A DNA stretch of 64,000 bases. Origin: Escherichia coli (lineage in GTDB: Bacteria > Pseudomonadota > Gammaproteobacteria > Enterobacterales > Enterobacteriaceae). Shown here in pieces: positions 1-64,000 of the stretch. The notes beneath the pieces are model-generated. The model made no database searches and was not told the DNA's origin. It saw only the letters and a program-made list of their open reading frames with translations. The translations under genes were made by a program, and so were the position numbers. The stretch is taken from assembly GCF_003334255.1 (NCBI RefSeq), contig NZ_QOWU01000017.1; one strand, given 5' to 3'. How positions within the stretch are numbered: the stretch's first letter is position 1; the number at the start of each line of letters is the position of its first letter.

Positions 1-41167: not shown

Positions 41168-42702
41168 TAGCGGAGTCCTTGTCTGACATAACCTACCCAT
41201 TTTGCGACTAACGCGGTCAGGGCAAAAATAATAAGCGGTAATAGCAGTTGCCATAAAGCCTGGGCGGCGAGAATACCGTTGCTGCCGCCGCTGCTTAATG
41301 CCACCGCCTCAGTGGTGAGCGTCGGAAAACGCCCCGCGCCCAGCCACAGCGTTGGCATATACTGCGCAATACCGACTGCAAATCCCACCGCGAAGGCAAT
41401 CAGCACAGGGCGCAACATGAGTGGGCATTTCACGTAAAAGAAGATTTTGGCCCGCGACCAGCCCAGTGTTTGCGCAATCAAAATTAACCGTGAATCAATG
41501 CGCTGCCAGGCGGGTTGCAGGATAAACAGCATCCACGGCATCACCCACAGCAGATGCCCCCAGACCACCGCCGTCCAGCTTCCATCCAGTTTCAGCCATA
41601 GCGCCAGCGTGTACTGGCCCGCCACCAGTGGCAGAGCAGGTAATAAAATGGGCAACCATAGCCACAACTGGCGACGCTGTGGCCCCCATTCCAGCCACAG
41701 CAGTAACAGGAGCAAAGCGATGAATGTCGCCACCAGCCCCATTGTCAGGCTGTTGATGAGCGCTTCACTATTGATCGTCGACTGATCCGCGAGGATCGCC
41801 AGCAGAACCACACACAGCACACCGGTTAAGGGTAAAAAAATCGCCAGCGTATTGCCCGGCAATAAAGGCGTGGCAGGCTTGCGAACGCCATCTACGCGGG
41901 GAATAGTGCGCCGCCAGCTGCGCCATAGCAGATAGCTCAGCAAAACGTAGGCGGCGAGTAACAGCATCAACAGCAGGCTGGCAAGCGCGCCTTTTGTTTG
42001 TTGGTCAATGTCGCCCTGGGTTAACCACTGCCAGCTAATTACCGCCAGCGTCGGGGGATTACCTGGCCCGAGAATAATTGCCACATCCACGACCGACAGC
42101 GACCAGGCAACAATCGCCAGCATCGCCATTGCCAGCGCAGGCGCGACGGAGGGCAACAGCAGCCAGTTCAGGCATTGCCAGCGGCTGTAGCCCAGCGAAT
42201 CCAGCACAATGACCTGCTGCAACAGCCATTTTTCGCTCAATACTGCTGCTAAGATCCACAGCAGAAATGCGCTTTCTTTCACTGCAAGGGTGAGGCCCAG
42301 ACCGATGCCAAATCGGTCCATTGGCGGAGTGAAATACGGGAAATAGTCATAAAGCAGCCCTCCGTCAGCAAAGAGCAGAAGGGCGCTGGTGGCAAAAGCC
42401 ACATGGGGAATGGCGAGCAGCCACGGCAGACGGGAGCACATACGCTGCCATTTCGGCCCAGGCCACAGCGCCACAATCACCAGCAGGGCAATCAACAATG
42501 CCCCGACCGCCGCGATGGTTGTCGACACCAGCGTTGCCAGTAATGCCTGCGGTAACTGTGGATCGGCAAATAACGCCTGCCAGTGTGTCAACGACAAAGC
42601 AGGCGATATCAGCGTGAGAGCTGCCGGGATCAGCGGTGCATAAATCACCGCCACCATCGCCCACAGCAAAAAGATTAATGCGTACCGTAACGGTGTAGCC
42701 AT
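41167..42702 (-). CDS. ynjC: ABC transporter permease with two fused transmembrane domains (about 511 aa)
   Basis: ORF track; double-length hydrophobic permease. Confidence 0.85.
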   Translation of the reverse strand: MATPLRYALIFLLWAMVAVIYAPLIPAALTLISPALSLTHWQALFADPQLPQALLATLVSTTIAAVGALLIALLVIVALWPGPKWQRMCSRLPWLLAIPHVAFATSALLLFADGGLLYDYFPYFTPPMDRFGIGLGLTLAVKESAFLLWILAAVLSEKWLLQQVIVLDSLGYSRWQCLNWLLLPSVAPALAMAMLAIVAWSLSVVDVAIILGPGNPPTLAVISWQWLTQGDIDQQTKGALASLLLMLLLAAYVLLSYLLWRSWRRTIPRVDGVRKPATPLLPGNTLAIFLPLTGVLCVVLLAILADQSTINSEALINSLTMGLVATFIALLLLLLWLEWGPQRRQLWLWLPILLPALPLVAGQYTLALWLKLDGSWTAVVWGHLLWVMPWMLFILQPAWQRIDSRLILIAQTLGWSRAKIFFYVKCPLMLRPVLIAFAVGFAVGIAQYMPTLWLGAGRFPTLTTEAVALSSGGSNGILAAQALWQLLLPLIIFALTALVAKWVGYVRQGLR

Positions 42703-43841
42703 TCTTGTTCCAGCGCATTTACCCAACCTGCGTGCGGTTCAGCCAGTACCGGCGGCAGATCCTGCGGCATTCTTGATTGCAATGATTCGCGCTGCCCGTC
42801 AGGCAGTTTTTGCGGATCGAGAACAGAAGGATCGCCCCAGACAGCGGGATCTGCTTTACGCAGTTGCGCATCGGGTGAGAGCAGGAAATTGGCAACTACC
42901 TTCGCCGCAGCACTGGCATTCGCGTTGGCAGGAATGGTGACGAAATGCACGTTGCCAATCATCCCCTCGCGAAAGCCAAAACTGTAACTGCTTGCAGGCA
43001 AATCGCCGCTGGCGATTTTTTGCTGCGCATGCGCGGGGTTAAAGGTCAGCGACAGGCGCAATGTGCCGGCTTTCAGCAGAGCATCCATCCGCGCGGGTGA
43101 AGGCGGGAAATCCTTTCCTTCGCGCCACAAATACGGATGCAGCACATCAAGATATTGCCACAAGGGAGCAGTGACACGGGCGAAAGTCGCATCGTCCGGC
43201 GCTTCTTTTAATGCGGCGGGATCGGGCGTCAGCATAATCAGCAACTGTTCAAGAAACGCCGTGCCGGTAAAGTCCGGTGGGCGCGGATAGGTAACCGTGC
43301 CGGGATTGGCTTTAGCAAACTCCAGTAAGGCTTGCGGCGTTTGTGGTGGCTGTGGCGTAACATCGCGGCGGGCGATAAACGTCAGTTGTGCGCCGCCCCA
43401 GGGCGATTCCGCACCTTGTGTCGGCACAGAAAAATCTTCCCGCACCGGCAGCTGTGTGTCGACATAGCGCCAGTTGGGCAGAGTCTCCGCCCAGCCCGTT
43501 TGTAATAAATTGGCCTCTTTTAAGGTGCGGAAGTTTTCGCCGTTCACCCAGAGCAGATCCACCGAGCCGCCCGTTTTACGTCCGGCTGCGGCTTCGGTCT
43601 GAATGCGCTTCACCGCGTCTGCGGCATCCGCCAGACGGACAATCTTCAGGTTTATAGCGTAATGGGTTTTCATCTCGCCGCTCACCCAGTCGAGATAGCG
43701 GTTAATTGCGGTATCGCCGCCCCAGGCGTTAAACCAGACGGTTTGCCCTTTGGCCTCATTTTTAATTTCTTGCCAGTCACTGGCATGTGTTGCCAGAGAA
43801 AACAGCGATAACAATCCCAGCAACCACCCACAATGGCGCAT
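42675..43841 (-). CDS. ynjB: ABC transporter periplasmic substrate-binding protein (388 aa)
   Basis: ORF track; signal peptide. Confidence 0.85.
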   Translation of the reverse strand: MRHCGWLLGLLSLFSLATHASDWQEIKNEAKGQTVWFNAWGGDTAINRYLDWVSGEMKTHYAINLKIVRLADAADAVKRIQTEAAAGRKTGGSVDLLWVNGENFRTLKEANLLQTGWAETLPNWRYVDTQLPVREDFSVPTQGAESPWGGAQLTFIARRDVTPQPPQTPQALLEFAKANPGTVTYPRPPDFTGTAFLEQLLIMLTPDPAALKEAPDDATFARVTAPLWQYLDVLHPYLWREGKDFPPSPARMDALLKAGTLRLSLTFNPAHAQQKIASGDLPASSYSFGFREGMIGNVHFVTIPANANASAAAKVVANFLLSPDAQLRKADPAVWGDPSVLDPQKLPDGQRESLQSRMPQDLPPVLAEPHAGWVNALEQEWLHRYGTH

Positions 43842-43850
43842 CATCTCTCC

Positions 43851-44399
43851 TTAAGAACGTTTTTCAGGAATACGGCACAGCCCCTGAGCGGGAATGTCCA
43901 TGGCAGAATTAAAACGGGCTGACAGATTTTGCAGGCCGATCAATGCCGTCAGTTCGGTGAGCGCCTGAGCGTCAAAATGCGCAGCCAGTCGGGTACGCAG
44001 GGCATCATCGACCGTTGGCGGCGTTACGCTTGCGGCTTCGGCGTACTCCAGCGCCAGCCGTTCTTCATCGCTAAAGAGCGGGCTTTGCCGCCAGTCAGCC
44101 ACTGCCAGCAGTTTATCGCTGCTGCCGGTGCGCTCGGCGACTTTCATACTGGTGATATCCACACAAAACTCACACAGGCACATTTGCGCAATGCGCGCGC
44201 TGACAAGCGATCGTACTACCGGATCGAGCGGTGAGCGTTTGCGCTCCAGCCAGCCAACAAACATCGACACCAGATAAAAGATAAACGGGATCCGCCCCCA
44301 CCAGCGAATGGGGCTTAGCACCTCGCCGTAATGGCGACGATGCAGCCACGCCTGTGGACGTAAAATTAAAGGAATTTTGCTAAGCGGCGGTAAACCCAT
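43851..44399 (-). CDS. ynjA: carboxymuconolactone decarboxylase / AhpD-like family protein (182 aa)
   Basis: ORF track. Confidence 0.8.
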   Translation of the reverse strand: MGLPPLSKIPLILRPQAWLHRRHYGEVLSPIRWWGRIPFIFYLVSMFVGWLERKRSPLDPVVRSLVSARIAQMCLCEFCVDITSMKVAERTGSSDKLLAVADWRQSPLFSDEERLALEYAEAASVTPPTVDDALRTRLAAHFDAQALTELTALIGLQNLSARFNSAMDIPAQGLCRIPEKRS

Positions 44400-45106
44400 C
44401 AGGCATTCCTCTTCTGGCGTTCAAGCCATATTTTCTTCGCCATAAAAATCACCACGGTCAGGGCAAACAGAATAAACAGTCCGGTGACAAACCAGAAAGT
44501 ACCGCCTGTTAACATGCTGCCCGCCCAGGAATAAACAATAGTTGCCGGTAACTGACCAAGCCCGGTGGCGATAAAAAACGAGCGAAAACGTATTGAAGTC
44601 AAACCGGCAGCATAGCTGATTGGATCGAAAGGGACAAAAGGCAATAACCGACAGACCAGAATGGTGTGTTTGCCGTAGCGAGTGAAAAAGCCGTCCATAC
44701 TGTCAAGCACGGTTTTGCCGGTTAATTTTTCCACCACTTCGCGGCCCATCACTCTGGCGATAAAAAAGCACAGCGCCGCGCCGGCCATCGAACTGGTCCA
44801 CGACAGCAAGCCGCCCCAGAACGCGCCAAACAGCGACGCATTGGCAAAGGTGATCAAAAACGCAGGTAGCGGTGCAGCAATGGCCTGCAAAATCATCAAC
44901 AAGAACGAGACAACTGCCGCCAGTGCGCCGTAAGACTGAATAAAGCGTTCTATACCCTGTTGGTCCACGGCGGCAAACGCCGCAACGCTGCGATTGATAA
45001 ACTCATGGACGCCGGGAAGCAGCGCCCATGCCAGCAGCATAGCGAACAACAGGATGATGAGGGTTATACGGTAGTACCAGATTTTTCGCGATTGCATCAT
45101 CATCAT
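44399..45106 (-). CDS. ydjZ: DedA/TVP38-family inner-membrane protein (235 aa)
   Basis: ORF track; paralogous to ydjX in this window. Confidence 0.85.
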   Translation of the reverse strand: MMMMQSRKIWYYRITLIILLFAMLLAWALLPGVHEFINRSVAAFAAVDQQGIERFIQSYGALAAVVSFLLMILQAIAAPLPAFLITFANASLFGAFWGGLLSWTSSMAGAALCFFIARVMGREVVEKLTGKTVLDSMDGFFTRYGKHTILVCRLLPFVPFDPISYAAGLTSIRFRSFFIATGLGQLPATIVYSWAGSMLTGGTFWFVTGLFILFALTVVIFMAKKIWLERQKRNA

Positions 45107-45120
45107 CCTTTATCCTGGCT

Positions 45121-45798
45121 TTATTCGGCGATTTTAAAGGTAACCGTTGCCAGCGTGTTATCCGCCGGGAGAACTGAGGCATTGCCTTTGAATTTAACTT
45201 CACCACGTTTTTCAACCGCACCATAAGTGTATGTTGCATTGCTGACGATGCCGACCGGGCAGCTATCCAGACACACCAGGCAACCCGTTTTCTTCTCTTC
45301 TGCTGCCGTTAAATTACCGCCAAAGCGCATGTCCAGTTTCTTGCCATTACTGTCAACAATCACTTCATCGAAGGAATACGCTTTTGCCGCCCCTTGCCAG
45401 TTGACCGAAATATCCAGTTTGCTGCCTGTGACATGAGTCGTTTCTTTATTATCCATCGTCATGTTTTCGCCCGGCGTACCACCTGCCTCTTTCAGGGCTT
45501 CATAAAATGCTTTCGGGGTCGCATAACCCATAAACAGCGATTTATGTCCGTTGGAGCCATCTTTAAACACAATACCGTGACGAGTGTCGTCGGTGAGGAA
45601 ACGACCATTAATTTGCACCAGCATGGTTACCGTATGGTTATTGGCATCGACACGCAGCGGTTGGCTGTTCGAAAGTCCGTCGTATTCCACTTTTGCCGCC
45701 GCATTCTCTTGTTGATCGCAGCCGCTAAGCCCAGCAACAGCCAGTAAACAGAGTGCAGCCAGTCCTTTTTTCCATGACACTGAATAATGTTGCAACAT
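45121..45798 (-). CDS. ydjY: putative lipoprotein YdjY (225 aa from MLQHYS; ORF track extends to 45960)
   Basis: lipobox LSGC after a signal peptide; start adjusted to recalled length. Confidence 0.75.
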   Translation of the reverse strand: MLQHYSVSWKKGLAALCLLAVAGLSGCDQQENAAAKVEYDGLSNSQPLRVDANNHTVTMLVQINGRFLTDDTRHGIVFKDGSNGHKSLFMGYATPKAFYEALKEAGGTPGENMTMDNKETTHVTGSKLDISVNWQGAAKAYSFDEVIVDSNGKKLDMRFGGNLTAAEEKKTGCLVCLDSCPVGIVSNATYTYGAVEKRGEVKFKGNASVLPADNTLATVTFKIAE

Positions 45799-45802
45799 CG
45801 TT

Positions 45803-46513
45803 CTATCCTTCATTTTTTGGGTGAGTAAGTGGGCTGCGGCGCGAAGCAGACAGATCCACATGTTTGTGTCGGGCGTAGAGTTTTGCGAGCTGGACGAGAA
45901 TAAACAGCGCCAGGCCCGCCAGACAGAGTTGTAAAATAAAGCGCAGCGTAATGCCTTCATTGGCGAGATCGCTTGCCATCACGGTATAAATAACAATACC
46001 GGGTAGGGTCGTGAGTGCCGAAATAAGGGTATAAGGCCAGAAGGCGATTGTGGTTAATCCGTAAGCGTAATTTTGAATATTGTAAGGAAACAACGGGATT
46101 AAGCGGGTCAGAATAAGAAAATCAATACCGTTACGCGCAATGCCTTTTTCAATGGCCTGGAAGGTATTGCTATGGCCAACGTATTTCAGCAGTAAATCAC
46201 GTCCCAGCCAGCGCGCCAGCAGGAATGAGCACGAGGAGGCCAGCGTGGCGGCAATTAATGAGAGTAGTGTCCCTAAGAGCGGGCCAAAAACTATTCCTCC
46301 CGCGATCACCAGTATGCTTCCTGGTAACAGCAAGAGGGTGGCAATGATGAATAACAGAATATAGAGGCTATAGCCGAAAAATCCGCTCTGGCGGATGAGT
46401 GTCTGTAAGTGGGGTAAATCGGTGAGCAGATCGAATAAACCGAAAGCGTGGATAGCGTAAATGACCAGCGCAAAAATAAGACAGGCAAAAAGAAATTTAC
46501 GCTCAGCGTTCAT
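45803..46513 (-). CDS. ydjX: DedA/TVP38-family inner-membrane protein (236 aa from MNAERKF)
   Basis: ORF track; start adjusted to recalled length. Confidence 0.8.
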   Translation of the reverse strand: MNAERKFLFACLIFALVIYAIHAFGLFDLLTDLPHLQTLIRQSGFFGYSLYILLFIIATLLLLPGSILVIAGGIVFGPLLGTLLSLIAATLASSCSFLLARWLGRDLLLKYVGHSNTFQAIEKGIARNGIDFLILTRLIPLFPYNIQNYAYGLTTIAFWPYTLISALTTLPGIVIYTVMASDLANEGITLRFILQLCLAGLALFILVQLAKLYARHKHVDLSASRRSPLTHPKNEG

Positions 46514-46679
46514 CGTGGAGTTTCCTATATCAAACTTGATAATAGAGAAGTGGTCAGACAACTAAAAACGCAGAGACGGTATAACAAAGGACGGCAGGCA
46601 ACAAATCATTACTGACAGTTTGTTGATTTTTCTCAAGGTTAATTCTCCTGACCCAGTTTGAGCCAGGAGAGCTGCTAAA

Positions 46680-47486
46680 TTAGCGGCGGAAGGTCGCCCA
46701 GACGGGGGCGTGATCGGACGGTTTTTCCATGCTGCGGATTTCATAGTCGATGCCGGTTTCTACGCAACATTCTGCCAGCGGTTGGCTGGCGAGCAGCAGG
46801 TCGATGCGCAGACCACGGTTATCGTCAAAACCTTTTGAGCGGTAATCAAACCATGAGAAACGATCTGCTGTTTGCGGATTCGCATGGCGGAAGGTATCGA
46901 CCAACCCCCAGCTCATCAGCCTGTCCATCCATTCGCGCTCTTCCGGCAGGAAAGAGCATTTACCGGTACGCAGCCAGCGCTTACGGTTTTCTTCGCCAAT
47001 GCCGATATCCAGATCTGTAGGGCTGATATTCATATCGCCCATAATCAGTACCGGATTATCACGTTTGAGTTCGGTTTCCAGGTAGTTTTGCAGATTCTGA
47101 TAAAACTGCGCTTTTGCCGGGAATTTTATCGGATGGTCGCGGCTTTCACCCTGCGGGAAGTAACCGTTGATCACGGTGACATTACCCAGCAGTGAGGGGA
47201 TTTCCGCCATAATAATCCGCCGCTGCGCCTCTTCGTCGTCACCGGGAAAGCCGCGACGCACGGCAATCGGCGTCTCTTTGGTCAGCAGCGCCACGCCATA
47301 ATGGCCTTTCTGCCCGTGATAAAACACGTTGTAGCCGAGCTTCGCCACCTCTTCGAGCGGAAACATATCGTCATGAACTTTTGTCTCCTGCAGGCCAATC
47401 ACATCCGGTTGGTGCTTTTCGACGATGGCTTCAAGCTGGTGAGGTCTGGCGCGCAGGCCGTTGATATTAAAAGAGACAAATTTCAT
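46680..47486 (-). CDS. xthA: exodeoxyribonuclease III (268 aa from [14 protein letters not shown])
   Basis: ORF track; classic ExoIII N-terminus. Confidence 0.95.
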
Positions 47487-47843
47487 AGTCGCTGCCATTT
47501 ATTCAGATAAAGAGTGCGTGGATGGTAGCAGAATTTCGCGTTGCTTACCGCCTGTTGTTAAGTGATTTGATCGATGGTTGTTAATGATGTCAACGATGGC
47601 GCAAAAAATGCCCGCTTTTGGTGCGCGCTGCGTCAGAATGGCGCAGTAATTTCCAGTAAATTTCGTCAATGATCACAATTCCAGAATTATATTTTACTTC
47701 TGCATAACATTGCGTTTTTTATTCTTTTTATTCACCCACATCGCAAACGTATTCACTTTATATGCACTTTAAATGCATATGGTTTGGTTATAACTCCTTG
47801 ATTTCCAGTTAGCCTCCGCCGTTTATGCACTTTTATCACTGGC

Positions 47844-47859
47844 TGGCACGAACCCTGCA
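47844..47859 (+). promoter_or_regulatory. sigma-54 (-24/-12) promoter upstream of astC
   Basis: TGGCAC-gaacc-CTGCA matches the TGGCAC-N5-TTGCA consensus, about 70 bp upstream of the astC ATG. Confidence 0.6.
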
Positions 47860-47894
47860 ATCTACATTTACAGCGCAACATTACTTATTATTAA

Positions 47895-53958
<6,064 letters not shown>

Positions 53959-54131
53959 TACTTACCCGCAGAAATCATTCTGCGGGTATTAAGTTGCTTT
54001 CTTATAAATTAATACAGATTAATCCTGGTTATTTGCTTTATTTATCACCAGTCATCCGGTATAGTTCTTCATAATCTCTGCAAAATCATCGTGTTGTAAT
54101 ATTCTCTCATCACTCTCCATCAAATTTTCTT

Positions 54132-54149
54132 TTTTTCTCCATAATTGGC
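54132..54149 (+). promoter_or_regulatory. BaeR box in the spy promoter
   Basis: TTTTTCTCCATAATTGGC, an exact match to the recalled BaeR consensus TTTTTCTCCATDATTGGC. Confidence 0.6.
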
Positions 54150-54287
54150 GCAAAAGTGTTTTTTACACTTTCATTGTTTTACCGTTGCTCTGATTAATTG
54201 ACGCTAAAGTCAGTAAAGTTAATCTCGTCAACACGGCACGCTACTTAAGAAAGCCGTAATAAATAACTGAAAGGAAGGATATAGAAT

Positions 54288-54773
54288 ATGCGTAAATTAA
54301 CTGCACTGTTTGTTGCCTCTACCCTGGCTCTTGGCGCGGCTAACCTGGCCCATGCCGCAGACACCACTACCGCAGCACCGGCTGACGCGAAGCCGATGAT
54401 GCACCACAAAGGCAAGTTCGGTCCGCATCAGGACATGATGTTCAAAGACCTGAACCTGACCGACGCGCAGAAACAGCAGATCCGCGAAATCATGAAAGGC
54501 CAGCGTGACCAGATGAAACGTCCGCCGCTGGAAGAACGCCGCGCAATGCATGACATCATTGCCAGCGATACCTTCGATAAAGTAAAAGCTGAAGCGCAGA
54601 TCGCAAAAATGGAAGAACAGCGCAAAGCTAACATGCTGGCGCACATGGAAACCCAGAACAAAATTTACAACATCCTGACGCCGGAACAGAAAAAGCAATT
54701 TAATGCTAATTTTGAGAAGCGTCTGACAGAACGTCCAGCGGCAAAAGGTAAAATGCCTGCAACTGCTGAATAA
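54288..54773 (+). CDS. spy: periplasmic ATP-independent chaperone Spy (161 aa)
   Basis: ORF track; signal peptide and charged helical repeats. Confidence 0.95.
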   Translation: MRKLTALFVASTLALGAANLAHAADTTTAAPADAKPMMHHKGKFGPHQDMMFKDLNLTDAQKQQIREIMKGQRDQMKRPPLEERRAMHDIIASDTFDKVKAEAQIAKMEEQRKANMLAHMETQNKIYNILTPEQKKQFNANFEKRLTERPAAKGKMPATAE

Positions 54774-54793
54774 TCTTTCAGCCAAAAAACTTA

Positions 54794-54857
54794 AGACCGC
54801 CGGTCTTGTCCACTACCTTGCAGTAATGCGGTGGACAGGATCGGCGGTTTTCTTTTC
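54794..54857 (+). terminator. rho-independent terminator after spy (long imperfect stem with T-run)
   Basis: aagaccgccggtcttgtccac ... gtggacaggatcggcgg followed by ttttcttttc. Confidence 0.6.
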
Positions 54858-54897
54858 TCTTCTCAAACAGTTGTAAAAAAAGCCTGATCACCACTAA

Positions 54898-56398
<1,501 letters not shown>

Positions 56399-56494
56399 TG
56401 TTGACTCCGAATGCTGGTTATCTATCCAGTGTAACAGGCGGGAAGCGATTAAAAAAGAGGCGGGTCGATGACAAAGGTTACACCGTCTGACGTG

Positions 56495-56590
56495 CTACGC
56501 CTGTCAGGCCTATTCGACTCCTGCAATGTATTGAATTTGCATAGTTTTATAGGTCGAATAAGGCGTTCACGCCGCATCCGGCGTGAACAA
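56495..56590. repeat. REP/BIME element between cho and nadE
   Basis: REP motifs ctgtcaggcctattcgac and ggcgttcacgccgcatccggcgtgaac. Confidence 0.7.
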
Positions 56591-56627
56591 ATTACTCTTT
56601 TTCGCACAATCCAATATGTGCAAATTA

Positions 56628-57455
56628 TTACTTTTTCCAGAAATCATCGAAAACGGTAATTGGCGGACGGCGTTTATGTTCGGTTTTCAGATACCAGTTC
56701 TCTATTGTTCTGGCGACCTGTTGAGGTACGTTTTTCCCTTCCAGATAGTCGTCGATATTGTCATAGGTCACGCCGAGTGCCACTTCATCTGGCAGAGAAG
56801 GGCGATCATCTTCCAGATCGGCCGTTGGCGCTTTCTTATAAAGGTGTTCCGGGCAAGCTAATGCCGCCAGTAACTGTTTACCCTGACGTTTGTTGAGACG
56901 ATACAGCGGATTAATGTCCGTACCGCCGTCACCATATTTAGTGAAGAATCCGGTAATGGCTTCTGCTGCATGATCGGTGCCCACCACGACACCGCTGGTC
57001 ATACCCGCAATGCTATATTGTGCTTTCATCCGCTCACGCGCTTTTTCATTGCCACGGACAAAATCGCTCAGTTCAATGCCTGCTTCCCGCAATGCCTGTT
57101 CGCTGGCCAATACCGCGCCCTTGATATTAACGGTTAATACGCGATCCGGTTGAATAAAGGCAATGGCATCCTGGCAATCTTGTTCGTCGGCCTGAACACC
57201 ATAGGGCAGGCGTACGGCAATAAATTGCAGTGATTCGTTGCCGGTTTCCAGGCGCAGCTCATTAATCGCCATCTGGCACAGCTTTCCGGCAAGCGTGGAG
57301 TCCTGACCGCCGCTGATCCCGAGCACCAGTGATTTAATGAACGGATAAGTTTGCAGGTAGCTTTTCAGAAAATCGACACTACGACGAATTTCCTCTTCAG
57401 CATTAATCTGCGGTTTTGCGCCCAGCGCCTTTATTATTTGTTGTTGCAATGTCAT
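56628..57455 (-). CDS. nadE: NH3-dependent NAD+ synthetase (275 aa)
   Basis: ORF track; PP-loop SGGxDS motif (ISGGQDS). Confidence 0.95.
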
Positions 57456-57656
57456 TGAACCCCTCCAGACAGAAAAGACAAAACTTCCTTAAAGCTAACC
57501 CGTTGCTACTGAAACGACAAGCGACAGCGGGCTGAATGGTGGTTAAAACGTCATACAGGAATCCTCTGAAAGCGGAGCCGTTTCGTTCACGGGCTTGAAA
57601 AAGCGCCCAATGTATTCCAGGCTTATCTAACACGCTGATAAACAAGAGGACGGAAT

Positions 57657-57995
57657 ATGAACAAGAATATGGCAGGAATTCTGAGTGCAGCGGCGGTATT
57701 AACCATGCTGGCGGGTTGTACGGCTTATGATCGTACCAAAGACCAGTTTGTACAGCCTGTGGTGAAAGACGTCAAAAAAGGCATGAGCCGGGCGCAGGTT
57801 GCACAAATTGCGGGTAAACCTTCGTCTGAAGTGAGCATGATCCATGCTCGCGGTACTTGCCAGACCTACATCCTGGGTCAACGTGATGGTAAAGCAGAAA
57901 CCTACTTTGTCGCGTTAGATGATACCGGACATGTCATCAACTCCGGTTATCAGACCTGTGCTGAATACGACACTGATCCACAGGCTGCGAAGTAA
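57657..57995 (+). CDS. osmE: osmotically inducible lipoprotein OsmE (112 aa)
   Basis: ORF track; lipobox LAGC. Confidence 0.9.
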
Positions 57996-58026
57996 TCAAT
58001 TCGTCTGAAAGCTTGAGTAACAACGG

Positions 58027-58053
58027 AAACCGGCCATTGCGCCGGTTTTTTTT
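58027..58053 (+). terminator. rho-independent terminator after osmE
   Basis: hairpin aaaccggc-cattgc-gccggttt followed by tttttt. Confidence 0.7.
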
Positions 58054-58095
58054 GGCCTGAGTTCTTAATTATCTTCGCGAATTATTTGCCCGAAA

Positions 58096-58111
58096 TGTGA
58101 AGAGGGTCATA
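58096..58111. promoter_or_regulatory. CRP-like site in the chb operon control region
   Basis: TGTGA-agaggg-TCATA, close to the TGTGA-N6-TCACA consensus; an adjacent palindromic taattatcttcgcgaattattt (58066..58088) resembles a NagC-type operator. Confidence 0.45.
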
Positions 58112-58293
58112 ACCACAGGTCAAGGAGAAACAATTTATAAGGTCAAAGAAATACTATTGCTCAGGTCTATACCGTATACTCCTTTCAGCCACAAAAAAAG
58201 TCATGTTGGTTTCGCAAGTTACCCAGAGCATGGAAGCAGGTTAAGGCTTGCGGAGTGTCTGGCTGACAGATAATCGTCGATGAGGGCAGTTTT

Positions 58294-58614
58294 ATGGAAA
58301 AGAAACACATTTATCTGTTTTGTTCTGCGGGCATGTCTACCTCTTTACTGGTATCAAAAATGCGCGCACAGGCAGAAAAATATGAAGTTCCGGTCATTAT
58401 TGAAGCATTTCCGGAAACACTGGCTGGTGAAAAAGGTCAGAATGCCGATGTCGTGTTATTAGGGCCGCAGATTGCTTATATGTTGCCCGAAATCCAGCGT
58501 TTGTTACCCAACAAACCGGTTGAAGTAATTGACTCGCTGCTTTATGGCAAAGTCGATGGTTTAGGCGTGCTTAAGGCTGCGGTTGCAGCGATTAAAAAAG
58601 CCGCAGCAAATTAA
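58294..58614 (+). CDS. chbB: PTS chitobiose/cellobiose-family IIB component (106 aa)
   Basis: ORF track; active-site Cys near N-terminus ([10 protein letters not shown]). Confidence 0.95.
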
Positions 58615-58698
58615 TTTATTTTAAATTTTCCCGTCAAAGAGTTATTTCATAAATCAATACCGCAATATTTAAATTGCGGTTTTTAAGGGTATTTTTCT

Positions 58699-64000: not shown

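Follow-up and report, generated by a model that had tools for sequence, protein, structure and literature searches.

Placement of BaeR and CpxR sites in the astE-spy intergenic region of Escherichia coli, with a candidate CpxR box upstream of the core promoter

Which sequences ahead of spy serve BaeR, and which serve CpxR, in the envelope-stress control of this periplasmic chaperone gene? In the 64-kb stretch of E. coli DNA analyzed here (the window), the region at issue, 53959-54287, is the 329-bp intergenic spacer that follows the last base of astE (53958) and precedes the spy ATG (54288). Its sequence is identical to that of E. coli K-12 MG1655, and it was found in 5425 of the 5426 complete genomes of the species, in line with a preliminary description, made from the letters alone, that had called it the spy control region. 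The E. coli spy promoter has reportedly been described by Raffa & Raivio in 2002, by Nishino et al. in 2005, and by Yamamoto, Ogasawara & Ishihama in 2008. Locus, sequence, and the two regulators are the same here, and the 18-mer discussed below is the published BaeR motif, so there is no difference in kind; a spy promoter with Bae/Cpx control and this BaeR motif is already known, and the finding is an ordinary one. Relative to the published promoter, a putative CpxR box at 54168-82 and additional BaeR-type half-sites are placed here from conservation.

The preliminary description had also proposed control of spy by both BaeR and CpxR, and this is supported by three studies that state it (PMC2731931, PMC5355577, and PMC12503329) and by RNA-seq of knockout strains under 5% ethanol (PMC7657598 supplements). 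In the latter data set, spy was 54-fold lower (-5.76 log2) in the baeR knockout and 8-fold lower (-3.04 log2) in the cpxR knockout under the same stress. Deletion of baeR also led to a loss of the chlorite induction of spy (PMC12503329), and in Salmonella the induction of spy was abolished by knockout of baeR and of cpxR alike (PMC5355577). Overproduction of CpxR raised spy 39-fold, as measured by qRT-PCR, and overproduction of RcsB raised it 3.9-fold (PMC2731931).

Conservation was counted over 80 orthologous Enterobacteriaceae promoters, ranging from Escherichia to Buttiauxella and Cedecea, and motif retention was counted, alignment-free, in 78 orthologs. Read from 5' to 3', the spacer would comprise the astE terminator, an upstream promoter (P2), arrays of BaeR-type half-sites (TCTNCANAA) that include the box at 54132-54149, a CpxR box, the promoter P1, a hairpin, and the ribosome-binding site of spy (Table 1). 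We consider it probable that the region is the known spy envelope-stress promoter in this form, with its BaeR array, an inverted CpxR box, and the sigma-70 promoter P1. Indels are nearly absent from box C through the -10 region in all orthologs, suggesting one integrated promoter. In MG1655 coordinates, 54066-85 corresponds to 1825828-1825847, 54132-49 to 1825764-1825781, 54168-82 to 1825731-1825745, and 54204-17 to 1825696-1825709.

Table 1. Features of the astE-spy spacer, in window coordinates; fractions are counts among 80 orthologs
Feature	Position	Strand	Remarks
astE (ast operon) terminator hairpin, TACCCGCAGAA/TTCTGCGGGTA, then T-rich stretch	53963-53988	+	11-bp perfect inverted repeat, 4-nt loop
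Conserved block TACAGATTAATCCTGG, hypothetically RcsB-box-like	54013-54028		centre ~52 nt upstream of P2 start
Upstream promoter P2: -35-like TTTATT 54037-42, -10 TATAGT 54060-65, start 54073	54037-54073	+	measured transcription start
BaeR-type half-site A1, TCTTCATAA	54066-74	+	exact TCTNCANAA match
BaeR-type half-site A2, TCTGCAAAA	54077-85	+	exact TCTNCANAA match
BaeR-type half-site B, TCTCCATCA	54114-54122	+	1 mismatch; 22 bp upstream of box C core
BaeR box C, TTTTTCTCCATAATTGGC	54132-54149	+	exact match to 18-mer consensus TTTTTCTCCATDATTGGC
Core of box C, TCTCCATAA	54136-44	+	exact match to 9-mer consensus TCTNCANAA
Possible second half-site of box C, GGCGCAAAA	54147-55	+	
Best CpxR-box candidate, GTAAA-ACAAT-GAAAG (N5)	54168-54182	-	8/10 consensus match; conservation; cpxP likeness
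Same CpxR-box candidate, written as GTAAAACAATGAAAG	54168-54182	-	
-35-like TTGACG	54198-54203	+	79-80/80 at every position
CTAAA-GTCA-GTAAA repeat	54204-54217	+	inside core promoter; 9/10 match to GTAAA-N4-GTAAA
P1 -10 candidate TAAAGT	54214-54219	+	T1, A2, A4, T6 80/80; A3 78/80; position 5 = G or C
P1 -10 candidate TAATCT	54220-54225	+	58-78/80, less conserved than TAAAGT
Invariant CGTCAAC	54226-54232	+	78-80/80; P1 start predicted near 54227 or 54232
5'-UTR hairpin, ACGGC/GCCGT stem, variable loop	54233-54257	+	covariation
Shine-Dalgarno AGGAAGGA 54272-79; spy start codon 54288-90	54272-54290	+	AAGGA conserved in orthologs

P1 would be a sigma-70 core in which the invariant TTGACG is followed by TAAAGT or TAATCT, and these two -10 candidates would place the start near 54227 or 54232. 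With a simple sigma-70 weight matrix built from textbook frequencies, TTGACG-16-TAATCT was the top match in the spacer (score, 10.5), and CTGATT-18-TAAAGT scored 7.5. TTGACG is also one arm of an inverted repeat, TTGACG-N22-CGTCAA. Judged by eye against the consensus sequences, TTGACG-N10-TAAAGT did not fit a sigma-E, sigma-32, sigma-28, or sigma-54 promoter. A built-in promoter scan of the spacer returned none, both P1 candidates and P2 lying below its threshold; the start data of Kim et al. 2012 (PMC3415461 supplement) contain no start near P1, and the text of the Cappable-seq supplement has no entry for the spacer coordinates. Full-text literature searches by the box sequences gave no matches, and those directed at footprints, primer extension, or RACE at spy gave nothing useful. 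One BaeR ChIP-exo peak (peak_1; PMC7657598 supplements) maps to 54202-54236, over P1. Because ChIP-exo peaks at cpxP and mdtA likewise fall on the core promoter rather than on the boxes, they were rejected as a means of placing boxes.

The preliminary description had reported an exact BaeR consensus match at 54132..54149, and the match is there, although it is partly circular as evidence. The 18-mer consensus, TTTTTCTCCATDATTGGC, is said to come from Nishino 2005. When the window was scanned with it, box C was the sole exact match, and two matches with three or fewer mismatches were found against 0.28 expected. The degenerate D of the consensus (G, A, or T) corresponds to the bases at mdtA (T), spy (A), and acrD (G), and among these three only spy has zero mismatches to the 18-mer; the consensus was therefore apparently built from the spy site. 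With spy apparently among the founding promoters of the BaeR consensus, the exact match is not independent evidence. The assignment of box C to BaeR is nevertheless supported at the sequence level by the orthologs, by the mdtA and acrD boxes, and by the match of its core to the 9-mer TCTNCANAA, a consensus credited by PMC3799227 to the spy BaeR/CpxR study of Yamamoto et al. 2008. In the 80 orthologs, TTCTYCAYAATTG within box C is nearly invariant; in the alignment-free count, the motif is kept in 55 of 78 (the exact 9-mer in 48, shifted by 1 nt in 7 more). The BaeR boxes of mdtA and acrD share the spy 18-mer with one mismatch each (TTTTTCTCCCTTATTGGC and TTTTTCTCCACGATTGGC). The geometry differs, however: at mdtA and acrD only 4-14 nt separate the box from -10-like hexamers downstream of it, so that it overlaps the -35 and spacer region, whereas at spy the distance from the box down to P1 is about 80-100 bp and the CpxR box candidate lies in between. 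In the BaeR ChIP-exo data (PMC7657598 supplements), there is no peak on the 18-mer, both peaks in the spacer mapping elsewhere (54070-54090 and 54202-54236), unlike at mdtA, where one peak covers the box.

While its box at 54132-54149 stands, the preliminary description overlooked further BaeR-type half-sites at 54066-54085 (A1 and A2) and 54114-54122 (B). A1 and A2 are phased at 11 bp, and a period of about 11 bp is usual for OmpR-family tandem sites. The tandem arrays of the OmpR/PhoB family, such as pho boxes and OmpR F1-F3, resemble spy in having ~11-bp direct repeats upstream of an activator-dependent sigma-70 promoter. Unlike in those arrays, only some of the units in spy (A1/A2, and B, a weak middle unit, C, and GGCGCAAAA) match well. 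The TCTCC of half-site B is conserved in 58-76 of 80 orthologs per position, and its motif is found with at most one mismatch in 26 of 78.

These additional half-sites raise the question of whether BaeR acts mainly, or also, through A1/A2 rather than through the 18-mer, the footprint-derived TCTNCANAA repeat then being A1/A2. We regard this as a real possibility, although the odds are somewhat against it. A1/A2 offer two exact copies of TCTNCANAA at the usual OmpR-family period, and the published consensus has its N exactly where A1 and A2 differ, whereas the B/C pair would give TCTCCATNA. In addition, BaeR ChIP-exo peak_2 (54070-54090; PMC7657598 supplements) lies over A1/A2, the A1 motif is kept in most orthologs (49 of 78 with at most one mismatch), and a 21-nt repeat links the A1/A2 region to the box at 54135-55. 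However, A1/A2 lie 140-160 bp upstream of P1 and overlap the P2 start at 54073, so that both their conservation and the ChIP-exo signal could reflect P2 and bound RNA polymerase. A2 is weakly conserved (at most one mismatch in 29 of 78 orthologs; exact in 8), and the 21-nt repeat, with an identity of 16/21, is roughly at chance level for 330 AT-rich bases by our own estimate. Box C, on the other hand, is better conserved than A1/A2 and is the element common to mdtA and acrD, which speaks against A1/A2.

For CpxR, the consensus GTAAA-N5-GTAAA is reported to go back to De Wulf 2002. Judged from the sequence, 54168-54182 is the most likely position of the main CpxR site, about 35 bases upstream of the CTAAA-GTCA-GTAAA repeat that the preliminary description had likened to a CpxR site, and on the opposite strand. 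The pentamers of this candidate stand at the canonical N5 spacing, 13 of its 15 positions are invariant in the 80 orthologs, and CTTTCAnTGnTTTAC within it is invariant in 80/80, the G of GTAAA included. The candidate ends 15 nt ahead of TTGACG, with its centre at about -52 or -57 from the predicted P1 start; its location just upstream of the -35 region is an activator position. By consensus score alone, the candidate and the repeat are equal in the N5 register (8/10 each), a level expected by chance.

Comparison with cpxP, a spy paralogue and a classic CpxR target, points to the same site. The cpxP box is inverted too (CTTTAC-GTTGT-TTTAC, against CTTTC-ATTGT-TTTAC in spy), and the spy candidate, read on the minus strand, aligns with the cpxP box GTAAA-ACAAC-GTAAA. 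The distance between the box and a downstream GTAAA(G/C)T (G in spy, C in cpxP) is exactly 30 nt in both promoters, and a TTGnnG hexamer follows 15-16 nt past the box. Unlike in cpxP, the distal pentamer is degenerate in spy (GAAAG), and BaeR boxes lie upstream in spy while cpxP has none. A CpxR ChIP-exo peak was reported at cpxP and none at spy, which is not among the direct targets in that study. From this likeness, GTAAA(G/C)T could be an auxiliary CpxR half-site, instead of or besides a -10 element.

The preliminary description was right that a direct repeat with a spacer one nucleotide short (4 nt, not 5) is present near 54203-54218; it occupies 54204-54217 and is composed of CTAAA (54204-54208), GTCA (54209-54212), and GTAAA (54213-54217). 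Its interpretation as a CpxR site is not supported, on account of the N4 spacing, the poorly conserved first half-site, the core-promoter position, and the -10-like conservation. The separation of the two pentamers departs from 5 nt, which gives a 9-bp period instead of the 10 bp of the consensus. By consensus alone, the repeat lacks significance: in the window, GTAAA-N4-GTAAA at 9/10 or better gave 10 matches against 4.2 expected, and the canonical N5 form at 8/10 or better gave 76 against 58 expected, two of them in the spacer. Only one of the half-sites is conserved across the 80 orthologs. The positions of the first pentamer are kept in 25, 67, 50, 73, and 74 of 80 (C54204 in 25 and A54206 in 50), and the spacer at 54209-12 is variable. 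In the second pentamer, G54213 is kept in 66 of 80 while T54219, two bases past the pentamer, is invariant; a variable G followed by an invariant TAAA-x-T is the pattern that marks a -10 hexamer. Depending on which of the two predicted P1 starts is used, the repeat spans -23..-10 or -28..-15, which puts it downstream of the invariant TTGACG and ahead of the start rather than at an activator position upstream of the -35. Most likely, then, CTAAA-GTCA-GTAAA is core-promoter sequence and not the main CpxR site, its conserved half, TAAAGT, being the -10 element.

It is accordingly unlikely, in our view, that phosphorylated CpxR bound to CTAAA-N4-GTAAA, as a main or an auxiliary site, is the source of the Cpx input. 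Such binding would be consistent with the 9/10 match to the pentamer repeat, with the 8/10 match of the GCTAA-N5-GTAAA reading, equal to that of the upstream candidate, with the high conservation of the GTAAAG half, with the GTAAA(G/C)T of cpxP, a CpxR-dependent promoter in which the main box is equally far from this element, and with the occurrence of ATAAA-N4-GTAAA in most orthologs. Beyond the short period and the variable first half, however, a regulator bound past the -35-like hexamer and ahead of the start should obstruct RNA polymerase, not activate it, and the CpxR ChIP-exo study reports no peak at spy. The box at 54168-54182 remains our candidate for the main CpxR site.

Two separate stress promoters, a BaeR-dependent one (-10 TACACT, 54164-69; start near 54176) and a CpxR-dependent P1, seem improbable to us: a TACACT in spy and a TACAGT in acrD both lie exactly 14 nt after the 18-mer, T64, A65, and T69 are nearly invariant with TATACT in several genera, and the effects of CpxR and BaeR on spy have been called independent (PMC2731931), but the TACACT promoter has a weight-matrix score of just 5.1, BaeR ChIP-exo shows no peak near 54150-54190 and one over P1, the invariance over 54168-54182 exceeds the needs of a -10/+1 region, and the strong loss of spy in both knockouts under the same stress (8-fold and 54-fold), with both regulators needed in Salmonella, argues against independent additive promoters.

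In the single promoter that we prefer, BaeR would sit on the array of half-sites some 80-115 bp ahead of P1, and phosphorylated CpxR would bind GTAAA-N5-GAAAG, centred at about -52 to -57. The two regulators would then jointly recruit RNA polymerase to an otherwise silent promoter. Which protein sits on which box, as well as the P1 start, is predicted here from motif and conservation data.

The upstream part of the spacer contains additional elements. The astE terminator hairpin starts 5 nt past the astE stop and has a predicted fold of -18.6 kcal/mol (z = -7.4). The block at 54013-54028 is a hypothetical RcsB-like element, resembling the RcsB box, TAAGAATATTCCTA; its C15, G17, A18, T23, C24, and T26 are nearly invariant in the 80 orthologs, and many genera read GAATATTCCTGG. 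P2, a conserved weak upstream promoter, was overlooked by the preliminary description. Its start has been measured at 1823864(-) in older MG1655 coordinates, with 152 reads and a 215-nt leader, and is listed together with its flanking sequence (Kim et al. 2012, PMC3415461 supplement). The weight matrix gave P2 a score of 10.2 and a start near 54072, 1 nt from the measured one, and T1, A2, and T6 of its -10 are found in 80/80 orthologs. RNA folding of the P2 leader, 54073-54170, revealed no convincing terminator. Speculatively, these elements may form a second conserved layer of spy control, consisting of P2, the RcsB-like element, and the BaeR-type half-sites across +1 (54066-85). P2 would then provide basal expression as well as a route for Rcs input, and BaeR binding at P2 would shift transcription away from this promoter and its 215-nt leader toward the stress promoter P1. 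The invariant inverted repeat TTGACG-N22-CGTCAA around the P1 -10 would be the site of a factor that keeps P1 tightly off. We think this doubtful; if true, such a layer would be absent from the textbook "BaeR plus CpxR" picture.

Downstream of P1, every one of the 67 distinct UTRs among the orthologs has the 5'-UTR hairpin, whose loop ranges from 3-6 nt up to about 30 nt. Its stem shows compensatory variants (ACGAC/GUCGU in 12 sequences, GCGGC/GCCGC, and GCGAC/GUCGC), and RNAalifold analysis of 24 sequences found double changes in two of three consensus pairs and none broken. An Rfam search of the spacer returned no RNA family.

Collectively, the analysis yields a corrected likely CpxR site, the circularity of the exact BaeR match, and a conservation map of the spacer, in which P2, the RcsB-like block, the 5'-UTR hairpin, and the inverted repeat around the -10 are worth specialist attention. 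The gene spy serves as a standard envelope-stress reporter, and few genes for periplasmic chaperones are induced as strongly. Biosensors also use its promoter, and the placement of its operators therefore matters for reporter design.

The 329-bp spacer at 53959-54287 is bounded upstream by the stop codon of a 322-amino-acid open reading frame (52990-53958) and downstream by the ATG of a 161-amino-acid open reading frame (54288-54773; N terminus MRKLTALFVAS...). Megablast matched 53900-54350 in 5425 of 5426 complete E. coli genomes, with astE and "ATP-independent periplasmic protein-refolding chaperone Spy" annotated beneath the matches. The spacer is the already known promoter of spy. It is identical to MG1655 at every base, and published MG1655 coordinates (x) could therefore be transferred to the window as 54288 + (1825625 - x). 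Annotation and knockout RNA-seq both agree with the preliminary description, which had placed this region under BaeR and CpxR. In ethanol, knockout of baeR lowers spy by 5.76 log2 and that of cpxR by 3.04 log2 (Choudhary et al. 2020, PMC7657598), and in Salmonella each of the two knockouts abolishes spy induction. The strong drop in each knockout and the lost induction in Salmonella are more consistent with BaeR and CpxR acting jointly on a single promoter than with a pair of additive promoters. Part of the knockout effect could come from control of baeR by CpxR.

The exact BaeR box that had been described was found as the 18-mer TTTTTCTCCATAATTGGC, the sole exact match in the window to the consensus TTTTTCTCCATDATTGGC, whose origin is given by three citing papers as Nishino et al. 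2005. The bases permitted at the consensus "D" are those of spy and of the mdtA (TTTTTCTCCCTTATTGGC) and acrD (TTTTTCTCCACGATTGGC) boxes, which are among the closest relatives of the spy control region, and the spy box carries the majority base of this set at all positions. The exact match at spy is therefore without independent evidential weight. Upstream regions of 80 orthologous loci from one Spy-protein scan of species-representative genomes (Escherichia, Citrobacter, Salmonella, Klebsiella, Enterobacter, Kosakonia, through Cedecea and Buttiauxella) were aligned, and base counts were tabulated column by column. Invariance was near total from ~54157 to 54239, and the 5' UTR next to the ATG was well conserved again from ~54260. 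The BaeR-box core TTCTYCAYAATTG (54135-54147) was near-invariant in the same alignment, and in 55 of 78 orthologs an alignment-free scan placed the 9-mer TCTNCANAA (credited in PMC3799227 to Yamamoto et al. 2008) at a constant distance from the core promoter. Conservation thus supports a functional role for the box on grounds separate from the circular consensus.

The published ChIP-exo data (PMC7657598) include two BaeR peaks ahead of spy, 1825677-1825711 and 1825823-1825843, which convert to 54202-54236 and 54070-54090. They coincide with P1, the inferred stress promoter nearest spy, and with the start of the upstream promoter P2; the 18-mer lies under neither, and spy is absent from the CpxR ChIP-exo direct targets of that study. 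In the same data, mdtA has one BaeR peak over its box and another over its core promoter, and the cpxP CpxR peak lies over the -10/start region, off the CpxR box, indicating that these peaks often mark core promoters. The spy peaks show BaeR-associated signal in the spacer without locating the box. The 12-mer TAATCTCTGCAA recurs as TAATCTCGTCAA (54072-54083 and 54220-54231; 10/12 identical), one copy beneath each peak, possibly by chance.

The spacer holds three exact matches to TCTNCANAA, all on the plus strand, against ~0.06 expected. Two form a pair at 54066-85 with 11-bp phasing, and these copies differ exactly at the two positions given as N in the published motif. That motif may itself come from these two copies, in which case the enrichment is circular too; the correspondence further suggests 54066-85 as part of the published footprint. 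That BaeR also binds this pair is a serious, if less favored, rival or complement to the 18-mer: the pair lies under the 54070-54090 peak, but the P2 start falls within it as well. Upstream of mdtA in MG1655 (positions 428-463 of the region designated L083), the half-site-like units TTTCATAA and CTCCATTT precede the 18-mer with 10-11-bp phasing, and with these extra phased units, BaeR sites look like tandem arrays, not a single 18-mer.

The CpxR-like repeat CTAAA-GTCA-GTAAA is present where it had been reported, but its role as a CpxR site was not supported. By consensus alone it is at chance level: the window holds 10 matches to GTAAA-N4-GTAAA at 9/10 positions or better (4.2 expected) and 76 to the canonical N5 pattern at 8/10 or better (58 expected), and no N5 match of at least 9/10 falls within the spacer. 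Among the 80 orthologs its first pentamer is weakly kept (C at 54204 in 25, A at 54206 in 50), its 4-nt spacer is variable, and even in the conserved half G54213 varies (66/80). T54214, A54215, A54217, and, beyond the pentamer, T54219 are each found in 80/80; A54216 is found in 78/80, and 54218 is G or C. This variation is that expected of a sigma-70 -10 hexamer (TAnnnT), unlike that of a GTAAA half-site. Farther upstream, 13 of the 15 positions of CTTTCAnTGnTTTAC are invariant across all 80 sequences, including the counterpart of the G in GTAAA, and its minus strand reads GTAAA-ACAAT-GAAAG, with the canonical 5-nt spacer. Judged by sequence, this element is probably the main CpxR site; the repeat is unlikely to be, though it may play an auxiliary role.

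The promoter of cpxP, a paralogue of spy and a classic CpxR target, was fetched for comparison. Its sense strand reads CTTTAC-GTTGT-TTTAC and the opposite strand GTAAA-ACAAC-GTAAA, which we take to be the CpxR box and which can be aligned with the candidate spy box. In both promoters the box end lies exactly 30 nt from GTAAA(C/G)T, and a TTGnnG hexamer lies 15-16 nt past the box. These shared features suggest one architecture common to the paralogous promoters, in which the CpxR box would be the upstream inverted element and the conserved pentamer of the repeat would be core promoter. By CpxR architecture, cpxP is the closest relative of the spy promoter.

Promoters were scored with a simple weight matrix of textbook sigma-70 frequencies. 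The published P2 start maps to 54073 (152 reads; Kim et al. 2012, PMC3415461), 1 nt from the predicted one, which lends some confidence to the matrix; A54073 is invariant too in the 80 orthologs. For P1, conservation favors TAAAGT whereas the matrix favors TTGACG/TAATCT; we infer a start at 54227 or 54232 and keep both -10 options. A separate BaeR-dependent promoter is improbable: TACACT lies exactly 14 nt past the spy 18-mer, as TACAGT does in acrD, but the matrix score is low, no ChIP-exo signal falls at TACACT, and spy expression is non-additive.

Features of the astE-spy spacer, with positions relative to either candidate P1 start
Feature	Position	Strand	Sequence	Matrix score (predicted start)	From 54227	From 54232	Remark
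astE terminator	53963-88
P2 promoter	54037-54073		TTTATT-17-TATAGT	10.2 (~54072)			Second in matrix; -10 TATAGT at 54060-65, T1, A2, T6 invariant in 80 orthologs
BaeR-type half-site	54066-74	+	TCTTCATAA				Exact TCTNCANAA
BaeR-type half-site	54077-85	+	TCTGCAAAA				Exact TCTNCANAA
BaeR-type half-site	54114-22		TCTCCATCA				One-mismatch copy of TCTNCANAA
BaeR 18-mer	54132-54149		TTTTTCTCCATAATTGGC		-95..-78	-100..-83
18-mer core	54136-44	+	TCTCCATAA				Exact TCTNCANAA
Candidate CpxR box	54168-54182		CTTTCAnTGnTTTAC		-59..-45	-64..-50
CpxR-like repeat	54204-54217		CTAAA-GTCA-GTAAA		-23..-10	-28..-15
P1 option			TTGACG-16-TAATCT	10.5 (~54232)			Top in spacer
P1 option			CTGATT-18-TAAAGT	7.5 (~54226)			Third in matrix

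Several further features were observed. A perfect inverted repeat, TTGACG (54198-203)-N22-CGTCAA (54226-31), flanks the -10/TAAAGT with arms invariant in 80 orthologs; it may simply combine the -35 hexamer with the first transcribed bases, or else serve as the site of some dimeric factor. The 215-nt P2 leader spans the BaeR boxes, the CpxR box, and P1. Solely in this leader could 54168-54181, in the CpxR-box region, pair with 54260-54273 (14 nt, imperfect, 79%), which carries the conserved AATAACTGAAAG directly upstream of the Shine-Dalgarno sequence; the arms are too invariant for covariation. Between ~54239 and 54258 the alignment keeps nothing except the 3' arm of a 5'-UTR hairpin, conserved as base-pairing, not sequence, and shifted in alignment position by variable-loop indels. 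The stem (54233-37/54253-57, ACGGC/GCCGT) begins 1-7 nt past the inferred P1 start and occurs in 67/67 distinct orthologous UTRs, with compensatory double changes (ACGAC/GUCGU, GCGGC/GCCGC, GCGAC/GUCGC) and a very variable loop (3-6 nt up to ~30 nt); it may be an mRNA-stabilizing 5' stem. Upstream of P2, a conserved block, TACAGATTAATCCTGG (54013-28), is centered ~52 nt from the P2 start and reads GAATATTCCTGG in many genera, resembling the RcsB-box core. RcsB overproduction induces spy 3.9-fold (PMC2731931); the similar box of rprA is centered at -42.5, unlike the spy block at about -52, and an RcsB-like box at 54013-28 is proposed purely as a hypothesis. Kim et al. 2012 also place a start (28 reads) inside spy, at 1823341(-) in older MG1655 numbering and ~54596 in the window; they assign it to ves, the gene downstream, with a leader of 380 nt. 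Outside the spacer, Rfam matches to the ES036 (CssrF) sRNA lie on the minus strand at 56506-56548 (42.9 bits) and 63652-63694 (55.5 bits), both exceeding the family gathering score.

Collectively, the earlier interpretation is partly supported: the locus and the regulators were right, the BaeR box is supported, the CpxR site was misplaced, and the inventory of BaeR sites was incomplete. Dual control of spy by BaeR and CpxR is already known. Beyond it, there may, with rather low probability, be a second regulatory layer composed of P2 with the RcsB-like box, the BaeR half-sites across the P2 +1, and the invariant inverted repeat over P1.

What the first reader, a model, noticed from the sequence alone, without database searches (positions are those of the whole stretch)
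57996..58293. chb operon control region and intact chbBCARFG
The region upstream of chbB holds a CRP-like site and a palindromic taattatcttcgcgaattattt element resembling a NagC-type operator. All six chb genes are intact. In K-12 this operon is recalled as cryptic for cellobiose but active for chitobiose, so regulator alleles here determine the phenotype.
Basis: partly seen in the sequence, partly recalled or inferred. Interest (0 to 1): 0.3.

Follow-up and report, generated by a model that had tools for sequence, protein, structure and literature searches.

The report
Known E. coli chitobiose operon promoter
This is the ordinary, already well-studied control region and six genes of the E. 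coli chitobiose (chb) operon. It is base-for-base identical to wild-type K-12 in the promoter and in the regulator gene, so it is expected to behave like K-12: inducible by chitobiose and silent for cellobiose.

Summary
Window 57996-58293 is the osmE-chbB intergenic region of E. coli and matches K-12 MG1655 at 298 of 298 bases. osmE, chbB, chbC, chbA, chbR and chbG have no nucleotide differences. chbF has three missense differences.

That operator is also the best NagC-matrix hit in the whole 64-kb window. The CRP site is TGTGAagagggTCATA (58096-58111).

- tandem ChbR-type repeats (58117-58134 and 58140-58157);
- a -10 TATACT (58175-58180) with no -35;
- a probable start at A58187;
- a weak proximal NagC site over the start;
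- the osmE terminator.

Eighty orthologous loci keep this layout with fixed spacing.

There is no IS element and no chbR change, so no cellobiose-positive allele is present. nagC lies outside the window.

Novelty: already known. Interest is low.

Side notes:
- a rare ChbF P368L allele, found in 8 of 5,414 genomes that match the probe;
- a conserved hairpin in the chbB leader whose function is unknown;
- the known ChiX decoy in the chbB-chbC spacer;
- an IS186 end at the window's left edge.

The parts
57657..57995 (+). osmE coding sequence (upstream neighbour, same strand)
   Evidence: 112-aa ORF; 0 nt differences from K-12 osmE b1739.
58025..58053 (+). osmE intrinsic terminator: a 10-bp GC-rich stem with a 6-nt loop, followed by a U-run. 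It insulates chbBp from osmE read-through.
   Evidence: Folds at -14 kcal/mol, z = -2.2. The hairpin plus T-run is kept in Enterobacteriaceae orthologues. The simple terminator scan did not list it. Its function is inferred.
58064..58086 (.). Distal NagC operator of chbBp, centred at 58075 (about -112).
   Evidence: Identical to the published 'chbB distal' NagC site (PMC3098098 Table 1). Top leave-one-out NagC-matrix hit in the window, 16.3 bits. Kept at 28.5 bp (27.5 in two loci) from the CRP centre in the Enterobacteriaceae orthologues other than Kosakonia, scoring 13-20 bits.
58093..58114 (.). CRP(CAP)-cAMP site; core TGTGAagagggTCATA 58096-58111, centre 58103.5 (about -83.5)
   Evidence: One mismatch from the core consensus. 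TGTGA and TCA are invariant in 18 genera. The CRP centre lies 71.5 bp from the start of the -10 in nearly all loci scored. CAP is named as a regulator in PMC13267602.
58117..58134 (+). ChbR (AraC-family) half-site, repeat 1: AGGTCAAGGAGAAACAAT (about -70 to -53)
   Evidence: GTCAA..AGA.ACAAT is invariant from E. coli to Proteus and Aeromonas and sits 56 bp from the -10 in nearly all loci. The assignment to ChbR rests on my recollection of Plumbridge & Pellegrini 2004, which is not held in the library.
58140..58157 (+). ChbR half-site, repeat 2: AGGTCAAAGAAATACTAT (about -47 to -30). It takes the place of a -35 element.
   Evidence: 13 of 18 bases match repeat 1, offset by 23 bp (read). Only GAAnTA is conserved beyond Escherichia, Salmonella and Citrobacter. 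The repeat finder did not report the pair.
58175..58180 (+). -10 hexamer TATACT of chbBp; there is no recognisable -35
   Evidence: CGTATACT is invariant or nearly so in 18 genera. The consensus promoter scan finds no full sigma-70 promoter on this strand, as expected for an activator-dependent promoter.
58187..58187 (+). Probable transcription start (A, 7 nt after the -10), equal to K-12 coordinate 1821726
   Evidence: A58187 is an invariant column in 18 genera. The position is inferred (plus or minus 1 nt) and was not measured here.
58179..58202 (.). Proximal, weak NagC operator overlapping the start site; partner of the distal site for looping
   Evidence: In Escherichia, Salmonella and Citrobacter the best NagC-like 23-mer lies exactly 115 bp from the distal site, scoring mostly 5-9.8 bits and as low as 1.2. 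In the window the score is only -0.2 bits at 116 bp, because E. coli proper has a 1-bp deletion here. Occupancy by NagC in K-12 is from memory of Plumbridge & Pellegrini 2004.
58218..58267 (+). Conserved hairpin in the 107-nt chbB leader; function unknown
   Evidence: -19 kcal/mol, z = -2.3. 98% of cells are paired in 24 sequences, with 2 pairs showing compensatory change. The leader is 78-84% identical to Salmonella and Citrobacter, against 66-72% at chbB third codon positions. No Rfam match.
58282..58286 (+). Shine-Dalgarno GAGGG of chbB, 7 nt before the ATG
   Evidence: Read directly; GAGG is conserved in the orthologues.
58294..58614 (+). chbB, PTS enzyme IIB
   Evidence: Identical to K-12; NCBIfam NF007796 equivalog, 226 bits against a cut-off of 157.
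58630..58650 (+). ChiX sRNA decoy site in the chbB-chbC spacer (CCCGTCAAAGAG..ATTTCAT)
   Evidence: Complementary to K-12 ChiX CTCTTTGACGGG and ATGAAAT; duplex -36 kcal/mol. The decoy role is described in PMC4098024 and PMC7815308.
58659..58685 (+). Hairpin plus U-run after the ChiX site in the chbB-chbC spacer
   Evidence: -10.5 kcal/mol, z = -3.5. The scan flagged the same stem on the minus strand.
58699..60057 (+). chbC, PTS enzyme IIC
   Evidence: Identical to K-12; NF007634 equivalog, 972 bits.
60108..60458 (+). chbA, PTS enzyme IIA
   Evidence: Identical to K-12; NF007768 equivalog.
60466..61308 (+). chbR, AraC-family dual regulator; wild-type allele
   Evidence: 0 nt differences from K-12 b1735; NF007633 equivalog, 585 bits.
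61413..62765 (+). chbF, GH4 (monoacetyl)chitobiose-6-phosphate hydrolase / 6-phospho-beta-glucosidase. Differs from K-12 at A46 (K-12 has P), V212 (K-12 has I) and L368 (K-12 has P).
   Evidence: L368 is derived and rare: 8 of 5,414 matching genomes carry the exact 61-mer. E = 6e-149 to PDB 5c3m and 1s6y; residue 368 lies in a loop where Geobacillus has a gap.
62778..63527 (+). chbG, chitooligosaccharide monodeacetylase
   Evidence: Identical to K-12; NF002559 equivalog, 400 bits.

Best explanation
The interval is the wild-type chbB promoter-operator region of E. coli, followed by an intact chbBCARFG operon.

Repressed state. NagC occupies a strong distal operator (58064-58086) and a weak proximal operator over the start site (about 58179-58202), roughly 115 bp apart. 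Together with inducer-free ChbR bound to two tandem repeats (58117-58157), this keeps a -35-less promoter (-10 at 58175-58180) shut, probably through a DNA loop.

Induced state. Chitobiose enters through ChbBCA as chitobiose-6-P. ChbG removes one acetyl group, and the monoacetyl product turns ChbR into an activator. ChbF then hydrolyses that product. The GlcNAc-6-P formed downstream releases NagC. cAMP-CRP at 58096-58111 co-activates.

Cellobiose. It supplies neither signal, so the operon stays silent unless an IS element lands upstream or nagC and chbR mutate. None of the cis or chbR changes is present here.

What is shown here: sequence identity to K-12, identity of the palindrome to the published operator, and conservation and fixed spacing of all elements. 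What is inferred or taken from the literature: protein occupancy, looping, the exact start site and the phenotype.
For: - The control region matches K-12 at 298/298 bases, and chbB, chbC, chbA, chbR and chbG have 0 differences.
- The whole window is colinear with K-12 at 99.98% identity.
- The distal operator equals the published 'chbB distal' NagC site (PMC3098098) and is the top NagC-matrix hit in the window.
- The phylogenetic footprint in 18 genera and 80 loci shows invariant TGTGA/TCA, GTCAA..AGA.ACAAT and GTATACT, with fixed spacings of 28.5, 71.5 and 56 bp. A proximal NagC-like site lies 115 bp from the distal one in the closest genera.
- No full sigma-70 consensus promoter is found, which fits dependence on an activator.
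- Literature: NagC and ChbR both repress, and two signals are needed (PMC3551598). Monoacetylchitobiose-6-P is the ChbR inducer and the ChbF substrate (PMC9402603). CAP, NagC and ChbR control the operon, and Cel+ arises by upstream insertions or by chbR mutation (PMC13267602; PMC4488073).
- Five of the six proteins pass NCBIfam equivalog cut-offs.
Against: - Nothing contradicts this reading.
- The primary footprinting paper (Plumbridge & Pellegrini 2004) and the Cel+ allele papers (Parker & Hall 1990; Kachroo et al. 2007) are not held in the library. The ChbR-site assignment, the occupancy of the proximal NagC site and the start site therefore rest on my memory plus conservation.
- The proximal site scores at background level in the window (-0.2 bits, rank 494).
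- The CRP motif alone is not statistically unusual.
- The effect of ChbF P368L is unknown.
- nagC is outside the window.
Confidence: 0.95

Rival explanations
1. The locus carries a cellobiose-positive (activated) allele: an IS insertion upstream of the promoter, an operator mutation, or a chbR substitution that lets ChbR respond to cellobiose.
For: Such alleles exist (PMC13267602; PMC4488073). IS elements do hit this locus in other strains.
Against: The control region and chbR are identical at every base to Cel- wild-type K-12, and the intergenic length is unchanged at 298 bp. The IS1 events seen in other genomes disrupt chbC or delete the promoter and chbB; they do not activate the operon.
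Confidence: 0.02
2. The palindrome is a chance AT-rich inverted repeat, or the site of a different regulator such as the NagC paralogue Mlc, rather than a NagC operator.
For: NagC and Mlc recognise similar AT-rich 23-bp sites (PMC4288165). No inverted repeat was reported by the repeat finder.
Against: It matches the curated NagC operator list exactly. It is the best NagC-matrix hit in 64 kb even when left out of the training set. It is conserved at a fixed distance from the CRP site across the Enterobacteriaceae orthologues other than Kosakonia. A central CG with flanking TTATTT/AATTATT is typical of the listed NagC sites.
Confidence: 0.02
3. The operon is intact only in appearance: the rare ChbF P368L substitution weakens or abolishes the hydrolase, so this strain is impaired for chitobiose and for any evolved cellobiose use.
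For: L368 is derived; all seven other E. coli alleles sampled, and K-12, have P. It is rare, at 8 of 5,414 matching genomes. Three of the 14 SNPs that separate this window from K-12 fall in chbF, and all three are nonsynonymous.
Against: Residue 368 lies in a loop that is variable among GH4 enzymes; Geobacillus has a gap there. The reading frame is intact. Several independent isolates share the allele, so it is not obviously deleterious.
Confidence: 0.08
4. Besides the known DNA operators, the chbB leader (58187-58293) holds an undescribed cis-acting RNA element, the hairpin 58218-58267, that adds post-transcriptional control such as mRNA stability, processing, or protein or sRNA binding.
For: The leader is as conserved as the operator block and more conserved than synonymous sites. 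The hairpin has z = -2.3. 98% of cells pair, with two compensatory changes. Leaders of the more distant genera have unrelated sequences, some of which also look able to form hairpins by eye. No paper or Rfam family covers it.
Against: The full leader folds no better than shuffles (z = -0.54). Covariation rests on two single events among closely related sequences. Conservation could instead reflect DNA-level sites or translation-initiation constraints.
Confidence: 0.2

Closest known systems
chbBp regulatory region and chbBCARFG (formerly celABCDF) operon of E. coli K-12 MG1655 (b1738-b1733)
   Same: Identical sequence across the whole 298-bp control region and in chbB, chbC, chbA, chbR and chbG. 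Same gene order and the same neighbours, osmE and katE.
   Different: Three ChbF residues: A46 (K-12 has P), V212 (K-12 has I) and L368 (K-12 has P). At 46 and 212 the window has the allele seen in other lineages, whereas K-12 has lineage-specific P46 and I212. At 368 the window has a rare derived L.
NagC two-operator loop at nagE-nagBACD (and glmUS, chiP, galP)
   Same: 23-bp AT-rich operators with a central CG. A strong site is paired with a weaker one about 100 bp away, and GlcNAc-6-P acts as inducer (operator list in PMC3098098).
   Different: At chb, NagC needs a second, operon-encoded regulator (ChbR) as co-repressor, and the promoter also needs ChbR plus CRP for activation (PMC3551598).
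araBAD promoter (AraC plus CRP, tandem direct-repeat half-sites replacing the -35)
   Same: An AraC-family dual regulator is bound to tandem direct repeats abutting the -35 position. A CRP site lies just upstream. Repression involves a distant site.
   Different: At chb, the distant operators are bound by a different protein (NagC, ROK family) rather than by the AraC-type protein itself. This comparison is from general knowledge and was not tested here.
ChiX (MicM/SroB) sRNA decoy in the chbB-chbC spacer
   Same: The 12-nt and 7-nt stretches complementary to ChiX are present unchanged, as described in PMC4098024 and PMC7815308.
   Different: None.

Membership tests
E. coli chbBp control region (NagC/ChbR/CRP-regulated) | Distal NagC operator CTTAATTATCTTCGCGAATTATT upstream of chbB | tested here: met
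   Exact match at 58064-58086 to the published site; top matrix hit in the window.
E. coli chbBp control region (NagC/ChbR/CRP-regulated) | CRP site between the distal NagC operator and the ChbR sites | tested here: met
   TGTGAagagggTCATA at 58096-58111; invariant core and fixed spacing in the orthologues.
E. coli chbBp control region (NagC/ChbR/CRP-regulated) | Tandem ChbR direct repeats abutting the -35 position | tested here: inconclusive
   Repeats at 58117-58134 and 58140-58157 match at 13 of 18 bases, and repeat 1 is invariant across genera.
E. coli chbBp control region (NagC/ChbR/CRP-regulated) | Second (proximal) NagC operator overlapping the transcription start | tested here: inconclusive
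   A site at the right distance is clear in sister genera, scoring mostly 5-9.8 bits at 115 bp. It is at background score in the window (-0.2 bits).
E. coli chbBp control region (NagC/ChbR/CRP-regulated) | Sequence identity with the experimentally characterised K-12 region | tested here: met
   298/298.
E. coli chbBp control region (NagC/ChbR/CRP-regulated) | Actual occupancy by NagC, ChbR and CRP, and induction by chitobiose | not testable with these tools
   Needs footprinting or ChIP and reporter assays.
chbBCARFG operon (PTS-IIB, IIC, IIA, AraC-type regulator, GH4 hydrolase, YdjC-type deacetylase) | All six genes present, in order, full length, each matching its family model | tested here: met
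   ORF lengths equal those of K-12. NCBIfam equivalogs are passed for ChbB, ChbC, ChbA, ChbR and ChbG. ChbF matches GH4 6-phospho-beta-glucosidase structures at 6e-149.
Cellobiose-positive (Cel+) chb alleles | IS element in the region upstream of chbBp, or an amino-acid change in ChbR | tested here: not met
   No insertion, and the control region and chbR show 0 differences from Cel- K-12.
Cellobiose-positive (Cel+) chb alleles | Loss-of-function nagC allele | not testable with these tools
   nagC is not in the window, which is colinear with K-12 1.816-1.880 Mb.

The most novel reading that the evidence does not exclude
The 107-nt chbB leader contains an undescribed, selectively maintained RNA hairpin (58218-58267). 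It is specific to the Escherichia-Salmonella-Citrobacter clade and would add a post-transcriptional layer (mRNA stability, processing, or a protein or sRNA docking site) to an operon thought to be controlled only by NagC, ChbR and CRP at the DNA level and by ChiX at the chbB-chbC spacer.
Probability: 0.2. Interest if true: 0.35.

Novelty: already known. Interest (0 to 1): 0.08.

Why it matters
It matters little as a discovery. The region is a textbook case of three-factor control (NagC, ChbR, CRP) and of a 'cryptic' operon, and here it is the unaltered wild-type K-12 sequence.

The practical value is a firm genotype call. The strain should use chitobiose and should be cellobiose-negative, while still able to mutate to Cel+.

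The comparative footprint made here is a useful independent confirmation of the published architecture. It shows fixed spacing of the NagC, CRP, ChbR and -10 elements across Enterobacterales. It also flags two small open points: the conserved leader hairpin, and the 1-bp deletion that weakens the proximal NagC operator in E. coli proper.

Tried and rejected
- Primary papers. I tried to read Plumbridge & Pellegrini 2004, Kachroo 2007, Parker & Hall 1990, El Qaidi & Plumbridge 2008 and Verma & Mahadevan 2012. None is held, so exact published coordinates for the ChbR sites, the proximal NagC site and the start site could not be quoted.
- Consensus promoter and terminator scan. It found no plus-strand promoter, as expected for an activator-dependent promoter. 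It also missed the osmE terminator, which folding shows clearly.
- Rfam scan of 57600-60200 at E <= 1. No hits.
- Whole-leader fold. Not better than shuffles.
- The repeat finder. It reported neither the ChbR repeats nor the NagC palindrome, only a 13-nt AATTAT repeat inside and next to the operator.
- Mini-ORF ATGGAAGCAGGTTAA in the leader. Rejected: the start codon is lost in the C. amalonaticus group and the stop is lost in the C. werkmanii group.
- IS1 copies in best-matching genomes as possible natural Cel+ activations. Rejected: they interrupt chbC or delete the promoter and chbB.
- NagC-matrix hits inside chbF (61796-61818 and 61407-61429). Treated as chance and not pursued.

Full report
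**What is in the sequence.**
Window 57996-58293 is the complete 298-bp spacer between the osmE stop codon (57995) and the chbB start codon (58294). Six ORFs of 106, 452, 116, 280, 450 and 249 aa follow on the plus strand. A megablast of 57600-63600 against 5,426 complete E. coli genomes hits every one of them. It is a perfect match to a few human isolates (G1/2, G6/7, G8, cM8a), and the annotation there reads osmE, chbB, chbC, chbA, chbR, celF/chbF, chbG.

Compared with K-12 MG1655, the spacer is 298/298 identical. osmE, chbB, chbC, chbA, chbR and chbG have no nucleotide differences. chbF has three differences, all nonsynonymous. Window positions 77-64000 are colinear with K-12 1,879,837-1,815,913 at 99.98% identity, with 14 SNPs and 1 indel. 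Everything published on the K-12 chb control region therefore applies directly to this sequence.

It sits inside CTTAATTATCTTCGCGAATTATT (58064-58086), which FITBAR Table 1 lists verbatim as the known NagC operator 'chbB distal'. That list was compiled from El Qaidi & Plumbridge 2008 and J. Plumbridge (PMC3098098). The genome position in that paper's Table 2, 1819873 in the older K-12 numbering, converts to the same bases.

I built a symmetrised matrix from the nine other published NagC operators, leaving the chb site out. This site is then the best hit in the entire window, at 16.3 bits against 13.3 for the runner-up.

The CRP-like site is TGTGAagagggTCATA at 58096-58111. One-mismatch matches to TGTGAN6TCACA occur 5 times in the window against 1.75 expected. 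The motif alone therefore proves little, and its support comes from conservation, described next.

**Anatomy from a phylogenetic footprint.**
A scan of species-representative genomes with ChbB returned 80 orthologous loci, from Escherichia to Proteus and Aeromonas. BLAST of the upstream regions shows that the only block shared by all of them maps to window positions of about 58063-58153.

An 18-genus alignment shows the following invariant or near-invariant elements:
- TTATTT...CGCGAATTATTTG, the NagC distal operator (Enterobacteriaceae only);
- AATGTGA...TCA, the CRP site;
- GGTCAAnGAGAGACAATT, repeat 1;
- GAAnTA, the core of repeat 2;
- CGTATACT, the -10;
- an invariant A seven bases after the -10 (58187), which I take as the start site, plus or minus 1 nt.

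The spacings are rigid. The CRP centre lies 71.5 bp from the -10 and repeat 1 lies 56 bp from the -10 in nearly all scorable loci. The distal NagC centre lies 28.5 bp from the CRP centre in nearly all the Enterobacteriaceae loci; it is 27.5 bp in two, and Kosakonia has no such site.

In Escherichia, Salmonella and Citrobacter the best NagC-like 23-mer near the start lies exactly 115 bp from the distal operator. It scores about 5 bits in most of these loci, 1.2 to 4.2 in a few, and 9.8 in the C. amalonaticus group. In the window the equivalent site (58179-58202) scores only -0.2 bits. The reason is that E. coli proper has lost one base in its centre (CAGCCA-CAAAAAAAG), a deletion shared by all five diverse E. 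coli strains I fetched but absent from the other Escherichia lineages sampled (E. albertii, E. whittamii and three divergent isolates, two of them deposited as E. coli).

There is no -35 and no full consensus sigma-70 promoter on this strand, which fits a promoter that depends on activators. Upstream, 58025-58053 is the osmE terminator (-14 kcal/mol).

**How it works.**
The mechanism below comes from the literature and from inference; the positions were established here.

- NagC represses the operon. [quoted passage not shown] Two signals are needed for induction: one to lift NagC and one to make ChbR an activator (PMC3551598).
- ChbG deacetylates chitobiose-6-P to monoacetylchitobiose-6-P, which is both the ChbR inducer and the ChbF substrate (PMC9402603).
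- CAP is the third regulator (PMC13267602).
- From memory of Plumbridge & Pellegrini 2004, which is not held in the library: NagC occupies two operators about 115 bp apart, the start site lies within the downstream one, and ChbR binds the direct repeats between the CAP site and the promoter. The footprint above matches that layout element by element.

With the start at 58187, the centres fall at about the following positions:
- NagC distal operator: -112;
- CRP site: -83.5;
- ChbR repeats: -70 to -30;
- NagC proximal operator: about +4.

**The cellobiose question.**
Cellobiose use arises by insertions upstream of the start site that reduce ChbR and NagC binding, or by chbR mutations that let ChbR respond to cellobiose, together with nagC mutations (PMC13267602; PMC4488073). 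The control region and chbR are identical to the Cel- reference and the spacer length is unchanged. The window therefore carries the cryptic wild-type state. nagC lies elsewhere in the genome and cannot be judged.

Across complete genomes the control region is present in 5,425 of 5,426 and is contiguous in 5,395. The IS1 events I inspected in other strains inactivate the operon rather than activate it: one interrupts chbC, and another deletes the promoter, chbB and the start of chbC.

**Gene content.**
ChbB, ChbC, ChbA, ChbR and ChbG pass their NCBIfam equivalog cut-offs end to end. ChbF matches solved GH4 6-phospho-beta-glucosidases at E = 6e-149. 'Intact' is therefore correct.

The three ChbF differences split as follows. 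P46 and I212 are the K-12-side peculiarities: exact 61-mers occur in 722 and 354 genomes respectively, the latter largely laboratory K-12 derivatives. L368 is the window-side change. All seven other alleles sampled, and K-12, have P, and only 8 of the 5,414 genomes that match the probe share the window's 61-mer. Residue 368 lies in a loop where the Geobacillus enzyme has a gap, so an effect on function is possible but not expected. Three of 14 SNPs falling in 2% of the aligned length, all nonsynonymous, is unusual (binomial P of about 0.003, my calculation).

**Other features.**
- The chbB-chbC spacer holds the known ChiX decoy. CCCGTCAAAGAG and ATTTCAT (58630-58650) are complementary to K-12 ChiX (PMC4098024; PMC7815308). 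A hairpin with a U-run follows at 58659-58685.
- The 107-nt chbB leader is as conserved as the operator block. It is 78-84% identical to Salmonella and Citrobacter and 95% to E. albertii. The neutral proxies are lower: 66-72% and 79% at chbB third codon positions, and 62-69% in the spacer upstream of the operators.
- RNAalifold places a hairpin at 58218-58267. It has -19 kcal/mol and z = -2.3 on its own. 98% of cells are paired in 24 sequences, and two pairs show compensatory change.
- Against this, the whole leader folds no better than shuffles, the sequences are close relatives, and no Rfam family or paper covers it. I regard it as a lead, not a finding.

**Verdict.**
The object is the already well-characterised chb operon control region in its wild-type form. 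Novelty: already known. Interest: low.

Noticed in passing
window 61413-62765 (chbF); SNPs at 61548, 62046, 62515: Three of the 14 SNPs separating the whole window from K-12 fall in chbF, and all are nonsynonymous (K-12 to window: P46A, I212V, P368L). L368 is a rare derived allele, found in 8 of 5,414 matching genomes. K-12's I212 is largely confined to laboratory K-12 derivatives (354 genomes), and its P46 is found in 722 genomes.
   Followed up: partly
window 58218-58267 (within the chbB leader 58187-58293): A conserved leader hairpin. The leader is as conserved as the operators and more conserved than synonymous sites in Escherichia, Salmonella and Citrobacter. 98% of cells are paired, with two compensatory changes. 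There is no Rfam family and no literature on it, and its function is unknown.
   Followed up: partly
window 58192/58193 (proximal NagC operator): E. coli proper has a 1-bp deletion (CAGCCA-CAAAAAAAG) relative to other Escherichia lineages, Salmonella and Citrobacter. This drops the NagC-matrix score of the proximal operator from about 5 bits to about 0.
   Followed up: partly
L060, L063-L065, L067, L069 (Proteus spp.), upstream of chbB: Proteus lacks the enterobacterial distal NagC site. It has a strong NagC-like 23-mer (18.7-19.5 bits, CAAATTTyGTGACGTGAAAGAAC) 41.5 bp from the CRP centre instead of 28.5 bp. The operator appears to be relocated or independently acquired.
   Followed up: no
window 58630-58685 (chbB-chbC spacer): The known ChiX sRNA decoy site (12 + 7 nt complementary to K-12 ChiX), followed by a hairpin with a U-run.
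   Followed up: yes
window 1-76: The window starts inside the terminal 76 nt of an IS186/IS421 element inserted in yeaR. The junction is at K-12 coordinate 1879837, where MG1655 has no insertion. The same junction is found in 255 complete genomes, including ML35.
   Followed up: partly
L002 (strain F829) 1300-3434; L091 (strain NCCP 13717) 2616-3385: In other E. coli strains IS1 inactivates the operon. One copy is inserted in chbC. Another is associated with deletion of the promoter, chbB and the 5' part of chbC, with the breakpoint at window position 58061, just upstream of the distal NagC operator.
   Followed up: partly
window 47877 (astC-xthA intergenic); also 4741 (nimR), 9436 (cdgI), 40251 (ynjE), 42435 (ynjC), 63919 (katE): The remaining differences from K-12 are one 1-bp intergenic deletion and five further missense SNPs: NimR I135T, CdgI P32S, YnjE L66P, YnjC A90S and KatE I710V. 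None was examined further.
   Followed up: no
window 61796-61818 and 61407-61429: Two moderate NagC-matrix hits (12.5 and 9.3 bits), one inside chbF and one at its start. They are probably chance matches.
   Followed up: no
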